Shown here: positions 1 to 64,000 of the stretch, one piece after another | Numbering within the stretch: the first letter of the stretch is position 1 | Layout: each line of letters starts with the position of its first letter | Source: Candidatus Altiarchaeales archaeon | GTDB lineage: Archaea; Altiarchaeota; Altiarchaeia; IMC4; SCGC-AAA252-I15 | NCBI GenBank assembly: GCA_014727915.1 | Contig: WJMO01000006.1 | Location: 288,001 to 352,000 of the forward strand | Direction of reading: 5' to 3' | Length of the DNA stretch: 64,000 bases | Program-made: the position numbers and the translations under genes | The notes under the pieces: generated by a model | The model's input: only the letters and a program-made list of their open reading frames with translations | What the model was told of the DNA's origin: nothing | Databases searched by the model: none

Positions 1-2277
1 ATATTCACATGGGACCTGGTGTTCGGGATATCCGTATTCCTGATGACATTGTTCATCGTGACGCACGTGTGGAACAGCTCATACAACGACCTAAGGCACG
101 CTGAAGAGGAGTATGAGATGAACTGGCTTGCAGAAACCATCTCAGAACAGCTTGTGAGAACGGCCGGGGACCCGCTGAACTGGAGTCAAGGGCACGTGTT
201 CGCCTTCGGCCTGGCGGAGGTCAAGGAAGGCCAGAGCAAATACGACAGCAGAGTGCTGGACGCCGACAAGATGCTCAAACTGGTAAGCAACTTCGGAGAG
301 GACTATGAGGCTGCCAGGAACAACCTGCTAGGATCGAGCAAATACGAGATATACATAGAGTTCTCATGCGTAAACCGATCGGACCTAACATGCCTTCAGG
401 GGCTTTTCCTGGACGAAATCAACGACCCAGTATCATGTGAGAACTATGTAATCGGGGTGAAGGACATGGTCACCAGCAGCTACATATGGCTGGAGGCGGA
501 GGATGAGTGGGGCAACTGGGAGGAATCCTACTGCTGGGAGGGGTGCAGCGGAGGCAACATGAGCCTGGTCCCCGACGGGATCGAAGCGGATCTGAGCATG
601 GACCCAGGGCTGTACCAGATGTGGGCTAGGGTGGTAGACCAGCAGACGAGCGCAGAGATGGTAGTGGACGGGCTGGCACACCCGCTTCACCCGGATTCCG
701 TGCCCGGGCCTGTCGGTTGGAAGTGGATAGGAGCTCAAGACCTCGGGAAAACAGCCAGGGTCCGCTTTGAGAAGACCGAAGGGGACATAGTAGACGCCCT
801 GCTATTCACCACTGACCTCTTCTACGACCCCTCTCTGATAAACACCGAAGAATACGGGAACCCCGTTACATCCGACAAGTGCGTTATAGGGAAGGTCGGC
901 AGGGGCCGCAACCACGTCACCGCAACCAAGAACGCTGTATTCGGGATGCCTGCAAAGGGCAGGGAGGTGATAACAGGGACGGCGGATAGGCTGGACAAGG
1001 AGTTGAACATGAAAGTCGTCGTCTGGACAGGCGAGGAACTGCCAGCCCGGGAGATGACAGGAACCGTAGGGACGAGCTCTACGACATCCACCACCCTGCC
1101 TAAATGGATAGACTGCGAGGGTAGCCCAACGCCCGTGGAACCGTTGGAGGAATGCGAGTACGATTCTCACTCCATAGACATAAGGAACATAACGCTATGG
1201 GGCCTCAATGGAATGAGCAGGGTCATCCGATGCGGGAGCGAGAAGAACCTCACAGTAAAGTGGCGTGGTAAGCACAGCAACCACCCCAACTACTTCGCAT
1301 TCTACCTTGACGACAGCCAACAGTACCTCGGGTCATGCCAGAGCGACAACACAGCGGAAGAGCTGATGGGAGAGGTCTACGACTATGTCATGAACTGCAC
1401 CATAGACATACCCGACGGGGACAGCTTCCCAGTCAAGGACGGATACCACGACTTCATAGTTACAGGCGAGGACTACGCAGGATACTGCCCGCCAAGCCCC
1501 GGCGAGTTCTACGCAGACGATGAGGAGTCGACGAGAGTGGACGTCACGGAATGCATGGACTACACTAGCCTATCCTGCTCTCAGACCTCAGGAGTCGCGC
1601 TTAGGTGCGGAAGCGCAAGCGGTACGGTCGAGGAAGTATACGACGTAGAAGTGAGCGAACTAAACTGCGGATTCTTGAACCAGGTGGTGGTAAGGTGGGG
1701 TGGAACCCACGGAGCAGACAAGGAGGTATACTGGACTTTCGTCGTCGACACAGGAGAGGGTTTCAAGTGCCTTGGAACCTGCAAGTCGTCGGTGGACCCA
1801 GAGGACGGGCCAGGCAGGGAAGACTATGAGATGACATGTGACCTGAACCTGAACAACCTGGACTGTCTCGGAGACCCATACAACATAGAAGGGGACTACT
1901 GGTTCTACGCAATCGCGGAATCAGACAACAGGGACTACTGCAGCCTGCCCAACAGTCCGGACGCTGAGGCGGTTGGCAGGACCGGTAATCAGGTGACGGT
2001 GAACTGCATCCTATCCGGGAGCTACGTGCTCGTGAAATACTACGTTGACGTGGCGGTAGCGACCGGGTCGGAGCTGTGGACGGACACCTCTGGGACATGG
2101 GAGGTGACGGCCACGGTCAGCCCGCTCGACCCGCCGACGGAAGGGGAGCACATGGCATTGATAGACGATATCGAACCCGGGGTTTACGAGTGGAACATCA
2201 AACTCTCCCCCGAGGGTGTGAAGCCGTTGACCAATGATTTCTTATACGATGAAAATCAAGAGTTAATAGTGGAGTAA
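1..2277 (+). CDS. Large pilin-like/secreted Cys-rich surface protein (5'-truncated by window edge)
   Basis: Frame open from base 1 (IFTWDLVFGISVFL..., like the hydrophobic segment after an archaeal class III signal), then 'SEQLVRTAGDPLNW'; Thr linker; two internal Cys-containing beta-repeats. Confidence 0.7.
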   Translation: MFTWDLVFGISVFLMTLFIVTHVWNSSYNDLRHAEEEYEMNWLAETISEQLVRTAGDPLNWSQGHVFAFGLAEVKEGQSKYDSRVLDADKMLKLVSNFGEDYEAARNNLLGSSKYEIYIEFSCVNRSDLTCLQGLFLDEINDPVSCENYVIGVKDMVTSSYIWLEAEDEWGNWEESYCWEGCSGGNMSLVPDGIEADLSMDPGLYQMWARVVDQQTSAEMVVDGLAHPLHPDSVPGPVGWKWIGAQDLGKTARVRFEKTEGDIVDALLFTTDLFYDPSLINTEEYGNPVTSDKCVIGKVGRGRNHVTATKNAVFGMPAKGREVITGTADRLDKELNMKVVVWTGEELPAREMTGTVGTSSTTSTTLPKWIDCEGSPTPVEPLEECEYDSHSIDIRNITLWGLNGMSRVIRCGSEKNLTVKWRGKHSNHPNYFAFYLDDSQQYLGSCQSDNTAEELMGEVYDYVMNCTIDIPDGDSFPVKDGYHDFIVTGEDYAGYCPPSPGEFYADDEESTRVDVTECMDYTSLSCSQTSGVALRCGSASGTVEEVYDVEVSELNCGFLNQVVVRWGGTHGADKEVYWTFVVDTGEGFKCLGTCKSSVDPEDGPGREDYEMTCDLNLNNLDCLGDPYNIEGDYWFYAIAESDNRDYCSLPNSPDAEAVGRTGNQVTVNCILSGSYVLVKYYVDVAVATGSELWTDTSGTWEVTATVSPLDPPTEGEHMALIDDIEPGVYEWNIKLSPEGVKPLTNDFLYDENQELIVE

Positions 2278-2281
2278 TGTC

Positions 2282-5200
2282 ATGAAAAGGGTGGTTTTTT
2301 GTGTTTTCTGGCTTTTAACCCTGAGCAGCCTAGCTTCGGCTGACGTCACATACACAATCCACCCCCAGGAGCACACGTTCAGGCCTGGGGAGACGGTCGA
2401 ATACTTCATAACAGTCAGCAACACAGGAGGAGCGACCGAGACTGTTGACTTCGACGTCACAGGACTGACCCCCGGATTCTCCTCTACGGTAGTGTACAGG
2501 GACGATGAAATACTAGCAGGAGCCTCCATAGTCGCCACTATGAGGATAACCGCCAACATCGGCGTCTCAGAGGGCACATACACCAACCAGGTAGTGGTGA
2601 CCCCCAGCAGCCAGGGACCGTTGAGCGTTGACAACATCATACTACCAGGGCGCGGGAACCCCGTGGTAGAGGGGGTGGTGAACTTCTGCCGGGACAGCGA
2701 CAACCTGGTGAAGATGTCCTGCTCTTCCACGGGATACTTCGACTCCGACGCCCTGTGCGGGGGAGCCCAGGTCGGGCATTGGGTCGAGTTCGGCGATGGA
2801 GTGGACGCGGGCAAGTGCACGGAGATCGTGGGGGCAACCTGCGGTAGCGAATGCTGGCCGCTAGGACACCCGTGTCTGGAGATAGGCATACCGGTAGTAG
2901 CGGAACAGGGCTACGCGTTCATGGTGTGGGAGAGCGGATTAAGCTGCAACGAGTTCGCCACAACAACCACCACATCAACGACAGTAACGACCACCTCAAG
3001 CACGGTGATAACCACGACCAGCACCAGCACCACGTCGACCACCATATACCAGCCGCCGACCGAGAACTGCTGCAACCAGGTCGACGACGACGGCGATCCG
3101 TGGATCGACGGCGAGGACACCGTAGACTGCCAGAAGGACAGAGGACTGAACGTGGGCTGGAACAACATATGCTGGGCGACTAGGTGGGACGACTACGCCC
3201 CCAGCTCGGACTACCAGTCCGGCGAGTACACCTGCCCGACGGACCACATCGTCTCGGAAGTCGAGATAATCCAGTACATGGAGGATTGCTGCGACTACTT
3301 CCGCATATACGACTCGAGCGACAGCATAGTACACCAGAGCAACGGAGATAACGGGTTCAGGACCATCGACGTCAGGGGGGCGAGCACCCAGAGCATATAC
3401 TTCGAGTTCACAAGCGACGGAAGCAACGAATACGACGGCGTGAGGGTGAACAGGATAGAATGCGAGCACGTGTCAGACCAGTGCCGGGACACGTGCATCT
3501 CGGAAGGCTACCTGGACGGACAGTGCAGGGGCATCGACCTCTCGGGCACATCATGCACCAGCTACCTACCGGACAGCTTCTGCGAAGTGGACTACCTTGG
3601 AGAGATGTGCTGTGAAGGGTTCTCCGACGGCACAGACTGCCCGGACAGCTCCTACGATTTCTTCGAGTCATGCTGCGAGACAAACGGAAAATTCCTGGGA
3701 GGCTACGACCCAATGGCCCCGTTGGACTGCGCCGGTGAGGGAGTAACATTCGAGTGCGTGGATGACAACAACTGCGACGGACTAGTATGCCTTGGGACCA
3801 CCCACATAGGGAGGACTCCCTGCCCGTTCCCCGACCAGCAGCAGTGCTGCTGCAGTGGAACGCCCCAGACCACAACCACTACGACCATAGTGTCCGCTCC
3901 GGAGGTCTGCTGCAACGACTACGACGACGACTACGACGGCTTGGAGGACGGAGAGGACGAGACGGACTGCAACGGAGACGTCACCCTGGAGGCTGGAGCG
4001 AACAGCGTATGCTGGTGGACGCGGTGGGACAACTACGCCTCTAGCTCGGACTACCAGTCCGGCCTCTACACCTGCCCGGCAGACCACATAGTTACAGACG
4101 TGGACGTCACGCAGGACATGGAAACATGCTGCGACTACTTTGAGATACTAGACGACACCGGAGCAGAGCTTCACAGCAGCTACGGCCACTTCGGGGACAG
4201 GGTGATAGACCTTTCCACGCACAAGAAGCAGAGCATAAGGTTCCACTTCACCAGCGACATAAGCCAGGAATACGACGGCGTGAAGATAAACTCGATAACA
4301 TGCGTGGAATACGTGGGCCCAACGACGACTTCGACCACATCCTCGACGGTGACCACATCAACCCTGCCCGGCGGATGCCTGGACATGGACGCGACACAGT
4401 ACTGCGCGGTGACTGGCGGGCGCACGTTCACGGGAGAGTACATAACACGCGTGGACATTCATGGAATAGACCGCTCTTCGGGGCAGGAACGCTACCTGGA
4501 CGCTACGGACAGCGTCACGGACCCGCTAGTGAAGACCGGAGTATACATGCTAAGGCTCTACTATCCGGCGGCTACAGGCCAGGCCGGCGACTGCTTCGCG
4601 GCCTGGTTCGACTGGAACCAAGACGACAACTTCGACGACGGAACGGAAAGGATCAGCCTTGGCTGCGCCCACACCGGCTCAGACCACATAGACGGTTTCG
4701 TCGGAGTACCATCGTCCGCGGTGAACGGGCCGACGATGTTCAGGATCATGGGCGAGGACGGCACACCCCCAGGCCCCTGCACGGACCCGAGCTTCAACGA
4801 GATAGAGGATTACTCGGCATGCATAACGGACACAGGAACCCCGGCAACGACAACGACAACGACATCCACAACCCTGCCAGGGCCCGAGCTGATAATATCG
4901 GACGTCATAGTTTCGCCGAACCCGCCGGTGGCGGGGCAGAACAACGACCTCCAAGTCACCGTAAAGAACCTTGGCGTGGTGGAGGTCACAAACACTGACC
5001 TTTACATTTCATTCAAGGCCCAGGGAACAAGCTGCGGATGGACCAGCAAGTTCGTCTCTTCACTACCTTACAACGGAGAGACCGTGTTCAGCGGGTTGTC
5101 CTACTTCATCGACACGGCCAGCGTAGGGAACGACCTGCTGATCGACGTCGACGTCAACCCCAACCTATGCGGGAGCGATAGGAACTATGTCAGCGAGGTC

Positions 5201-8200
5201 TTCGAGGACAACAACCAGTGGAATGCGGGCGCGGTAGAATCCCCGCCGATGCCGGACCTGATAATAACCGACGTGCAGCCGAGCCCGGACCCGCCGGAAG
5301 GGGACGCAACGAACAGCTTTGACGTGACAGTCAAGAACGTGGGAAGCGACAGCACAGGATCGGCCACAACATACCTTTCGGCTGATGTGGCCGGCACCAG
5401 CTGCCAGGAGACGAGCATATTCCTGAACGACCTCGCCCCGAACTCCCAGCAGACCTATACGATGAGCTTCTTCATCAACGCCGGAAGCGCGGGGCAGCCC
5501 ATATACTTCGACGTCGACTACGGGCCGAATCTATGCGGTTATTTCAGGAGCTACATCACAGAGGAGGATGAGACAAACAACGGATTCATAGGGCCGACCG
5601 TCCTGCCAGATACCATGGGATTGAGGAACCCTGGCTTCGAATCCGGGAGTGGCGCGGACGCGGACAACTGGGATGAAAGCTTCGCCAGTGCGGATAGGTC
5701 GAGCGACAGGTCGCATGACTCCACATATTCCATGAAGTTCATAGCCCCCAACACACCCCAGTCGGTGTTCCAGGAGACGGTTAGGGTTCTGCCAAACGTC
5801 GAATACCGCCTTGGAGGGTGGATATACGACAGCCTGACATCGGGTAACGCATACCTGGACCTGAACGACATAGGAGAGGAGTGCGAAGCCGGTTCGACGC
5901 TTAACGGCCAGTGGGAGCACGTGGAATGCACGTTCACAACGGGCAGCAGCAGAGAGATCGTCACCGTCCGTATGGTCACCGACGGCTCCATCGCAGGGAA
6001 CACAGGCAACGTATGGTTCGACGACCTGGAGCTGGAGCCTGCCGCGGCGGCGCCGGAGGTCTGCTGCAACGACGCGGACGACGACTTCGACTCGTTGGAG
6101 GACGGCGAGGACATGGTGGACTGCAGCCAACCAGCCGTTTCGCTCTCCCCAGGATCTAACAGCGTTTGCTGGTGGACGCGGTGGAACGACTACGAACCGG
6201 GTTCAAGCTACAAGTCCTTCACCTTCGAATGCCCGAGCGGATACCACGTGAGCGAGCTGAACATGGACGTCGACACCGAGGCCAACAATGACGTCATAAG
6301 CATCTACGACGACTACACAAACTTCCTGCTGGCGGAGAGGAGCGGGAGCAGGCCCTCGGAGACCGTCGACGTGTCCGAGTTCAAGAAGGGCAGCGTGCAC
6401 ATGTGGTTCAGCAGCGACAGCAACACACAATACGACGGGGTCAAGGTGAACACGATCACATGCGGCCAGAGCCTGGACACCTGCGACGCGGAATGCCTGT
6501 CAAGGGGTTTCGACTCCGGAACGTGCCGGCCCATAGACTTGTCAGGGACCTTCTGCAGGGAATTCCTCCCTGATACCTGGTGCACAATAGACGATCCGGG
6601 CGGGAACCTCTGCTGCGAGGGCCCCGCGGACACGGACCTGGACTGCGCCAACGACCCGTACATGTTCTACTCGGCATGCTGCGGGCAGAACGGGGAATAC
6701 CTGACGGAATACGACCCTATGGGTCCGGCTAACTGCGGCTTTGAGGGAAGCACCTTCTGGTGCGCAGCCACGGACCCTTGCAACGGCGTCTGCCTCGGGG
6801 ACAGACACATCGGAAGGACGCCCTGTGCGGACCCGGACAATGAGGTGTGCTGCTGCGCGGGCATCGGTCCCACGACCACAACATTGGGTGTGGCAACAGA
6901 GATCTGCTGCAACGACTTCGACGACGACACGGACGGGTTGGAGGACGGAGAGGACGAATCAGACTGCGACATGGACGTCAACCTGAACACCGGGACAAAC
7001 AACGTGTGCTGGTGGACGCGGTGGAACGACTACGCATTCGGCTCCAACTACGGGTCGGGATGGTACATATGCCCGGCGGGGAACATAGTGTCGGAGGTCA
7101 GCATAACCCAGGACATGGAAAGCTGCTGCGACTACTTCAGCATATACAATTCAGGCAATACAATCATAGATTCGAGCAACGGGCAGCAGGGAACTAGGAC
7201 TTTGGACCTGTCAGCGGACGGCACAGACAGGATAAGGTTCGAGTTCACAAGCGATGGGAGCGTCCAATATGACGGGGTGAAGGTCCACACGATCACCTGC
7301 TTTGAGCCCACGCCAGAGGACTGCTGCAATGGCATAGACGACGACACGGACGGGTTAATGGACGGGGAAGACGAGGCAGACTGCGGTGGGGGAGTGGCGA
7401 TGCTCAGCAACACCGTTAATCCGATATGCTGGTGGACGCGGTGGGACGACTACTCACCTTTCTCAGACTATAACTCCCCCGTCTACGAGTGCCCTTTGAA
7501 CAGCAAGGTGACGGATGTCGAGGTGGACCTGCAGACGGAGGGAGGTTATGACTACTTCAGGATATACGATGACGACGGGGACGTTCTCTTGGAGGAGTTG
7601 GACGGGCAGTTCGGACTGTATACCGCAGACATCTCAAGCGACGACGCCAGGAGCATCTACTTCAACTTCTACAGCAACAGCGGAATCGAATATGACGGTG
7701 TAAAAATCAACAGCATAACCTGCGCGCAGATGACGACTACCACCTCGACCACCCTGCCGACAGCGATAACCGAGGGCGTGGTGGACGAGTGCGACGACAC
7801 GGTCGACGGCGCGGGAACGTTCTGCGTCAGCGGGGAGGGCTTCAGCTCGGCAGCCCTGTGCGGCGGAGTCCAGGCAGGCGACTGGGTCGGATTCCACACG
7901 GGATACGAGAGCGGCAGGTGCCTGGAGGTGGACACGACATTCTGCACTCCCTGCTTCGGAGGCTCCAACGACTGCATATACTTCAACGAGGTCTTCCCCT
8001 TGACGATACAGCAGGGCGACCAGTTCAAAGTATGGGATAGTCTTACCGACTGCCTCGACGACGTGCCCGCGATACCCGCGGGGACCAACCTGGAGATAGT
8101 GAAGCTGGGCTCGAGCTGGGGGCAGATAGGCACGTACAACTCCGTGGACTTGAACGCGTATGTCAAGAACACCGGCACAGCCAACGCCGCCGCCACATTG

Positions 8201-11200
8201 TACGCGGACTTCCTGGTGGAGCACCCCAACGGCGACACCTGCCTCGCGGACACCCGAAGCACGGCATTGAACCCGAGAGAGGTCGGAAAGTTCACAGTAC
8301 TATGGGACACTGACATAGACGTGGGTACTAACACGGTGACTGCATTCATCGACAAGGACAACACCTGCGGCAGCGGCCATGACACGAACTCGGAGACTGA
8401 TGAAACAGACAATTCGATCGTCGAAACGTTCGACGTGGCAGGCCCCGACCTGGTGATAACCGACGTATCAACCTCCCCGGACCCTTTGGATGAGGGGAGC
8501 AACGACATCACCGTTACGGTCGAGAACATCGGTGGATCGACAGCATACGACCCGATAACGGTTAAGGTAAACGTTCCCGGGGAGCCGTGCGCCAGCGCGA
8601 ACACGTTCGGACAGATGGACCCGGGACAGACTGAGACGGTCAGCATAAGCGGGTACGTGCTGAGCGCCAACGCAGGAGGCCGGCAGCTGAATGCGTCAGT
8701 TGACGCTAACCCGGACGTCTGCGGCCAGGACAGCGACAACACCCCATACGAGGAGGACGAGAGCAACAACGAATACGCGGACGGCATAGTCGCCGGGGGA
8801 GGCCCCGACCTGCAGATAACCGACCTGCAGCTTAGCGACACAACACCCGCGAAAGGAGATTACATAACGTTCACCGCGACCGTGGAGAACACCGGGTCCT
8901 TCGAGACTACCATCGGTTGGATATACGTGGACATGGTCTTGGACGACGGGAGCTGCCTGTGCACGGGCAACGCATACGTGAACATGCAGCCGGGTGACGC
9001 GAGGACTTTCAGCTGCGGGTGGACCGTGAACAAGGTGGGGACGCGCACAATAACGGCCATCGTCGACGGGCCGAACGACGATAACAGCTGCGCCAACCAC
9101 GATTACATCGACGAGATGAGCGAGACCAACAACGGCTTCCCGTACAACGTGGACATCGCCGGACCCGACCTGGTCATCGAGAACTTCCAGATGACACCCG
9201 CAAGCCCAGCATACAACGAGCAGGTGACGTTGAGCGCGGACGTCCGGAACACCGGGACCACAGCCACGGGTTGGGGCACCAAGTACATCTACTTCTCGCT
9301 CGATGACGGGATATGCCCCAGCATAGGCAACACCTACAGGAACCTCGACATCGCCGCTGGAGGGGTAGAGTCTTTCTCCCGGACATGGAACGCAAACACG
9401 AGGGGAACACGCACGATAACAGCGTCCGTAGACTCTAAAACACCCTGCGCCAACTACGACAACACCCCCGAGACCGACGAATCGAACAACAACGCGACCA
9501 CCGCCCCCTTCCACATACCGGGTCCGGACCTCCAGATAAGCAACCTAGTCATAAGCGACATGACACCCGCCATGGGGGACAGCGTTACCTTCACGGCTAC
9601 CGTAGTGAACACCGGCGACGAAGCGACCAGCGGGAACAAGTACATCAAGTACGTGACGAACGAGAGCGAATGCCTCATCGCCACCTCGAAGAACGTGAAC
9701 CTCGCCGCGGGCGGAGGCACCGACACCATAACGGGGAACTGGAACGTGAACGTCGCTGGGAAGCAGACGATAACGGCGATGATAGACCGGAACCACGTTT
9801 GCGCCAACTACGACTACACCGACGAGACCGACGAGGGCAACAACAACTTCACGTCCACGCTGGTGGACATAACGCCCCCCGACCTGGTAGTGGAGAGCCT
9901 CGAGTTCATACCATCAGACCCGGGAATAGGGGAGAATGTGATACTGAGAGCGACCATCAGGAACGACGGCACCGCAAAGGCGGTTAACAGTATCTATGTG
10001 ATGTTCCAGAACGCCACCAGCTGCATAGGATACAGGAGCACCAGTTTGGACATCAACCCAGGGCAGAGCTACCAGATGTCTGATTACACCTGGAGCATGA
10101 AGTGGCCGGGCACCCAGACGATAACAGCCACCGTAGACAGGGACATCGCGGGATGCAATTGGAACTTCGACTACAACGCCGAAGCGGACGAGACAAACAA
10201 CGAGCTGGCGAACACGTTCACTGTTTTGCAGCCGGACCTGATAATAGAGTCCCTGCAGGTGGAGCCTGCGAGCCCCGGAACCAACGAGTACGTAACGTTC
10301 AGGGCTACCGTGGGGAACCAAGGACCGGGCACCGCAGGATACACTATACAGGTAGGATTCAAGAACGCTACAACCTGCATCGCGACCTCCCTCTCCTCCA
10401 ATGACATACCTCCAGGCGGGAGCCTCGACATAACGCACAGCAGATACTGGAGGTGGCCCGGGGCGCAGACCCTGACTGCCTACGTGGACACGGAAGTGCC
10501 AGCTTGCAGCTGGTACTTCGACAACCACCCCGACGAATTGGACGAAGGCAACAACGACTTGTCAACCACGTTCACCGTCCTCCAACCCGACCTGGAGATA
10601 GTCAACGTCGTCCCGGACCCTGACCCCCCGGCGCCGGGAGCCAACTACTTCGACATAACCGTCCGAAACAACGGGCCAGGGACCGCGGGCGGGAACATAG
10701 TTGTGACTTACAAGTCGCCGGGTACATCCTGTGTGTCAAGGTCCACCGGCACGGACATACCATCGGGCGGGGAGTACACGTTCAACAACCAATACTACAA
10801 CATGCAGGCCGCGAGCGCAGGGCAGGGTGTCATGTTCGACGTGGACAAGGCGGACAGCCTATGCGGCAACGACCAAGACAACAACATTGAGACCGACGAG
10901 ACCAACAACGAATACCAGATCGGCTCAGTATCCCTGCCAGACCTGGTGGTAAGCAACGTGGCCACCAGCCCGGACCCGCTTGCGGCAGGGCAGTGGAACG
11001 ACCTGGACATAACCATAGAGAACCAGGGAGCCGGGCCGACGGACAGCAGCTACATATACACGTCCGTGATAGCCCAGGGTTCGAACTGCAACAACTACAA
11101 CACCCCCTATAACCTACACCTCGCCCCCGGGGAATCATACACGTACAACGTACAATACTACATATACGGGTCAAGCTCTGGGGAGAACCTAGTCGCGTCG

Positions 11201-11299
11201 GTGGACGCGAGCCCCAGCGTCTGCGGAGGAACCAGCTACAACTACAACATAGAGTCGGACGAGACCAACAACCAGCACACCATCGGAGTGATAACTTAA
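2282..11299 (+). CDS. Giant 3005-aa secreted multidomain protein (CUB-like x5, Cys-rich modules, GEVED-like, CBM4/9-like, ~11 CARDB repeats)
   Basis: Signal peptide; FxSDxSxxYDGV CUB-like motifs; AWFDWNQDDNF...EIEDY GEVED motif; LRNPGFE...WFDDL CBM-like; repeated PDLxI...ExDExNN CARDB units; Thr-rich linkers. Confidence 0.85.
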   Translation: MKRVVFCVFWLLTLSSLASADVTYTIHPQEHTFRPGETVEYFITVSNTGGATETVDFDVTGLTPGFSSTVVYRDDEILAGASIVATMRITANIGVSEGTYTNQVVVTPSSQGPLSVDNIILPGRGNPVVEGVVNFCRDSDNLVKMSCSSTGYFDSDALCGGAQVGHWVEFGDGVDAGKCTEIVGATCGSECWPLGHPCLEIGIPVVAEQGYAFMVWESGLSCNEFATTTTTSTTVTTTSSTVITTTSTSTTSTTIYQPPTENCCNQVDDDGDPWIDGEDTVDCQKDRGLNVGWNNICWATRWDDYAPSSDYQSGEYTCPTDHIVSEVEIIQYMEDCCDYFRIYDSSDSIVHQSNGDNGFRTIDVRGASTQSIYFEFTSDGSNEYDGVRVNRIECEHVSDQCRDTCISEGYLDGQCRGIDLSGTSCTSYLPDSFCEVDYLGEMCCEGFSDGTDCPDSSYDFFESCCETNGKFLGGYDPMAPLDCAGEGVTFECVDDNNCDGLVCLGTTHIGRTPCPFPDQQQCCCSGTPQTTTTTTIVSAPEVCCNDYDDDYDGLEDGEDETDCNGDVTLEAGANSVCWWTRWDNYASSSDYQSGLYTCPADHIVTDVDVTQDMETCCDYFEILDDTGAELHSSYGHFGDRVIDLSTHKKQSIRFHFTSDISQEYDGVKINSITCVEYVGPTTTSTTSSTVTTSTLPGGCLDMDATQYCAVTGGRTFTGEYITRVDIHGIDRSSGQERYLDATDSVTDPLVKTGVYMLRLYYPAATGQAGDCFAAWFDWNQDDNFDDGTERISLGCAHTGSDHIDGFVGVPSSAVNGPTMFRIMGEDGTPPGPCTDPSFNEIEDYSACITDTGTPATTTTTTSTTLPGPELIISDVIVSPNPPVAGQNNDLQVTVKNLGVVEVTNTDLYISFKAQGTSCGWTSKFVSSLPYNGETVFSGLSYFIDTASVGNDLLIDVDVNPNLCGSDRNYVSEVFEDNNQWNAGAVESPPMPDLIITDVQPSPDPPEGDATNSFDVTVKNVGSDSTGSATTYLSADVAGTSCQETSIFLNDLAPNSQQTYTMSFFINAGSAGQPIYFDVDYGPNLCGYFRSYITEEDETNNGFIGPTVLPDTMGLRNPGFESGSGADADNWDESFASADRSSDRSHDSTYSMKFIAPNTPQSVFQETVRVLPNVEYRLGGWIYDSLTSGNAYLDLNDIGEECEAGSTLNGQWEHVECTFTTGSSREIVTVRMVTDGSIAGNTGNVWFDDLELEPAAAAPEVCCNDADDDFDSLEDGEDMVDCSQPAVSLSPGSNSVCWWTRWNDYEPGSSYKSFTFECPSGYHVSELNMDVDTEANNDVISIYDDYTNFLLAERSGSRPSETVDVSEFKKGSVHMWFSSDSNTQYDGVKVNTITCGQSLDTCDAECLSRGFDSGTCRPIDLSGTFCREFLPDTWCTIDDPGGNLCCEGPADTDLDCANDPYMFYSACCGQNGEYLTEYDPMGPANCGFEGSTFWCAATDPCNGVCLGDRHIGRTPCADPDNEVCCCAGIGPTTTTLGVATEICCNDFDDDTDGLEDGEDESDCDMDVNLNTGTNNVCWWTRWNDYAFGSNYGSGWYICPAGNIVSEVSITQDMESCCDYFSIYNSGNTIIDSSNGQQGTRTLDLSADGTDRIRFEFTSDGSVQYDGVKVHTITCFEPTPEDCCNGIDDDTDGLMDGEDEADCGGGVAMLSNTVNPICWWTRWDDYSPFSDYNSPVYECPLNSKVTDVEVDLQTEGGYDYFRIYDDDGDVLLEELDGQFGLYTADISSDDARSIYFNFYSNSGIEYDGVKINSITCAQMTTTTSTTLPTAITEGVVDECDDTVDGAGTFCVSGEGFSSAALCGGVQAGDWVGFHTGYESGRCLEVDTTFCTPCFGGSNDCIYFNEVFPLTIQQGDQFKVWDSLTDCLDDVPAIPAGTNLEIVKLGSSWGQIGTYNSVDLNAYVKNTGTANAAATLYADFLVEHPNGDTCLADTRSTALNPREVGKFTVLWDTDIDVGTNTVTAFIDKDNTCGSGHDTNSETDETDNSIVETFDVAGPDLVITDVSTSPDPLDEGSNDITVTVENIGGSTAYDPITVKVNVPGEPCASANTFGQMDPGQTETVSISGYVLSANAGGRQLNASVDANPDVCGQDSDNTPYEEDESNNEYADGIVAGGGPDLQITDLQLSDTTPAKGDYITFTATVENTGSFETTIGWIYVDMVLDDGSCLCTGNAYVNMQPGDARTFSCGWTVNKVGTRTITAIVDGPNDDNSCANHDYIDEMSETNNGFPYNVDIAGPDLVIENFQMTPASPAYNEQVTLSADVRNTGTTATGWGTKYIYFSLDDGICPSIGNTYRNLDIAAGGVESFSRTWNANTRGTRTITASVDSKTPCANYDNTPETDESNNNATTAPFHIPGPDLQISNLVISDMTPAMGDSVTFTATVVNTGDEATSGNKYIKYVTNESECLIATSKNVNLAAGGGTDTITGNWNVNVAGKQTITAMIDRNHVCANYDYTDETDEGNNNFTSTLVDITPPDLVVESLEFIPSDPGIGENVILRATIRNDGTAKAVNSIYVMFQNATSCIGYRSTSLDINPGQSYQMSDYTWSMKWPGTQTITATVDRDIAGCNWNFDYNAEADETNNELANTFTVLQPDLIIESLQVEPASPGTNEYVTFRATVGNQGPGTAGYTIQVGFKNATTCIATSLSSNDIPPGGSLDITHSRYWRWPGAQTLTAYVDTEVPACSWYFDNHPDELDEGNNDLSTTFTVLQPDLEIVNVVPDPDPPAPGANYFDITVRNNGPGTAGGNIVVTYKSPGTSCVSRSTGTDIPSGGEYTFNNQYYNMQAASAGQGVMFDVDKADSLCGNDQDNNIETDETNNEYQIGSVSLPDLVVSNVATSPDPLAAGQWNDLDITIENQGAGPTDSSYIYTSVIAQGSNCNNYNTPYNLHLAPGESYTYNVQYYIYGSSSGENLVASVDASPSVCGGTSYNYNIESDETNNQHTIGVIT

Positions 11300-11340
11300 A
11301 AACTCGACTGTTTTTTAGGGATATATCCATTTAATTGTAC

Positions 11341-12861
11341 ATGGGCGGCCATAAGCTCCGATGGGAACTGATAGCAGGGAATGGCTTGGGTAAGACTGCT
11401 AGGAAGGCTTTCAACACCCTCCCGTACCTAATACTCGTCCTTCAGGTCCTGACTTACATGCTCATATTCACGGCGACCACCTTCAACGAGTACAACCGGT
11501 TCTGGTACGGGAACTTCGACCTGGGAATACCAGACCAGGGCATATGGCTGCTGTCAAGGTTCCAGAACCCCTACCTGACGACCAGGGGGCTGCACCTTTT
11601 CGGAGACCACGCATCCTACATACACCTGCTCGTCGCGCCCATATACTGGATATGGGACGACGTCAAAGCCCTGCTGCTGCTGCACACTGCGGCGTTGGCC
11701 ATAGCGGCGGTTCCGGTATACCTGATCGCCCGGGACAAGTTCGGCAACAACTGGACGCCGCTGGTGTTCAGCCTCTCATACATCATGCTACCGGCGGTAC
11801 ACTACAGCAACCTCGACCAGGGATACCACTATGAGACTTTCATGGTGCCCTTCCTGCTCTTCGGATACTGGTTCCTCACACGCAAGATGTACAAGCCATA
11901 CTATCTTATGATATTCCTCTCCCTCATCTGCAAGGAGGAGATAGCAGTGTCCATAGTGCTGTTCGGGGTCTACGTTGCGTTGAAGCACGACCGGAAGGCG
12001 GGTGTTATTACCTCGGCTGCTGCATTGTTCTACCTGCTCATGGTGATGAAGGTGCTGTTCCCGATATTCAACCAGGAGGGGGCGTTCTATACCGACCGAA
12101 CCCTCGGCTCATACGGTAAGACGCCGTTGGACAAGGTGAAGAGCTTCACAAACACCACGTTGATGGAGAAGAAGCTGAACACCGAGAAGAACAGGGTTTA
12201 CGTGAAGAAGCTTCTGGAGTCAACAGGGTACATGGTCTTGCTGGAGCCAATAGCAATGGCGGCATCGGGATCGCTGTGGCTCAACATGCTCCAGGACTGG
12301 TCCTACGCCCACGAGATACAGTACCACTACGTCACGCCCATCATACCGTTCATATACATAGCCCTGATAAACGGGATTGGGAGGTTCAGGAGGAGCGAGG
12401 GTATTATGGCCATGCTCTTGTACCTGATTCTACTTTCCACGTTCTACGGGAACTACCATAACAGCCCCGGGCAGAGCACCCTACGCCACCCCGAGCGGAT
12501 GATGACCGAGATAGAGAACTTCGACGAGGTGACGGAGGAGAACGCCGGCATACTGGAGTTGATGGATTCCATACCGGATGACGCGTCCGTCTCCGCCACA
12601 TACGACTTCGTCAGCCATCTCAGCCACCGGAAGACCATATACATGTTCCCCAACCCGTTCAGGATAAACCTGTACGGGATAGAGGAGCGGGGCGTCCACC
12701 CCGACAAGGACGTCGACTACGTGCTGTTGGACATGCGGCTGATAGGGGACGAAGAGCAGAAGCACGGGTCCGTCAGCAAGGTCACGAAGAGCGGGAAGTA
12801 CGAGCTGGTGAGAGAGTACAGGTTCGTCCAGCTATGGAAGTACAAGGGAGAGCCCGAATAG
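11341..12861 (+). CDS. DUF2079-family membrane protein (GT-C-like)
   Basis: FDLGIPDQGIW...LFGDHASYI, CKEE and HYVTPIIPF motifs; multiple TM helices; exact start uncertain. Confidence 0.8.
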   Translation: MGGHKLRWELIAGNGLGKTARKAFNTLPYLILVLQVLTYMLIFTATTFNEYNRFWYGNFDLGIPDQGIWLLSRFQNPYLTTRGLHLFGDHASYIHLLVAPIYWIWDDVKALLLLHTAALAIAAVPVYLIARDKFGNNWTPLVFSLSYIMLPAVHYSNLDQGYHYETFMVPFLLFGYWFLTRKMYKPYYLMIFLSLICKEEIAVSIVLFGVYVALKHDRKAGVITSAAALFYLLMVMKVLFPIFNQEGAFYTDRTLGSYGKTPLDKVKSFTNTTLMEKKLNTEKNRVYVKKLLESTGYMVLLEPIAMAASGSLWLNMLQDWSYAHEIQYHYVTPIIPFIYIALINGIGRFRRSEGIMAMLLYLILLSTFYGNYHNSPGQSTLRHPERMMTEIENFDEVTEENAGILELMDSIPDDASVSATYDFVSHLSHRKTIYMFPNPFRINLYGIEERGVHPDKDVDYVLLDMRLIGDEEQKHGSVSKVTKSGKYELVREYRFVQLWKYKGEPE

Positions 12862-12875
12862 TAGAAAAAAACAGG

Positions 12876-15107
12876 CTATTTTCTTAAATAATTCATGATT
12901 TTATCAAAATAACCCCTGTATTCCGGTATCAGGGTGTTGTGTCTGTTTGATATGAGAACGTCGGCTGCGAACACCAGACAGGCCAGGGGGAAGTAGAGGA
13001 CCCACGAGTGCCATATGTTCAGCTCGTGGTTTATCTGCCAGTAGCCGACGACCAACAAAGGCATGAGCGCGGAATATCGGTTGTTGAGGAAGAACGCCAG
13101 TATTAGGAAGGGCATGCACCATAGGAGATACTGCTCGTGGATGACGTGGGTAGACACGAGGAATAGGGTGAACACCAACGCCCCCATCGTATACCGGTCC
13201 AATCTGATGAAAAGGGATGTTAGGACGATGAGCGCGAAGTAGGACCTGAACATGAGGTTCCTTATGGTAACGTAGTCTTCGAAACCCCACCCCTCCAATT
13301 TGGTCATCCAAGACATGCCTGCGGGCGGGCGGTCCAGGTTAGGGCCTATCAGACGCTCGTACACCAGCAGGGGATCGTCCACCAGGAAAGGCAGCATTAG
13401 GAGGAACGCCAGCAGCAAAGCCATGAAAGTCCTCTTGTAAAGCCTCTTCTGCAATATCAGCCATGGGAGCAATAGAAGCGCGAATTGTTTGTGCACGAGA
13501 GCATAACCATAGTAGAGAGAGAACCTCGAATGCTCGATGTTCTTCAACGCTAGGAGTATCAAGCCCAGTCCTAGAGCGTCTGTCTTCCCCTCTGAAGCGC
13601 CTATTCTAAGGACCTCGGGGTTGAAGAGGTAGAGGGAGACAGCCAACAACGCCAGGGTCTTGCTCTTGCCTCTGCCACGGAGTATGGACCAGATGCCGTA
13701 TGCGACAAGCAGGTCTCCAAGTACGGCAGGCAGCTTTATGAGATAGGGCAGGTATAGGGAGTTGAACCCGAACAATACCCTGATGATTCCGAGGGGGTAC
13801 ATGGCCCAGCCCGGGGGCTTGGTCAGGTATAGGTTCCCGTTGAAGTTGTAATCCGGATCCAATAGGGTCAGGTGGAGGTCGGTCTTGTGTATGAGGTTCT
13901 CGGTGTAATAGAGTTCCATGTCCTTGACGTCTATGTTGAGGAAGGTGGGCATTATGACGACCCGTATCATCATGGCGAAGATGACCACTGCGAGTATCAT
14001 CCGGTTCTCATGGACGATCCGGCAGAGGCCCCGTAGTGATTCGGAGAAGTCACGCCCTCGAACACAGACATACGAGTAATAGCATAGCACAATAAGAGAT
14101 AGCAGTGCGGTGACACGCCATTCGAACGCGTTAAGGCCGTGTTCGACGAAGAAATAGCCACCACCCCTGCCGCGTGTCCTGACGGCCAGGGTGTGGATTT
14201 CCTCATCCCCCAAATTCGCCCTTAACCTGTACCCTGAAGTGTACTGGACCCTGGACGCGCCATTGTCGAACTCTAGCTCTCCGTCCAAGTAGACCTTTTC
14301 TACGTTAAGGTCCGATACTATGTCGATTTCGACCTCCTCTGCGGAAGATGTGAACTTCACCACGTTGAAGCCGCCACCCCTGAAGAAGGGGAGATCCACC
14401 TCCCTGAAGCCCCTGAGGCCATACCAGGGCTGATACCACCCGCCACCCTCATAGCTGCTGTAGAACGACCCAACCACCTTGAACTCCCTCGCATTCTGGA
14501 ATATCATGAACGAGGAGAGGAGGAGCAGAAGCAGCGACAACACGAGGATAGCATGGGGCGCCATTCCCTCCAGGACATGCCCATAGTCCTCCAGGACCGC
14601 GCGGAATAATAGCAGGACGGATGATGCGAGGACAGCAAGCATGAGGAAGATAACCGGTGGTGATTCGCCCGCCAGGTTCAGCCTGCCCTCCCCCCCGCCT
14701 GTGTTCATCACGTGCAGGGCCAGAACATGACCGCCATCATCCTCTCCGCCGGATAGGTTGAGGTCAAGTCCTGCGCAGTGGGTGCATGAGCCGCAGCTGC
14801 TGTTGAATATCATGCGCCCGTCAAAGTATGCCTTGGATAGGCAGTCGTCAACCTTTATTATCCTGAAGACCCCACCGGCTGGGAGCTTGTCCATGTGTAT
14901 TCGAAAGTATCCCTCAAGGTTTTCGGTGTAGGAGGAAACGGGAAGCCACATGCCGTCGTCGAATGACCTATCCCGCCATCCGGGGACCCTGTCTTGGCTG
15001 TAGCGTATTTCATACGAGTATTGGCTTCGGTAGTCGTTGAGTGCGTATAAGCTGGCTACCATCAACACCATATAGAGCAGAACCTTCAGCTTCTTCCAAG
15101 AGCCCAT
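12876..15107 (-). CDS. Membrane glycosyltransferase (GT87/PIG-M-like GT-C) with N-terminal jelly-roll sugar-binding-like domains
   Basis: Start placed at MGSWKK because the longer ORF overlaps asnB; IKLPAVLGDL, YLFNP, HEQYLLW motifs; polytopic C-terminal half. Confidence 0.65.
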   Translation of the reverse strand: MGSWKKLKVLLYMVLMVASLYALNDYRSQYSYEIRYSQDRVPGWRDRSFDDGMWLPVSSYTENLEGYFRIHMDKLPAGGVFRIIKVDDCLSKAYFDGRMIFNSSCGSCTHCAGLDLNLSGGEDDGGHVLALHVMNTGGGEGRLNLAGESPPVIFLMLAVLASSVLLLFRAVLEDYGHVLEGMAPHAILVLSLLLLLLSSFMIFQNAREFKVVGSFYSSYEGGGWYQPWYGLRGFREVDLPFFRGGGFNVVKFTSSAEEVEIDIVSDLNVEKVYLDGELEFDNGASRVQYTSGYRLRANLGDEEIHTLAVRTRGRGGGYFFVEHGLNAFEWRVTALLSLIVLCYYSYVCVRGRDFSESLRGLCRIVHENRMILAVVIFAMMIRVVIMPTFLNIDVKDMELYYTENLIHKTDLHLTLLDPDYNFNGNLYLTKPPGWAMYPLGIIRVLFGFNSLYLPYLIKLPAVLGDLLVAYGIWSILRGRGKSKTLALLAVSLYLFNPEVLRIGASEGKTDALGLGLILLALKNIEHSRFSLYYGYALVHKQFALLLLPWLILQKRLYKRTFMALLLAFLLMLPFLVDDPLLVYERLIGPNLDRPPAGMSWMTKLEGWGFEDYVTIRNLMFRSYFALIVLTSLFIRLDRYTMGALVFTLFLVSTHVIHEQYLLWCMPFLILAFFLNNRYSALMPLLVVGYWQINHELNIWHSWVLYFPLACLVFAADVLISNRHNTLIPEYRGYFDKIMNYLRK

Positions 15108-15109
15108 GT

Positions 15110-16975
15110 TTAAACACCGAACCTTTCCCTCCACATCTGGAACATAAGCAGAGTCCATATTTTCTTGCGGTGGTCTGCTCTGCCTGTGAAGTGCTCGTCG
15201 AGGAGGCCTTGGACGTGGTCGGGGTTGAATATGCCCTCCTCCTCCAGCCTCTCCCTGTCGAATGCCTTCAAAGCCAGCGGTTTGAGGTCTTTCTTCAGCC
15301 ATTCAGCCACGGGTATTCCGAACCCCTTCTTACTCCTGTCCACGATGTCTGCAGGTATACTGTCCCTGAACGCGTCCTTCAATATGGCCTTAGTCGTCAA
15401 GCCCCTGACCTTGTCCCCGTAGGGGATGGAGCACGCGTATTCTATGAAGTAGTGGTCTAGGAAAGGCGACCTGGCCTCCAACGACACTGCCATGCTCGCC
15501 CGGTCCAACTTCGCCAGGATGTCCCCGCCAAGGTAGAACCTGCTGTAGAAGTAGATAAGCCGGCCATCGAAGCCTTCAACCCCGGACCCGGCGAACGCAT
15601 CGTCGATGATGCCATAGGGGTCTTTTGACGTTCTGTTCTTAACATCCGCTGATAGCAGCTTCTCCTGCTCCTCCGGGGTGAAAGAGCCCAGCCAAGCCTG
15701 ATGCCGCCTCAAGCCATCGTATCCGTCCCCGGACACGAACCTCTTCAGCTTGAAGTCGAGGCTTATGTTGCTCGTGGAAACAGGTAATGAATCCGCAAGA
15801 CGCTTCAAAACCCTGCGGACAGGCAGAGGCATGATGCGGTAGTATCTGTGGATCTTTTCCGCCTGGAACGTGGGATAGCCGCAGAACAATTCATCACCGC
15901 CGTCGCCGCCCAACGCGACGGTAACATGCTCCCTCGTATACTTTGAGAGCAGGTATGTTGGTATGACTGAAGCGTCTCCGAATGGCTCGTCCAGGAAGCC
16001 GACCACCTCCTCCAGTATACCCAACATGTCATCCGCCTTGAGGAGGCGCTCATGGTGGTCTGTGCCAAAGTGTTCCGCAACCCTCCGCGCATGATTTGAC
16101 TCGTCGAATGACCTGTCTTCAAAGCCGATTGTGAAGGTCTTGATCCGGTCCGGGGGCACCAGCTCGGACATTAGCGATACTATGATGGATGAGTCAAGGC
16201 CGCCGCTCAGGAAGACACCAAGCGGGACGTCGCTCACAAGCCTCCGCTCAACCGACGACTTCAGCCTTGAGCGGATCCCCTCCAGCTTAGCCGAACGGCG
16301 TTCACCCGAGTCCTCGAATCTCATGCCCCAGTATCGTCCCACCTTGACGTTCCCATCCTCTAAGGTGAGGGTATGGCCTGGAGGCAGCTTCCGAACGCCC
16401 TCGATTATGGAATATGGCGCCGGCACGAATTCGAAGGCGAGGTACATCCGCAGCGCATCCAAGTCGATACTCCTTTCCAATCCGGGGTACTTCAACAGCG
16501 CCTTCAGCTCGGAGGCGAACAGAAACCCGTTTCCAAGGAGACAGTAGTAGAGTGGCTTCTGGCCCATCCGGTCACGGGCAAGCCACAGCCGGTCGTGTCT
16601 GCCATCCCACACGGCGAAGGAGAACATCCCATTCAACATGGTCACACACCCGACATCGTATTCTAGGTAGGAGTTCAACAGAACCTCGGTGTCCGACCCC
16701 GTCTTGAACGTGTGTCCTTTGCCTTCAAGTTCGGCCCGGAGCTCCCGGTAGTTGTATATCTCCCCGTTGTATACGAGCTGTACTTCCCCTGACTCATCAC
16801 TCATGGGCTGGTCCGCTCCCCCGCTGAGGTCTATGACCTTTAGCCTGGTGTGCCCGAGGGACATGCGGTCTGAGACGTATATTCCGGAGCTGTCAGGGCC
16901 CCTGTGAGCCAGTGAACCCCCCATAAGGGAAACGAGTTCCCTGTCCCCCCAGTTGAACCCGCAGATGCCGCACAT
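15110..16975 (-). CDS. asnB: Asparagine synthase (glutamine-hydrolysing), glycan-amidotransferase-like context
   Basis: MCGICG N-terminus, HRGPD, NGEIYN, LSGGLDSS, GDGGDELF, RSPFLD. Confidence 0.95.
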   Translation of the reverse strand: MCGICGFNWGDRELVSLMGGSLAHRGPDSSGIYVSDRMSLGHTRLKVIDLSGGADQPMSDESGEVQLVYNGEIYNYRELRAELEGKGHTFKTGSDTEVLLNSYLEYDVGCVTMLNGMFSFAVWDGRHDRLWLARDRMGQKPLYYCLLGNGFLFASELKALLKYPGLERSIDLDALRMYLAFEFVPAPYSIIEGVRKLPPGHTLTLEDGNVKVGRYWGMRFEDSGERRSAKLEGIRSRLKSSVERRLVSDVPLGVFLSGGLDSSIIVSLMSELVPPDRIKTFTIGFEDRSFDESNHARRVAEHFGTDHHERLLKADDMLGILEEVVGFLDEPFGDASVIPTYLLSKYTREHVTVALGGDGGDELFCGYPTFQAEKIHRYYRIMPLPVRRVLKRLADSLPVSTSNISLDFKLKRFVSGDGYDGLRRHQAWLGSFTPEEQEKLLSADVKNRTSKDPYGIIDDAFAGSGVEGFDGRLIYFYSRFYLGGDILAKLDRASMAVSLEARSPFLDHYFIEYACSIPYGDKVRGLTTKAILKDAFRDSIPADIVDRSKKGFGIPVAEWLKKDLKPLALKAFDRERLEEEGIFNPDHVQGLLDEHFTGRADHRKKIWTLLMFQMWRERFGV

Positions 16976-16981
16976 TTGAGA

Positions 16982-17911
16982 TCAGTCCAATACTTCCTCT
17001 ACAGAATAGAACTTGAACTTCGACCCTGAGAAGTACGCCCTAATCATTATCTCGCTCAGGAAGCCGAAGATTATCGAGAGCATGCCTGTAATCGTCAGCA
17101 GGATGCCGAGCATCAGGAGCGGGCCCGCCTCCAACCTCCCGATTATCAGCGCCTTGATTATCTGCTCAACGAATATCAGTCCTGCAAGCAGGTACTGTGA
17201 CACTCCGAAATTGCCGAAGAAGTGGAGAGGGCGTGTCGAGTAGTCGCTCCAGAACTTCACGAACAGCAGGTCGAACAACCCGTTGATGAGCCTTCCACTG
17301 GAGTATTTGGTCTTTCCGTGCTCCCGGGGTCGGTGGTTGACCTTGACCTCCCCTAGCTTGAAGCCCTTCCAGGTCAGGAGGGAGGGTATGTAACGGTGCA
17401 TCTCCCCGTACAATTCCAGCTCGGACACGGACTCTCGCGTATACGCGCGGAGGGAGCATCCGCTATCGTGTATCTCCTCCCCGGTGAGGAGCTTCCTCAG
17501 TCTGTTGGCGAAAGCGGAGGGAAGTGTCTTGGACAGGGGATCATGGCGCTGGTGCCTCCAACCGCATACCACGTCATATCCTTCATCCAGCTTTTCCAGT
17601 AGCCGGGGTATGTCCGCAGGGTCGTTCTGCAGGTCCGCGTCCATGCTGACTATCACACTGCCGCTCGCGTGGGTGAACCCCGCGTCTATGGCAGCTGTCT
17701 GTCCGAAGTTGCGCCTGAACTTCACGACCCGCACTTGCTCATGCATCTCAGAAAGACTTTTCAGGGCTTCATATGAGCCGTCGTCTGAGCCGTCGTCTAC
17801 GAATATTATCTCATAGGGGCTGCCCATCGAGTCAAACACCTTTTTAAGCTGGCTGTGGAGGGGCCCTATGCTTTCCACTTCATTGTAGACTGGTATGACG
17901 ACCGACAGCAT
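16982..17911 (-). CDS. GT2 glycosyltransferase (ArnC/DPM1-like polyprenyl-phosphate GT)
   Basis: SVVIPVYNE, VDDGS, RNFGQ, DADLQND, MHRYIP; two C-terminal TMs; GAGGA SD upstream. Confidence 0.92.
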   Translation of the reverse strand: MLSVVIPVYNEVESIGPLHSQLKKVFDSMGSPYEIIFVDDGSDDGSYEALKSLSEMHEQVRVVKFRRNFGQTAAIDAGFTHASGSVIVSMDADLQNDPADIPRLLEKLDEGYDVVCGWRHQRHDPLSKTLPSAFANRLRKLLTGEEIHDSGCSLRAYTRESVSELELYGEMHRYIPSLLTWKGFKLGEVKVNHRPREHGKTKYSSGRLINGLFDLLFVKFWSDYSTRPLHFFGNFGVSQYLLAGLIFVEQIIKALIIGRLEAGPLLMLGILLTITGMLSIIFGFLSEIMIRAYFSGSKFKFYSVEEVLD

Positions 17912-18061
17912 ATTGTCCTCTTCCGCGATGGCAACCACCCCCATTAAAGAATGATTTAATAGGAATATACCTTATTAGATAGTATGAGTTACGGTATATA
18001 TGCTGGACCCTCTATTCCTCGTTTTACAGCCTTCAAAGCCGCGATCACATCCTGATGGAAC

Positions 18062-21000
18062 ATGAAAAAGAAGAGAAGAAGCATGCAAGAGAGGATCTCC
18101 CTGTTTTTTCTCGTGCTCGCAGCAGCAGTGACAGCATACTCCCTACTGACCCACCTCAGCACCGAGGACGTTGGGGAGTTCCAGTGGTACTTCTCGGAGA
18201 ACGTGACCTGCAACGCGGACAGCAACCTCGGCCAGCCTGGCTGGGAGGAGATAAACGTGCCGTTCACGAGGCAGGAGTCGGGGAGGAATGTTTGCTTCCT
18301 TGGAGTGTCTCATTCCCTCAAAAGCGGGGACGATCTCAGCCTGGAAGTGAGGGTGGACGACAGCATCCGGGGCGTCTACCTGAACGGGGAGACCGCAAAG
18401 TCCATAAGGACCCAGGGCGGTTGGAGGAAGGTCGTGCTGACGGACAGCCTATTGGACGGGGAGAACAGACTGGTGGTCTCCGGGTATAACATAGCCAAGA
18501 ACGTGGACCTGAACGTCGTCAGGGAAACCCCAAACAACATGGGATGGTTGTGCCTGGGTCTCGTGTTCGCGTTCATATTGACAGCGAAAGACCTTGGCCG
18601 AAAACCAGGCTATCTCCTCTTCGCAGCCGCATTGATAATAGTCATATACCTGTTCCCCGCATTCGGGAGGTACAACTACTGGGGGATAGGGGACTGGAAC
18701 CAGTTCCAGACCTTCTACCAGTCGGCGAAGAACACCATAGTAAAATACCACCAGTTCCCTCTGTGGAACCCGTACATATGCGGGGGCAACGTCCAACTGG
18801 CCTATCCGCAGCCCGGGTTCCTGTCACCCTACCTCATAACGCTTCTCGTCTTCGATGTGGCCCACGGCATCAAGATAAACCTAGCCCTCTACTTCATAAC
18901 CGGCGTAATAGGCTGCTACCTCCTCTCCAGGAAGATGGGGTTGGGCGCCTATTCGACACTCCTGTTCTCCATGACCTTCGTGTTGAGCGGGTACTTCGCC
19001 CACCGCATAAACCAGGGGCACGTGCCCACGCTGATAATCGTCTACCTGCCCTTGATCGTGTACCTTTACTGGAAGACACTGGAGGACTTCAAATACGCCC
19101 CGCTTATGGCGGTGGTGGTCGCCCTCTACGTACTAGAGGCCCACCCGTTCCTCACCACGTTGGTGATGATGTTCCTCGTTTTCTACAGCGTCTTCCTCTC
19201 TGGGACGACCGCCGTGTCCATAACGTTGCGCGGGGAGAAGAGGAGGGCCAGGTCCTGGGCCAAGTACTTGCCTGCCGCGAAGCCGCTTACTGTCGCGGTG
19301 GCCGTGTCCCTGCTCGCAGCCATGCTAGTGGGTTTCAAGGTGGTTCCAGGGTTGGATTTCGCACATGACAACCCGAGGATGGTTTCGGACGACACCGGAT
19401 TCAACAGGGGGCTTTTGAAGGATGCGCTGCTGTTGGGTAAGAAGTCAGAGAACCGGCACTCCTGGGGTTGGCACGAGTACAACGGCTACATAGGGGTGGT
19501 CCCGCTGATTCTCGCCGTTTTGGGAATGCTATTGTCTCTGAGGAAGCCCAAACTTCTCGCTTTGATGATGTTTCTCGCGTTCATAACGATGTACTCCTTC
19601 AACGAGTACTCTCCGGTGAACCTGTGGGAGCTTTTCCACAAGCTGCCGTTGTTCAGCTCCCAGCACCTTCCCATGCGCTCCATAGCGTACATAACATTCA
19701 TACTCTCTTTTTTCGCGGGGTTGGGTTTGGACAGGATAGAGAGGGCCAACTCCCACCTGGCAAAGCTCGTTCTGGTCTTTGTCGTCGTCAACCTTTTCAC
19801 CGTTAACACAAACCTCATAGAGGGGACGTTCAGGTACACGCCGAGGATGGACTATGAGAGCTCTATCGGAGCCTTCCACCAGGCGGAGGACGTGGACGAC
19901 CGCGGAAGCCCCTCGGACAACATGTACTCCTTCGTGCTCCAGGACGTTGGGGTCACAAACTGCTACGCACCGGGGGGTTTGAACAACCATGCAACGCCCG
20001 TTCAGAGGGCTAACTACAGGGGGGAGGCTTATCTCATGGGCGGAAGCGGAAGCGCTCGGGTGTTTGCGTTCTCCCCCAACCAGGTGGACGTCATCGTGGA
20101 CACTCCGGCCCCGAACGTGGTGGTGATAAACCAGAACTACTATGAGGGCTGGTCCGCCGACGGCATAGCCGCGGAGAACACTAGGGGGCTGGTGTCTGCG
20201 AGGGTGGACGCCGGGAAGAAGATGGTGTCATTCTCCTACGAGCCTCCAGGGCTCAAATTGGGGGTGGCCCTCTCCCTGTTGGGCCTACTGTTATCTGCGA
20301 TCATCTACAGGGGCGAGCACAGGAAGATGATAGCCCGGGCTGAATGCTTCGTAAAAGAGCACCTTTTGGATTCGAAGCCTTTCAGGGGCATGGTGTTGGG
20401 GGTGCTGCTGGCTGCGGCCGTCCTATCGACGAACTTCATGGTCGGGGAGGTTATGCAACCCGACGACGTTTGGACGTTCTATACGGGCGGGGATGTTGAC
20501 GGATGGTACGAGCTCGGATTCGACGAGGCCGGGTGGGAGAGGCGGGGCCTTCCCTTCGAAGAGGATAACATAGGGCAGATACTCGCAAGGGGCACCGTCT
20601 ACGTGAGGGATGTGGAAAAGGCCTACGTGGAAATCGTGGGGGACGACTGCATCAGCGAATTCTACATAAACGAGAGGAAGGCCTATGAGACGAGGAGCTG
20701 CGGGCACATGACGCACTGCAACGGAAAGAGGTTCGACCTGAGAAGGCACGTGCAGCCGGGAGCCAACAAGTTCGCATTGAAGATACTGAACAGCGGAGGA
20801 GGCCCGGGACGGTTCAACATCAGATGGGAGGACAGGAGCCTGCGGACCAGGCTGTTCAGGGTTGACAGCCTCCCGTATACTCTGCTTTTACTATCACTTC
20901 TGTGGATCGCGTTCATCCACAGGGAGAAGCCCATGGAGTACCTCGCCAGGAAGGCTAGCAATGCTGTGAAAGCCTCTAAGAGGAGGAAGAGGAGGAAAAA

Positions 21001-23173
21001 GACGGTTGACAGCGTCAGAGATTTCAGGAAGGTAGTCTACGCACTGCTCTTAATATCCCTGATATCATCGGCCTATTTCGGTTTTGAGGCCCTAAACTCT
21101 TCGGATATAAGAGGTTCCTGGAGGTTCCAAACGGGAGCGGAGCCGAAGGGGTGGTACACTGAGGATTTTGAGGACGGGGCGTGGACTGCCGGGGAGCCGG
21201 AGTTCAGGAGAAGCCAGATATCACATATGCTGGTGAGGGGAGAGGTCAGGATAGACAGGGTGAAGGACGCGGTGGCGAGCATCGTGGGGGACGACTGCAT
21301 CAGCGAATTCTACATAAACGACAAGAGGATATTCGAGACGAGGGACTGCGGGCACATGACGCACTGCAACGGAAAGAGGTTCGACCTTACGGAACATGTC
21401 CGCAAGGGAGGTAACACGTTCGCGCTGAAGATACTGAACAGCGGAGGAGGCCCGGGACGGTTCAACATCAGATGGTTGAATAGGAGGAACACAACCCCTG
21501 CAGTGATATCGATGGCATTGTCCGCGATATTGCTACTTCTCATTTTACAGGATATAACCAAGCTGAAGAGAGTTGATGGATACATACGATTAATCGCGGG
21601 TAAGGCTGTCAAAGCCGCGGACAGGATGCTTCCAGTCCTGCTATTGGCCATAATATTGGGTGCGACATTCTTCACGTTGAAGCACGGTAACACCGGCTAC
21701 ATGGACAAGAAGGTGCGGGACGCCGTCATTGTCTCTTCCGCGGTGGCAGGTGTGCTGTTGGGGGCCGTCATTCACCTGAGGGGGGGCGAGGTGATCTCGG
21801 CCCGGACGTTCAAGGCAGTGTGCATCCTGGGAGCATTGTTCTATATGACGTTGCTATTTCTGCCAAGAGGGTTCAACGCGGACGCAGCCATGCAGTCAGT
21901 ATTCGCCTTCGACATACTCAAAGGGGAGAAGCTGACCCACTACAACGCCACGGGATACCTCGAATACCTGACTTTCATCTACCCCCTGCTGCCATTCTAC
22001 GCGTTGCTGGGGCACCAGGAAGTCCTGATAAAGGCGTTGATAGTCGCGTATGAGCTGGTTTTCATAGTCTTCCTCTACAAGCTGGTGAGACTGTGGTATG
22101 GTGTCAATGCCGCCAGGTACGCCGCGTTCTTCGCGCTGTTCTCCGGCGCCATGACCTTCGTGTTCTCACCATACCTGTCACCTGCAACTACGATACCCGT
22201 AATAGCGATATACCTCCTGGAAAGCGGCGGCAGGAAACGTCGCTTCCTCGGGTTCGTCCTGGGCGGAGTCTCATACTATTACTACTATCACATGCCATTC
22301 TACGTGATCCTAGTATATGTGGTGGTAGAGTTCATCTTCAACCCCGGGAGGATTCGGAGGGACTACACCGCATTGGCGGTCGCTGCGCTGATAGTCTTGC
22401 CCGGGTTCCAGGCCACCCTTGCCAACCCCTCCGCGGACAAGACGTTGAACGGCTTCCTTGTGGGAGCTGACACAAGCCACCTGGGATGGCACGAGTACAG
22501 GAAGGACCTGGAGGCCGTGTTCCAGTCCAACTACAAGCTCGCGACCATAAACCCTGTGCTCACAGCCCTAACGGCATTGTCCATCTTATACTTCATCTTC
22601 AAGGCCCTCGAATCAGGTGACAGGGTCAGATTCATATATGAGAACAAGAGTGCCGTTTTCGCGGTTCTCTTCTTCCTGATGCTGTTCCCCGTGCTGTTCT
22701 ACGCCCCGTACGTGCAGCCGAGGGTCTACCGCTTCGCATTGCCGGCGTTCTTCATACTCGCGGGGGTCTTCGTTGGCAAAGTCTCACGCCCGGGAGCGGC
22801 GCGTATCATGCTCGTGTCCCTGCTTGTCATCTACGCGGGAGTGGACGTCTACAACCACTTCGACTATGTGACGAGCAGGAAGTCCATAAGCCCAGGGGAG
22901 TTCGAGTACGGCCTTGGAGAGGCTTCGAGTTATCTGATGATGCAGAACCCCAGGAAAGTGTACGTGGACCATAGGATGGAGCATCAGCTGAGGTTCTACA
23001 GCGGGGATAAACTGCCGGTTAGGGAGGTTAACACGATGGGCAAATGCAGCTACTACGTGTTCTGGAGCAACAACAGGGAGAACACGTTCGACAGGCCCAA
23101 CCGGAAGGTTGTGAAGACCATCGACTACCCGTGGGGGGAGCCGGCCATAAGGATACACAGGGAGTGTGGTTGA
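18062..23173 (+). CDS. 1703-aa polytopic fusion: YfhO-like GT-C module, ArnT/PMT-like module and three jelly-roll domains
   Basis: FPLWNPYICGG and NQNYYEGW...FSYEP YfhO-like motifs; duplicated DDC...HCNG domains; second TM cluster after NADAA. Confidence 0.7.
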   Translation: MKKKRRSMQERISLFFLVLAAAVTAYSLLTHLSTEDVGEFQWYFSENVTCNADSNLGQPGWEEINVPFTRQESGRNVCFLGVSHSLKSGDDLSLEVRVDDSIRGVYLNGETAKSIRTQGGWRKVVLTDSLLDGENRLVVSGYNIAKNVDLNVVRETPNNMGWLCLGLVFAFILTAKDLGRKPGYLLFAAALIIVIYLFPAFGRYNYWGIGDWNQFQTFYQSAKNTIVKYHQFPLWNPYICGGNVQLAYPQPGFLSPYLITLLVFDVAHGIKINLALYFITGVIGCYLLSRKMGLGAYSTLLFSMTFVLSGYFAHRINQGHVPTLIIVYLPLIVYLYWKTLEDFKYAPLMAVVVALYVLEAHPFLTTLVMMFLVFYSVFLSGTTAVSITLRGEKRRARSWAKYLPAAKPLTVAVAVSLLAAMLVGFKVVPGLDFAHDNPRMVSDDTGFNRGLLKDALLLGKKSENRHSWGWHEYNGYIGVVPLILAVLGMLLSLRKPKLLALMMFLAFITMYSFNEYSPVNLWELFHKLPLFSSQHLPMRSIAYITFILSFFAGLGLDRIERANSHLAKLVLVFVVVNLFTVNTNLIEGTFRYTPRMDYESSIGAFHQAEDVDDRGSPSDNMYSFVLQDVGVTNCYAPGGLNNHATPVQRANYRGEAYLMGGSGSARVFAFSPNQVDVIVDTPAPNVVVINQNYYEGWSADGIAAENTRGLVSARVDAGKKMVSFSYEPPGLKLGVALSLLGLLLSAIIYRGEHRKMIARAECFVKEHLLDSKPFRGMVLGVLLAAAVLSTNFMVGEVMQPDDVWTFYTGGDVDGWYELGFDEAGWERRGLPFEEDNIGQILARGTVYVRDVEKAYVEIVGDDCISEFYINERKAYETRSCGHMTHCNGKRFDLRRHVQPGANKFALKILNSGGGPGRFNIRWEDRSLRTRLFRVDSLPYTLLLLSLLWIAFIHREKPMEYLARKASNAVKASKRRKRRKKTVDSVRDFRKVVYALLLISLISSAYFGFEALNSSDIRGSWRFQTGAEPKGWYTEDFEDGAWTAGEPEFRRSQISHMLVRGEVRIDRVKDAVASIVGDDCISEFYINDKRIFETRDCGHMTHCNGKRFDLTEHVRKGGNTFALKILNSGGGPGRFNIRWLNRRNTTPAVISMALSAILLLLILQDITKLKRVDGYIRLIAGKAVKAADRMLPVLLLAIILGATFFTLKHGNTGYMDKKVRDAVIVSSAVAGVLLGAVIHLRGGEVISARTFKAVCILGALFYMTLLFLPRGFNADAAMQSVFAFDILKGEKLTHYNATGYLEYLTFIYPLLPFYALLGHQEVLIKALIVAYELVFIVFLYKLVRLWYGVNAARYAAFFALFSGAMTFVFSPYLSPATTIPVIAIYLLESGGRKRRFLGFVLGGVSYYYYYHMPFYVILVYVVVEFIFNPGRIRRDYTALAVAALIVLPGFQATLANPSADKTLNGFLVGADTSHLGWHEYRKDLEAVFQSNYKLATINPVLTALTALSILYFIFKALESGDRVRFIYENKSAVFAVLFFLMLFPVLFYAPYVQPRVYRFALPAFFILAGVFVGKVSRPGAARIMLVSLLVIYAGVDVYNHFDYVTSRKSISPGEFEYGLGEASSYLMMQNPRKVYVDHRMEHQLRFYSGDKLPVREVNTMGKCSYYVFWSNNRENTFDRPNRKVVKTIDYPWGEPAIRIHRECG
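20633..21475 (+). repeat. Intragenic direct repeat (20633-20827 vs 21281-21475, offset 648 nt)
   Basis: Three identical DNA blocks of ~41, ~42 and ~50 nt separated by diverged patches. Confidence 0.9.
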
Positions 23174-23175
23174 AG

Positions 23176-23997
23176 ATGAGGGGGAAGACGTATGCGTTCG
23201 GCAAGAACTGGAAGGACTTCGTGGACAACCACTTGGACGATAGCAGGGTCGAGGAGGCTGTGAAGTCCCTCTCAGGCTTCATAGGCGGTGAGAACATTGG
23301 CGGAAGGTTCCTGGACATAGGATGCGGCAGCGGGCTCTTCTCGCTGGCAGCATACCGTCTGGGGTTCAACGAAGTCGTCAGCTTCGACGTGGACCCCCAC
23401 TCCGTCGCATGCTGCAAGTACCTCAGGGAGAGGGAAGACAACCCGGAGGGTTGGAGTGTCATGGAAGGCTCCATATTGGATGAGGAGTTCGTGGGGGGGC
23501 TGGAGTCGTTCGACCTGGTCTACTCATGGGGTGTGCTGCATCACACGGGGGACATGTGGAGGGCGATGGGTAACTCGTGCAAGCTCGTGAAGGACGGTGG
23601 CCTGCTCTACATAGCGATATACAACAAGACAGGCAATTGGGGCTTCCACGGCGACGGACGCTTCGGGCCTTCTAAATTCTGGGAACGGGAGAAGAGGCTC
23701 TACACCAGCATGCCATCCCCCATCCAGAAGATGATAGACTATGCCGTGATGGCGGGGCTGGCATTCACTTATGTCCTAAGCCTGAAGAACCCGCTGAGGG
23801 AGATAAAAGAGCATAGGAGGTACAGGGGCATGTCCTGGTCGGTCGACATAAGGGACTGGCTGGGAGGATACCCATACGAGTACGCCACCGCAGAGGAAGT
23901 GAACAGGTTCGTTGAAGACCGGGGTTTCGAGACTTTGAAGCAGGCAGTACATGGAGGACTCAGGAACAACGAATTCCTGTGCAGAAAACTCAAATAG
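23176..23997 (+). CDS. Class I SAM-dependent methyltransferase (UbiG-like, glycan-locus type)
   Basis: FGKNW, FLDIGCGSG, VYSWGVLHHTG, DWLGGYPYE. Confidence 0.9.
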   Translation: MRGKTYAFGKNWKDFVDNHLDDSRVEEAVKSLSGFIGGENIGGRFLDIGCGSGLFSLAAYRLGFNEVVSFDVDPHSVACCKYLREREDNPEGWSVMEGSILDEEFVGGLESFDLVYSWGVLHHTGDMWRAMGNSCKLVKDGGLLYIAIYNKTGNWGFHGDGRFGPSKFWEREKRLYTSMPSPIQKMIDYAVMAGLAFTYVLSLKNPLREIKEHRRYRGMSWSVDIRDWLGGYPYEYATAEEVNRFVEDRGFETLKQAVHGGLRNNEFLCRKLK

Positions 23998-24046
23998 TTT
24001 GTAGAAAATTATAAATAATTTAAAAGAGACCGTATATTCTTTTAAA

Positions 24047-24751
24047 ATGGATGGTTACACAGTTCTCATACCGGTCTACAACGAGGAGGACATACTGGAG
24101 GATAACATCAGAAAGCTTATGGAGTACCTGGACGACCACATGCCAGGCTATCGGATAATCGTCTGCAGCAACGGGTCCACAGACCGTACGGACGAGATAG
24201 GGTCGGGTATAGACGATCCGAGGGTAAGCTTCATCTCCATACCAGAGCGGGGTGTTGGACGGGCTTTCAAGAGGATGGTCCTAGAGGCTGAGACTGATAA
24301 GCTCGTATCCATCGACGTTGATCTAACAAGCGATTTGAGGTTCATACCGGAGTGCGTGCGGCTCCTGGACGAGAACAGCATAGTGATAGGGTCGAAGAGG
24401 AAGGGAGAGCAGGAGCGGCAGCCGCACCGAACCCTCATAAGCAACGTTTTCATAAAGTTGGTGAAGGTGCTTCTGGGATTGAAGTACAGCGACTACAGCA
24501 TCGGCACCAAGGGGTGGAGGAAGTCAGCTATCTCCGAATACGTCGGGGGAATAGACCACGGATCGTCCTATGTTATAGAGCTGACATACTATGTGGAAGT
24601 GGGCGGCGGCGTGATAGCTGAGGTCCCGGTCTTCTGCTCGGACACCCGGGGAAGCAAGTTCAACATAGTAAATGAGATTTTCTACAGGCTCTACAATCTG
24701 CTGAGGTTGTGGGCCAGGGTAAAGCTGGTCAGAGGGCGAAGAACCTCTTGA
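24047..24751 (+). CDS. GT2 glycosyltransferase (dolichyl-phosphate GT-like)
   Basis: VLIPVYNEE, NGSTD, IDVDL. Confidence 0.88.
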   Translation: MDGYTVLIPVYNEEDILEDNIRKLMEYLDDHMPGYRIIVCSNGSTDRTDEIGSGIDDPRVSFISIPERGVGRAFKRMVLEAETDKLVSIDVDLTSDLRFIPECVRLLDENSIVIGSKRKGEQERQPHRTLISNVFIKLVKVLLGLKYSDYSIGTKGWRKSAISEYVGGIDHGSSYVIELTYYVEVGGGVIAEVPVFCSDTRGSKFNIVNEIFYRLYNLLRLWARVKLVRGRRTS

Positions 24752-26963
24752 GTTCCCTGTTCTTCCCAAGGTGGGCGTAGGCTATCACCGACACGGCCGA
24801 CAGGGTCAGTAGTATGCCGATCCAGTCCACCGGCGTCTTACCGTAGACGATCCTCACATGCTTTTGCGTCGGGTACACGAGCATGAAGGAAGGTGAGACC
24901 AGGTATATCTCGTCGGCGCCTTCCGGCTTCCAGCTCGGGTAGTAGGATATGCTTATTATGTGGGGTGCCCCCACGCAGTCCGTTGTGAACTCTATGACGT
25001 CCGATTGGACTATCTCCCGGACGTTGCACTCCCTGTTCAAAGGCGTCTTGGGCAGGCTATCGAGGTCTGCCATGGAAGGGTCTCGTATGACGTCTTGGAA
25101 AAGGCGCATATCGTCGGTGTCGGCGGACTTCTTGAAGGCTATTGGACTGTCTATCAGGTCCATGTTCCGGAACCACTGGTAGCTGATGTTCTTCCAGTCG
25201 CCGGTCTCGTATAGTACAGGCATGTATTCGGGAACTGTGACATACTGGTTGGGGTTGGTGGTGAGCTCCCACACCTCGAAGGGCTCGTCCCTGAAGGCCA
25301 TCCTCCACTCGGGGTGGAGCACCAACGCCTCCTTCAGCTTCTCGCTCCTGGCGACGAGGTACTGGGTGTTGAACATCTTCAGGTGTTCGGTGCCGTCCTC
25401 CAGGTTGAAGCTCGTGCACGGATAGACCGCCCAGAAGGGGCAGGACTGCTGCTCGCTCACCTCAGACTGTATGTAGAAGGTGAAAGGCGAGGTTATTATG
25501 GACTGCATGTACAGGCCTTCGAGTATGCTCCTGCCAGCGAACAATGGTATGCTCTCGAATGCGCGGACCGTGCCTGCGGCGTTGTGCTTGTCGTTGTGCT
25601 CGAACTTGGCGCGTGGGCTGCTGACATCGCCCCCCATGAAGTCGTTGGTGGACTTGAACTGCTTCCAGATGCTCTTCTTCTCGAAGCCCTCATAGTTCCA
25701 CTCCACCCAGTAGGGTGTGTACCCGCCGTATTTCCACGTCTTCATCTGTTCCATGAACTTCCCGGGGTGGAATTCTATCTTGTCGTCCTGCGAGGTTATC
25801 AGGACCTTGTTGCTGTTCACCCAGAAGACGGTGAGCAACACGACGATAAGCGGGAGTATCCATTTGCCCTTGAGGGGGCGGATGAACTGTGAGAGGCCAT
25901 ATGCCGCGAGCACCATGAGGGTCAGGTAGGTGAAGGGCAGGAACCTTATGTCTACCACGCCTATCTTGGGGGCGAGGACGAAGAACACCAGAGAGGTCAC
26001 GATGGAGTATGTCAGGAAGACCACGCGGGAATCCCGGCGGTATGCGCACATGAAAAGGCCGAAGCCGGAGAAGAACAGGAAAGGCCATAGGATGGGAGGG
26101 AGGACCTCCTCTGTTATGTTCCAGGGTATGTCGTATGATGTCGTGTATTTGAGCCTGAGTATGAGGGGTATTATCCAGAAGCCGGTGAGCATGAACGCCA
26201 GGGGAAAGGACTTTCCCATGTACTTGACACGCTCCAAAAGCCTCTTGGGGTTGCGGTCGTAAGATAGTATTAAGGAGGACAAAACCGCCCATAGCACGGT
26301 GTATACGTGGGTCAAGGCCACCAGTGCCAGGATGAACGCGTTGGCGAGCATGTGCTTGTTCCGCTGTATCCCATAATAGAGCACGCCGAAGAAGAGCATG
26401 GTGAGGGAGAGGCTTATGCTGTAGGAGAATTCCCCGGCCAGTGTGCTGGGTATGTTTCCACCCCACATGCTGTGGGACTCCTGGAACAGGAAAGGGAGGG
26501 TGAATATGGCGCCGAAGACGGGGGTGGGGAACTTGAAGCGCATCAGCTTCAAACTGGCGAATACCGTCAGAGGCAGTGAGAATATGCCTAGCACCGTAAC
26601 CAGCTTGAAGGATATCTGCAGGGGTATTATGTAGCCGAGCAGGGCTATCATCACGAAGGGCAGAGTGAAGTAGAACTGGAACAATGGCATGCCACCATAC
26701 CATCCCGGAAGCCAGCCTATAACGTGGCCCTTTGGTATGAGCTCTTCCTTGAGGAACTTGGCGGGATAGTAGTGTGATGCTGTGTCCCCGCCGGCTGTTA
26801 TGGTCTTCGCTAGCATAACGTCCGGTGTGAAGACCGAGACGAGGAAGCCATATATGACTATGAAGGCTATGATGTTCACTGCGAGCTCGAGGGTGAGGTT
26901 GAGCGTGCGTTTCCCCATCTGCAGTTCAACTCCCTTAGGCTTTCTCTTTGTTTTCTTCTTCAT
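24729..26963 (-). CDS. PTPS-related-domain membrane protein (GT-C-like)
   Basis: GGDTASH, W..GWYGG.PLFQFY, GGNI.STLAGEFSY, WNYEGFE motifs; many TMs. Confidence 0.8.
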   Translation of the reverse strand: MKKKTKRKPKGVELQMGKRTLNLTLELAVNIIAFIVIYGFLVSVFTPDVMLAKTITAGGDTASHYYPAKFLKEELIPKGHVIGWLPGWYGGMPLFQFYFTLPFVMIALLGYIIPLQISFKLVTVLGIFSLPLTVFASLKLMRFKFPTPVFGAIFTLPFLFQESHSMWGGNIPSTLAGEFSYSISLSLTMLFFGVLYYGIQRNKHMLANAFILALVALTHVYTVLWAVLSSLILSYDRNPKRLLERVKYMGKSFPLAFMLTGFWIIPLILRLKYTTSYDIPWNITEEVLPPILWPFLFFSGFGLFMCAYRRDSRVVFLTYSIVTSLVFFVLAPKIGVVDIRFLPFTYLTLMVLAAYGLSQFIRPLKGKWILPLIVVLLTVFWVNSNKVLITSQDDKIEFHPGKFMEQMKTWKYGGYTPYWVEWNYEGFEKKSIWKQFKSTNDFMGGDVSSPRAKFEHNDKHNAAGTVRAFESIPLFAGRSILEGLYMQSIITSPFTFYIQSEVSEQQSCPFWAVYPCTSFNLEDGTEHLKMFNTQYLVARSEKLKEALVLHPEWRMAFRDEPFEVWELTTNPNQYVTVPEYMPVLYETGDWKNISYQWFRNMDLIDSPIAFKKSADTDDMRLFQDVIRDPSMADLDSLPKTPLNRECNVREIVQSDVIEFTTDCVGAPHIISISYYPSWKPEGADEIYLVSPSFMLVYPTQKHVRIVYGKTPVDWIGILLTLSAVSVIAYAHLGKNRELKRFFAL

Positions 26964-27772
26964 TTTTTCACTTGCATGTACAGGAACATGCCCACTAGCA
27001 ATATGAGAGCGGCCATCGGCAGGTATTCTATGGTCTCCTCCTCTTCCTCCTCGACTACCTTGACCATCCCCCCTGAGAGTATGCTGTAGTGAAGGCCGGC
27101 CTCTTCGTATTCCAGGGATGCGAACACCACATAGGTGGAGCCTGGGAGGGCGCCAAATGCCTTTATTGGTATGGAAACGCTCCCAGTGCCCTGCGCATCT
27201 AGCGATATCTCTGTCTCATACTGGTCCGCGACTATCTCGTCCGGGAGATAGAGCCTGACGGAGACAGTTTGTGGCTTGGCGTCCAGGTTGGTCACCTCCA
27301 ATACAAGGTCCCGTTTCTTTTCGGGAGGAAGGCTCACCTCTTTTACGAGCCCCCGCACCTTCGTGGGTGCGGGCTGCTTGTAGTGCACCACGAACGGGTA
27401 GACCGTGGTGAAGGGGTATGCGTTGGCGTCAGCATAGTGTGTTTTGACAACTATAGGGTAGGTTCCAGGTATGTTTGATTCGTCTATTGATATGGAGAAT
27501 GCCTGGGTGCTGGGTGTGTTAGGCTGCAGTAGGCCTATGAACACTGGCTGGGCCTGAAATCCGTCGGGTAGAAGAAGGGATGCTTGGACATCGTATGCTG
27601 GCTCGTCGCCCAGGTTGGTGAACGTGGCCTTAAGGTCCTGGGAACCGGCTGAAATGACCGATATGGGCTCCACTGCCACATCTATCCGAATGTAAGCAGC
27701 CGATGAAAACCCGGCTAATAGCAGCATAAAAAACGCCGTGATAGTAAGTTTCCTCCTGCCCACACCAACCAC
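26960..27772 (-). CDS. Secreted Ig-like protein with C-terminal membrane anchor
   Basis: Signal peptide, TNLGDEPAYDV, acidic linker, TM and KK tail. Confidence 0.7.
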   Translation of the reverse strand: MVGVGRRKLTITAFFMLLLAGFSSAAYIRIDVAVEPISVISAGSQDLKATFTNLGDEPAYDVQASLLLPDGFQAQPVFIGLLQPNTPSTQAFSISIDESNIPGTYPIVVKTHYADANAYPFTTVYPFVVHYKQPAPTKVRGLVKEVSLPPEKKRDLVLEVTNLDAKPQTVSVRLYLPDEIVADQYETEISLDAQGTGSVSIPIKAFGALPGSTYVVFASLEYEEAGLHYSILSGGMVKVVEEEEEETIEYLPMAALILLVGMFLYMQVKK

Positions 27773-27819
27773 TTGCTTTTAATTAAAAACTAGTATTATT
27801 AAGTAATTTCTATTAAAAG

Positions 27820-29673
27820 ATGAGATACTACTCGAAAGCATGTTCTAGAGGCCTTCTTGGTGGTGGAATCGAGAACATGGTATTGTTAGCGTTGATTCTC
27901 GTGGCCAGCTGGGTCATACTCGGCGTAGTCCTGCCTAGGCTCGGGATACTCGAACCCCCCACATCTGAAAGGGGTTATGTGGGCTTCAGCGGGATCATAC
28001 CGGAACATGAGAGGCTGGGATGGCTGATAGACAACGAGAACGACAGGGGATTCTTCGTCTTCAGGAACATAGGCGACTCGACCGCAACCATAAGGCCTGG
28101 ATCGGTTGAGGTGACGATCGGGCAGTTGAAATGCGATCCCGCGCCCGCGGACGAGCCATTGTATGTGAAGCCGGGCGACAAGGCGTTGGTGGAGGTCAGA
28201 TGTCCGGAACTCAATGAGAGGTTCTCGAGGATAGGCCAGTACTACGAGGCCTATGTTAACATCGTATACGAGACGCCCGCGGGCATAAGGCACAACAGCA
28301 GCGGGATACTATATGGCCACATCGAGAGGACTGACCCGCGGTTTGAGCCTCCAAATCCCAGTATTACGGGCACAACGCAGCCGAGAATTCCCCAATGTTT
28401 CTACCATGAATGCAACGTTTCAGGCGGCATGGACTACTGGAACTGCGGGGACTTACTATCCCAGTTCGAATGCCTCTACTGCCCGCAAGAGCCGGACCCA
28501 GTGGATGGGAAGCATAAGTGCTGGTACACTGGGACTTGTGGTATGGAGTGCAACTCGGACAAGGAGTGCGACCAGTTCACGACAGACCCCTATCTGCTAC
28601 AGCTGAACAAATGCACGAAATGCAGTGAAGACCCGAACAGCCCAATAGACGATCCTAGGTTCATATGCCAGGAGGTCCCGGGAGTCATTACCTGCGGGCC
28701 ATGCCCACCATACGACGCAGGCTCGCTCGACAGCGCATGGTGCGACTACGAGGGATGCCGATACTGCTACTATGAATGGGTCCAGTTAAGCGAGCTGCCA
28801 GACGATGGGGTGATGAGATACAGGTGTGTTGAACAGGGTAACTGCGGAGATTCATGCATAGACTATGGTTTTGACGTATACCAGGAATGCCAGGAGAGAT
28901 GCGTTTTCTGCGAGCCGAACGAGGAGACCCCGGACCCTACAGACGGGACATGCGACCAGGGAAGCTGCGGGGAGCACTGTGGCCTGACCGGGTTGGACGA
29001 GTGCGATGAGGGTTGCATGTGGTGCAACAACACCGGGCCTAACCCCAGCTACACGTGCGAGATGGGAGACTGCGGGAAAGATTGCGACCCAACTAACCCC
29101 ATAGACGAGTGCCAGTTGGGGTGCGACATATGCTATGGGCCCAATCTCTTCGGGGAGTACAAGTGCGTTAAGATGGACATCGCTGCGGCGATAAACGCCA
29201 ACAACGGCACCGCATTTGGCAACGTGGTTAGGCCTAATGACCCCATATACGTCGACTTGGAGGGCGAGTGCGAGGATGGGATTGACAAGCTGCTTGTGAG
29301 CAATAGCATAAGCAACGACCCTGCCACTGAGCCGCCCATAGACTGCCAGGCGATAGCGGATCAGATAAACAGCGACCTGGGGGAGATAGACGACCCGCTG
29401 AGCACGGAAGTGAAGGACTACCTGCAGAACACGTGGGGCATAACGTGGATGTCCGCGCCACACCAGTGCGGAGGCGTAAGGATATGCAAGCACAGGTGGG
29501 AGACTTCGGAGGCTGACATAAACAGGTACTGCTACTTTGGGATAGCCCAGAAGTTCAGCTCTTCCGGGGATGGCAGATGGAGTCGGATAGTCGGCGACGA
29601 CATCATCGTGGGTTACATAGATGTCTACCTGGCATACCCAAAGGCGGAAGGTTACGTCCAGCCGCAGTTTTGA
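27820..29673 (+). CDS. Pilin-like protein with Cys-rich tandem repeats
   Basis: SRG followed by hydrophobic helix; pilin-like domain ending SSGILYG; repeated CxxC...GxCGxxC units. Confidence 0.65.
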   Translation: MRYYSKACSRGLLGGGIENMVLLALILVASWVILGVVLPRLGILEPPTSERGYVGFSGIIPEHERLGWLIDNENDRGFFVFRNIGDSTATIRPGSVEVTIGQLKCDPAPADEPLYVKPGDKALVEVRCPELNERFSRIGQYYEAYVNIVYETPAGIRHNSSGILYGHIERTDPRFEPPNPSITGTTQPRIPQCFYHECNVSGGMDYWNCGDLLSQFECLYCPQEPDPVDGKHKCWYTGTCGMECNSDKECDQFTTDPYLLQLNKCTKCSEDPNSPIDDPRFICQEVPGVITCGPCPPYDAGSLDSAWCDYEGCRYCYYEWVQLSELPDDGVMRYRCVEQGNCGDSCIDYGFDVYQECQERCVFCEPNEETPDPTDGTCDQGSCGEHCGLTGLDECDEGCMWCNNTGPNPSYTCEMGDCGKDCDPTNPIDECQLGCDICYGPNLFGEYKCVKMDIAAAINANNGTAFGNVVRPNDPIYVDLEGECEDGIDKLLVSNSISNDPATEPPIDCQAIADQINSDLGEIDDPLSTEVKDYLQNTWGITWMSAPHQCGGVRICKHRWETSEADINRYCYFGIAQKFSSSGDGRWSRIVGDDIIVGYIDVYLAYPKAEGYVQPQF

Positions 29674-29686
29674 ACATGGTCTGAAG

Positions 29687-32329
29687 ATGCGAAGAGGATA
29701 CCTGGTAACATTGGACGCTATAATTTCTCTTAGTTTCATCCTCTTTCTCATGCTGGGTTTCATTGGGATACAGTACTTCGAATACGTTGGCAGGGGAGGG
29801 TCTTCGTTCGAGCATCTCCACTCCGTCGCGGAGAACGCAATAGACACCGTTAACAAGAAGGGAGTCCTGGAGGAGATTGGGAGGCAGTGGGCGTTGGGGA
29901 ACATGTCCTACGCCGGCAACCTTACAGAAGAGCATTTCGGTTCTCTGATACCAGGGCATGTGGGTTACAGGCTGGAGGCTGTGGACTCCAACGGGGTTCA
30001 TGTCATCTATGCGTCAGGCCCTGAACGGCCTGGGGAGGACAGATCCGAGGACGTTACAAGGGCTGTCAGGCTCCTATCGGGTTACAAGGAGGGCAGCCCC
30101 AGAGCTGGTTGGGCTGCCAGGGCATGGCTGGTAGAGAACATGAGCTGGATTACCAATCTTGTGTCGAACGAGAGCGTATGCTGTGAGGCGTGGGAGGAGG
30201 TGATGCTGGAATACAGCCCGGGGGACGAGCAGAACAACGCCTTTTTCATCATGATACCGGGAGACAGGAGCCTCTCAGGGGCTGAGTTGAACGTTAGCTG
30301 GGTCTATGGCAGCACGAGCACCACAACTTCGTCGACGACCACGAGCTCATCTACAACTTCGACCACCCTAGGAGGCTGCCATGAGTGCCCGGGTACGGAA
30401 TGCCCGATACCAGGGTGGTACGGGACTTCGGGAGACGACTACAACTATCACCAGTTCACAACGGACAGGGAATGCGACCTTGAGGTCATTATCTACACCG
30501 GACTGGCAAACAACCAGTTCGGAACCAACCTCTACGACCTCTATGCGAACTGGGAGGAGAACATGGCTGCCCCCGGCTGCGGCGGCCCCTGCAGTGGGGA
30601 CGGGGTATTCTACCCCGACTGCCTGTGCAAGTGCGCTCATCCCATGAGCGACCCCCAGCTTTGGCCGTGGGAGTGCAACACGCTCATAGACGGGGGGCTT
30701 GACACTTACAGGTCATGCATCGTCCCTGAGCTGCCTGCTGGAACATACCAGCTGATGGTGGACTGCTGGAGCCCAGGGGATATAGTCAACCTCTGCCCGG
30801 GTGACTATTACATCTACATCCAGTCTACCACGCCGGGTTGCCCGAACTATCAGCCTCCGGGGACCAGCACAACGGTCACGACCACGAGCACGACGGACAC
30901 GACCACCACCTCGACCACGATTCCGCTGCTGGCCAACGGGGAGAGGTGCACGGAGCATGGGGAATGCCAGTCAGGGAACTGCGCAGTGGACTATGACATG
31001 CCCCCGGGCGACGACTGCAGCACGTCCGAGGACTGCTGGTGCGCGCCGGCCGGCAACTGCGCCCACAGCGACGTGGCAACCTGCGACCAGTCATGCTATG
31101 AGGACTATTACTTCGACATGAAGGCTCCGGTATGTCGCTCGGACACGGGGGTGTGGAGGTGCGTCGGAGCAAGGTGGACGGAGGACTTCTGCCCGGTCTG
31201 CGGGTCGAGCGGTAATCCGATAGACATACCGTGCATCGGGATGTGGGAGTGCCAGGCTGGAAGCCCGTATGCAACGTGCGACGCGGGTTGCACGAAGGAC
31301 GGGGACGTCTGCGACTACTGCGGCGGAGGAACCAGCCAGCCCGACTCTGACTCATGGTTCAATGCGGTATGCTTCGAGGGATCGTGCAGGTGCGACATGG
31401 ATGGTGTCCTGCCGGTGGACGAGAACTGCGCGGGCGCAAGGTACGACTGCGACCTGTGCACCTCGTGCTACATACAGAATATGGGCTTCGATTGCCTGTT
31501 GGCTGGTGGGGATATGTGCTGTGACCCGAGGATGGGGCGGAACGACTACCGCGACGAGGTTCAGGACATCATCGGGCCCAACACGTGCACGGCGGACTTC
31601 TGTGACGGGGCGGGCAACTGTGTGATGGAGCCGCAGGTTGGCTGCAGCAGCAGGCCGAAGAAGATATACTACGAGTACCGTGGTTGGGATAGCTGTCCAC
31701 CTTCACAGTGGGACTATGACTGCATGGACGATGGCACACCGGACGGTAACAATACGAGGCTGAGCCACAGGCGATACACGCCGGGGTTGACATATGCAAG
31801 TACCTACGGGACCCACGAGGGCGGGGGATGGTACTGCTACCCGGAGGAGGTTTGGAGCTACACCAAGGGAGACGATGATGACGTGTCCATCGGGAAGTAT
31901 GAGGCGGGCTGTAATCCGTTCCAGACGAGCCAGTACGTCAAGCACGGGGAGTCGGTGAGGTTCAGCATGGACATCGAATCTGGTGTTACGGACATTAGGT
32001 TCAAGTTCTCGGCGATGCCCCAGGCCAGCTGCCTTGAGACGTTGCAGTTGCTCGATGACACTGGAACGAATACCATCGGGACGTGCGTTATCGGAGAGCC
32101 GTCGAAGGGTCCGGGCTCGTGCCCTGCGGTACAGATGGACAACTCAATGTGGGACTACTGTGAGGTTCAGGTGGACAGCGGAGACCCGGAGTGGTCTTAT
32201 ATCACCTTGGGTGCTGAGAACATTTTCACGATAAGATACGATTATGCCTTCGACGGTTATGGCGGGGGCTGCAGCACTAATACCCCGTGTGTCATGTACC
32301 TTGACTCGGTTGAGATGGAGTGCAGTTGA
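29687..32329 (+). CDS. Minor pilin-like protein with large Cys-rich extracellular region
   Basis: MRRG/YLVTLDAII class III-like signal; two Thr-rich linkers; dense Cys modules. Confidence 0.7.
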   Translation: MRRGYLVTLDAIISLSFILFLMLGFIGIQYFEYVGRGGSSFEHLHSVAENAIDTVNKKGVLEEIGRQWALGNMSYAGNLTEEHFGSLIPGHVGYRLEAVDSNGVHVIYASGPERPGEDRSEDVTRAVRLLSGYKEGSPRAGWAARAWLVENMSWITNLVSNESVCCEAWEEVMLEYSPGDEQNNAFFIMIPGDRSLSGAELNVSWVYGSTSTTTSSTTTSSSTTSTTLGGCHECPGTECPIPGWYGTSGDDYNYHQFTTDRECDLEVIIYTGLANNQFGTNLYDLYANWEENMAAPGCGGPCSGDGVFYPDCLCKCAHPMSDPQLWPWECNTLIDGGLDTYRSCIVPELPAGTYQLMVDCWSPGDIVNLCPGDYYIYIQSTTPGCPNYQPPGTSTTVTTTSTTDTTTTSTTIPLLANGERCTEHGECQSGNCAVDYDMPPGDDCSTSEDCWCAPAGNCAHSDVATCDQSCYEDYYFDMKAPVCRSDTGVWRCVGARWTEDFCPVCGSSGNPIDIPCIGMWECQAGSPYATCDAGCTKDGDVCDYCGGGTSQPDSDSWFNAVCFEGSCRCDMDGVLPVDENCAGARYDCDLCTSCYIQNMGFDCLLAGGDMCCDPRMGRNDYRDEVQDIIGPNTCTADFCDGAGNCVMEPQVGCSSRPKKIYYEYRGWDSCPPSQWDYDCMDDGTPDGNNTRLSHRRYTPGLTYASTYGTHEGGGWYCYPEEVWSYTKGDDDDVSIGKYEAGCNPFQTSQYVKHGESVRFSMDIESGVTDIRFKFSAMPQASCLETLQLLDDTGTNTIGTCVIGEPSKGPGSCPAVQMDNSMWDYCEVQVDSGDPEWSYITLGAENIFTIRYDYAFDGYGGGCSTNTPCVMYLDSVEMECS

Positions 32330-32393
32330 TCGGGGGTTTAAAAGCGTCTGGTGGCGGGTCAAGTATTTAAGCCAGAGTTCCATAATATAATGG

Positions 32394-32894
32394 ATGGCTT
32401 CGGTTATGAGATCTGATGTTATCCGAAACGTTCTTGCTGAATGCCTGAGTGAAAGTCATGTTAGTGTCCTTGACAAGTTGAGCGATGAGAAGTATGACGA
32501 GGACGTTGCTGCTGACCTCGGACTGAAAGCCACCATCATCCGAACATTGTTGAATGACCTGCATGAGAACAGTCTGGTCGAGTATCAGAGGACGAAGAAC
32601 AAGAAGACCGGTTGGTACACGTATCTTTGGGTGAGGCGAGAGGGCAAGATAAAGGAGTACGTGCAGAATTGGCTGAATTTTCAGCTTTTAGAGCTTAATT
32701 CCCGTTTAGAGGATGAGACCAGGAATGTGACTTTCAATTGTGAGTGCATGAGGGTCCCCTATGAGTCCGCCATGGAAGCCAACTTCCGGTGCGGCAGCTG
32801 CGGCGGTGATTTCGTCGAGTACAACAACAGCGAGCTCATAGATGAGATAGTCAGTGAGGTTGCTCGCATAAACAGTCTGGTTGAGCAGATTTAA
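32394..32894 (+). CDS. tfe: Transcription factor E (TFE alpha)
   Basis: Winged helix with DEDVA..LGL, TGWYTYLW; Zn ribbon CEC...FRCGSCG. Confidence 0.93.
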   Translation: MASVMRSDVIRNVLAECLSESHVSVLDKLSDEKYDEDVAADLGLKATIIRTLLNDLHENSLVEYQRTKNKKTGWYTYLWVRREGKIKEYVQNWLNFQLLELNSRLEDETRNVTFNCECMRVPYESAMEANFRCGSCGGDFVEYNNSELIDEIVSEVARINSLVEQI

Positions 32895-32900
32895 GTTAAG

Positions 32901-33416
32901 ATGTCTTTGTTGACGCGGGATCAGGCACTACAAAAACTCCAATTGAACAATGTACACAGAGATGTTATTGAACATTGTTTAACTGTTTCTGGTTTTGCGG
33001 TGGAGATCGCAGAGAGGATAAGAGCCAACGGACACCAGGTTGACTTGGACTTCATAGAGACAGCATCACTGCTGCACGACATCGGACGATGCAGAACGCA
33101 CGGGATAGGACATGGAGTGGAAGGGGCCAGGATAATGGAAGACCACCCCCGTTACGCGCGCATCTGCGAGAAACACATCGGGGGAGGGATCACAAAAGAA
33201 GAGGCAGTTGAACTAGGTCTGCCAGCCAGAGACTACCTCCCCGAAACGCTGGAGGAGAAGATAATATGCTACGCGGACAAGTTGACATCAGGCACAGAAA
33301 GACAAAATATCAGCGAAGCAGTGAAGAAGTTCAGCGAACGGCTCGGGCCAGGACACCCAACAATAGAGCGCATAAAAAAGCTGCATGAGGAGATAACGGA
33401 ACTAGCAGGATACTAG
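32901..33416 (+). CDS. HD-domain protein (TIGR00295-like)
   Basis: LLHDIGR, HGVEGA, HIGGGI, PETLEEKIICYAD. Confidence 0.9.
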   Translation: MSLLTRDQALQKLQLNNVHRDVIEHCLTVSGFAVEIAERIRANGHQVDLDFIETASLLHDIGRCRTHGIGHGVEGARIMEDHPRYARICEKHIGGGITKEEAVELGLPARDYLPETLEEKIICYADKLTSGTERQNISEAVKKFSERLGPGHPTIERIKKLHEEITELAGY

Positions 33417-34633
33417 CCCGCGAGTGGCGTGTTCTCGACGTCCTCTGGAGTCAGCCGTAGGAACCTGTAGATCGTCCGCCTCTTCATCTCCACGATATTC
33501 ATCTCAGTGCTGTAGTACTCCCATACGATCTCTTTGTCAGGGGTTATCTCGAAGACATGACCCCGGTCGGATTCGGTTATCAACGTGTTTCCATTAGGAA
33601 GCCGCTGGGCCGCTCCGCGCTTCTCACTGTAGAAGGAGGTCGGCGGCTCGCCCTTGTACTCCCATACTATCTCCCCAGACAATGGGTCCACCTCTATCAC
33701 ACGGGAGTAGCCCCAATTCCGCCCATTGTCGAACAATAGTATCCGCCCGCCATCCAACAGGGTCGGATGGTGCTGTCCATCCAAGACGCCCTGACCCCAC
33801 GACCACAACACCCTCTCCCCCTCAACGTCGACCAATGCTATGGTGTTTATCTCCCGTATCGATACCAGCAGGGCGCCAGCATCACATAAGCCTGGTATCG
33901 GCCTGTCAATGACCTCCAAGGTGTTGGAGTGGAAGACGTCGAATATCGTGTCCTTTATGATATTCAACCGTTCGGGCGGGACCTGACCCTTTATCTGGGC
34001 TATGGTGTCCAAACGGCCCTGAGGGATGAGATGGCTGAAAAGCCCGTAGACCGACAAGGCCTTAACAACGGAACCGTCAGGTGAGAGCACGGTGATGTAA
34101 TCGTTCAAAATGGGTATTTCCCCCCCATCATGGTCGATCGTAATCTGTTTTCTCGTGTAAACGTAGACGCTGCCATCCTCTGAGAAGGCGACATCATGGT
34201 GTGCCGGAACTTCAACGCTCCACAGCACATTGGAATCCCAGTCCAGCTTCAAAAGCGCCTTGTCCCTGACGATAGCGTAAAGGTTCCCCTCGTCGTCCAT
34301 CCTCACCTGATTCCAACCGTGATCCCGGTAATCGGACCTGTTACGGTGCCATATGTGGACGACTCTACCCTCCATGTCGAGTATCTGGGCTTGCGTGCCG
34401 TCATCGTAGTTGAAGAGGTTATAGCCAGGGTACGCTTTGCCGCGTTCATAATTCACGACACCCTTCAGGCTCTCCTCGCCCTCCTCCACATCGGACCATT
34501 GGACGTAAGGGAGGGACTTCAAACCCTCCAGGGAACTGTCATCCGCCGGGCCGCCGAGGAAAGCGCCTGAGCCGAACACGTACAACCCGGCCGAGAAGAC
34601 CAGTAAAAAGGCCACTATCCATGAATGCCTCAT
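33413..34633 (-). CDS. Arylsulfotransferase (ASST)-like beta-propeller, secreted
   Basis: AYPGYNL, HHD, FHSN, QHHP, LFDNG, QRLPNGNTLI. Confidence 0.85.
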   Translation of the reverse strand: MRHSWIVAFLLVFSAGLYVFGSGAFLGGPADDSSLEGLKSLPYVQWSDVEEGEESLKGVVNYERGKAYPGYNLFNYDDGTQAQILDMEGRVVHIWHRNRSDYRDHGWNQVRMDDEGNLYAIVRDKALLKLDWDSNVLWSVEVPAHHDVAFSEDGSVYVYTRKQITIDHDGGEIPILNDYITVLSPDGSVVKALSVYGLFSHLIPQGRLDTIAQIKGQVPPERLNIIKDTIFDVFHSNTLEVIDRPIPGLCDAGALLVSIREINTIALVDVEGERVLWSWGQGVLDGQHHPTLLDGGRILLFDNGRNWGYSRVIEVDPLSGEIVWEYKGEPPTSFYSEKRGAAQRLPNGNTLITESDRGHVFEITPDKEIVWEYYSTEMNIVEMKRRTIYRFLRLTPEDVENTPLAG

Positions 34634-34673
34634 CCATACAACATAAAATAGAAAAACATAAAAATCAAAAGCA

Positions 34674-35942
34674 TCAGCTCAAACCGAGCATCTCAGGCTC
34701 CAAACGTGCCATGCGGTACATTATCGCCCTGGACTCGTTATCGTCCTTTAGATGTGGGTTGTAGAACTCCCAGACCACAGAGCCGTCGTATCCGACCTCA
34801 AACGCCCAGCCCTGGTCGGACGAGCATATTAAAGTGTTCCCGTTGGGGAGGCGATATGCGGAACCTCGCTTCATGCTATGGAACCTATTTGGGGGGGTTC
34901 CGGTATAGTTCCAAACGACCTCGAGCGTGAGAGGATCTATCTCCAGTACTTGGGAGTATCTCCTGTGGAACCCATTGTCGAAGACCAGAACGTTACCGTT
35001 GTCCAGGAGGGTGGGGTGGTGCGGGTAGTCTAGGACGCCGGGGCCCCAAAGCCAGACTATGCGCTCACGTACAGGGTCTACGACGGCTATGATGCTCAGC
35101 ATCCTGGTGGATACGAGCAAGTCGCCCCTATGGCAGAAGCCTGGGATGTCCCTGTCAAGATACTCTATGGAGTTGGTATGTACCACATCATAATATGGGC
35201 CACTATTTGCGTTATGGGTCACGTTTTCGTCTAGATGGTGCTCAAGCAGCTTATCCATCGACTCATTGCTTACGAAACCCCCCAGAAGGGCATACAATGA
35301 TATGTTCCAGAGCTTCTCGCCGTCGCTTGACAGGACAGTGACGTAGTCTGCCAGGACGGGCACTTCATGGGATGAGTAGTTCACGCGATCCACGGTCCGG
35401 TCCAACGCGTAGATCAGACCGTCTCCGCCGAATGTTATGTCATGGTGAGGCTGCATGCTCACATTCCATATTACGCCGGAATCCCAGTCCAGTTTCATCA
35501 AAGCCCTGTCCTTAACGATTACGAACAACCCATCGTCGGCGTATTCGACATGGTGCCAGCCACGCCTCGGGTAAGGCGTCAGGTTGGCATACCATACGTT
35601 CACAATGCCACCGTCCATGTCCAATAGCATGGCGAAGTTGCCGTCGTCGTCGTTGTAGAGGTTGTAACCCGGGTATGCGCCCTCCAGGTTCAACTCGACG
35701 CCGTGCTTGTCTTCGGTGCCGTTCTCGACCGGAGACCAGCCAAGATACTGCAAGGCCATAAGCTCGTCGATCTCAGATTCTGAGCCCATGATGACGCCGT
35801 CACCGCTCTCATTCCGGTCTTCGAGCAGGGGAACGCCAGAATCGTCCGCTGACGAGGCCCTTGGGCTTCCAGGACCTGCTAGGACTATGAGTAAACACAG
35901 ACCTGCCGCCAAGGCAGTTGCATGCAATGCGTTCAGCCTCAT
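34674..35942 (-). CDS. Arylsulfotransferase (ASST)-like beta-propeller, paralog 2
   Basis: AYPGYNL, HHD, VHTN, HHP, VFDNG, RLPNGNTLI. Confidence 0.85.
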   Translation of the reverse strand: MRLNALHATALAAGLCLLIVLAGPGSPRASSADDSGVPLLEDRNESGDGVIMGSESEIDELMALQYLGWSPVENGTEDKHGVELNLEGAYPGYNLYNDDDGNFAMLLDMDGGIVNVWYANLTPYPRRGWHHVEYADDGLFVIVKDRALMKLDWDSGVIWNVSMQPHHDITFGGDGLIYALDRTVDRVNYSSHEVPVLADYVTVLSSDGEKLWNISLYALLGGFVSNESMDKLLEHHLDENVTHNANSGPYYDVVHTNSIEYLDRDIPGFCHRGDLLVSTRMLSIIAVVDPVRERIVWLWGPGVLDYPHHPTLLDNGNVLVFDNGFHRRYSQVLEIDPLTLEVVWNYTGTPPNRFHSMKRGSAYRLPNGNTLICSSDQGWAFEVGYDGSVVWEFYNPHLKDDNESRAIMYRMARLEPEMLGLS

Positions 35943-37894
35943 CTTATCAGGGTTGAACCGTCTATCGAATCCGGCACTCGCAAGCCAACGGCGTCCAAGA
36001 CCGTTGGTGCAACGTCCGTCTGAGAGGGTGAATCCGCTGATAACCGGGCATTTGAGAACAATACGCCCGGCACGAACTTCGGGTCTACTAGGTGGTCTCC
36101 ACCCCAGCGCTTGCGGTTGTCCGTTAGCACTTCCTTCGTGAACCCTCCGATTGCGGTCTGCCAGGCCATCCTATAACCTGGGTTGAAGCCTACGATAACG
36201 TCAGGGCAGTTTTCCACGTAGTCGCCGCTGTAGACGTCATCGCGGAGGTATGCGCTGTTCACGACGTCCCTGCCATACACGCCGTCTTTGAGCTTCTTCA
36301 GGTCCCGTGCTATGGACTCGGCAACGTATTCCCTGTCCTCCACGACACCATTACCCTCACGGCCCTCTAGGTTGACGTATATGCTGTTGAAACCGAGAGA
36401 GTAGGCCTGGGTCCCGCTCCAATCGACATTCTGGAACAGCGGGGCCTCGTCACCCTCCCGCAGCTCCTTCTTCAGCTTCATGTAATCGTTCTCGACAAGC
36501 CAGGTGTTCAAGCTAACAGACCTCTCAAAGGAGGTGAACCCATGGTCGGATATGAGCAGGAACAACGTGTCCTCGTCCAGGTCGGAAACCAACCCGCCGA
36601 TGAACTCGTCCTTCCTATCGTAGTAGTCCGCGACAGCATCGTTAACTGACAATCCATCAACCGGGCCGTCGATTACCTTCTCGTCCCAGAACACGTGCTG
36701 GACCCTGTCCGAGCTGTCATATACGAAGGCGAGGACTCCCTCGCCCCGCTTCTTGAACGCGTTGAACTCGCGGTTGAACATCCTGTCCCTCTGAGCTTCG
36801 ATGTCAGCTATCTGAGCGAGGAAGGCGCGGCTGTCCAGCTTCAAGTCCACGTAACCGTCGGTCTCCTCCGGCATGCCCAGCGTGTAATAGAGCCCTATGT
36901 CGCCGGCGAGCTCGGCCCCATACTTTCCCGGCGAGGTTATGTCCACCACAGGGTTCTCAGGGTCTATCTGCACAGCCGACACGTACATCTCGAACGGGTC
37001 AGTGCCAATGAGATAGGCCTTGAATATGCCTGTGACAGACTTCAACATGCCGACCTTGAACTTCGCCCGGATGAAATCGCTCCAAAACCCCTTACCCACC
37101 CGGGTGGTCTTACCGTCAACTGTGATTTCGCATGCATCAGCAGACAGCTTAACCTCCAGGGGAACCGTGACGTCAACCACCTCGCCAGACTTCCGGGTCT
37201 TCGGGCCCGAAAGCTCTGTATTCACAAAGCCGTCAGCCAACTCGACCTTCACGACCTTGTTGGACTGCTTGTCAGACTCTCCTGGATCGCCGGACGTGTA
37301 GTATGTGTAGCCGCTGAGGAACCCCTTGATGTCCGGGACGCCCAAGCCCCCCAACATGCTTCCCTCGACCTTCTCCGGCGGGAAAGTGACCGGCCATCTG
37401 ACGACCGTTGTGGGTATGCCCGCGTCGGAGGTCAGCTTCCAGAAACGGTCGGCCATCACAAAAGACTCATAGCCTGTCCCGCCCACCCCGGCCTTGGTCT
37501 TCGAGAGCGAGAGCTCCGGCATATGGGTTCCAGGGTCCCTGCGTATGAAGTCGAAGATGTTATGCTTGCCCGGGTTCATGCCCGTAGCGATGGAAGTCCA
37601 CGCAACAGGGCTGTTAGGCGGATTGCTAGTCGCAAGGGTTGTGAAGGTCCCCGAATCCGCCAGTGCCTGAAGGTTGGGCAGCCTGCCATCTTCCAACAGC
37701 TTGCCTGTTATGTTCGGGTCCATCCCGTCAACGCCCAAGACCAGCACCTTCTTGTACTTTGTCTCCATCCTAGCACCTGATGTGACACCTTTGTATAGTG
37801 ACTTGTATATGAGGCCTCCGCCCGCCAGAGCTGCCGAAGCCGCCAGCCCATACTTCAGGAACTGCCTCCTGGTTATTTCACGACCTTCCGCCAT
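35939..37894 (-). CDS. Tat-exported alkaline-phosphatase-superfamily (type I phosphodiesterase) protein
   Basis: TRRQFLK twin-arginine signal; LGVDGMD, SPVAWTS..TG.NPGKH, SDHGF, GDH. Confidence 0.9.
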   Translation of the reverse strand: MAEGREITRRQFLKYGLAASAALAGGGLIYKSLYKGVTSGARMETKYKKVLVLGVDGMDPNITGKLLEDGRLPNLQALADSGTFTTLATSNPPNSPVAWTSIATGMNPGKHNIFDFIRRDPGTHMPELSLSKTKAGVGGTGYESFVMADRFWKLTSDAGIPTTVVRWPVTFPPEKVEGSMLGGLGVPDIKGFLSGYTYYTSGDPGESDKQSNKVVKVELADGFVNTELSGPKTRKSGEVVDVTVPLEVKLSADACEITVDGKTTRVGKGFWSDFIRAKFKVGMLKSVTGIFKAYLIGTDPFEMYVSAVQIDPENPVVDITSPGKYGAELAGDIGLYYTLGMPEETDGYVDLKLDSRAFLAQIADIEAQRDRMFNREFNAFKKRGEGVLAFVYDSSDRVQHVFWDEKVIDGPVDGLSVNDAVADYYDRKDEFIGGLVSDLDEDTLFLLISDHGFTSFERSVSLNTWLVENDYMKLKKELREGDEAPLFQNVDWSGTQAYSLGFNSIYVNLEGREGNGVVEDREYVAESIARDLKKLKDGVYGRDVVNSAYLRDDVYSGDYVENCPDVIVGFNPGYRMAWQTAIGGFTKEVLTDNRKRWGGDHLVDPKFVPGVLFSNARLSADSPSQTDVAPTVLDAVGLRVPDSIDGSTLIR

Positions 37895-38088
37895 ACACTC
37901 CTAACCCCTTCCTTGATCTGGGTGAAGAACTTGAGAAAGAATCCTAGAATCCCCGCTGCAATAGCGGCAAGCAACGGCCAAATGGACCCGCCGACGATCA
38001 TGCCCGCAGTCCCCGGGTCGATGTACGCCGACACGCAGCCGACCAAAGGCAGAAAAGCCAATAAACCCAAATAACCCTTTCGACGCAT
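37873..38088 (-). CDS. Small membrane protein with AYIDPGT motif
   Basis: Signal-like N-terminus, AYIDPGTAG, TM helix, basic tail; overlaps next gene start. Confidence 0.7.
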   Translation of the reverse strand: MRRKGYLGLLAFLPLVGCVSAYIDPGTAGMIVGGSIWPLLAAIAAGILGFFLKFFTQIKEGVRSVWRKVVK

Positions 38089-38126
38089 CCTTAAACATTT
38101 AAAATGACAAAATAAAACCGCAGTGG

Positions 38127-39035
38127 TTACCTCTTCAAAAGCGCGACACGGCTCTCGACCTTCTCATCCGCGACCTCATAGGACAGTTCGCCAGCCAGCT
38201 CTCCGGCAAAGGCCCTGACCTCGGAGTGGGAGGGCATGTTGTCCATTGAGAGCCTGTTCCTGCTTCCACCCACGAACATGAACGCCTTCACCTCAACGAA
38301 GTCCGGGTTGGCCCTGGAGATGAGCCTCGCATAAGCCTGGGGGTCCAGCATATTCCAGCCTTTCACCGCAGTCAATCGGATGACCTTCCGGGTGTCAAGG
38401 GAGGGAAACAACTCCAACGTGGAGTTTATGCTATCCCAGGCATCAGACACAAGGGGAGCGCAGACCCTCCTATGGGTTTCACGGTCGGGGGCGACAAGGG
38501 ACATGTAAAGCTGTGAAGGCAGAGTGTCTAGGGCTTCAAGCCGCCCGGGTAGAGTGCCGTTGGTGACCAGGTAGGTGGTCATAGCCCTCTTTTTGAAGCA
38601 TTCAATCAAGCCTCCAATGTCGGGGTAGATGGTGGGCTCCCCAGCCAGGCTGATAGCCGCATGACTTGGCTCCTGAGCCTCCCTGAACCTGTCCATGTCA
38701 ACGCCGTCGGACCCGCCGAAACCGGAGATGGCCTGCCTTTGAGCGTTGAAACATCCTTCAACAATTTCCTCAGGGTCCTCCCAGGAATCCATCCCCACGC
38801 CCATGGTGTGCTCGGTGTTCCTCCAGCAGAACACGCAAGCGTGGGTGCACCAGCCGACCGCGGGCGTCATCTGCATGCACCTGTGGCTCTCGATGCCATA
38901 GAACCTCTGCTTATAGCAGTGACCCTCCCCCCGCAGGCTCTTCTTCAACCAGAGGCACGGCTTCACCGCACTGTGACCTCCGACCAGGGAATAGTGCTGT
39001 TTAGCCAGCAGGCGCCTTAGGGCTTCGGATATCAT
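38127..39035 (-). CDS. taw1: 4-demethylwyosine synthase (radical SAM, TYW1/Taw1)
   Basis: HSAVK.C.W, CYK..FYGI.SHRC.QMTP, CxxxCxxC, AISLAGEPT. Confidence 0.95.
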   Translation of the reverse strand: MISEALRRLLAKQHYSLVGGHSAVKPCLWLKKSLRGEGHCYKQRFYGIESHRCMQMTPAVGWCTHACVFCWRNTEHTMGVGMDSWEDPEEIVEGCFNAQRQAISGFGGSDGVDMDRFREAQEPSHAAISLAGEPTIYPDIGGLIECFKKRAMTTYLVTNGTLPGRLEALDTLPSQLYMSLVAPDRETHRRVCAPLVSDAWDSINSTLELFPSLDTRKVIRLTAVKGWNMLDPQAYARLISRANPDFVEVKAFMFVGGSRNRLSMDNMPSHSEVRAFAGELAGELSYEVADEKVESRVALLKR

Positions 39036-39096
39036 AGGTATTGTTTTTAAAGCTGGATTCTTAATAAACTGTATTGTTTTACACGTGGGGTGTACT

Positions 39097-39342
39097 ATGG
39101 TTACATACATTATAGCAAGGCAATTGGGCGGGAAACCTGTCATAACGGTTGGCGGCGAGGAGCTAGGCCGCCTCGACGACGTAATAGTAGACGAGTCCAC
39201 GGGCGACTTCATATCCTTGATAGTCGAGCCTGTGGTGGAGGCACCCCCGCGTGTCGCATACCCGAAGGACAAGGAAGGAAACTACGTCATACCCTTCGAC
39301 GCAGTCAACGCGGTAAGCAAGGTCGTAGTAGTAAAGGAATAA
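39097..39342 (+). CDS. PRC-barrel domain protein
   Basis: L.GKPV....GE.LG.LDD.IVD..TG, IPFDAV. Confidence 0.85.
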   Translation: MVTYIIARQLGGKPVITVGGEELGRLDDVIVDESTGDFISLIVEPVVEAPPRVAYPKDKEGNYVIPFDAVNAVSKVVVVKE

Positions 39343-39349
39343 GCGGGTT

Positions 39350-39907
39350 TCACTTCCTCTCCCAGTAGACGCTGACCATGCCCTCAGCCGTGCTCACGAT
39401 CCTCCAGGAGGAGTCAACCAGTTCGGCGGCTACCTTATGGTCCTTCTCAGCCACGCCCTCTACCACATGCAATTCGAAGGGCACGACCTCCACCTCCCCC
39501 GCCTTAAGGTCAACGACAACAGGGTTCTCAGACTCGGACCGGAATCCGTTGGGAAGTTTCAACTCCAAAAGCAGTCTCCTGTCATCAAGAGAGGATAATA
39601 CCACGTTGAAGGAGAATGACGAGCCATCAGCAACGCGTGGATCATACACAAGTTTCATACCATCCGAACCCAGACCCCTGCCGCAATCAAGGCAGTCCCC
39701 AGTCCAACAGCAACCCTCACATGAGTAGCATATGGCAGGCCCGGGACAGCTGCAGTCATCACAGCATGATGAAAGCCCACCTTCAAGCACAGCGTATCCT
39801 GAGGGCATTTCAGAGGATATCAGGGAGTTTTCGAGGGTCAAAGCAGTCAAAGTAAGCAGCCCCAGCACAAAAACCGTGTATTCGAGGGTTTTGATCTCAG
39901 AGTCCAT
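39350..39907 (-). CDS. Membrane-anchored protein with Cys cluster and Ig-like domain
   Basis: N-terminal TM; CCDDCSCPGPAICYSCEGCCW. Confidence 0.6.
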   Translation of the reverse strand: MDSEIKTLEYTVFVLGLLTLTALTLENSLISSEMPSGYAVLEGGLSSCCDDCSCPGPAICYSCEGCCWTGDCLDCGRGLGSDGMKLVYDPRVADGSSFSFNVVLSSLDDRRLLLELKLPNGFRSESENPVVVDLKAGEVEVVPFELHVVEGVAEKDHKVAAELVDSSWRIVSTAEGMVSVYWERK

Positions 39908-39943
39908 TACTATTACGTAATTATTGGCTCTGATAGATTATAT

Positions 39944-41212
39944 ATGTTAAAAATGACATTATCTAACGTGAAACCGGTTGTTCTCTGCGTCGACCGCGAC
40001 GACGACATAGGAAGGAACGTTGGCATCAAGGGCCCCATTGTCGGGAGGGAGAAGAACCTGGAGGTCGCGCGGAAGCTGGCGTTGGTTGACCCGGCCGACA
40101 CGGACGTCAACGCACTGTACGGAGCGTTGAAGCTGGCATACGAGCTGGACACCGAAGTGGTCACGTTGACCGGCGACGAGAAGGTCGGGCTCATATCGGA
40201 CAGGGAGATATCAAAGCAGCTGGAGAAGGTCATCAAAGAACTGAAACCCAATTCGGTAATCTTCGTCTCCGACGGATTGGACGACGAGCAGGTGATGCCC
40301 ATAATACAGTCGAGGGTCAAGATAGACTCTGTGGAGACGATAGTGGTTAGGCAGAGCAAAGAATTGGAGAAGGCCTATTTCAAGCTAACCCACTTCCTCA
40401 AGGAGGTCACGGAAGACCCCAACCTCGCAAGGCTCATATTCGGCATACCAGGCATAGTGCTGCTGCTGCTGGCCGTGTTCGGCACCCAGGCGTTAAGCCT
40501 CACCATAGGCGTCATCGGAGTATACCTGATCATAAAGGGTTTCGGATGGGAGGAGGAGTTCTTCCAGAGAACTTCCGAGTTCTTGAAGTCCCTGTCCGTG
40601 GAAAGGATAAGCACCCTCATATACTTCATAGCGTTCATAACCTTCACCCTCGGATTGAGCTACGCCTACGAGAGCATACAGGTGAACAACCTGAACTTCA
40701 CGGACTTCAACACCGGAATAAACACATTGGCGGCTTTCATACACAGGTCCAACGCATTGAACCTCATAACCGTCACCTTCCTACTGGTCATACTGGCCAG
40801 GATAGTGGACGAATGGGCAGTGAAGAACTTCATACACGTTCGCAGGTACCTCATACTAGCCGCGTTCATAGTATTGATAAACGTGGTCTTGGACGCCGGA
40901 GCCGAGTTCATGATAGTGGAGGAATTCGGATTCGGCAACTTCATATTCAACGGGGTAGTTGGCGTCCTGTCACTGTGGATCTGGACCAAGCTGACAGACT
41001 ACTTCTTCAGCGAGGAGATAGAGATAATGCACAGGATAATGAGGGACCATGAGGGCAAGGAGATAGTGGACTCCGAGGGGAACAGGCTGGGGAGGGCTTC
41101 CAAGGCGGTGATCATTAACCTCGAGCTGAAAGAGCTGCGCTACGGGCGGAAGACCATACCCAAGAAGGACATAGCGTCTGTGGGCGATAAGATAGTGGTA
41201 AAGACCAAGTGA
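39944..41212 (+). CDS. DUF373-family membrane protein
   Basis: LCVDRDDDIG, DP.DTD.N, SDG.DDE, VRQS..LE; PRC-like C-terminus. Confidence 0.9.
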   Translation: MLKMTLSNVKPVVLCVDRDDDIGRNVGIKGPIVGREKNLEVARKLALVDPADTDVNALYGALKLAYELDTEVVTLTGDEKVGLISDREISKQLEKVIKELKPNSVIFVSDGLDDEQVMPIIQSRVKIDSVETIVVRQSKELEKAYFKLTHFLKEVTEDPNLARLIFGIPGIVLLLLAVFGTQALSLTIGVIGVYLIIKGFGWEEEFFQRTSEFLKSLSVERISTLIYFIAFITFTLGLSYAYESIQVNNLNFTDFNTGINTLAAFIHRSNALNLITVTFLLVILARIVDEWAVKNFIHVRRYLILAAFIVLINVVLDAGAEFMIVEEFGFGNFIFNGVVGVLSLWIWTKLTDYFFSEEIEIMHRIMRDHEGKEIVDSEGNRLGRASKAVIINLELKELRYGRKTIPKKDIASVGDKIVVKTK

Positions 41213-41223
41213 CCAGATCCGGA

Positions 41224-41835
41224 CTAGTCGCAGCAGATCTTCTCTAGCTTGTCCACTGACTCCCGGGCGCCCAAGACTATGAGCATGTCACCCTCTTTCA
41301 CAGACGTGTTCTTGCTTGGATTGTATATCCACCTGCCGCTACGCTTTATCGCCCTCACAAAGCATCCGGTCTCGGACAGCAGCCGGTATTCCCCAAGGGT
41401 CTTCCCAGCCAGGTCGGAACTCCCGCTCACTACCAGCTTGACCACCTGCTCCTCGGACTCGTCCAGCATGGTCTGGTATATGGGATGGTCGCCCACACCA
41501 CGCAATACGACGTCAACTATGTCCTCCGCCGCATCGGATACCTTCTCCGCCGCGGACGCCACGTGTATTATCCCGCTCAGGTCAGCCGCGTCCTCGGGGG
41601 TCCTCGCAGCCAGCATTGCCAGTATCTCTATCTCGTATTGGAGGTTGTCCATGAGCTCCTCCAAGTCCTCGACCTCCTCCGCTATCGACTTGCTGTTGGT
41701 CAGCAGTGCGGAATATGCGAGGTCGATCATCAGCTCCGAATTGTCCTTCATCTCAACGAGGATGTCCTTGACGTTCCTCTTTTTCTGTATCGCGTCCTCT
41801 GCAAGCACATCCACTTCCTTGTCTTCTTCAACCAT
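41224..41835 (-). CDS. PhoU-domain/TrkA-C potassium-channel-associated protein
   Basis: EMKD.SELM.DLAYSA plus C-terminal RCK_C domain. Confidence 0.88.
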   Translation of the reverse strand: MVEEDKEVDVLAEDAIQKKRNVKDILVEMKDNSELMIDLAYSALLTNSKSIAEEVEDLEELMDNLQYEIEILAMLAARTPEDAADLSGIIHVASAAEKVSDAAEDIVDVVLRGVGDHPIYQTMLDESEEQVVKLVVSGSSDLAGKTLGEYRLLSETGCFVRAIKRSGRWIYNPSKNTSVKEGDMLIVLGARESVDKLEKICCD

Positions 41836-41883
41836 TTCAGTCAACCCACATAACTTAATTAGCCCATTGTTTTTATTAAACCC

Positions 41884-42447
41884 TCAGGCCACCACCTGTA
41901 TCGCCATATAAAGGCACAATACTGTGATTATGTCCCCGACGGTCGCCAGAGAAGGCGCCAGCACGTTGTCGGGGTCCAATCCCCTAGAGTATGTTATCAA
42001 TGCAAATGAGATCGTGAGACCTGACAGCAGCAGGCCAGCCAATGTGCCTGCGATCAACGCTATCAATGTGAGGTCCGCCATGCTGGCGGGCATCTTGTCC
42101 GCGTTGCCTGTGAACGTGTAAGCGAAATATGCCACCACACCGGAGAAGAAAGCCATTAGAGTGTTCAGTACCAGGGATGCCAGCAGGTTGTCCCCCAACA
42201 CCCTGTTCCATCTGAGCTCCGGCTGTATCAGACCAAGGTGGAGGGCCGACGCCAGGCGGGAGCCGAGAGCACCGCTTATGTTCCCCCTCATGCCCAGCAC
42301 GGCGGGCAAGAGTATCAGAATGCCGGGAATAGCGGCGAGATCCGCCTTCAGACCCTCTAATATGAGGCCTGCGAGGACTCCGCCGAGGGAGCATAGCATG
42401 AAGATGGGGATGCTCTGCTTGAGTATGCTCTTAACCAGGGAAGGCAT
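41884..42447 (-). CDS. MgtE-family divalent cation transporter
   Basis: RGNI.G..GSRL.SALHLG, GLDPDN. Confidence 0.9.
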   Translation of the reverse strand: MPSLVKSILKQSIPIFMLCSLGGVLAGLILEGLKADLAAIPGILILLPAVLGMRGNISGALGSRLASALHLGLIQPELRWNRVLGDNLLASLVLNTLMAFFSGVVAYFAYTFTGNADKMPASMADLTLIALIAGTLAGLLLSGLTISFALITYSRGLDPDNVLAPSLATVGDIITVLCLYMAIQVVA

Positions 42448-42478
42448 AATGAATTATTTAACATATATTATAAGAAAA

Positions 42479-42904
42479 ATGATTTCGCGCAGGGTTGACG
42501 TGGAGGAAGCCTACGTAGGAAGGTTCGACCACGACAGTGAAGGAGTCCAGGAGCTGAAGGACCTTGTGTCCAAGCTCGGGGTGAAGTCTGGTGTGTTCAC
42601 CGTGATAGGGTCTGTAATGTCAGCGACACTGGCATACTACGACCAGGAGAGTAGAGAGTATGTCGAGTATGAGGTCGACCGGCCGATGGAGATAGCCAAC
42701 TGCAGTGGGAACGTGAGCGTGAGTGAGGGTATGCCGCACATTCACGCTCACATCTGCCTGTCCGACCGGGAGGGAAACACCGTCTCCGGGCACCTGGTAG
42801 ACATGAGGGTTTTTGCAGCGGAGCTTTATCTGAGGAAGTTCAGGAGCAAGGTGGACAGAGTCCACGATGAGACGACAGGCCTCCAGCTAATGGACCTTCG
42901 TTAG
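42479..42904 (+). CDS. PPC/DUF296-domain protein
   Basis: IGSV, GNVS, HIHAH, SGHL. Confidence 0.88.
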   Translation: MISRRVDVEEAYVGRFDHDSEGVQELKDLVSKLGVKSGVFTVIGSVMSATLAYYDQESREYVEYEVDRPMEIANCSGNVSVSEGMPHIHAHICLSDREGNTVSGHLVDMRVFAAELYLRKFRSKVDRVHDETTGLQLMDLR

Positions 42905-43786
42905 GGCGTTGAAGACCAGCTCGAGCAGGTTCCCGACATATAACGTCAAAGCCAGGGCTATGAAAAGTATGGGGACGAACTTCACGCCCCATTTTATCTT
43001 GAGGGTAGGGGGTATCTTGCCCGCCTCCGAAAGCTCCAGGAGAGTCTGACGCTGGTCAGGGGTTATGCCCTCTATGTCCCTCTTGGAGGCTATCTTCTCG
43101 CCGTCGACTATGACGTCATCGGCCATTATGTCCCAGTCCCTGAGCTCTGATACCTCCACCGTCCTTGTGAGTATATCGTCCTCGACCGTCTTGAGATATA
43201 TGGATGCTATCAGCAGCAGGGGGACCAGGGAGTATACCATCGCCAACGTCATGAAATCGAAGTGTAGGGCTAGAAAAAGCGGCATGAGGGTGAGTGAGAG
43301 GGCAAGCATTGACTTTCGGCTTCCCAGGTTGTCCAGGTATCTCCTGAACACTGCGGGGTGCATGAGGCCCAATGCTATCGTGTAGACTATGACATATGGT
43401 GTCGAGGCGAAGGCAACGTCTATGAAGTATGTTAGTAGCGGCGGTATCTTGTAGCCTATGAATGTGTTGTTGGGCCAGCTGTAGCCGTTTGATTCCAGGT
43501 ATCCTATCAGGCAGCCTACCCCCGCCATTATCTTGACGTCCCCGCCACCCCATTGGCCGTAGTAGAAGAGCGCATAGCTTATTGCGAAGGCTATCAGACC
43601 CCATAGCAGGGACTGGGTGACGGGTTGGGCGTCCCAGGAGGCCAAGGACTGCGCGGAGGCAACCAGCACTGTGAATGCTATCAAACCGAAGCTCAGCTTC
43701 TCGGGTATCTCGCCCGTCTTCAGGTCGGCTATGCTCGCGAGCAGTAGGAAGCCCAGTGCGGCCGCGATGGCGATTGCCGTCAGCAT
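42887..43786 (-). CDS. A24-family prepilin peptidase (EppA/PibD-like)
   Basis: S..DLK.GEIP, WGGGDVK, FVPIL; polytopic. Confidence 0.9.
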   Translation of the reverse strand: MLTAIAIAAALGFLLLASIADLKTGEIPEKLSFGLIAFTVLVASAQSLASWDAQPVTQSLLWGLIAFAISYALFYYGQWGGGDVKIMAGVGCLIGYLESNGYSWPNNTFIGYKIPPLLTYFIDVAFASTPYVIVYTIALGLMHPAVFRRYLDNLGSRKSMLALSLTLMPLFLALHFDFMTLAMVYSLVPLLLIASIYLKTVEDDILTRTVEVSELRDWDIMADDVIVDGEKIASKRDIEGITPDQRQTLLELSEAGKIPPTLKIKWGVKFVPILFIALALTLYVGNLLELVFNALTKVH

Positions 43787-43936
43787 CTCCCTATAGTATT
43801 CTTCCGCGTTGAATATAAGCCGAAAAACAGGCCATAGAATATAAAGAATATTTTATAAAATATTTTGAATAAAATAGTAATTATTTTAAATAATTCTTTT
43901 GGAGGGTTTTTATACGTGGTCTACCTATCATGTTCC

Positions 43937-44425
43937 ATGAGATATGCACCAGCCCTGGCAGTGCTCTTGCTGGCATCAACGGCAGCGGCAGGACCTCAAA
44001 CCGGCATCTGCTTCCTGGACGCCATACTGAACGGATTGGACATGGTAGCGGAAAAGTTCACAGGGATCATCAACCCCACCACAACGACGACCACAACGAC
44101 GACCACGACCACAACAACAGGCACAACATTGGAGACCACGACAACGACACTGTATGTTCCTGTGACTTCCACCACAACGACGACTGACACAACTACAACA
44201 ACCACGCTGTTCACCGGGGAGTGCTGGAAGAAGGAGGACTGCCCTGAAGACAGGGTGAAGTACACGTGCAGCTTCGACGGTGACGTGGAACGCGTGACAA
44301 CCACCTTCTTCTGCGCAAACCCCGGGCCCGAGTCGGAGTGCAAGAGCAGGCAGACCAGGAGGGTGCACGACAACTGCGGGGTTAACGAGAGATGCGTTGA
44401 GGGACAGGAGAACTGCGTGGAATAG
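43937..44425 (+). CDS. Small secreted Thr-rich/Cys-rich protein
   Basis: Signal peptide, long poly-Thr tract, C-terminal Cys domain. Confidence 0.7.
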   Translation: MRYAPALAVLLLASTAAAGPQTGICFLDAILNGLDMVAEKFTGIINPTTTTTTTTTTTTTTGTTLETTTTTLYVPVTSTTTTTDTTTTTTLFTGECWKKEDCPEDRVKYTCSFDGDVERVTTTFFCANPGPESECKSRQTRRVHDNCGVNERCVEGQENCVE

Positions 44426-44468
44426 CCAAAACCCACTTATTATCATATAATCGAATAAGTCAAATGCT

Positions 44469-44951
44469 ATGAAGCCAACAAAAGGGATTAGAAATGTAAA
44501 AGGCCAGACATCCGTGGAATACCTCGTCCTATTGGCCATAGCCATCGTGATAGTCGTTGTCGCCGTGGGCGTTCTCGCAGGCTTCATAAAGATCGGCACC
44601 GGGACGACTTACAAGAAGAAGGGGAACATCTACTGGAAGAGCGCGGACTTCGGGATCGCAGACTGGGAGATATACCCCGAGGGCGCCAATTCAACGCTCA
44701 TACTCCAGAACAACAAGGAATACCAGGTGAGGCTGGACTGGGTATCCCTAGACGGGGGGACCACCCAGATAAACATCGACAACGTACTACTGCCGGGAGA
44801 GACCTACCGCCTGGAGACCCAAGCCATAAACTGCAGTGGGAGCTCGGCATATTCGTTCGAGCTGACATTCCAATATGACAACCTGGAGCACGGAGTATAC
44901 GACAAGACCTTCTCAGGCATCGAGAAGCTGACTGGAAGCTGCCATTCATAA
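44469..44951 (+). CDS. Archaeal type IV pilin (class III signal peptide)
   Basis: KG/QTSVEYLVLLAIAIVIVVVA. Confidence 0.88.
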   Translation: MKPTKGIRNVKGQTSVEYLVLLAIAIVIVVVAVGVLAGFIKIGTGTTYKKKGNIYWKSADFGIADWEIYPEGANSTLILQNNKEYQVRLDWVSLDGGTTQINIDNVLLPGETYRLETQAINCSGSSAYSFELTFQYDNLEHGVYDKTFSGIEKLTGSCHS

Positions 44952-45030
44952 AAAAAATAGAAGAGAGCGTGATGAGGGCCATCAGGCCCTGCACCACGGT
45001 GGTAGCACGTGTAAAACCCTGTTTTGGGCC

Positions 45031-46677
45031 TTACATCATCCCGCCCATGTCGCCCATGCCGCCGGGTGGCATGCCTGGTGGCATGCCGCCTCCGCCGCCT
45101 GACTTCTTGGACGCTATCACGTCGTCGATGCGCAGTATCAGCTCTGCGGCTTCGCTGGCGCTCTTGATGGCCTGGGTCTTTATCTTCAGGGGCTCCACTA
45201 TACCCTTAGACCAGAGGTTCTCTATCTTGGCCTTGTCCACGTGGACTCCTATCTCAGCGCCGTCCTTGGCCTCGTGCTTGGCTCTTAGCTTCACCAGCGT
45301 GTCGATGGCGTCCATGCCTGCGGACTCCGCTAGGGTCCTGGGTATTATCTCCATCGCGTCCGCGAAAGCGTTGACTGCTAGTTGCTCGCGTCCGCCGACT
45401 GTGTCTGCGTACTTGCGCAGCTTCTGGGAGACCTCCACTTCAGGCGCTCCCCCGCCTGCAACGATAGCGCCCACCTCAACCGCTGCGGCGACGCCTCCGA
45501 GTGCGTCATGGACCGCGCGCTCGACCTCATCGACTACGTGCTCCGTGCCGCCGCGGATTATGAAGCTGACAGCCTTCGGGTTCTTGCACCCCCTCACGAA
45601 GACCATCTCATCGCCTGATATCTTGACCTCTTCCACCAGCTTAGCGGATCCCAGGTCGGATTTGGTTAGGTCCTTGATGCTCGTCAGGAGCCTCGCGCCG
45701 GTCGCCTTGGCAAGCTTGTCCATATCGGACTTCTTGACCCTGCGCACCGCGAATATACCGGCCTTGCTCAGGAAGTGCTGGGCCAGGTCGTCGATGCCCT
45801 TCTGGCAGAACAGAACGTTAGCGCCGCTGTTGGCCACTTCGTCGACCATGGTCTTGAGCATGTTCTCCTCCTGCTGCACGAACGCCTGCAGCTGCTCGGG
45901 GCTTGTTATGCTGATCTCGGCGTCGGTTTCCGTCTCCTTGATCTCTATCGCCACGTCCAACAGCGCTATCTTGGCGCCTTCTATCTTCCGCGGCATTCCG
46001 CTGTGGACGCGCTCCTTGTCTATTATTATCCCGTCTATCAGCTCGGAGTCGACCGTCGACCCGCCCTGTTTCTTCTCTACCTTTATGTTGTCCAGGTCGA
46101 CCGTCGTCTTCCCGTTCTCATCCTCCGCCACGCGAGACACCGCCTTGACGGATAGCTTGGCCAGCATCTCCTTGCTCGCTTCCGCGCCCTTACCGGTCAT
46201 CGCGGTTATCGCGATCTCCTCCAGGAGCTTCGTGTCCTTCAAGGTCACTTTCTTGCTGATGGTGTTCAGGTACTCGTGTGCCTTGTTGGCTGCCATCCTG
46301 TAACCGCGGGAGATTATGGTCGGGTGTATGCCCTGGTCGAGCAGGCTCTCCGCCTTCGCGAGGAATTCGCCCGTCAGCACGACGGCCGTCGTTGTTCCGT
46401 CGCCGACCTCGTCGTCCTGTGTCTTCGCTACCTCTATCACCATCTTAGCGGCCGGGTGTTCGACGTTCATCTCCTCGACGATCGTCGCGCCGTCGTTTGT
46501 TATGACGATGTCGCCTAGGTCGTCTACTAGCATCTTGTCCATGCCCCTCGGTCCGAGGGTGCTTCTCACCGCTTCAGCCACCGCCTTGGCAGCTAAGATG
46601 TTGTTCCTCTGGGCGTCCCGCCCAGTCGTCCTCAATGCCCCTTCAGGCAAAATTATCACTTGCTGTCCTTGTGCCAT
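45031..46677 (-). CDS. thsA: Thermosome (group II chaperonin) subunit
   Basis: [26 protein letters not shown]-repeat tail. Confidence 0.97.
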
Positions 46678-46827
46678 TTTCCTAATCACCTGTTTTTTTA
46701 ACTTCAGGAAAAAAATTCTGGAGTATGTTATAGGTTTGGTTGTATATAAAAATGTGAGGTAAGATGGGTTTAGATGTATATTTACGAACATTGTCCAAAG
46801 AGGGTTTTTGGGGTGTTTTTGGTGTTT

Positions 46828-48345
46828 TCAGGTGGTAGGAGACGTGTAGGAGCTCAAATCCACGAGGTAGAACTCCCCATATGAGGTTACATTGGTGAAC
46901 CCAAAACCCAGGTTGTCACCCCACTGCGTGTACACGTTATCGACTGCGTAGCCGTGATAGTTGGAAGGCTTCAGGATGAACGACAAAAATCCTGCGGACA
47001 TTCCATAGTAGTCCCTCATCAGAGGCGTGAAACCGTCAAGCCGCAGGTTCTCGGACTCCGACCGCTGGATTAGCAGGTAGGAGCCGCCGCCGGAATCGGA
47101 TATCTTCCGGAGGTCATCCGTAACCGCCAGGCGGGCGTCTGGTAGATAAAAGCCCAATATCTCCCCGTAGCTTCCGAACGTGTAATCTGACATGTAGACG
47201 GTGGTTTTCCCGTCTCCGACCAGCCTGGGCAGAGTGCTCAACCCGTTGAACCCGTACTTTGAAGCAGCCAACAACAGCATGGAATTCAACAGCATTGTGG
47301 CAAGCAACAGATGGGGAACCCACTTCCACCTCTTCGGGATTTTCACCAAAGTCTTCGATGACAGCACCGCCGCAGGGTATACCATGGGCAGCAGGTAGTA
47401 GCTGTGGTAGTTGTACTTGAGGAATAAGAGCAGGAATACGGCCAGCATGGACAGCAGCAGAAGCTCCTGCTTCGACCTCTTCGAGCGGAGCCCATAAGCG
47501 GAGTATGCAGACAGTATGAACAGGGCGGGCGAGAACCCCCAGAAAAGTTCCCTGAGACAGTGCAGCAAAGCAGGTAACCCCCCTATGGACCGGCTGCCCT
47601 CCGCGAGATAGGATGATCCGGTGATGAACGCCCCGGAGTTGAGCACAAGACCATATGCTATGAAGGGCGCTATGATGACAGCGGATATCAGAAGCCCGGT
47701 TAGGTGAGGTCTGCCCACCCACTTGAAACCCTTGGACAGGTAGGTCTCAGTCAGTGCAGCGGACACCAGGAATAAAACGGTTATCTGCTTTATCCAGAAC
47801 CCAACACCAACGAAAAAGCAGGCAAGATACAGGTAACGGCGGTCCTTACGCTTCCACCATCTTAGATAGGACGCCAATGATGCCAGCAGGAAGCATGAGA
47901 CAGCCATGTCGGTCTGTATGTTCCTACCTACGAGAACATGGGCCGGGGCGAACGCAGCCAACGCGGACGCGAGCAAAGCCTCCCTCCTACCGTATATGAG
48001 GTCGGCGACTGTGAAGGTGAGCGTGAGCGCGGCAAGGGAGAACAGTATCGACAGGAGCCTACCATAGAGGACGTTAACGCCGAACACGAGGTAGACGGAG
48101 GCGAGCAGGTAGTCGTAGAGTGGGGGCGGGCTTGTGAAGAGATTGCCGGCCGCATTCGAAGGATACTTGAACGGGTGTTCCAAGACGCTGGAGGCCTTGT
48201 TGGAGTAGTAGGCCTCATTCCAGCCGTGGTATCCTCCGATACCCTCCCAGGCCCTGTTAACGCCAACCAGTAAAGAGATCGCCAGGACGACTATGAGCCA
48301 AAATAAGGTCTTATCACCTGCTGATTTCTTCCTCTTGGCCATCAT
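46828..48345 (-). CDS. ArnT/PMT-like (GT39/GT83) membrane glycosyltransferase
   Basis: NEAYY, PPLY, GRLLS, polytopic. Confidence 0.8.
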   Translation of the reverse strand: MMAKRKKSAGDKTLFWLIVVLAISLLVGVNRAWEGIGGYHGWNEAYYSNKASSVLEHPFKYPSNAAGNLFTSPPPLYDYLLASVYLVFGVNVLYGRLLSILFSLAALTLTFTVADLIYGRREALLASALAAFAPAHVLVGRNIQTDMAVSCFLLASLASYLRWWKRKDRRYLYLACFFVGVGFWIKQITVLFLVSAALTETYLSKGFKWVGRPHLTGLLISAVIIAPFIAYGLVLNSGAFITGSSYLAEGSRSIGGLPALLHCLRELFWGFSPALFILSAYSAYGLRSKRSKQELLLLSMLAVFLLLFLKYNYHSYYLLPMVYPAAVLSSKTLVKIPKRWKWVPHLLLATMLLNSMLLLAASKYGFNGLSTLPRLVGDGKTTVYMSDYTFGSYGEILGFYLPDARLAVTDDLRKISDSGGGSYLLIQRSESENLRLDGFTPLMRDYYGMSAGFLSFILKPSNYHGYAVDNVYTQWGDNLGFGFTNVTSYGEFYLVDLSSYTSPTT

Positions 48346-48372
48346 GGGATGAGAAGCGGTAGGTGCGGAAGA

Positions 48373-48840
48373 TCAGTGGATCTTCACCCTCCTGCCTGCG
48401 GGGCCCTCTTCGACACGAGCCAGACTAACCTCCAGGACTCCGTTGTTGTAGTTGGCCGACGCCGACTCAGGCCGGACCCTGCAGGATAGCTTGACATCCT
48501 TGCCGTATTTCCTCAGTGGCGTGTCCACGCTTATGTAGACGCTCTCGACGCTGGCACGCAGGTCTATGTCCTCCTTCCTGACCCCGGGCAGCTCGAACAC
48601 GACAGACACCGAATCATACTTTTCGATCACGTCGGTTATGGGCTCCATGAAACCGCAGACCCCATGGGGTGACGTGTTGCCGAACTCGTCAACCACCGGA
48701 TGCCCCCTCTGGTCGAAACGCATGGTGAACCCGTAAACGAACGGACCCCCATATGATGGCAGCGAGGACAGCATCCTAGCCTCCTCGAACATCTGCTTTA
48801 TCCTCTGATGCAACCCCAGATACGAAACCCCCTCGTCCAT
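48373..48840 (-). CDS. hsp20: Archaeal small heat-shock protein Hsp20
   Basis: GPFVYGF, EP.TDV, ELPGV.KEDI, A.YNNGVLEV. Confidence 0.92.
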   Translation of the reverse strand: MDEGVSYLGLHQRIKQMFEEARMLSSLPSYGGPFVYGFTMRFDQRGHPVVDEFGNTSPHGVCGFMEPITDVIEKYDSVSVVFELPGVRKEDIDLRASVESVYISVDTPLRKYGKDVKLSCRVRPESASANYNNGVLEVSLARVEEGPAGRRVKIH

Positions 48841-48853
48841 TGCAGAGTGAATA

Positions 48854-49759
48854 TTAGTTAGACAACAATTTAAAAAGCTCCTCGGCGGAGTCAATCTCCG
48901 CCAGCTCGCCCGGAGAAAGCACCGACATCTCCCCTTTAAGCCTTCTCTCGCTTATGCAGACGGAGTAACCGCCGACTATGTCCGATATCTCGTCCAGGAC
49001 GGACAACTTGTCCTTTATCCTGCGCCAGTCGTTGCTGACCACGCTGAAGACCCGCTGGTCACTGCGGGCGACGATGTCGAAGGGGGCGTTGGTCAACTGG
49101 GTGTTGAACCCCATGTTCTCGAACTCATTGAATACGATCCGCTTCAAAGAGGTGATCTTGCCCTGGGAATCATCCCGTAGCTTGGACTTCTCATAGGTCA
49201 GTTTGAAGTCGGCACCGCGGATGTCGTCTCCAAGCATGTCAACAAGCTTGTCGAATATCTCCAGGCTCACCCTGCCCGACCGCTCATAGCGGTAGACGGA
49301 CTGCTTTGATACTCCAAGCTCCCTCGCGAACGAGTCCTGGGTGTATCCCATCATCTTCCGGAGGTCTGAAAGGTTTTCCCTGTCGACCCTAACGCAGTAG
49401 TTCCCACGCGTCGAATAAGCCCGGGGAGGTATGTTGCCTATTATCTCCTTCAGAGTGTTCAAGGTGGATACGAAGACCCCGTATCGGTCGTATACCACGC
49501 CGTCGTTCAGCAGAGAGGACTTCATCCTCTCGGAAACGACTATGGGCACGGCCTCAAGGAGCTCCGAAACCCTCTTAAGCTCCGAAACCGAGGGTCGGCT
49601 AAGGCCCTCAACGTTTGAGAGGACCTTGACCAGCAGGAGCATGTCCTTCCTCTTGGCTAGGACGTCGAAGCTGCTGCGGGATCCCCTGCAGTCGACTACT
49701 TCAAAACCCGAATTCGACAGGTTAGCCAGAACGGCATCAACAAGGCTGGACTTGTACAT
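48854..49759 (-). CDS. Archaeal Cro/C1-type HTH transcriptional regulator (COG1395-like)
   Basis: SFDV.A, VKVL.NV, HTH A.ELGVSK.SVYRYE, APFD. Confidence 0.88.
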   Translation of the reverse strand: MYKSSLVDAVLANLSNSGFEVVDCRGSRSSFDVLAKRKDMLLLVKVLSNVEGLSRPSVSELKRVSELLEAVPIVVSERMKSSLLNDGVVYDRYGVFVSTLNTLKEIIGNIPPRAYSTRGNYCVRVDRENLSDLRKMMGYTQDSFARELGVSKQSVYRYERSGRVSLEIFDKLVDMLGDDIRGADFKLTYEKSKLRDDSQGKITSLKRIVFNEFENMGFNTQLTNAPFDIVARSDQRVFSVVSNDWRRIKDKLSVLDEISDIVGGYSVCISERRLKGEMSVLSPGELAEIDSAEELFKLLSN

Positions 49760-49760
49760 T

Positions 49761-51152
49761 TTACCCTATGAACTCGCCATGCAGGGATTTCACAGCCTTT
49801 TCCACGTCATCGGATTCGATGACGAACGATATGTTCACTTCGCTGCTTCCCTGGGCGATCATCATTACGTTAACGTCGGCTTCCGCGACCGTGGCGAAGA
49901 CCTTGGAGGCGATGCCCTTGGTCCCTCTCATCCCAGCGCCGACGACCGTCAGGACATTGACTTCCTCGAGGACCGAGATGGACTTAAGGAAGTTGTTGGT
50001 GAAGACCATCCCAAGCGCGTCAAGCGCCCGCTCAACGTCGGACTCCGAGATGACGAAGCTAAGGTTGCTCTCGCTGGAACCGGATATCATGAGTATGTTT
50101 ATGTTGGCCTCCCCGAGGCATGAGAACACGCGCCCTGCGATGTTGGGGGTCTCTGCCATTCCAACACCCTCGAGGTTCACTATCACGACGTTCTTTATAA
50201 CCGCAACCGCCTTTATGACGCCAGAAACCTTCTTCTGCCTGCTCACTATCAAAGTTCCCTCGCAGGAGGGGTTGAATGTGTTCTTCACCCTGACAGGTAT
50301 CCTCCCCGTCATGGCAGGCTCTATCATCTTGCTGTGTATGACCTTAGCCCCGAAGTAGGCCAGGTCCATGGCCTCCACATAGGATAAGGTGGGTATCAGC
50401 TTGGCCTCCGACACCAGCTTGGGGTCGGTGGTCAAAATGCCGTCTACGTCCGTCCATATCTGAACCTCCTTGGCCTTCAGATAGTTGCCCAACAGGGAGG
50501 CGGTGTAGTCGGAGCCGCCCCTCCCAAGGGTGGTTATCCTGGCCTTCTCGTCGGCTGCTATGAACCCCGTCACGACAGGCGTTATCTTATTCTTCACGTG
50601 ACTTCCCAAGATGGAGTTTACCTGCTTCCTTGACTTGCTGTGCAGTGGATGGGCCCTGCCAAAGGAAGAGTCAGTTACTATACCCGCCTCGAATCCTGTC
50701 AACGAGGCAGACTTCACGCTTATAGAGTTAAGCGCGCCGGACATGACCAGGACGTTAAGCCTCTCCCCGAATGATTGTATGTAGTCCAGGCTCTTTGGGC
50801 TGAGGTCCTCAAGGTATCCGACACCCAACAGGGCTACCCGGAGCTTCTCTATGAGCTCGAGTGACTGGCTTAACACCTCGCCACGCTCCTTCTTGTTGGT
50901 TACCGCGCCTATGACCGCCTTCCTCTGCTGCATGGTCAGCTCCCTGCAGAACCGGCTCACCTCCCGCTCTACAACGGTGTTGGGCAGGTCTATCACTGAG
51001 GTAGCGATCTTTATGAGCTTGTCTGTAACGCCACCCATAGCAGAGACCACGACCACCTTAGGCCCCTTCTCAGCCTTCACCAGCTTGGCAGCAGCCTGGA
51101 TTCTCTTGCCGTCAGCGACCGAACTGCCGCCGAATTTCATCACAACAACCAT
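49761..51152 (-). CDS. lysC: Aspartate kinase
   Basis: KFGGSSV, TTLGRGGSD, WTDVDG, two ACT domains. Confidence 0.95.
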   Translation of the reverse strand: MVVVMKFGGSSVADGKRIQAAAKLVKAEKGPKVVVVSAMGGVTDKLIKIATSVIDLPNTVVEREVSRFCRELTMQQRKAVIGAVTNKKERGEVLSQSLELIEKLRVALLGVGYLEDLSPKSLDYIQSFGERLNVLVMSGALNSISVKSASLTGFEAGIVTDSSFGRAHPLHSKSRKQVNSILGSHVKNKITPVVTGFIAADEKARITTLGRGGSDYTASLLGNYLKAKEVQIWTDVDGILTTDPKLVSEAKLIPTLSYVEAMDLAYFGAKVIHSKMIEPAMTGRIPVRVKNTFNPSCEGTLIVSRQKKVSGVIKAVAVIKNVVIVNLEGVGMAETPNIAGRVFSCLGEANINILMISGSSESNLSFVISESDVERALDALGMVFTNNFLKSISVLEEVNVLTVVGAGMRGTKGIASKVFATVAEADVNVMMIAQGSSEVNISFVIESDDVEKAVKSLHGEFIG

Positions 51153-51216
51153 CGTAGAAGAAAATAGTGAATAACTTATATAAAAGAATCACGGATTGGA
51201 TGGGAGATGTGCTTTT

Positions 51217-51511
51217 GGTGGCTGTCGGTAGCCCGCCTTCTGTCAGCCTGTCTTGCGGCCTAATGCTCGCCTTGGCTGCCCGGGCATTCTTCTGAGCGCA
51301 GAATTTACTGCTTGCACCAGATCGTGGGACGGCATCCGTTTCACACAGTGCATGGACAACTCCCAATCAAGTTCATCGTTGGCGCCCAAACACGTCTACG
51401 TCTCTGCTATGCCATCCGGGCGCTCACGCACCCATCACAACAATGTCTGGTGGGCGGAACTTGCCTCAAAAACCCCTGAAAGGGACTTCGTAGGCCCGGC
51501 CAACAGCCACC
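51217..51511 (-). ncRNA. rnpB: RNase P RNA (archaeal)
   Basis: P1 GGUGGCUGUUGG/CCGACAGCCACC; CR-I GAGGCAAGUUCCGCCC; AGCAGAGAC and UGAAACGG; GGUGCAAG; CR-V ACAGAAGGCGGGCUA. Confidence 0.93.
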
Positions 51512-51557
51512 AAAAAAAGAAAAGGGAAACAAACAAATAAAAATGAAGAAAAAAGGG

Positions 51558-51730
51558 TGGAGGTGCAATTTTTCACGGTTTAAAGCAGTGTCTGGGCCAG
51601 TGCCACGGCTACTAAGAGGGCTAGCACCGCCACGATCTGAGCTGCTTCAGCCACCGTCGAAGCTCCCATGTTAAAGGTTAGGTCCGCTGGGGGACTAACC
51701 ACGGTCGTCGCAGTCACAGCCATCACCTCC
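51558..51730 (-). ncRNA. Unassigned structured RNA (~173 nt), overlapping a 45-47-codon hydrophobic ORF
   Basis: Upstream TTTATAT box (51751-51757), end pairing GGAGGUG/CACCUCC, nested stems, downstream U-tract. Confidence 0.55.
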
Positions 51731-51841
51731 AGTAAGGACTTAGGTGACCCATATAAAGAAGATAACGCCAATATAGGGCTAAAATAGGGCTAGAAGTGTG
51801 TGACCGAACGGTTAGTCTGGGTCGGTTGAAATAAAATGGCC

Positions 51842-51904
51842 GGAAGGTGGTGTAATTGGATGTATCCAATTGAGCATTTGACTTGTCGCCAAAGAGGCGC
51901 AGAG

Positions 51905-51905
<1 letters not shown>
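51842..51905 (-). other. 23S pre-rRNA processing stem, 3' arm (pairs with 54748-54810)
   Basis: Long imperfect inverted repeat ggaaggtggtgta..ggatgtat..gagcatttg / caaatgctc..atacatcc..tacaccaccttcc. Confidence 0.85.
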
Positions 51906-54745
<2,840 letters not shown>

Positions 54746-54936
54746 AAGACTCTACGTCTCTTTTTGGCGAGCCAAATGCTCTATATAATACATCCTATAC
54801 ACCACCTTCCAAAAGAAGAAAGCCAAAAAGAAAATTGGCTAACTTAGCATGAAAGGTTTCTCCACACGCCCGCCTGCGCAGGCATGCTTCAAGCGAAAAA
54901 ATTTTCCACCAAAATGAATTGATGAACGTGATTGTT

Positions 54937-55176
54937 TTATGGTTTTTTTATCTCACTGGGTTTGGGTAGTTCATCCGGTTGTATGTCGCAAAGCAGACCA
55001 TACAACTTTAGGGCCGCGCCTCTTGGCTGGCCCATGACAGTCTCTGCCAAGGCAAAACATGCCTCGGATAGCTCACCATCCCCGGGGGGGCAGTTGAGCT
55101 TCACCTGAAACTGCTTTGCAAGACGGAGCCTATCCGCCTCATGCCATTGGATTTCATTACCTTTTGTTGCTTGCAT
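54937..55176 (-). CDS. Hypothetical 79-aa protein inside the rRNA internal spacer
   Basis: ATG-to-TAA ORF filling most of the gap between tRNA-Ala and the 23S leader; no homology recognised. Confidence 0.45.
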   Translation of the reverse strand: MQATKGNEIQWHEADRLRLAKQFQVKLNCPPGDGELSEACFALAETVMGQPRGAALKLYGLLCDIQPDELPKPSEIKKP

Positions 55177-55190
55177 TTTAACCCAATTGA

Positions 55191-55341
55191 TGGACTCGTC
55201 GGGATTTGAACCCGAGGCCTCCCGCGAACTCGGAACCTTTTACGGACACGGAATATTATTTTCCGTGAACGCTTTTACGGCCTGTAGGCCGGAAAAGGGT
55301 TCTTGCAAGGCGGACGATCTACCGGACTGATCTACGAGCCC
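55191..55341 (-). tRNA. tRNA-Ala(UGC) with 77-nt intron (55227-55303) at 37/38
   Basis: Cloverleaf with G3-U70; canonical BHB (CUUG/CGAG helix with two 3-nt bulges). Confidence 0.95.
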
Positions 55342-55483
55342 CTGAATAAAGTTTCTTGGATTCACCCCAACGGGTTCCATGAATTTTTTGTGTTCAAGTC
55401 TTTTGCTGGAAGAATTTTAGCCCCTGTGCGCGGAAGGCAAATATTCCGCATTGTAAAAGAAGCAAACACATGTTGGTTTGCTT

Positions 55484-56974
55484 GGAGGTGATCCAGCCGC
55501 AGATTCCCCTACGGCTACCTTGTTACGACTTCACCCCCCTCGCGAACCCGAGATTCGACACACCCGAAAATCGAGTATGCCTCACCTCCAATCCACTCAG
55601 TTGGTGTGACGGGCGGTGTGTGCAAGGAACAGGGACATATTCACCGCTTTATGGTAAAAAGCGATTACTAGGGATTTCACCTTCATGAGGGTGAGTTTCA
55701 ACCCTCAATCCGTACTGGGACATGGTTTAGGGGATTAGCTCCGCCTTTCGGTGTTGCAACCCATTGTCCATGCCATTGTATGCCGCGTGTAGCCCAGACG
55801 ATTCGGAGCATACAGACCTACCGTCGCCCGCGCCTTCCTCACACTCATCGCATGCAGTCCCCCTATAGTGCCCCACAAGTCTCCTCGTGGGTTGCAAATA
55901 GGGGTACGGGTCTCGCTCGTTAACGGACTTAACCGTACGCCTCACGGTACGAGCTGACGACGGCCATGCACTACCTCTCGGCTCGTTCGGCAAGACCTTT
56001 AGCCTGGCCTTCATCCTGCCGTCGCGTCTGGTAAGTTTCCCGGCGTTGTATCCAATTGAACCGCAGCATCCACCCCTTGTGGTGTTCCCCCGCCAATTCC
56101 TTTAAGTTTCAGCCTTGCGACCGTACTCCCCAGGTGGTGGGTTTAACGGTTTCCCTTCAGCACTCCCCGAACACGAGGTTCAGGGAACACTAAACCCACA
56201 TCGTTTACGGCTAGGACTACCAGGGTATCTAATCCTGTTCGCTCCCCTAGCTCTCGTACCTCATCGTCAGGCCCGTTCCAGAGTGGCGCCTTCGCTACCG
56301 GTGGTCCTCCAGGGATTATAGCATTTCACCGCTACCCCCAGAATACCCCACTCCTGCCCCGGCCTCAAGCCCAGTAGTATTTTCTGCAAGCCCTACGGTT
56401 AAGCCGCAGGATTTCACAGAAAACTTGCTGAACCGACTACGCACGCTCTAAACCCAGTAAACGCGATCACCACTTGAGCTGCTGGTGTTACCGCGGAGGC
56501 TGGCACCAGTCTTACCCAGCCCTTATTCCCAGAGCTATTTACACTCTGTAAAAGCACACGTTGTACGTGCGCACTTGGGGTCCCCTCGTCACGCTTGCGC
56601 GCATTGCGAAGGTTTCGCGACTGCTGCGCTCCGTAGAGCCTGGACCTTTGTCTCAGTGTCCATCTCCCGGCTCCCACTCTCATGGCCGGTACAGATCGTA
56701 GCCACGGTAGGCCATTACCCTACCGTCAAACTAATCCGCCGCAGACTCATCCTGAGGCGATGGACCGGATACAGGTCTTCTCCTTTGAGCGGCGGACATT
56801 CCAGTGCTCGCCGCCTATGGGGGATTGTCCTCAGTTTCCCGAGGTTATACCCCTCCCCAGGGCAGATTGTCCACGTGTTACTGAGCTGGTTGCCCGGACC
56901 TTAACCGTGTCCGAAACGTGCATGTCTTAATCAAACCCCAATAGCAGTGACCTCGAGCAGGATCAACTCGAGTT
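55484..56974 (-). rRNA. rrs: 16S rRNA
   Basis: 3' GGAUCACCUCC, GUAACAAGGUAGCCGU, AUUAGAUACCC, AAAGGAAUUGGCGGGGG; 5' GUUGAUCCUGC; flanking processing stem. Confidence 0.98.
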
Positions 56975-57277
56975 AATGTACGTATCGCTGATTGTTTTTT
57001 GGAATTGTATGGTCTTCCACACACAGGTATAGCTATTTCCAGCGTTTGAACACGTCAGACAGCCCCCATGCAGAGGATGTCATCATAAATTGCCCACACT
57101 AGCATGGATCGGACTCCACGGAAGGTGCAGACGCCCAAACCGCTTCTAGGCCCAACAAAACCAGATGTGAGGCGATTCCAAATCAACACTTTCCCGCATT
57201 TTGCGGGGTTGTCTCATTTAATTGGAAAAACACATTGCGCAAAGGGAATTTCGCGCGGACAATATATAGGCAACCTC

Positions 57278-57288
57278 TATTTATAAAT
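57278..57288 (-). promoter_or_regulatory. Probable TATA box of the rRNA operon
   Basis: TTTATAAATA on the minus strand ~300 nt upstream of 16S. Confidence 0.45.
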
Positions 57289-57947
57289 CAACTGTAGATG
57301 CCGGATATCGTTCCGCTCGAGGTGAAATCGGCTTTTTTCTGTCCTCCGGCCGTTACCAGGAGTTCTCTGCGCTTTTTGTCCACCATATCATCGATTTTCT
57401 CATCTGAAACGCCCATATTCCGGAAGGACTTGGCCTGGTCCAGGACCTTTGCATAATCAAGGGAACGCTGTGTCGCCGTAGACTCCAGAACGACTTCCAA
57501 CATGAATATCCTTCCCCTCATGTTGAGGTCTGGAGCGCAGTTAGATGCTGATATGTTCTTCCTCTCGCCCGCCCCAAGGTTGAAGGGCGTTTTAGTGATT
57601 AAGTCGCATCTTCCAGAGTCCCGGTTCCAAAGGCTTATTTTCCTCACGGTCGCCGTGTCCAAACCATAGTTGGCAACATTGAATGATAGTCTTCCAGTAT
57701 CGCCGTCTATGGACGGCGAATCCGGAATCAGCACCTTCAGCGACTCTGCCACTTCTTCCTTGGGCTCCATAAGGCCTGAAATGTAGTCGAAGACGCCAAG
57801 CCACCACATAAGTAGGATGAGAGTGACAAAGGTTATGACATAGTCCTTCTTAGAGGGTTGGACGTTCACCGGCAGACTGCCAATGGATCGGCTAGGCTGG
57901 CCTGTTTTATCGTCTGTTTTAGATTCAGCTTCGAGGTCAGGGGACAT
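57288..57947 (-). CDS. Membrane-anchored protein with pilin-like extracellular domain
   Basis: One TM, then N.G...C...GE....C...SSGTISG pattern shared with pilins in this window; directly follows a pilin gene. Confidence 0.6.
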   Translation of the reverse strand: MSPDLEAESKTDDKTGQPSRSIGSLPVNVQPSKKDYVITFVTLILLMWWLGVFDYISGLMEPKEEVAESLKVLIPDSPSIDGDTGRLSFNVANYGLDTATVRKISLWNRDSGRCDLITKTPFNLGAGERKNISASNCAPDLNMRGRIFMLEVVLESTATQRSLDYAKVLDQAKSFRNMGVSDEKIDDMVDKKRRELLVTAGGQKKADFTSSGTISGIYS

Positions 57948-57948
57948 T

Positions 57949-58623
57949 TTAAGTCCAGGTTATGATTCCCGTACTGTGCTCGACAGTCTGAACGTTACCA
58001 ATCTTTAAAACATATTCTATGTCGATGTATGCGCTTCCCGGATGCCCTGAGCTTACATCCAGACATTTGTCATCCAAACCTTCGATGCCGCCGCCGCCAA
58101 CTTTGATAGTGCCCTCCTGGGGGACCTCATAGTCTTCCACGCCATCGCCAGTATGGTCAACGCATTCGAACACTTGTGAGCCGTAGAGCCCACCAGGCGC
58201 GTAGTCACAGTCTACGATGCTACTATCTTGATAGTGGACTATCTTGCCCTTGTCCGTCTCAGCCAGGCCGTAACCGCATTTCAAATCATGTGATGTGGCT
58301 CCGCCGGTGGGGACCTCGGACTCAGGGGACATGCTGACACTGACGTTCTGCACGTACACTTTAGTGTTCAACGTGTTGGTGAATATGCACACCAGCCCCC
58401 TGTCAAGGGACCCGCCGCCCAGGGCGTTCTCGGTTATCCCGCAGGTGGAAAGCAAGGGCTTGAACGCGCCGGTGAAACCGGATTCTGTGAAGTGGCCGCC
58501 GCCGCCGAAGTTGAATATCCCCAGCCGCCACATGGCAATGCCAGCGACCATCACAACGATAATAGCCCAGCCGTAGGTCATCAGGTACTCCATAGCACCC
58601 TGACCCCTCCTATGAGAAAACAT
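57949..58623 (-). CDS. Archaeal type IV pilin (class III signal peptide)
   Basis: RRG/QGAMEYLMTYGWAIIVV; TTTTATAA box upstream at ~58656-58663. Confidence 0.9.
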   Translation of the reverse strand: MFSHRRGQGAMEYLMTYGWAIIVVMVAGIAMWRLGIFNFGGGGHFTESGFTGAFKPLLSTCGITENALGGGSLDRGLVCIFTNTLNTKVYVQNVSVSMSPESEVPTGGATSHDLKCGYGLAETDKGKIVHYQDSSIVDCDYAPGGLYGSQVFECVDHTGDGVEDYEVPQEGTIKVGGGGIEGLDDKCLDVSSGHPGSAYIDIEYVLKIGNVQTVEHSTGIITWT

Positions 58624-58667
58624 GGTAAATACAGTAACATATTGGACGAGAAAGCTTATAAAAACAG

Positions 58668-59076
58668 GTGGGCCGCGGGGGGCTACCGGCCCCCTCAGTT
58701 CCAAGTTCCTCCTGATCCCCCCGAAACGAATATTGTGCCGCCCAAAGGTGGCACAAATGCAGTAACCAGAATGAATCAATGACGATTGGCTAGAAAAAAG
58801 TACAACCAATAATATTGGCCCAGCAAGGGCGAACATACCATGGTGGATAATTGATTCAACCAGACAATTAGATTTGTCAGAAATGCTCGAGCAATATACA
58901 ATGAAGCCTCCAGCGACTCAAGCGATTATTGCTAAGTACCAACTAAATAGGATATGAAAAACCTCTTTTGAGGATAGCCTCTCAAATTTTATATCCATTT
59001 TGATAGTGCATTCTGGGGGGTCGTAGACCCCCCCATTTCGCTTCGCGTGTCCACGGAGCGAGCCGTGGGCCGCGGG
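58668..59076. mobile_element. ~400-bp islet at the tRNA-His 3' end bounded by a 12-bp direct repeat
   Basis: GTGGGCCGCGGG at 58668-58679 and 59065-59076; AT-rich interior; G-run/C-run hairpins just inside both ends. Confidence 0.5.
58695..58998 (-). pseudogene. Degraded small membrane-protein gene
   Basis: MDIKFERL...YLAIIA*VAGGFIVY...ALAGPILLVV; in-frame TGA at 58918-58920 and probable frameshift at a T6 run. Confidence 0.4.
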
Positions 59077-59215
59077 CGGAATTTGAATCCGCGTCGCCGG
59101 ATAGCTGCAACCTGTCGTATGCCCGGAATTATTATCTTCCGTCAACGCTTTCGCCCGGAGGGCGGAAGAGGGTTGCCACAGTCCAGTAGGATAACCAGGC
59201 TACCCCACCGCGGCC
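59068..59215 (-). tRNA. tRNA-His(GUG) with encoded G-1 and 73-nt intron (59103-59175)
   Basis: Cloverleaf, G-1:C73, BHB (CUGU/GCAG helix). Confidence 0.93.
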
Positions 59216-59257
59216 ATAATGTGGGTATGTATTAGGGCCTTATTCGAATAAAAGGTT

Positions 59258-59536
59258 TTATTTCAGTATCTCAATCGCCTGTTCACCGAGCATCCCTTCT
59301 GTTATTCCGAGCTCTCTTGCCTTCGAAGTGCATGCTGCTATCTCTGCTTTCAGGACATCGGAAAAGGTGGACACACCTGTCACTACCGCCGCGGCCTGAC
59401 CTATCTCCTCCGCCTTCTTAAGGTTGAGCAGCCCGCACATTAGATAACCCCTTTCACCGACTACCAATATCATGTTGGCGCTGGGGAGTCGGGCCTTCAG
59501 TCCTAGACAGCCGTTTATTATGCGTGTCTCGATCAT
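59258..59536 (-). CDS. YunC/DUF1805-family protein
   Basis: GYLMCGLL, AAAVVTGV, A.ELGI.EGM.G. Confidence 0.88.
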   Translation of the reverse strand: MIETRIINGCLGLKARLPSANMILVVGERGYLMCGLLNLKKAEEIGQAAAVVTGVSTFSDVLKAEIAACTSKARELGITEGMLGEQAIEILK

Positions 59537-60387
59537 CCGCCCTTCACCTTATGCCTGGTTATCATCGTCCCAGTGCCCGTTACAGTTAGTATCTCCTCTA
59601 GTATGGCGTGTTTGCTGGCCTTGATTATGTGGGTCCGCTCCACGCCGTTCTTCAAGGCGTGAGTGCATGCCTTGATCTTGGGTATCATGCCGCCGACTAT
59701 CACGTCATCCCTTATGAGCCTGTTGGCTTCCGTGACGGTCAGCCGATGAACAAGCTTTCTTTTCTTGTCCAACACGCCTTCTACGTTGGTCAATATTATA
59801 AGCTTCTTGGCCTTGAGCGAAGCGGCGAGTTCGGCGGCGGCAGTGTCGGCGTTAATGTTCAGCGTGTCGCCTTCCCGTGTCAAACCTATGGGCGATATTA
59901 TGGGTATGTACCCGCTGTCCAACTGTGTCTTAACGATCTTGGGGTTCACATTCCTTATTTCTCCCACCTGGCCGAGGTCCACTTTTTTCTTCTTCTGCTT
60001 CACAGCCTCGAAGAGGCATCCGGACTTTCCGGACAAGCCGATGACTTCTCCGCCGTGCTTGTGTATGACCCCGACCAGCTGCTGGTTCACCTTGCCGGAA
60101 AGTACCATCTCCACTATGTCCATGGTTTCCCTGTCCGTGACACGCAATCCCTTCACGAAAGCGGGCTTTTTTCCGAATTTTTCCATTGCCTCGGAGATCT
60201 CCACGCCCCCGCCGTGGACGACGACCGTTCTTATGCCCAGCGCATTCAATAGTATCAGGTCTTTAGCAACGGAGTCGACAACATCCTTATCCAGGAGGGT
60301 CTCCCCCCCGAATTTTATGACGAACGCGTCTCCGCTGAACTTCCTTATGTACTCTATGGCCTCTACAAGTATCTCGGACTTCCTCAT
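59533..60387 (-). CDS. argB: Acetylglutamate kinase
   Basis: VIKFGG, VHGGG, GLRVTD, NINAD, GGMIPK. Confidence 0.96.
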   Translation of the reverse strand: MRKSEILVEAIEYIRKFSGDAFVIKFGGETLLDKDVVDSVAKDLILLNALGIRTVVVHGGGVEISEAMEKFGKKPAFVKGLRVTDRETMDIVEMVLSGKVNQQLVGVIHKHGGEVIGLSGKSGCLFEAVKQKKKKVDLGQVGEIRNVNPKIVKTQLDSGYIPIISPIGLTREGDTLNINADTAAAELAASLKAKKLIILTNVEGVLDKKRKLVHRLTVTEANRLIRDDVIVGGMIPKIKACTHALKNGVERTHIIKASKHAILEEILTVTGTGTMITRHKVKGG

Positions 60388-60486
60388 ACCCGTAGAATAT
60401 TCGTTTAAAAGGATAAATAAAATAAGAAGCGGGTCAGGGCATGCGACCGTCTTTTATATAGCCACCTGTTAATACAATAAGCCAAG

Positions 60487-61134
60487 ATGTACATCATAAT
60501 AATCGGCGGGGGAGGCATCGGAAAATCGCTCTCCAACCATCTCGTGAGCGAAGGCCATGAGGTCGTAATCATCGAGAGGGAGGAGGAGAGAGGCAAGACC
60601 CTAGCCGACTCCATGGACTTAATCGTCATACACGGAGACGGCAGCTCCACGGAGATACTGAAGGACGCGGGGGTGGAAAGGGCTGACGCCGTGGCTGTCT
60701 TAACAGCCGACGACAACACTAACCTGACCATCTGCCAGATGCTGAAGAAGTTCAACGTCCCGAAGATAGTGGCGCGGGTGAACGAGCCTGACAAGAAAGA
60801 CCTGTACATAAGCCTTGAGATCACCGCCTCGATAAGCATCGTCTCGGCTGCGGTGAGCCAGATCAAGAACGCCCTCACCAAGGAGAAGGGGAGGAGCATG
60901 ATGAGCATCGCAGGGGGTAATGCCGAGGTCGTTGAGATACGGTTGACCAACGAGAAGCTGGACGGGAAGAAGATAAAGGACATCGGCCTCCCATACGGGG
61001 CGCTGATAGGTGTCGTCTACAGGAACGGGGAGGTCATAATCGGGACGGACGAGACCATACTGAAGAAAGAGGACGTCCTGACCGTCATAACAAAGACGGA
61101 AGTGATCCAGGATGTCACCACAATACTGAAGTAG
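60487..61134 (+). CDS. trkA: TrkA-family potassium-uptake regulatory subunit
   Basis: GGGGIG Rossmann motif, GDG, RCK_N plus RCK_C. Confidence 0.92.
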   Translation: MYIIIIGGGGIGKSLSNHLVSEGHEVVIIEREEERGKTLADSMDLIVIHGDGSSTEILKDAGVERADAVAVLTADDNTNLTICQMLKKFNVPKIVARVNEPDKKDLYISLEITASISIVSAAVSQIKNALTKEKGRSMMSIAGGNAEVVEIRLTNEKLDGKKIKDIGLPYGALIGVVYRNGEVIIGTDETILKKEDVLTVITKTEVIQDVTTILK

Positions 61135-61140
61135 AGCTTC

Positions 61141-61395
61141 TCAGATCATGTTGAAGAAGTGGAGCACGACCAAAGCCCCCACGCCGGGTATGCCGAACAA
61201 CGCGCATACCAGCACGGTCGCAAGGTTCACTGGTATCCACCAGCCCAGGTAGTGGTTTAGGAAGAATAGGATCAGGACTCCCGCCAAACCGTTCACCAAG
61301 AGAATTGAGGCTTTTACTGCTAGCTTCTTTATGAGAGACCAGAATAACACTAGAAACGCCAGCAATATGACCGCTGCTGCGATGTATTCGATCAT
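61141..61395 (-). CDS. BofA-like small membrane protein
   Basis: NGLAG, IPVN, GIPG motifs; hydrophobic. Confidence 0.8.
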   Translation of the reverse strand: MIEYIAAAVILLAFLVLFWSLIKKLAVKASILLVNGLAGVLILFFLNHYLGWWIPVNLATVLVCALFGIPGVGALVVLHFFNMI

Positions 61396-61396
61396 C

Positions 61397-62077
61397 CTAG
61401 ACCAGGACCTTCTCGTTGGGATAGAGTATCATGCCCCCTTTGCCAAGGCGGTATACTATCTCCTGCTTTGTGTGGTCGGTGCCGCGCATCTTGAACACCT
61501 CCAAAGTCCGCACCCGCTCCTGGCCGATCTTCACATAGTACAGGTGGATGATCGTGTCTACCAGGTATTCGACGCCGAACCGTGCAGCGCCGGACTCGAC
61601 TTCGCTCGTGACCAGCACCGTCGCACCCCACTTCTCCATGGCCTCGAACAACACCATCAACGCGTTCCTCTGGGCTGTCTCCGCGTTGTATGCTAGCATG
61701 AGCGCGGTGACACTGTCCAAGACCACCCTCTTGATCTGATGGGGTTTGAAGTACTCCTCGAAGCTTATAAGCCCCTGGTCGAGGAGGTTCCTCATCTCCG
61801 AGACTGTTGTCTTGTGGAATATGAGCTTGCCCTCGTCTTCGAGCTTCTGCATGTCGAAGCCGAAACCTTCCATGTTACTGTAGAACTTGTCCCTCTTCTC
61901 CTCCACTGAGACGTAAAGGCATGTCTCCCCGGCCTCGGCGCCTGCCATAATGTAATGGACGGAGAACACGGACTTTCCGCAGCCGGGCTCCCCTGCTATC
62001 AGATTGATGCTCCCCGGCTTAAGACCCCCGCCTATGAGCTCGTCCAATCCCTTAACTCCGGTGGACAACCGTTCCAT
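61397..62077 (-). CDS. KaiC-like/RecA-superfamily ATPase (single domain)
   Basis: STGV.GLD, GEPGCGKS, VLDS, KMRGT.H. Confidence 0.92.
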   Translation of the reverse strand: MERLSTGVKGLDELIGGGLKPGSINLIAGEPGCGKSVFSVHYIMAGAEAGETCLYVSVEEKRDKFYSNMEGFGFDMQKLEDEGKLIFHKTTVSEMRNLLDQGLISFEEYFKPHQIKRVVLDSVTALMLAYNAETAQRNALMVLFEAMEKWGATVLVTSEVESGAARFGVEYLVDTIIHLYYVKIGQERVRTLEVFKMRGTDHTKQEIVYRLGKGGMILYPNEKVLV

Positions 62078-62394
62078 GTGAAAGAATGAGAATATAAAAT
62101 TAAATAGGGGATGTTTTCACCGGGTCATCCTGTGCCTGCCACCACCAGGGGACTGTCTATCAACCCGGGCGGAGAAACGGTCGAATACTCCCTGATAGTT
62201 TGTGAGAGGGTCGGGCGGGGTGAAAAAACACCGGGGGGTCGACGACAACCCCGTCCGCGGAAGACATAAGAGAACAGGGGAAACACAGGCATAATACCGG
62301 TCAGAGTAAAGAAGCTTCAGAGAGTCCAGGGGGGGCCAGATTAATGCGACGCATTCTTTTAACCTGTGCTCCTCTAATAATATCCTGTCAATCC

Positions 62395-62467
62395 GGGACC
62401 GTGGGGTAGCTTGGTATCCTTCTAGCTTTGGGAGCTAGTGACTCGAGTTCGAATCTCGGCGGTCCCA
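62395..62467 (+). tRNA. tRNA-Pro(UGG), no intron
   Basis: Cloverleaf GGGACCG...CTAGC TTTGGGA GCTAG...TTCGAAT...CGGTCCC A. Confidence 0.95.
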
Positions 62468-62483
62468 ACCCTTATTTTCTTCT

Positions 62484-62963
62484 CTATTCTTCGTGCCATA
62501 GGTTTTTCAGCATCTTACGGCCGTACGGGAGGTCCATTATCAGGGTGTTCAGGTAGGCAGCGCACCTTCGGGAGTTCAGTTCTCCATCGGTTTGCTGCTG
62601 GAAGTCCGCTTCCACCGCGGCGCGGGCTGACTTCCGGCCTTTAACATTGGCGCCGGTCAGGTCGGCGAGAGCGTCCATGACCTCTCTCCTCTCATCCCTC
62701 CTTAGGCTGGCAGCCAACTCTAGGAAGGTCGAGGATACCATCCTCCCCCAGTCCGGTTTCAGAGGTTCCAGGTCTAGCCTCTGCCCCTCTACCATACGGC
62801 CGGGGCGGGCATGATGGCGGTCCAATCGCATCCTCTGCCAGCCAGTCCTCTTATCGGCGAGGACTTCGGCAAGTTCCATGGCAGACTCCAGCGCATCATA
62901 GGACACTGTACTATGCTCTTCTCCCTTGTCTTTCCTATTTTTTACCGACTTTTCGCCTTTCAT
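62484..62963 (-). CDS. Hypothetical protein
   Basis: 159-aa ORF; start overlaps the upstream gene's stop (ATGA). Confidence 0.65.
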   Translation of the reverse strand: MKGEKSVKNRKDKGEEHSTVSYDALESAMELAEVLADKRTGWQRMRLDRHHARPGRMVEGQRLDLEPLKPDWGRMVSSTFLELAASLRRDERREVMDALADLTGANVKGRKSARAAVEADFQQQTDGELNSRRCAAYLNTLIMDLPYGRKMLKNLWHEE

Positions 62964-63493
62964 CTTCCAATGAGCTTTTGGGGAGGGGTGGGCAGGTCCA
63001 TTGTACGTAGTTTCTCATGTCCCAGAACTTCATCGGCGTGGGGTAGAGCAGTCAGCAATTTGTAGATGATAACAGAAGACTGAAACGATGTCTTCCTGAC
63101 AACATCCTCGTTGCTAAGAGAGCCCAGGTCGCCTATGGGATGGGGTTCATCCAGTTTTTTCTTCATTAGCTCCTCTATCTGATCGTTTGTGTTGAGTTTG
63201 GTGCCTTCCCTCTCGGCCAGTGCGTCCAAGAGCTCATCCCTCGGTCGCTTGGAGAGGGTCGTGGTCAGCAGGTGTATGGCATACCTCGCCATCACTTCCT
63301 CTACTGGTCGGGGGTTATCCCGCTGTCCATTGTAGGTTAGATACTCTCTAAGGTGGGATGCCATGTTACGCTGTGTCATGAATGCAGTGAGAGGTTCTTC
63401 CAAGGGCAACGGGGTCTGCTCTACAGTCGGGGTACGGTCATCTTCTGGCGGCTTGTATATCTTCAGCTTGAACCTTCTGGTTTGTTTCTTCAT
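62960..63493 (-). CDS. Hypothetical protein
   Basis: 177-aa ORF starting 9 nt after rnz. Confidence 0.65.
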   Translation of the reverse strand: MKKQTRRFKLKIYKPPEDDRTPTVEQTPLPLEEPLTAFMTQRNMASHLREYLTYNGQRDNPRPVEEVMARYAIHLLTTTLSKRPRDELLDALAEREGTKLNTNDQIEELMKKKLDEPHPIGDLGSLSNEDVVRKTSFQSSVIIYKLLTALPHADEVLGHEKLRTMDLPTPPQKLIGR

Positions 63494-63502
63494 CTTCCCG
63501 AT

Positions 63503-64000
63503 TCACCAGTGTTTTCCTATCTTCACCTTCAATAGGTCCTCTGCGACATACGATTCAGGGAACACCTCCCGGGCCTCTTCCAGAAGAGCGTCTGGTTCAG
63601 GGTAGCGTTGGCTTATGTGGGTGAGGTATAGCTTCTTGACCCCTGCCTTCTTAGCTACTTCAGCAGCCTGCCTGGCGGTGGAGTGGGCGGCGTCCTCCGT
63701 GGCCTCCAGGTCAGCGTGACTGAACATGCTCTCGTGTATTAGCAAGTCAGCACCCTCAGCCAATTTTACAACAGCCCTGCAAAGTCTTGTATCGCCCGTG
63801 TAGACGACTTTCCTGCCGTCTATGGGGGGGTCAAGAACCTGCTCTGGAGCTATGGTTTTGCCGTTCACCTCGACCGGATCTCCGTCAGCGAGCTTTGTGA
63901 ACAGCGGACCCACCGGCACTCCCAGGTCGATGGCGGTCTGGCGGTTGAATTTGCGGTGCGGGTCCTCGGTGAAGCAGTAGGCTAGGCTGTTCCTTGTGTG
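63503..64000 (-). CDS. rnz: Ribonuclease Z (5'-truncated by window edge)
   Basis: GP-rich exosite, VYTGDT, LIHES, HST, LTHISQRY. Confidence 0.93.
   Translation of the reverse strand, partial: HTRNSLAYCFTEDPHRKFNRQTAIDLGVPVGPLFTKLADGDPVEVNGKTIAPEQVLDPPIDGRKVVYTGDTRLCRAVVKLAEGADLLIHESMFSHADLEATEDAAHSTARQAAEVAKKAGVKKLYLTHISQRYPEPDALLEEAREVFPESYVAEDLLKVKIGKHW

Follow-up and report, generated by a model that had tools for sequence, protein, structure and literature searches.

The interval between the 23S rRNA and RNase P RNA genes of an archaeon assigned to Candidatus Altiarchaeales very probably corresponds to the mRNA of a conserved small membrane protein of 45 residues, the expression of which is predicted. 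The interval was studied within a stretch of 64,000 nucleotides, hereafter the window, and, as judged by comparison with related genomes, the conservation at this locus is at the level of the protein. We regard the locus as an unannotated member of an uncharacterized small-protein family, in which a small open reading frame (sORF) would encode a single-pass membrane peptide, a kind of product that is already known. The initial annotation of this DNA had proposed an unassigned structured RNA with acceptor-like ends, which found no backing in the analyses below: neither a fold signal nor structural conservation nor a model match was obtained.

Organization of the locus

The window is archaeal, and in its rRNA-bearing region the genes are ordered 16S, tRNA, and 23S on the minus strand (table 1). 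The flanks named in the initial annotation, 23S upstream and RNase P RNA downstream, were recovered as matches to RF02540 and RF00373, and the literal features that it had listed on the minus strand, namely a TATA box, a 9-nt Shine–Dalgarno (SD) sequence, a GUG-initiated open reading frame (ORF), a 3′ CACCUCC, and a U-tract, were all present. The CACCTCC is located at 51565-51559 (minus) and is followed by A-C-C-C. The 16S 3′ end of the window genome reads GGATCACCTCC, so the 9-nt complementarity between the SD and the anti-SD is real. A TATA-bearing box was also found upstream of the homologs in G001, which belongs to the same genus (g1) as the window genome (G000), and in G020, G018, and G013 of genus g4, and GGAGGTG precedes the start codon in the window, G001, and G020. 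Across the window genome, SD-like 5-mers precede 167 of 1110 long ORFs (15%, against a background of 8.3%, by a crude start-codon rule), indicating that SD-led initiation is not the rule there. A scan for bacterial-type promoters and terminators returned nothing relevant, its model being bacterial and wrong for an archaeon. Oligo-T terminators are established in archaea, and on this basis the run at 51549..51554 is read as a terminator.

Table 1. Features of the locus and of related genes (window coordinates unless a genome or locus is named)
Feature	Position	Strand	Basis or remark
16S rRNA	55483-56973	minus	
23S rRNA, neighbor	51896..54758	minus	RF02540, 2583.7 bits
Direct-repeat motif, candidate operator	51767..51789	minus	CCCTATTTT-AG-CCCTATATT, two ~11-nt units; best nhmmer site in the genome
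TATA box TTTATAT	51757-51751	minus	read directly; inside the conserved box TTCTTT(T)TATGGG
Shine–Dalgarno GGAGGTGAT	51730-51722	minus	perfect 9-nt complement of the 16S 3′ end
Peptide CDS, 45 codons, GTG start at 51717, TAA 51582-51580	51580..51717	minus	translation
3′-UTR CACCTCCA, complementary to 5′-end UGGAGGUG	51558..51565	minus	MFE and centroid folds; probably incidental
Oligo-T TTTTTT, likely archaeal terminator of the peptide mRNA	51554-51549	minus	putative function
RNase P RNA, neighbor	51220..51508	minus	RF00373, 80.5 bits, E 2.9e-22
Cys-rich genes	G001 L004 996-1381 (-); L008 1633-1824 (+); L019/L021; G000:C12:171392-171565 (-)		

The GTG at 51717 is positioned 8 nt after the GGAGG core, comparable with the ATG of G001 located 9 nt after GGAGGTGATGG, and the spacing that it gives between the initial Met and the conserved motif equals that of most relatives. 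An alternative in-frame ATG at 51723 overlaps the SD, and its G001 counterpart is out of frame; on these sequence grounds GTG 51717 is preferred and ATG 51723 appears the less favored start. The original choice of ORF and start codon (GUG 51717, 45 codons) is retained, its product being a conserved protein in relatives.

Some observations concern the surrounding stable-RNA genes. The tRNA in the 16S-23S spacer, 55191-55341 (-), was not reported by ARAGORN and spans 151 nt against a 71-position model, which implies an intron of ~80 nt. The RNase P RNA of the window scores just below the Rfam gathering score of 84 and its alignment exhibits a shortened region and an insertion of ~32 nt near the 3′ end, whereas the G001 copy reaches 48.7 bits; default annotation would miss both copies. 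The 5S rRNA is encoded at G000:C5:71695-71810 (+), on another contig and unlinked from the 16S-tRNA-23S operon.

Coding signal in the 45-residue frame

By DNA search across 41 relatives, only G001 matched besides the window's own genome, with 76% identity over 98 nt that include promoter and 5′ end; in G025, a T-rich stretch of 35 nt also matched and was dismissed as spurious. G001 harbors an ORF of 47 aa at the equivalent place, directly after the 23S gene and before the RNase P RNA gene, and the two peptides share 59% identity (26/44 residues). Over 45 aligned codons, the differences between the window and G001 amounted to 15, 8, and 31 at codon positions 1, 2, and 3, respectively, and 16 codons differed synonymously. 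The Nei–Gojobori estimates for this pair were pS 0.74 (saturated) and pN 0.26, a ratio of 0.35, whereas the other two frames of the same alignment gave pN/pS of 1.30 (5 stops) and 2.58 (2 stops). In more distant pairs the ratio was 0.5-0.85, weaker than in typical genes, a range to be expected when a peptide is short and evolves fast and its synonymous sites are saturated. On two tests for protein coding, purifying selection was found to be confined to one frame, with substitutions concentrated at third positions, and the relatives were found to keep an open frame of conserved length together with translation signals.

A lineage-specific family of small, predicted membrane peptides

An alignment of 14 sequences (43-51 aa) revealed a common plan comprising M-x4-V-V/I-x-P-x-A-D, a linker of variable, mostly acidic sequence, Q-I/V-L, and a terminal hydrophobic run that often closes with A-R-G-x-I. 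The G016 peptide is the sole member of the alignment without the N-terminal VVxPxAD motif, and the hydrophobic segment is kept in all 14 members and is long enough to span the membrane once. In 17-residue windows across residues 21 to 45 of the window peptide, the Kyte–Doolittle mean was 2.2-2.7, peaking at 2.68 at the C-terminus. The window peptide contains neither K nor R and would escape detection after digestion with trypsin. From this hydropathy, the C-terminal helix of ~20 residues should anchor the peptide in the membrane.

A single-protein search of 49 genomes of the order returned eight matches at E<=1, from which G000, G001, G020, G018, and G004 were kept; those in G024, G036, and G011 (E 0.05-0.56) were rejected as frames of 81-200 aa without the hydrophobic tail and were not returned by later profile searches. 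Protein and profile searches together detected homologs in five g4 genomes (G020, G018, G004, G013, and G016). The profile search of 61 Altiarchaeota genomes placed the family in seven, comprising both genomes of g1 and all five of g4, counts that are not independent, as the few members of the family are related to one another. In the other 29 genera of the phylum the same search did not find it, which, with many of the 61 genomes incomplete, is to be read as not found rather than as absent.

A search of proteomes for the peptide, already suggested with the initial annotation, was carried out with HMMER on 1.84 billion representative proteins and gave 11 matches at E<=1e-3, four of them at E<=1e-10. 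Ten of the 11 are proteins of 43-51 aa with the architecture of the family; the remaining one, a weak match of 516 aa, was disregarded. The window's own peptide was absent from the database matches. Relatives carry the source name Candidatus Altiarchaeota archaeon. A word-indexed search of 5.8 billion proteins returned four proteins, all from loci already known, and on metagenome contigs a narrower peptide alignment produced 206 pattern matches, of which none was confirmed. Nothing significant was found for the peptide in Pfam, NCBIfam, PADLOC, PHROGs, or PDB sequences, the best score in the ESM Atlas was 0.84, below the lead threshold, and a cluster look-up of eight peptides gave "hypothetical protein" as the sole name. 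A literature search on the family, which covered its sources in part, returned no paper. Among the genomes searched, the family appears to be lineage specific and confined to two Altiarchaeota genera.

RNA structure at the locus

The helices that had motivated a structured-RNA reading were evaluated both thermodynamically and comparatively. The 181-nt transcript yielded a minimum free energy (MFE) of -60.4 kcal/mol; dinucleotide shuffles gave -57.3 +/- 4.2, which corresponds to z -0.73, and an equally stable fold was reached by 47 of 200. The 41 MFE pairs inside the ORF were transferred to four relatives by means of a codon alignment guided by the proteins, and those kept numbered 24/41 in G001, 25/41 in G020, 18/41 in G018, and 21/37 in G004 (4 gapped), compared with 11-23 pairs (11-21 for G001) in controls in which the 3′ partner was slid by 1-3 columns. 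These counts fall inside the range of the slid controls or exceed it only slightly. In G001, the closest relative, 17 of the 41 pairs are broken, and 5 of the 24 kept are kept by a two-sided change. Given the z-score and the loss of pairs in relatives, the structure does not exceed chance in stability and lacks conservation, and the helices initially described arise as a side effect of the GC-rich coding sequence. In several members, the codons of the VVxPxAD motif (GUN GUN ... GCN GAC) form a GUC/GAC hairpin, the extension of which is peculiar to the window.

Another reading is a new noncoding RNA of housekeeping or dual function between the 23S and RNase P RNA genes, with structure rather than the ORF under selection; a housekeeping RNA had been among the options of the initial annotation. 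The position between two stable-RNA genes in both species of g1, the presence of its own promoter and terminator, and the long stem and several hairpins that can be drawn would suit such an RNA. Against these stand the fold statistics and broken pairs given above, the substitutions that track codon positions, the g4 homologs that are not adjacent to rRNA or RNase P RNA genes, and the Rfam covariance models, none of which matches 51555-51760 even at E<=10. This Rfam scan had also been proposed at the outset. The noncoding reading is very improbable, and the codon pattern argues that it is largely refuted. The earlier exclusion of 5S and SRP RNA holds, both having been found on other contigs.

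The same annotation had offered a tRNA mimic or tmRNA-like RNA, a reading in favor of which are the 7-bp acceptor-like stem GGAGGUG/CACCUCC, the subsequent A-C-C tail, and the ORF inside. ARAGORN reported no tRNA or tmRNA at the peptide locus, and no tRNA or tmRNA model matched at E<=10. SmpB, for which a search had likewise been advised, was not found, with no match to PF01668 in the window genome (90.6% complete) and positive controls in ten bacterial genomes. Furthermore, the ends are not conserved in G001, and the 5′ strand of the supposed acceptor is the SD of a conserved gene. The probability left to a tRNA mimic is close to nil, and we consider that reading refuted for practical purposes.

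A probable cysteine-rich partner protein and a shared upstream repeat

In three of the seven genomes (G001, G020, and G016), the stop codon of the peptide gene is abutted or overlapped by a gene encoding a Cys-rich protein of ~63-70 aa, present in two tandem copies in G001. Its invariant residues are C12, D13, C32, G39, C51, C55, R57, and W58, within the family signature ECDRxY...C...LGF...C...C.RW. The distribution of the Cys-rich family is that of the peptide (g1 2/2, g4 5/5), plus one weak match in g26 bearing an internal stop. The protein also occurs in a longer stand-alone form of ~80-113 aa beside a histidine-kinase gene, including in the window genome (C12:171392-171565). Beside the window copy of the peptide gene there is no Cys-rich gene, and the single one that this genome has, the 113-aa form, is on another contig. 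When aligned sequences of the Cys-rich protein were searched against metagenome contigs, one locus (L031) was detected, which has the form located next to a histidine kinase and is not accompanied by a peptide gene. The Cys-rich protein has no Pfam or NCBIfam model, and searches of PADLOC, PHROGs, and PDB sequences gave nothing significant, the best PDB-sequence match being 6kbr_C (E 0.017). Its predicted model (pLDDT 67.2) comprises three helices, and Foldseek returned no match to it in the PDB.

Upstream of the TATA box in the peptide genes, at a distance of about 20 nt, we detected a tandem repeat of ~11 nt, which in the window extends over 51789-51767 (C3:339789-339767). A profile of this motif found only three sites at E<1 in the 1.8-Mb genome (nhmmer). 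In 41.9 kb from 13 loci, all ten matches at E<2 were located upstream of a gene of one of the two families, peptide or Cys-rich, in the correct orientation, nine at 62-109 nt from the start and one at 251 nt, and five of the ten were in loci left out of profile building. Further sites were observed at G000:C3:247743-247765 (-), at G000:C3:529624-529646 (-), and upstream of G000:C12:171713 (-). Repeats resembling CCCTATTTT precede the genes of the peptide and the Cys-rich protein, an ORF of 36 aa, and a zinc-ribbon-like ORF of ~60 aa that is followed by a small membrane protein. These genes may form a small regulon of small-protein genes under the repeat motif.

The shared distribution, the translational coupling in three of seven genomes, and the shared repeat motif together point to a co-regulated pair. 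The peptide most likely acts together with this small, presumably cytoplasmic four-cysteine protein, and the pairing suggests that the membrane peptide would anchor or modulate it.

Genomic neighborhoods

Apart from the Cys-rich gene, the neighbors of the peptide gene vary among genomes, including rRNA and RNase P RNA genes in g1, TrkH-family genes in G020 and G018, cyclophilin and TATA-binding protein (TBP) genes in G013, and an SdpI-family gene in G016. In the window, a gene for an HTH protein is located nearby (48854-49759). The TrkH-family genes are located upstream of the peptide gene (L008 1-1299 (+) in G020 and L009 3-1397 (+) in G018), and archaellin genes follow the cassette in G020. 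The gene of the SdpI/YfhL-family membrane protein of G016 (L019 1699-2337 (+)) is divergent and lies ~80 nt from the peptide start, an arrangement seen in one of the seven genomes. In Bacillus, SdpI is the immunity and signal protein for a peptide toxin.

Pairing of the transcript ends and the possibility of a toxin

A further option of the initial annotation was a type I toxin-like mRNA silenced by pairing of its 5′ and 3′ ends. Its first half, an mRNA for a hydrophobic peptide, agrees with our results; the silencing does not, as the pairing occurs in a single copy and is not statistically striking. The reading as a whole would make the locus a type I toxin-like mRNA, or a toxin/antidote cassette with a membrane-toxic peptide, in which the 3′ CACCUCCA pairs with the SD in the full-length transcript in a fold-back of the hok/AapA type, translation would need 3′ processing or the loss of an antisense RNA, and the following Cys-rich protein would be the antidote where present. 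The small, hydrophobic peptide is as a type I toxin would have it, and the perfect 8-bp pairing is found in both the MFE and the centroid folds of the window copy, in which some translational occlusion may result from the pairing in the centroid fold. CACCTCC occurs at 0.17 per kb per strand in the genome, a frequency that gives it a chance of only ~0.4% in the 30-nt tail, a figure calculated post hoc. The varied genomic contexts of the cassette resemble those of mobile toxin modules, and a plus-strand A/T-rich box near 51535-51545 could drive a candidate antisense transcript.

The conserved SD-sequestering fold that should accompany such a toxin was not found. When the 3′ region of the window copy was shuffled, 48 of 500 sequences equaled its duplex (-15.5 kcal/mol), and in six relatives the best 5′-3′ duplex, equaled by 84-430 of 500 shuffles, was no counterpart of the window pairing. 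The mRNA continues into the next gene in G001, G020, and G016, and no PADLOC or PHROGs model matched. Type I toxins are not known to have a conserved soluble N-terminal motif preceding a C-terminal hydrophobic segment, which is the arrangement of this family, and both the antisense RNA and the toxicity are hypothetical. A toxin is an unlikely explanation of the locus. A more elaborate scheme, which we offer as a long shot, would combine these elements into a mobile, co-regulated two-gene module of the two Altiarchaeota genera, with a membrane-acting peptide and a protein serving as its antidote or receptor. A single direct-repeat operator would control both genes, and the Cys-rich protein might itself bind that operator; in the window copy the adjacent partner would have been lost, and an anti-SD mimic in the 3′-UTR would pair with the SD in a hok-like manner, holding translation down. 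We know of no hok-like fold-back control in archaea, and a literature search that reached its sources in part gave no archaeal case.

Proposed mechanism and implications

In the preferred reading, that of a small membrane protein, the locus would be transcribed as a short monocistronic mRNA of ~175-180 nt encoding the 45-residue product. Transcription would start ~24-27 nt downstream of the TATA box, near 51730 and the GGAGG, which would place the SD at the extreme 5′ end of the mRNA, and it would probably end at the oligo-T after 51555. The 9-nt SD would direct the 30S subunit to the start codon, GUG 51717. The peptide would insert in the membrane by its C-terminal helix, with the N-terminal VVxPxAD motif as the putative interacting part, and would work with the Cys-rich protein under the common direct-repeat operator.

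These results remove a false lead, as the locus holds no new archaeal tRNA mimic or housekeeping RNA, and add one unannotated small-protein gene to an Altiarchaeota genome. The case also illustrates that a GC-rich sORF near stable-RNA genes can mimic a structured RNA. In addition, a small lineage-specific family of 43-51-aa peptides, for which there is no Pfam or NCBIfam model, is defined and tied to an uncharacterized four-cysteine protein by gene order, distribution, and upstream motif. The peptide/Cys-rich pair offers a concrete test case in an uncultivated phylum in which there are few functional leads for small proteins.

Comparison with known systems

The hok/Sok and AapA1/IsoA1 systems comprise type I toxin mRNAs with a 5′-3′ fold-back. 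The locus shares with them a small hydrophobic peptide and, in the window copy only, an SD able to pair with the mRNA 3′ end; in contrast to them, the pairing at the peptide locus is not conserved, an antisense RNA is hypothetical for it, the C-terminal hydrophobic segment is preceded by a soluble motif that is conserved, the gene of a partner protein follows in three of seven genomes, and the host is an archaeon. Compared with tmRNA, the paired 5′ and 3′ ends followed by ACC and the short ORF inside are similar features, whereas the T-arm, a model match, and an SmpB for the peptide locus are lacking, and the ORF is equipped with an ordinary SD and start codon and shows conservation at the protein level.

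KdpF-type proteins are small hydrophobic accessory subunits of cation transporters, a resemblance that we take as a lead only. Like them, the peptide is predicted to form a single helix, and its gene is located directly downstream of a TrkH-family gene in G020 and G018. Unlike what would be expected of such a subunit, this adjacency is limited to two of the seven genomes, the neighbors in the window and G001 being the rRNA and RNase P RNA genes.

Short mRNAs first taken for sRNAs, with sORFs encoding small proteins, are reported as the "small protein RNAs" of Methanosarcina mazei (bioRxiv 10.1101/2025.10.28.685009). The present family differs in its own VVxPxAD motif and its Cys-rich partner gene, and kinship in sequence with the M. 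mazei proteins would be hypothetical. It resembles them in the predicted transcript of <200 nt with its own promoter and terminator, in the product of ~45 aa, and in belonging to a kind of gene that gene callers easily miss.

Follow-up and report, generated by a model that had tools for sequence, protein, structure and literature searches.

Introns of tRNA-Ala and tRNA-His in a Candidatus Altiarchaeales archaeon as probable copies of a small structured repeat element

The introns of tRNA-Ala and tRNA-His in a 64,000-nucleotide stretch of a Candidatus Altiarchaeales genome (GenBank assembly GCA_014727915.1, contig WJMO01000006.1, forward-strand positions 288,001 to 352,000; hereafter, the window) are homologous, and both probably represent copies of a single small, structured repeat element that colonised tRNA genes. 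The element has relatives in many archaeal groups, both within and outside tRNA introns, and is apparently undescribed, being absent from Rfam and from the literature searched.

Results

Both introns interrupt minus-strand tRNA genes at the canonical 37/38 position (ARAGORN -i, BHB parse), at the coordinates that an earlier note on this DNA had given them. The tRNA-Ala(TGC) gene (55191..55341; Rfam tRNA, 50.5 bits; ARAGORN -i; BHB parse) has a G3:U70 pair and occupies the spacer between the archaeal 16S (55483-56973) and 23S (51896-54758) rRNA genes detected with Rfam; its exons (55341..55304 and 55226..55191) enclose an intron of 77 nt (55303..55227). The tRNA-His(GTG) gene (59067..59214; ARAGORN -i, sequence, BHB parse), which Rfam did not report at its gathering score, has a G at 59215 before position 1 and consists of exons at 59214..59176 and 59102..59067 around an intron of 73 nt (59175..59103).

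Each intron forms a strict hBHBh' motif, with a central 4-bp helix, two 3-nt bulges on opposite strands, and flanking helices supplied by the intact anticodon stem and by an outer helix made by the intron. For tRNA-Ala, the BHB parse gives an anticodon stem of 5/5, central helix CUUG/CGAG, bulges CAA and UUC, and outer helix GAACC/GGUUC, whose 5' strand lies at 55298..55302 and whose 3' strand is followed directly by CGAG (together 55229..55237), the latter pairing with tRNA positions 32-35. The corresponding parts in tRNA-His are an anticodon stem of 5/5, central helix CUGU/GCAG, bulges GGC and CUA, and outer helix AACC/GGUU, with GGUU and then GCAG at 59105..59112. The parse thus bears out the earlier observation that the BHB-pairing bases differ between the two introns in a way that fits each anticodon loop. 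The genome also encodes an EndA homologue (PF01974, 109.5 bits) in a single 190-aa frame (C11:6656-6916), probably a homotetrameric form of the enzyme.

In a global alignment, the Ala and His introns share 58 identical positions and score 29, against -11.6 +/- 4.3 (maximum 2) for 1,000 dinucleotide shuffles (z 9.5), so that the shuffle test named beforehand upholds their proposed homology. It is scarcely credible that the likeness reflects chance or low complexity in two A/U-rich introns that are both obliged to form a BHB: AACC/GGUU-like helices are indeed obligatory in both, and both are A-rich, but no shuffle approached the observed score, and a covariance model of the shared core (see below) recognizes the two introns with E-values of 6.5e-13 (Ala) and 7.2e-8 (His). 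On these two grounds, we reject chance resemblance. Moreover, conservation of the BHB alone in relatives, which the earlier note had regarded as fatal to its proposal, is not what is seen; their internal core is kept more strictly than the BHB ends.

The core of the element spans 45-55 nt in the order S'AACCC-U4-variable hairpin-A4-GCGUUS-ACGG-A4. In the Ala intron it occupies 55259..55302 of the minus strand (GAACCC-UUUU-hairpin-AAAA-GCGUUC-ACGG-AAAA; row 1 of our core alignment A1), and in the His intron 59135..59175 of the minus strand (CAACCC-UCUU-hairpin-AAA-GCGUUG-ACGG-AAGA). Hairpin 1 of the Ala intron (55272..55297, minus strand) reads C-UUUU-C-CGGCC / GGCCG-U-AAAA-G and includes a pyrimidine-pyrimidine mismatch; its predicted His counterpart (59148..59170, minus strand) has CGCCC/GGGCG with flanking U/A pairs, so the compensatory change reported for this hairpin is present. 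Hairpin 2 is predicted at 55247..55267 in the Ala intron (CACGGAA-AAUAAUA-UUCCGUG; single-sequence fold and RNAalifold), where the A-tract following ACGG starts within it, and at 59124..59141 in the His intron (CGGAA-GAUAAUAA-UUCCG; fold), both on the minus strand.

The three-way junction proposed earlier for both introns is the minimum free energy (MFE) fold of the Ala intron (-27.2 kcal/mol, z -4.8; 0/200 shuffles as good) and of the Asn and Gly introns. It is not that of the His intron, in which the 5' CAAC pairs instead with the proximal GUUG (z -1.8; 10/200 shuffles as good). RNAalifold recovered the junction from seven full-length introns, with double changes at 7 of its 23 pairs; a covariation term of +0.66 nevertheless makes this support weak. 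Hairpin 2 and the closing AACC/GGUU helix are confined to full-length copies, and many copies stop soon after ACGGAAAA.

The segment AAAGCGUU, previously described as a conserved linker, proved to be something else. Its GCGUUS pairs with S'AAC at the 5' end of the intron, with G:C, C:G, and A:U variants, and from its covariation in sequence, AAAGCGUU is one strand of a predicted lower helix with the intron 5' end. This lower helix and the splice motif's outer helix are in competition: in the Ala intron, GAACC has an alternative partner in the proximal GUUC (55267-55270), part of GCGUUC at 55267..55272 (minus strand), the 3' strand of the covarying helix, which contains a C.C mismatch. In this genome the element also carries a distal GGUUS that pairs back with its 5' end, forming the outer helix of the hBHBh' motif, and only its last six bases are tailored to the host anticodon loop.

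Across the alignment, 87.4% of cells pair, compared with 75.8 +/- 0.8 in shuffles (0/500 as high), and pairing falls to 37-52% when partners are slid. Double changes number 37, 25, and 34 at pairs 13:40, 14:39, and 15:38, respectively. The S':S pair (3:50) is GC in 42 cases, CG in 38, and other in 3; among the matches listed, S' and S are complementary in 113 of 120 unique elements, with variants that include an A:U form in ANME-1 as well as AGAC/GUCU and CAGC/GCUG. Since selecting loci by pattern fixes many columns, covariation is limited to the S':S pair and the variable stem. The earlier proposal that internal structure is under selection therefore finds backing in hairpin 1 and the lower helix, both of which covary. 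The variable stem, however, has 26 G.U cells against 31 A.C cells, and because G.U is not in excess, nothing shows selection of the fold on the RNA strand specifically.

Within this genome, 10 of the 19 intron-bearing ARAGORN calls have a common architecture, all ten being 37/38 hBHBh' introns. Model R1, the covariance model of the core, whose rows all came from other genomes save for four local ones, identifies similar introns in five tRNA species: Asn (59 bits), Ala (58.2), Gly (44.6), His (40.2), and Thr (37.4). The remaining five, in tRNA-Glu, two tRNA-Met, tRNA-Arg, and tRNA-Trp, are linked to the Ala and His introns by architecture and only indirectly by sequence, their pairwise z values being mostly <2 (exceptions are Thr-Trp, 6.3; Ala-Trp, 3.8; and Thr versus others, 1.8-3.6). 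An nhmmer profile that joins all ten is circular, as it was built from the same ten introns.

Across the order, R1 finds 1-19 matches per genome in 42 of 49 genomes (E<=1e-4) and none in the other 7. Five genomes with the labels Aenigmatarchaeota, Parvarchaeota, Micrarchaeota, Methanophagales, and Iainarchaeum have 8-19 matches apiece, and 16 of 151 genomes from the phylum of the Methanophagales genome contain a match. A scan for the exact pattern returned at least 121 loci, 119 being archaeal-labelled among the matches listed; carriers comprise DPANN groups, Altiarchaeota, Methanocellales, ANME-1, and Thermoplasmata. Over these distances AAAAGCGUUSACGGAAAA is nearly invariant, and the top of the hairpin varies freely. 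No viral contig matched the pattern, and Rfam 15 yielded no family besides tRNA and rRNA at or near gathering score, only sub-threshold chance matches.

The suggestion that the introns belong to a family that moved between isotypes agrees with the presence of homologues in different tRNAs, here and in relatives, and with presence or absence at one orthologous site. Homologous introns in relatives reside in tRNA-Asn, Gly, Leu(TAG), Leu(TAA), and Met, and the best BLAST matches of the Ala intron are to tRNA-Asn, Gly, and Leu of other genomes. Among 11 genomes of the taxonomic family, the spacer tRNA-Ala carries an intron of this repeat family in five (G000, G002, G020, G013, and G014), lacks any intron in five (G001, G010, G015, G017, and G006), and has an unrelated 33-nt insert in one. 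As G001 belongs to the same genus and has identical exons, copies are both gained and lost. In other genomes, a brute-force test in which ARAGORN is permissive recovered a tRNA after excision in 46 of 125 cases, with junctions near positions 5-8, 12-17, 21, 40, 57-59, and 70; the T-loop and D-loop flanks of some copies can be read directly. ARAGORN placed only 34 of 121 loci among the matches listed. Where a host tRNA could be bracketed (42 of 125), 40 copies are sense and 2 antisense, the latter (L020 and L068) sitting inside long introns.

Copies also exist outside tRNAs, where the earlier note had proposed to look for them: inside 23S rRNA, directly after 5S rRNA (four loci), and after stop codons. 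ANME-1 has 17 model matches, several of which begin at TAA, with no intact spliceable tRNA host among those examined. This genome has three non-intron copies: one after a stop codon (C13:57817), one between tRNA-Gly and tRNA-Gln (C13:57438), and one between convergent ORFs (C12:331103). The stand-alone copies seen are on the same strand as, and just downstream of, genes, 5S rRNA, or tRNA. Some copies are tandem (L018, L114, and L124), and partial tRNA 3' duplications flank others (L077, L109, and L117). The element is thus confined neither to tRNA introns nor to one lineage, and given the copies that follow stop codons or 5S rRNA or lie between convergent genes, "intron family" is too narrow a name for it.

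The purine tract that follows ACGG mirrors the purine arm of the hairpin, and such a mirror tract is the signature of an intrastrand triplex. For 51 distinct asymmetric pyrimidine/tail pairs, the parallel complement is better in 45, equal in 4, and worse in 2, and it is perfect in 33. Of the 54 pyrimidine-purine hairpins in this genome, 9 have a mirror 7-mer downstream and 0 upstream. Long purine/pyrimidine tracts are present in other copies; homopurine/homopyrimidine stems of at least about 8 nt do not occur in either the Ala or the His intron. The Ala tracts are only UUUU/AAAA/AAAA, and the tail of the His intron, GGAAGA, complements UCUUCC in antiparallel orientation and does not mirror it.

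Neither UGAUGA nor CUGA is found in either intron, and Rfam gives no snoRNA match, consistent with the earlier report that C/D boxes are absent. Complementarity of the introns to 16S and 23S rRNA, a further check that had been proposed, amounts to three 8-mers against 2.9 expected, i.e., no excess. Lacking a C box (RUGAUGA), a D box (CUGA), and excess rRNA complementarity, the two introns do not qualify as intron-encoded C/D box sRNAs.

Discussion

If the two introns are copies of a mobile RNA-gene element, EndA would excise each at 37/38, after which the exons would be ligated. Because copies come and go at orthologous sites and occupy different tRNAs in different genomes, the family would seem to spread from one RNA gene to another by copying, the mode proposed for introns of Thermoproteales; candidate routes are reverse splicing followed by recombination, or conversion or insertion at the DNA level. 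The core would be selected for the persistence of the element itself or for a function of the excised RNA, whose 5' end could pair again with the proximal GCGUUS, giving a single long hairpin that ends in a 3' purine tail. Against this reading, no mobility machinery was identified, viral contigs gave no match to the pattern, and the conservation of the core across groups could stem from a host function instead of mobility.

A possible but rather unlikely alternative is that the element is by nature a DNA-level repeat (intrastrand-triplex or MITE-like, an archaeal counterpart of bacterial PIT/TM) that inserts or recombines anywhere, such that copies in tRNA genes persist only if their ends chance to make a BHB, and intron status is a consequence. 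The copies outside introns in ANME-1 and in this genome, those abutting 5S rRNA, the tandem and antisense copies, the tRNA 3' duplications, and the lack of G.U excess over A.C all speak for it, and the pyrimidine-purine-mirror-purine layout fits the intrastrand purine-motif triplex class as described in PMC4666352. Against it, the ratio of 40 sense to 2 antisense copies would demand strong selection, no terminal inverted repeats with target-site duplications came to light, there is no linked transposase, minimal copies of 44 nt are very small for a DNA transposon, and viral contigs are devoid of matches. We think it still less probable that the element is a host-beneficial RNA module, mostly inherited vertically, in which the excised and possibly circular intron or a transcript 3' end folds stably and binds a conserved archaeal protein or blocks exonucleases. 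The near invariance of the core across distant groups, below a freely varying hairpin top, and the same-strand position of stand-alone copies downstream of genes, 5S rRNA, or tRNA would suit such a module. But a same-genus genome with identical tRNA-Ala exons has no intron, 5 of 11 family genomes lack one at this site, copy number ranges from 1 to 19 within one order (with none in 7 of 49 genomes), only 16 of 151 genomes in the phylum of the Methanophagales genome have a match, and there is neither a C/D or H/ACA signature nor excess rRNA complementarity.

The mirror tract invites a further, speculative idea that we regard as unlikely on present evidence, namely, that the element is a triple-helix module kept across many archaeal groups, acting at RNA 3' ends and in excised introns, with a recombination-promoting tendency that moves introns between tRNA genes. 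A U/C-rich arm, its A/G-rich Watson-Crick partner, and the mirror A/G-rich tail would be joined by an invariant GCGUUSACGG turn, and the triplex might form in RNA, in the displaced non-template DNA strand, or between nascent pyrimidine RNA and the downstream purine duplex.

Several known systems invite comparison. An archaeal pre-tRNA-Trp 37/38 BHB intron houses a functional structured C/D box guide RNA; unlike it, the Ala and His introns lack both boxes and show no excess of rRNA complementarity, and the element occurs in many isotypes. REP/MITE-type repeats are short imperfect palindromes with many copies, often just downstream of genes, traits that the element shares, although no associated transposase, terminal inverted repeats, or target duplications came to light for it and its strong sense bias within tRNA genes sets it apart. 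Triple helices of the ENE/MALAT1 type have three one-strand tracts able to stack close to the 3' end of an RNA. Exactly their U.A-U / C+.G-C layout would arise from the element's antisense strand, whereas its transcribed sense strand carries a single pyrimidine tract and two purine tracts (the purine motif), and to our knowledge a purine-motif triplex has not been established for natural RNA.

In the transposed tRNA intron families described from Thermoproteales (Fujishima et al. 2010, via PMC4033280; bioRxiv 10.64898/2026.10.13.758758), as here, similar BHB introns recur in different tRNA species, and gain and loss fit copying between genes; the use of different tRNA positions may be a further parallel, given the junctions that the permissive ARAGORN test places in other genomes. 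Judged by the descriptions in these later papers, the element is set apart by its cross-group core, covarying helix, mirror purine tract, and non-tRNA copies, as well as by its carriers, which are Altiarchaeota-labelled kin, DPANN groups, Methanocellales, ANME-1, and Thermoplasmata. The bacterial PIT/TM_ECO motif, 5'-CCCTCNCCC-N3-6-GGGNGAGGG-N3-GGGNGAGGG (Holder et al. 2015, PMC4666352), has the same one-strand order of pyrimidine arm, Watson-Crick purine partner, and second purine block, and is likewise dispersed, multi-copy, often intergenic, and variable between close relatives. Such intrastrand purine-motif repeats are linked to genomic instability and, in the account given there, known only as bacterial DNA repeats. 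As described, PIT/TM repeats are G/C-rich DNA without a known RNA role, whereas the archaeal element is A/U-rich, lies in predicted spliced introns, and has a conserved non-triplex linker, GCGUUSACGG, its triplex being putative.

Isotype-shared tRNA intron families were known essentially from one crenarchaeal order, and the new family, with its fixed core and roughly 1-19 copies per genome, extends to DPANN, Altiarchaeota, several methanogen and methanotroph orders, and Thermoplasmata. Its covariance model can be put to use at once in annotating metagenome-assembled genomes whose tRNA and rRNA genes are interrupted. As a site may be occupied in one member of a genus and vacant in another, and as copies reside in RNA genes and elsewhere, the family is a tractable system for the movement of BHB introns, and it offers a natural sequence family for biochemical tests of triplex-type covariation. 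Should a triplex form in RNA, it would be the first purine-motif triple helix of natural RNA. If the core binds a protein or forms a triplex, the element would add something new to the RNA biology of archaea; a purely selfish element would instead be a clear example of a mobile BHB intron that has crossed between major archaeal groups.

Related introns in tRNA-Ala and tRNA-His

An ARAGORN intron search of the whole genome (1.81 Mb, 13 contigs; the window is C3:288001 to 352000) places a 77-nt intron in tRNA-Ala(TGC) (window 55191 to 55341, minus strand), a gene in the spacer between the 16S (55483 to 56973, minus strand) and 23S (51896 to 54758, minus strand) genes of an archaeal rRNA operon identified by Rfam, and a 73-nt intron in tRNA-His(GTG) (window 59067 to 59214); the intron coordinates proposed in an earlier note on this DNA were thereby reproduced. 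Both introns sit at the canonical position 37/38 in a perfect helix-bulge-helix-bulge-helix splice motif, with CUUG/CGAG as central and GAACC/GGUUC as outer helix in tRNA-Ala, and CUGU/GCAG and AACC/GGUU, respectively, in tRNA-His; the motif bases are thus host-specific, as previously claimed. The genome encodes one splicing endonuclease homologue, a frame of 190 codons, and from this size we infer an enzyme of the homotetramer type, which requires such strict motifs.

A global alignment of the two introns has 58 identical positions and a score of 29, compared with -11.6 ± 4.3 (maximum, 2) for 1000 dinucleotide shuffles, such that their similarity is real and not due to chance. The compensatory change in hairpin 1 is present in the two sequences and C/D boxes are absent from both, in agreement with the earlier note, and Rfam contains no family that matches either intron. 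Run without its intron mode, ARAGORN calls only tRNA-Pro (62395 to 62467) in the window and misses both tRNA-Ala and tRNA-His, and the Rfam tRNA model at its gathering score reports the intron-bearing tRNA-Ala and misses the intron-bearing tRNA-His; standard annotation therefore under-calls tRNAs in these genomes. The intron mode itself yields apparent false positives, namely, a “tRNA-Pro(AGG)” with a 565-nt intron (window 16297 to 16958) and a “tRNA-His(ATG)” with an 82-nt intron (contig C3, 495631 to 495810).

The intron family within the genome

ARAGORN makes 19 intron-bearing calls in this genome, and 10 of them have a common layout: RRCCC is followed by a U-rich arm, the top of a hairpin, an A-rich arm, and a short G/C/U linker that precedes a second A-rich tract. 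(Two of the 10 are misnamed by ARAGORN, and their anticodon loops give tRNA-Met(CAT) and tRNA-Trp(CCA).) Significant sequence evidence unites only the Ala, His, Asn, Gly, and Thr introns, which score 37 to 59 bits with a covariance model (R1) built from 83 diverse element cores. The Glu, two Met, Arg(TCT), and Trp introns have another linker (GGUGCUUCACCCCC), and their pairwise similarities to the Ala, His, Asn, and Gly introns are mostly not significant, the link to these five running through Thr (z of 1.8 to 6.3) and through the Ala-Trp pair (z of 3.8); the nhmmer profile that joins all 10 was itself built from them. Three further copies lie outside introns, one after a stop codon, one in the tRNA-Gly/tRNA-Gln spacer, and one between convergent open reading frames (ORFs). 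Weak R1 matches at C3:26072, C2:19426, C3:150511, and C6:136667 were dropped as ordinary coding-like sequence.

At C13:57390 to 57830, two of these stand-alone copies, with the pyrimidine-purine-mirror-purine layout, flank a tRNA-Gly(TCC) that itself has a family intron; one comes directly after the upstream ORF's stop codon, the other occupies the spacer before tRNA-Gln, and their linkers (CGCGCCGCCCAC and CCUGUACC) are unlike the intron type. Outside the window, at C11:99288 to 99560, the gene called “tRNA-Arg(CCT)” by ARAGORN is tRNA-Trp(CCA) according to its anticodon loop, and its 190-nt intron at 37/38 begins with the repeat element, after which come about 130 nt containing GAUGACGA. A C/D box guide is a frequent feature of archaeal tRNA-Trp introns; this one has no Rfam match at an E value of ≤1.

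Turnover at the spacer tRNA-Ala

Comparison of the spacer tRNA-Ala(TGC) across 11 genomes of the family shows that the intron is patchily present at this orthologous site. It occurs in the genome under study (G000, 77 nt), G002 (80 nt), G020 (49 nt), G013 (89 nt), and G014 (78 nt), differing strongly in the hairpin tops and, in G014, having the other linker type; G001, G010, G015, G017, and G006 have no intron, and G005 has an unrelated 33-nt insert. G001 belongs to the same genus as G000, and the tRNA-Ala exons of the two are identical. The closest relatives of the Ala intron in a BLAST search (82 to 89% over the first 45 to 57 nt) come from five other genomes of the order, where they interrupt tRNA-Asn, -Gly, -Leu(TAG), -Leu(TAA), and -Met. 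The patchy distribution and the nearest neighbors in other isotypes show that introns are gained, lost, or replaced over short time spans, a pattern that in Thermoproteales is called “intron transposition” (PMC4033280; bioRxiv 10.64898/2026.10.13.758758).

Spread across archaea

The element has a wide taxonomic spread. An exact-pattern scan (ACCCTYTT-N8-30-AAAGCGTTSACGGAA) of one genome per prokaryotic species returned at least 121 loci, and 119 of the 121 matches listed bear archaeal labels: Micrarchaeota, Iainarchaeota, Aenigmatarchaeota, Nano-, Woese-, and Parvarchaeota, Altiarchaeota, Methanocellales, Methanosarcinales, Methanophagales (ANME-1), Syntrophoarchaeum, and Thermoplasmata. Two loci do not, and these lie on short contigs of a bin labeled Sulfurovum, which we take to be mis-binned. 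The R1 model matches 42 of 49 genomes of the order (1 to 19 matches per genome), each of five genomes from other groups (8 to 19 matches), and 16 of the 151 sampled in the phylum to which the Methanophagales genome belongs. The exact core pattern has no locus in a collection of 2.9 million viral contigs.

A covarying core helix and alternative pairing of the 5' end

Over the 83 cores, the helix S'AAC.CUUUU+5 / 5+AAAAG.GUUS (with a C.C mismatch; S' and S denote a complementary C/G pair in either orientation) is paired in 87.4% of cells, compared with 75.8 ± 0.8 in shuffles (0 of 500 as high) and 37 to 52% in slid registers, and its three innermost variable pairs have 37, 25, and 34 double changes: the core helix covaries. 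Among the matches listed, the base two positions before ACCC is complementary to the S of GCGUUS in 113 of 120 unique elements (58 C-G and 55 G-C pairs); ANME-1 has an A:U form of this lower helix (UAAACCC...GCGUUUACGG), and AGAC/GUCU, CAGC/GCUG, GAGC/GCUC, and GGGC/GUCC variants occur within the order. Because of this complementarity and its variants, AAAGCGUU, which the earlier note had described as a linker, is instead the 3' strand of a conserved helix formed with the intron's own 5' end.

That same 5' end is also required by the distal GGUUS for the outer helix of the splice motif, and, since it has two partners, the three-way junction of the earlier note and a long hairpin are alternative folds. 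Hairpin 2 of full-length copies arises from pairing of GUUSAC with a GUS'AAC further downstream; its 3' arm is wholly missing in many copies. ViennaRNA predicts the junction for the Ala, Asn, and Gly introns, as does RNAalifold, with weak covariation, for seven full-length introns, and the His intron is predicted to fold as the long hairpin. The hairpin 2 loops (window 55247 to 55267 and 59124 to 59141) have an AAUAAU(A/G)U sequence common to local copies (Ala, His, and Gly, as well as the Gly and Leu introns of relatives), a conservation seen within the order and not family-wide. Two further ideas were set aside. Counts in the variable stem (26 G.U cells versus 31 A.C cells) are uninformative regarding RNA-strand-specific selection and, there being no G.U excess, do not show a fold read on the RNA strand only; and, against the idea of a guide RNA, complementarity of the Ala core to 16S and 23S rRNA is at chance level.

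A mirror purine tract

Where the pyrimidine arm (Y) is long, the tail, a purine tract located after ACGG or CACCCC, is the parallel complement of Y and hence mirrors the Watson-Crick purine arm. Fifty-one distinct asymmetric Y/tail pairs, representing 33 different Y patterns, were compared with both a parallel complement and a direct copy: the parallel complement was the better fit in 45 pairs, a tie occurred in 4, and the direct copy was the better fit in 2. The parallel complement is free of mismatches in 33 pairs and has at most one in 41, and runs of 12/12 and 13/13 occur. Tail positions 5 to 12 in 120 listed elements give 253 matches, as opposed to 171 ± 11 when tails are shuffled (maximum of 206 in 2000), and parallel pairing over all 83 rows of the core alignment is modest (49.7% versus 41.6 ± 2.3). 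A linker-blind scan of G000 found 54 pyrimidine-purine hairpins, with a mirror 7-mer 4 to 24 nt downstream in 9 and upstream in none; other permutations of the same letters gave 14 of 1064 tried. On reading of loci L107, L069, and L140, the tail appears to track Y even when the Watson-Crick arm is bulged or short.

With short arms, a noisy test of tail length found an A5 tail in 6 of 15 U5 elements and an A6 tail in 2 of 8 U6 elements, compared with Watson-Crick arm matches of 13 of 15 and 8 of 8, and the mirror rule is therefore strong for long pyrimidine arms only. Both introns of the window have tracts of only four bases, and the His intron is an exception, since its GGAAGA complements UCUUCC in the usual antiparallel sense.

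Published intrastrand purine-motif triplexes (PMC4666352) are defined by three blocks on a single strand, namely, pyrimidines, the purines that pair with them, and a second purine block that mirrors the first; they are known from G/C-rich DNA repeats of enterobacteria and cyanobacteria that form triplexes in vitro and mark unstable loci. The archaeal element has the same one-strand order of Y, purine arm, and mirror tail, and by this likeness it may form a triplex, in either RNA or DNA.

Genomic contexts and the nature of the element

Among the 121 loci listed, ARAGORN places the motif in an intron at 34, spanning 25 anticodon classes. Brute-force excision restores a tRNA for 46 of 125 elements from the matches listed, the junctions lying close to the anticodon loop, D-loop, T-loop, and acceptor stem. 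Also among these matches, four copies lie directly 3' of a 5S rRNA end and two within archaeal 23S rRNA matches (model positions 1506 to 1883 and 2692 to 2987); other copies are intergenic, often beginning at a stop codon. As far as examined, all 17 matches in one ANME-1 genome look intergenic, again often with a stop-codon start, and in 3 of 8 of these loci, viewed with 250-nt flanks, a same-strand frame open to the flank edge ends at the element's TAA, which is suggestive at most.

At loci L077, L109, and L117, the element adjoins an intact tRNA (Rfam, 58 to 71 bits), with part of the 3' end of this tRNA duplicated on its flank, an arrangement reminiscent of the scar left by an integrated element; L109 and L117 belong to the Sulfurovum-labeled bin and are archaeal in appearance. 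A tRNA-Glu(CTC) of a Methanosarcinales metagenome-assembled genome (L068) has a 37/38 intron in which a degenerate sense copy and an antisense copy jointly make a long inverted repeat. In ANME-1 genome G052, a second repeat, CUUUCUUUU-AAAAGAAAG followed by UUUGUGUGGAAAUCCGUGUAAUC...GGUUAUAAAA, adjoins the element at L168, L173, L174, and L182 and recurs immediately upstream of an apparent TATA box.

The main rival to an element of RNA genes is a triplex or MITE-like repeat that belongs primarily to the DNA level and is simply tolerated within introns. Copies outside introns fit such a repeat, but elements bracketed by an intact tRNA are biased in orientation, with 40 sense and 2 antisense (the remaining 83 of 125 fall outside this count), and no transposase or target duplication was found with the element; both points count against the repeat. 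Cross-isotype intron families and intrastrand triplex repeats are already known. What is new is the conservation of one core over such a range of archaeal groups, the alternative pairing between this core and the splice motif, and the presence of a triplex-type mirror tract within spliced introns, none of which is described in Rfam or in the open-access papers and preprints searched. Under the most likely reading, that of an element of RNA genes, the introns, a sequence family with strict splice motifs, would be copied between RNA genes and excised by EndA; upon excision, the 5' end would exchange its distal for its proximal partner, and a requirement of the element, or of the excised RNA, may be what retains the core.
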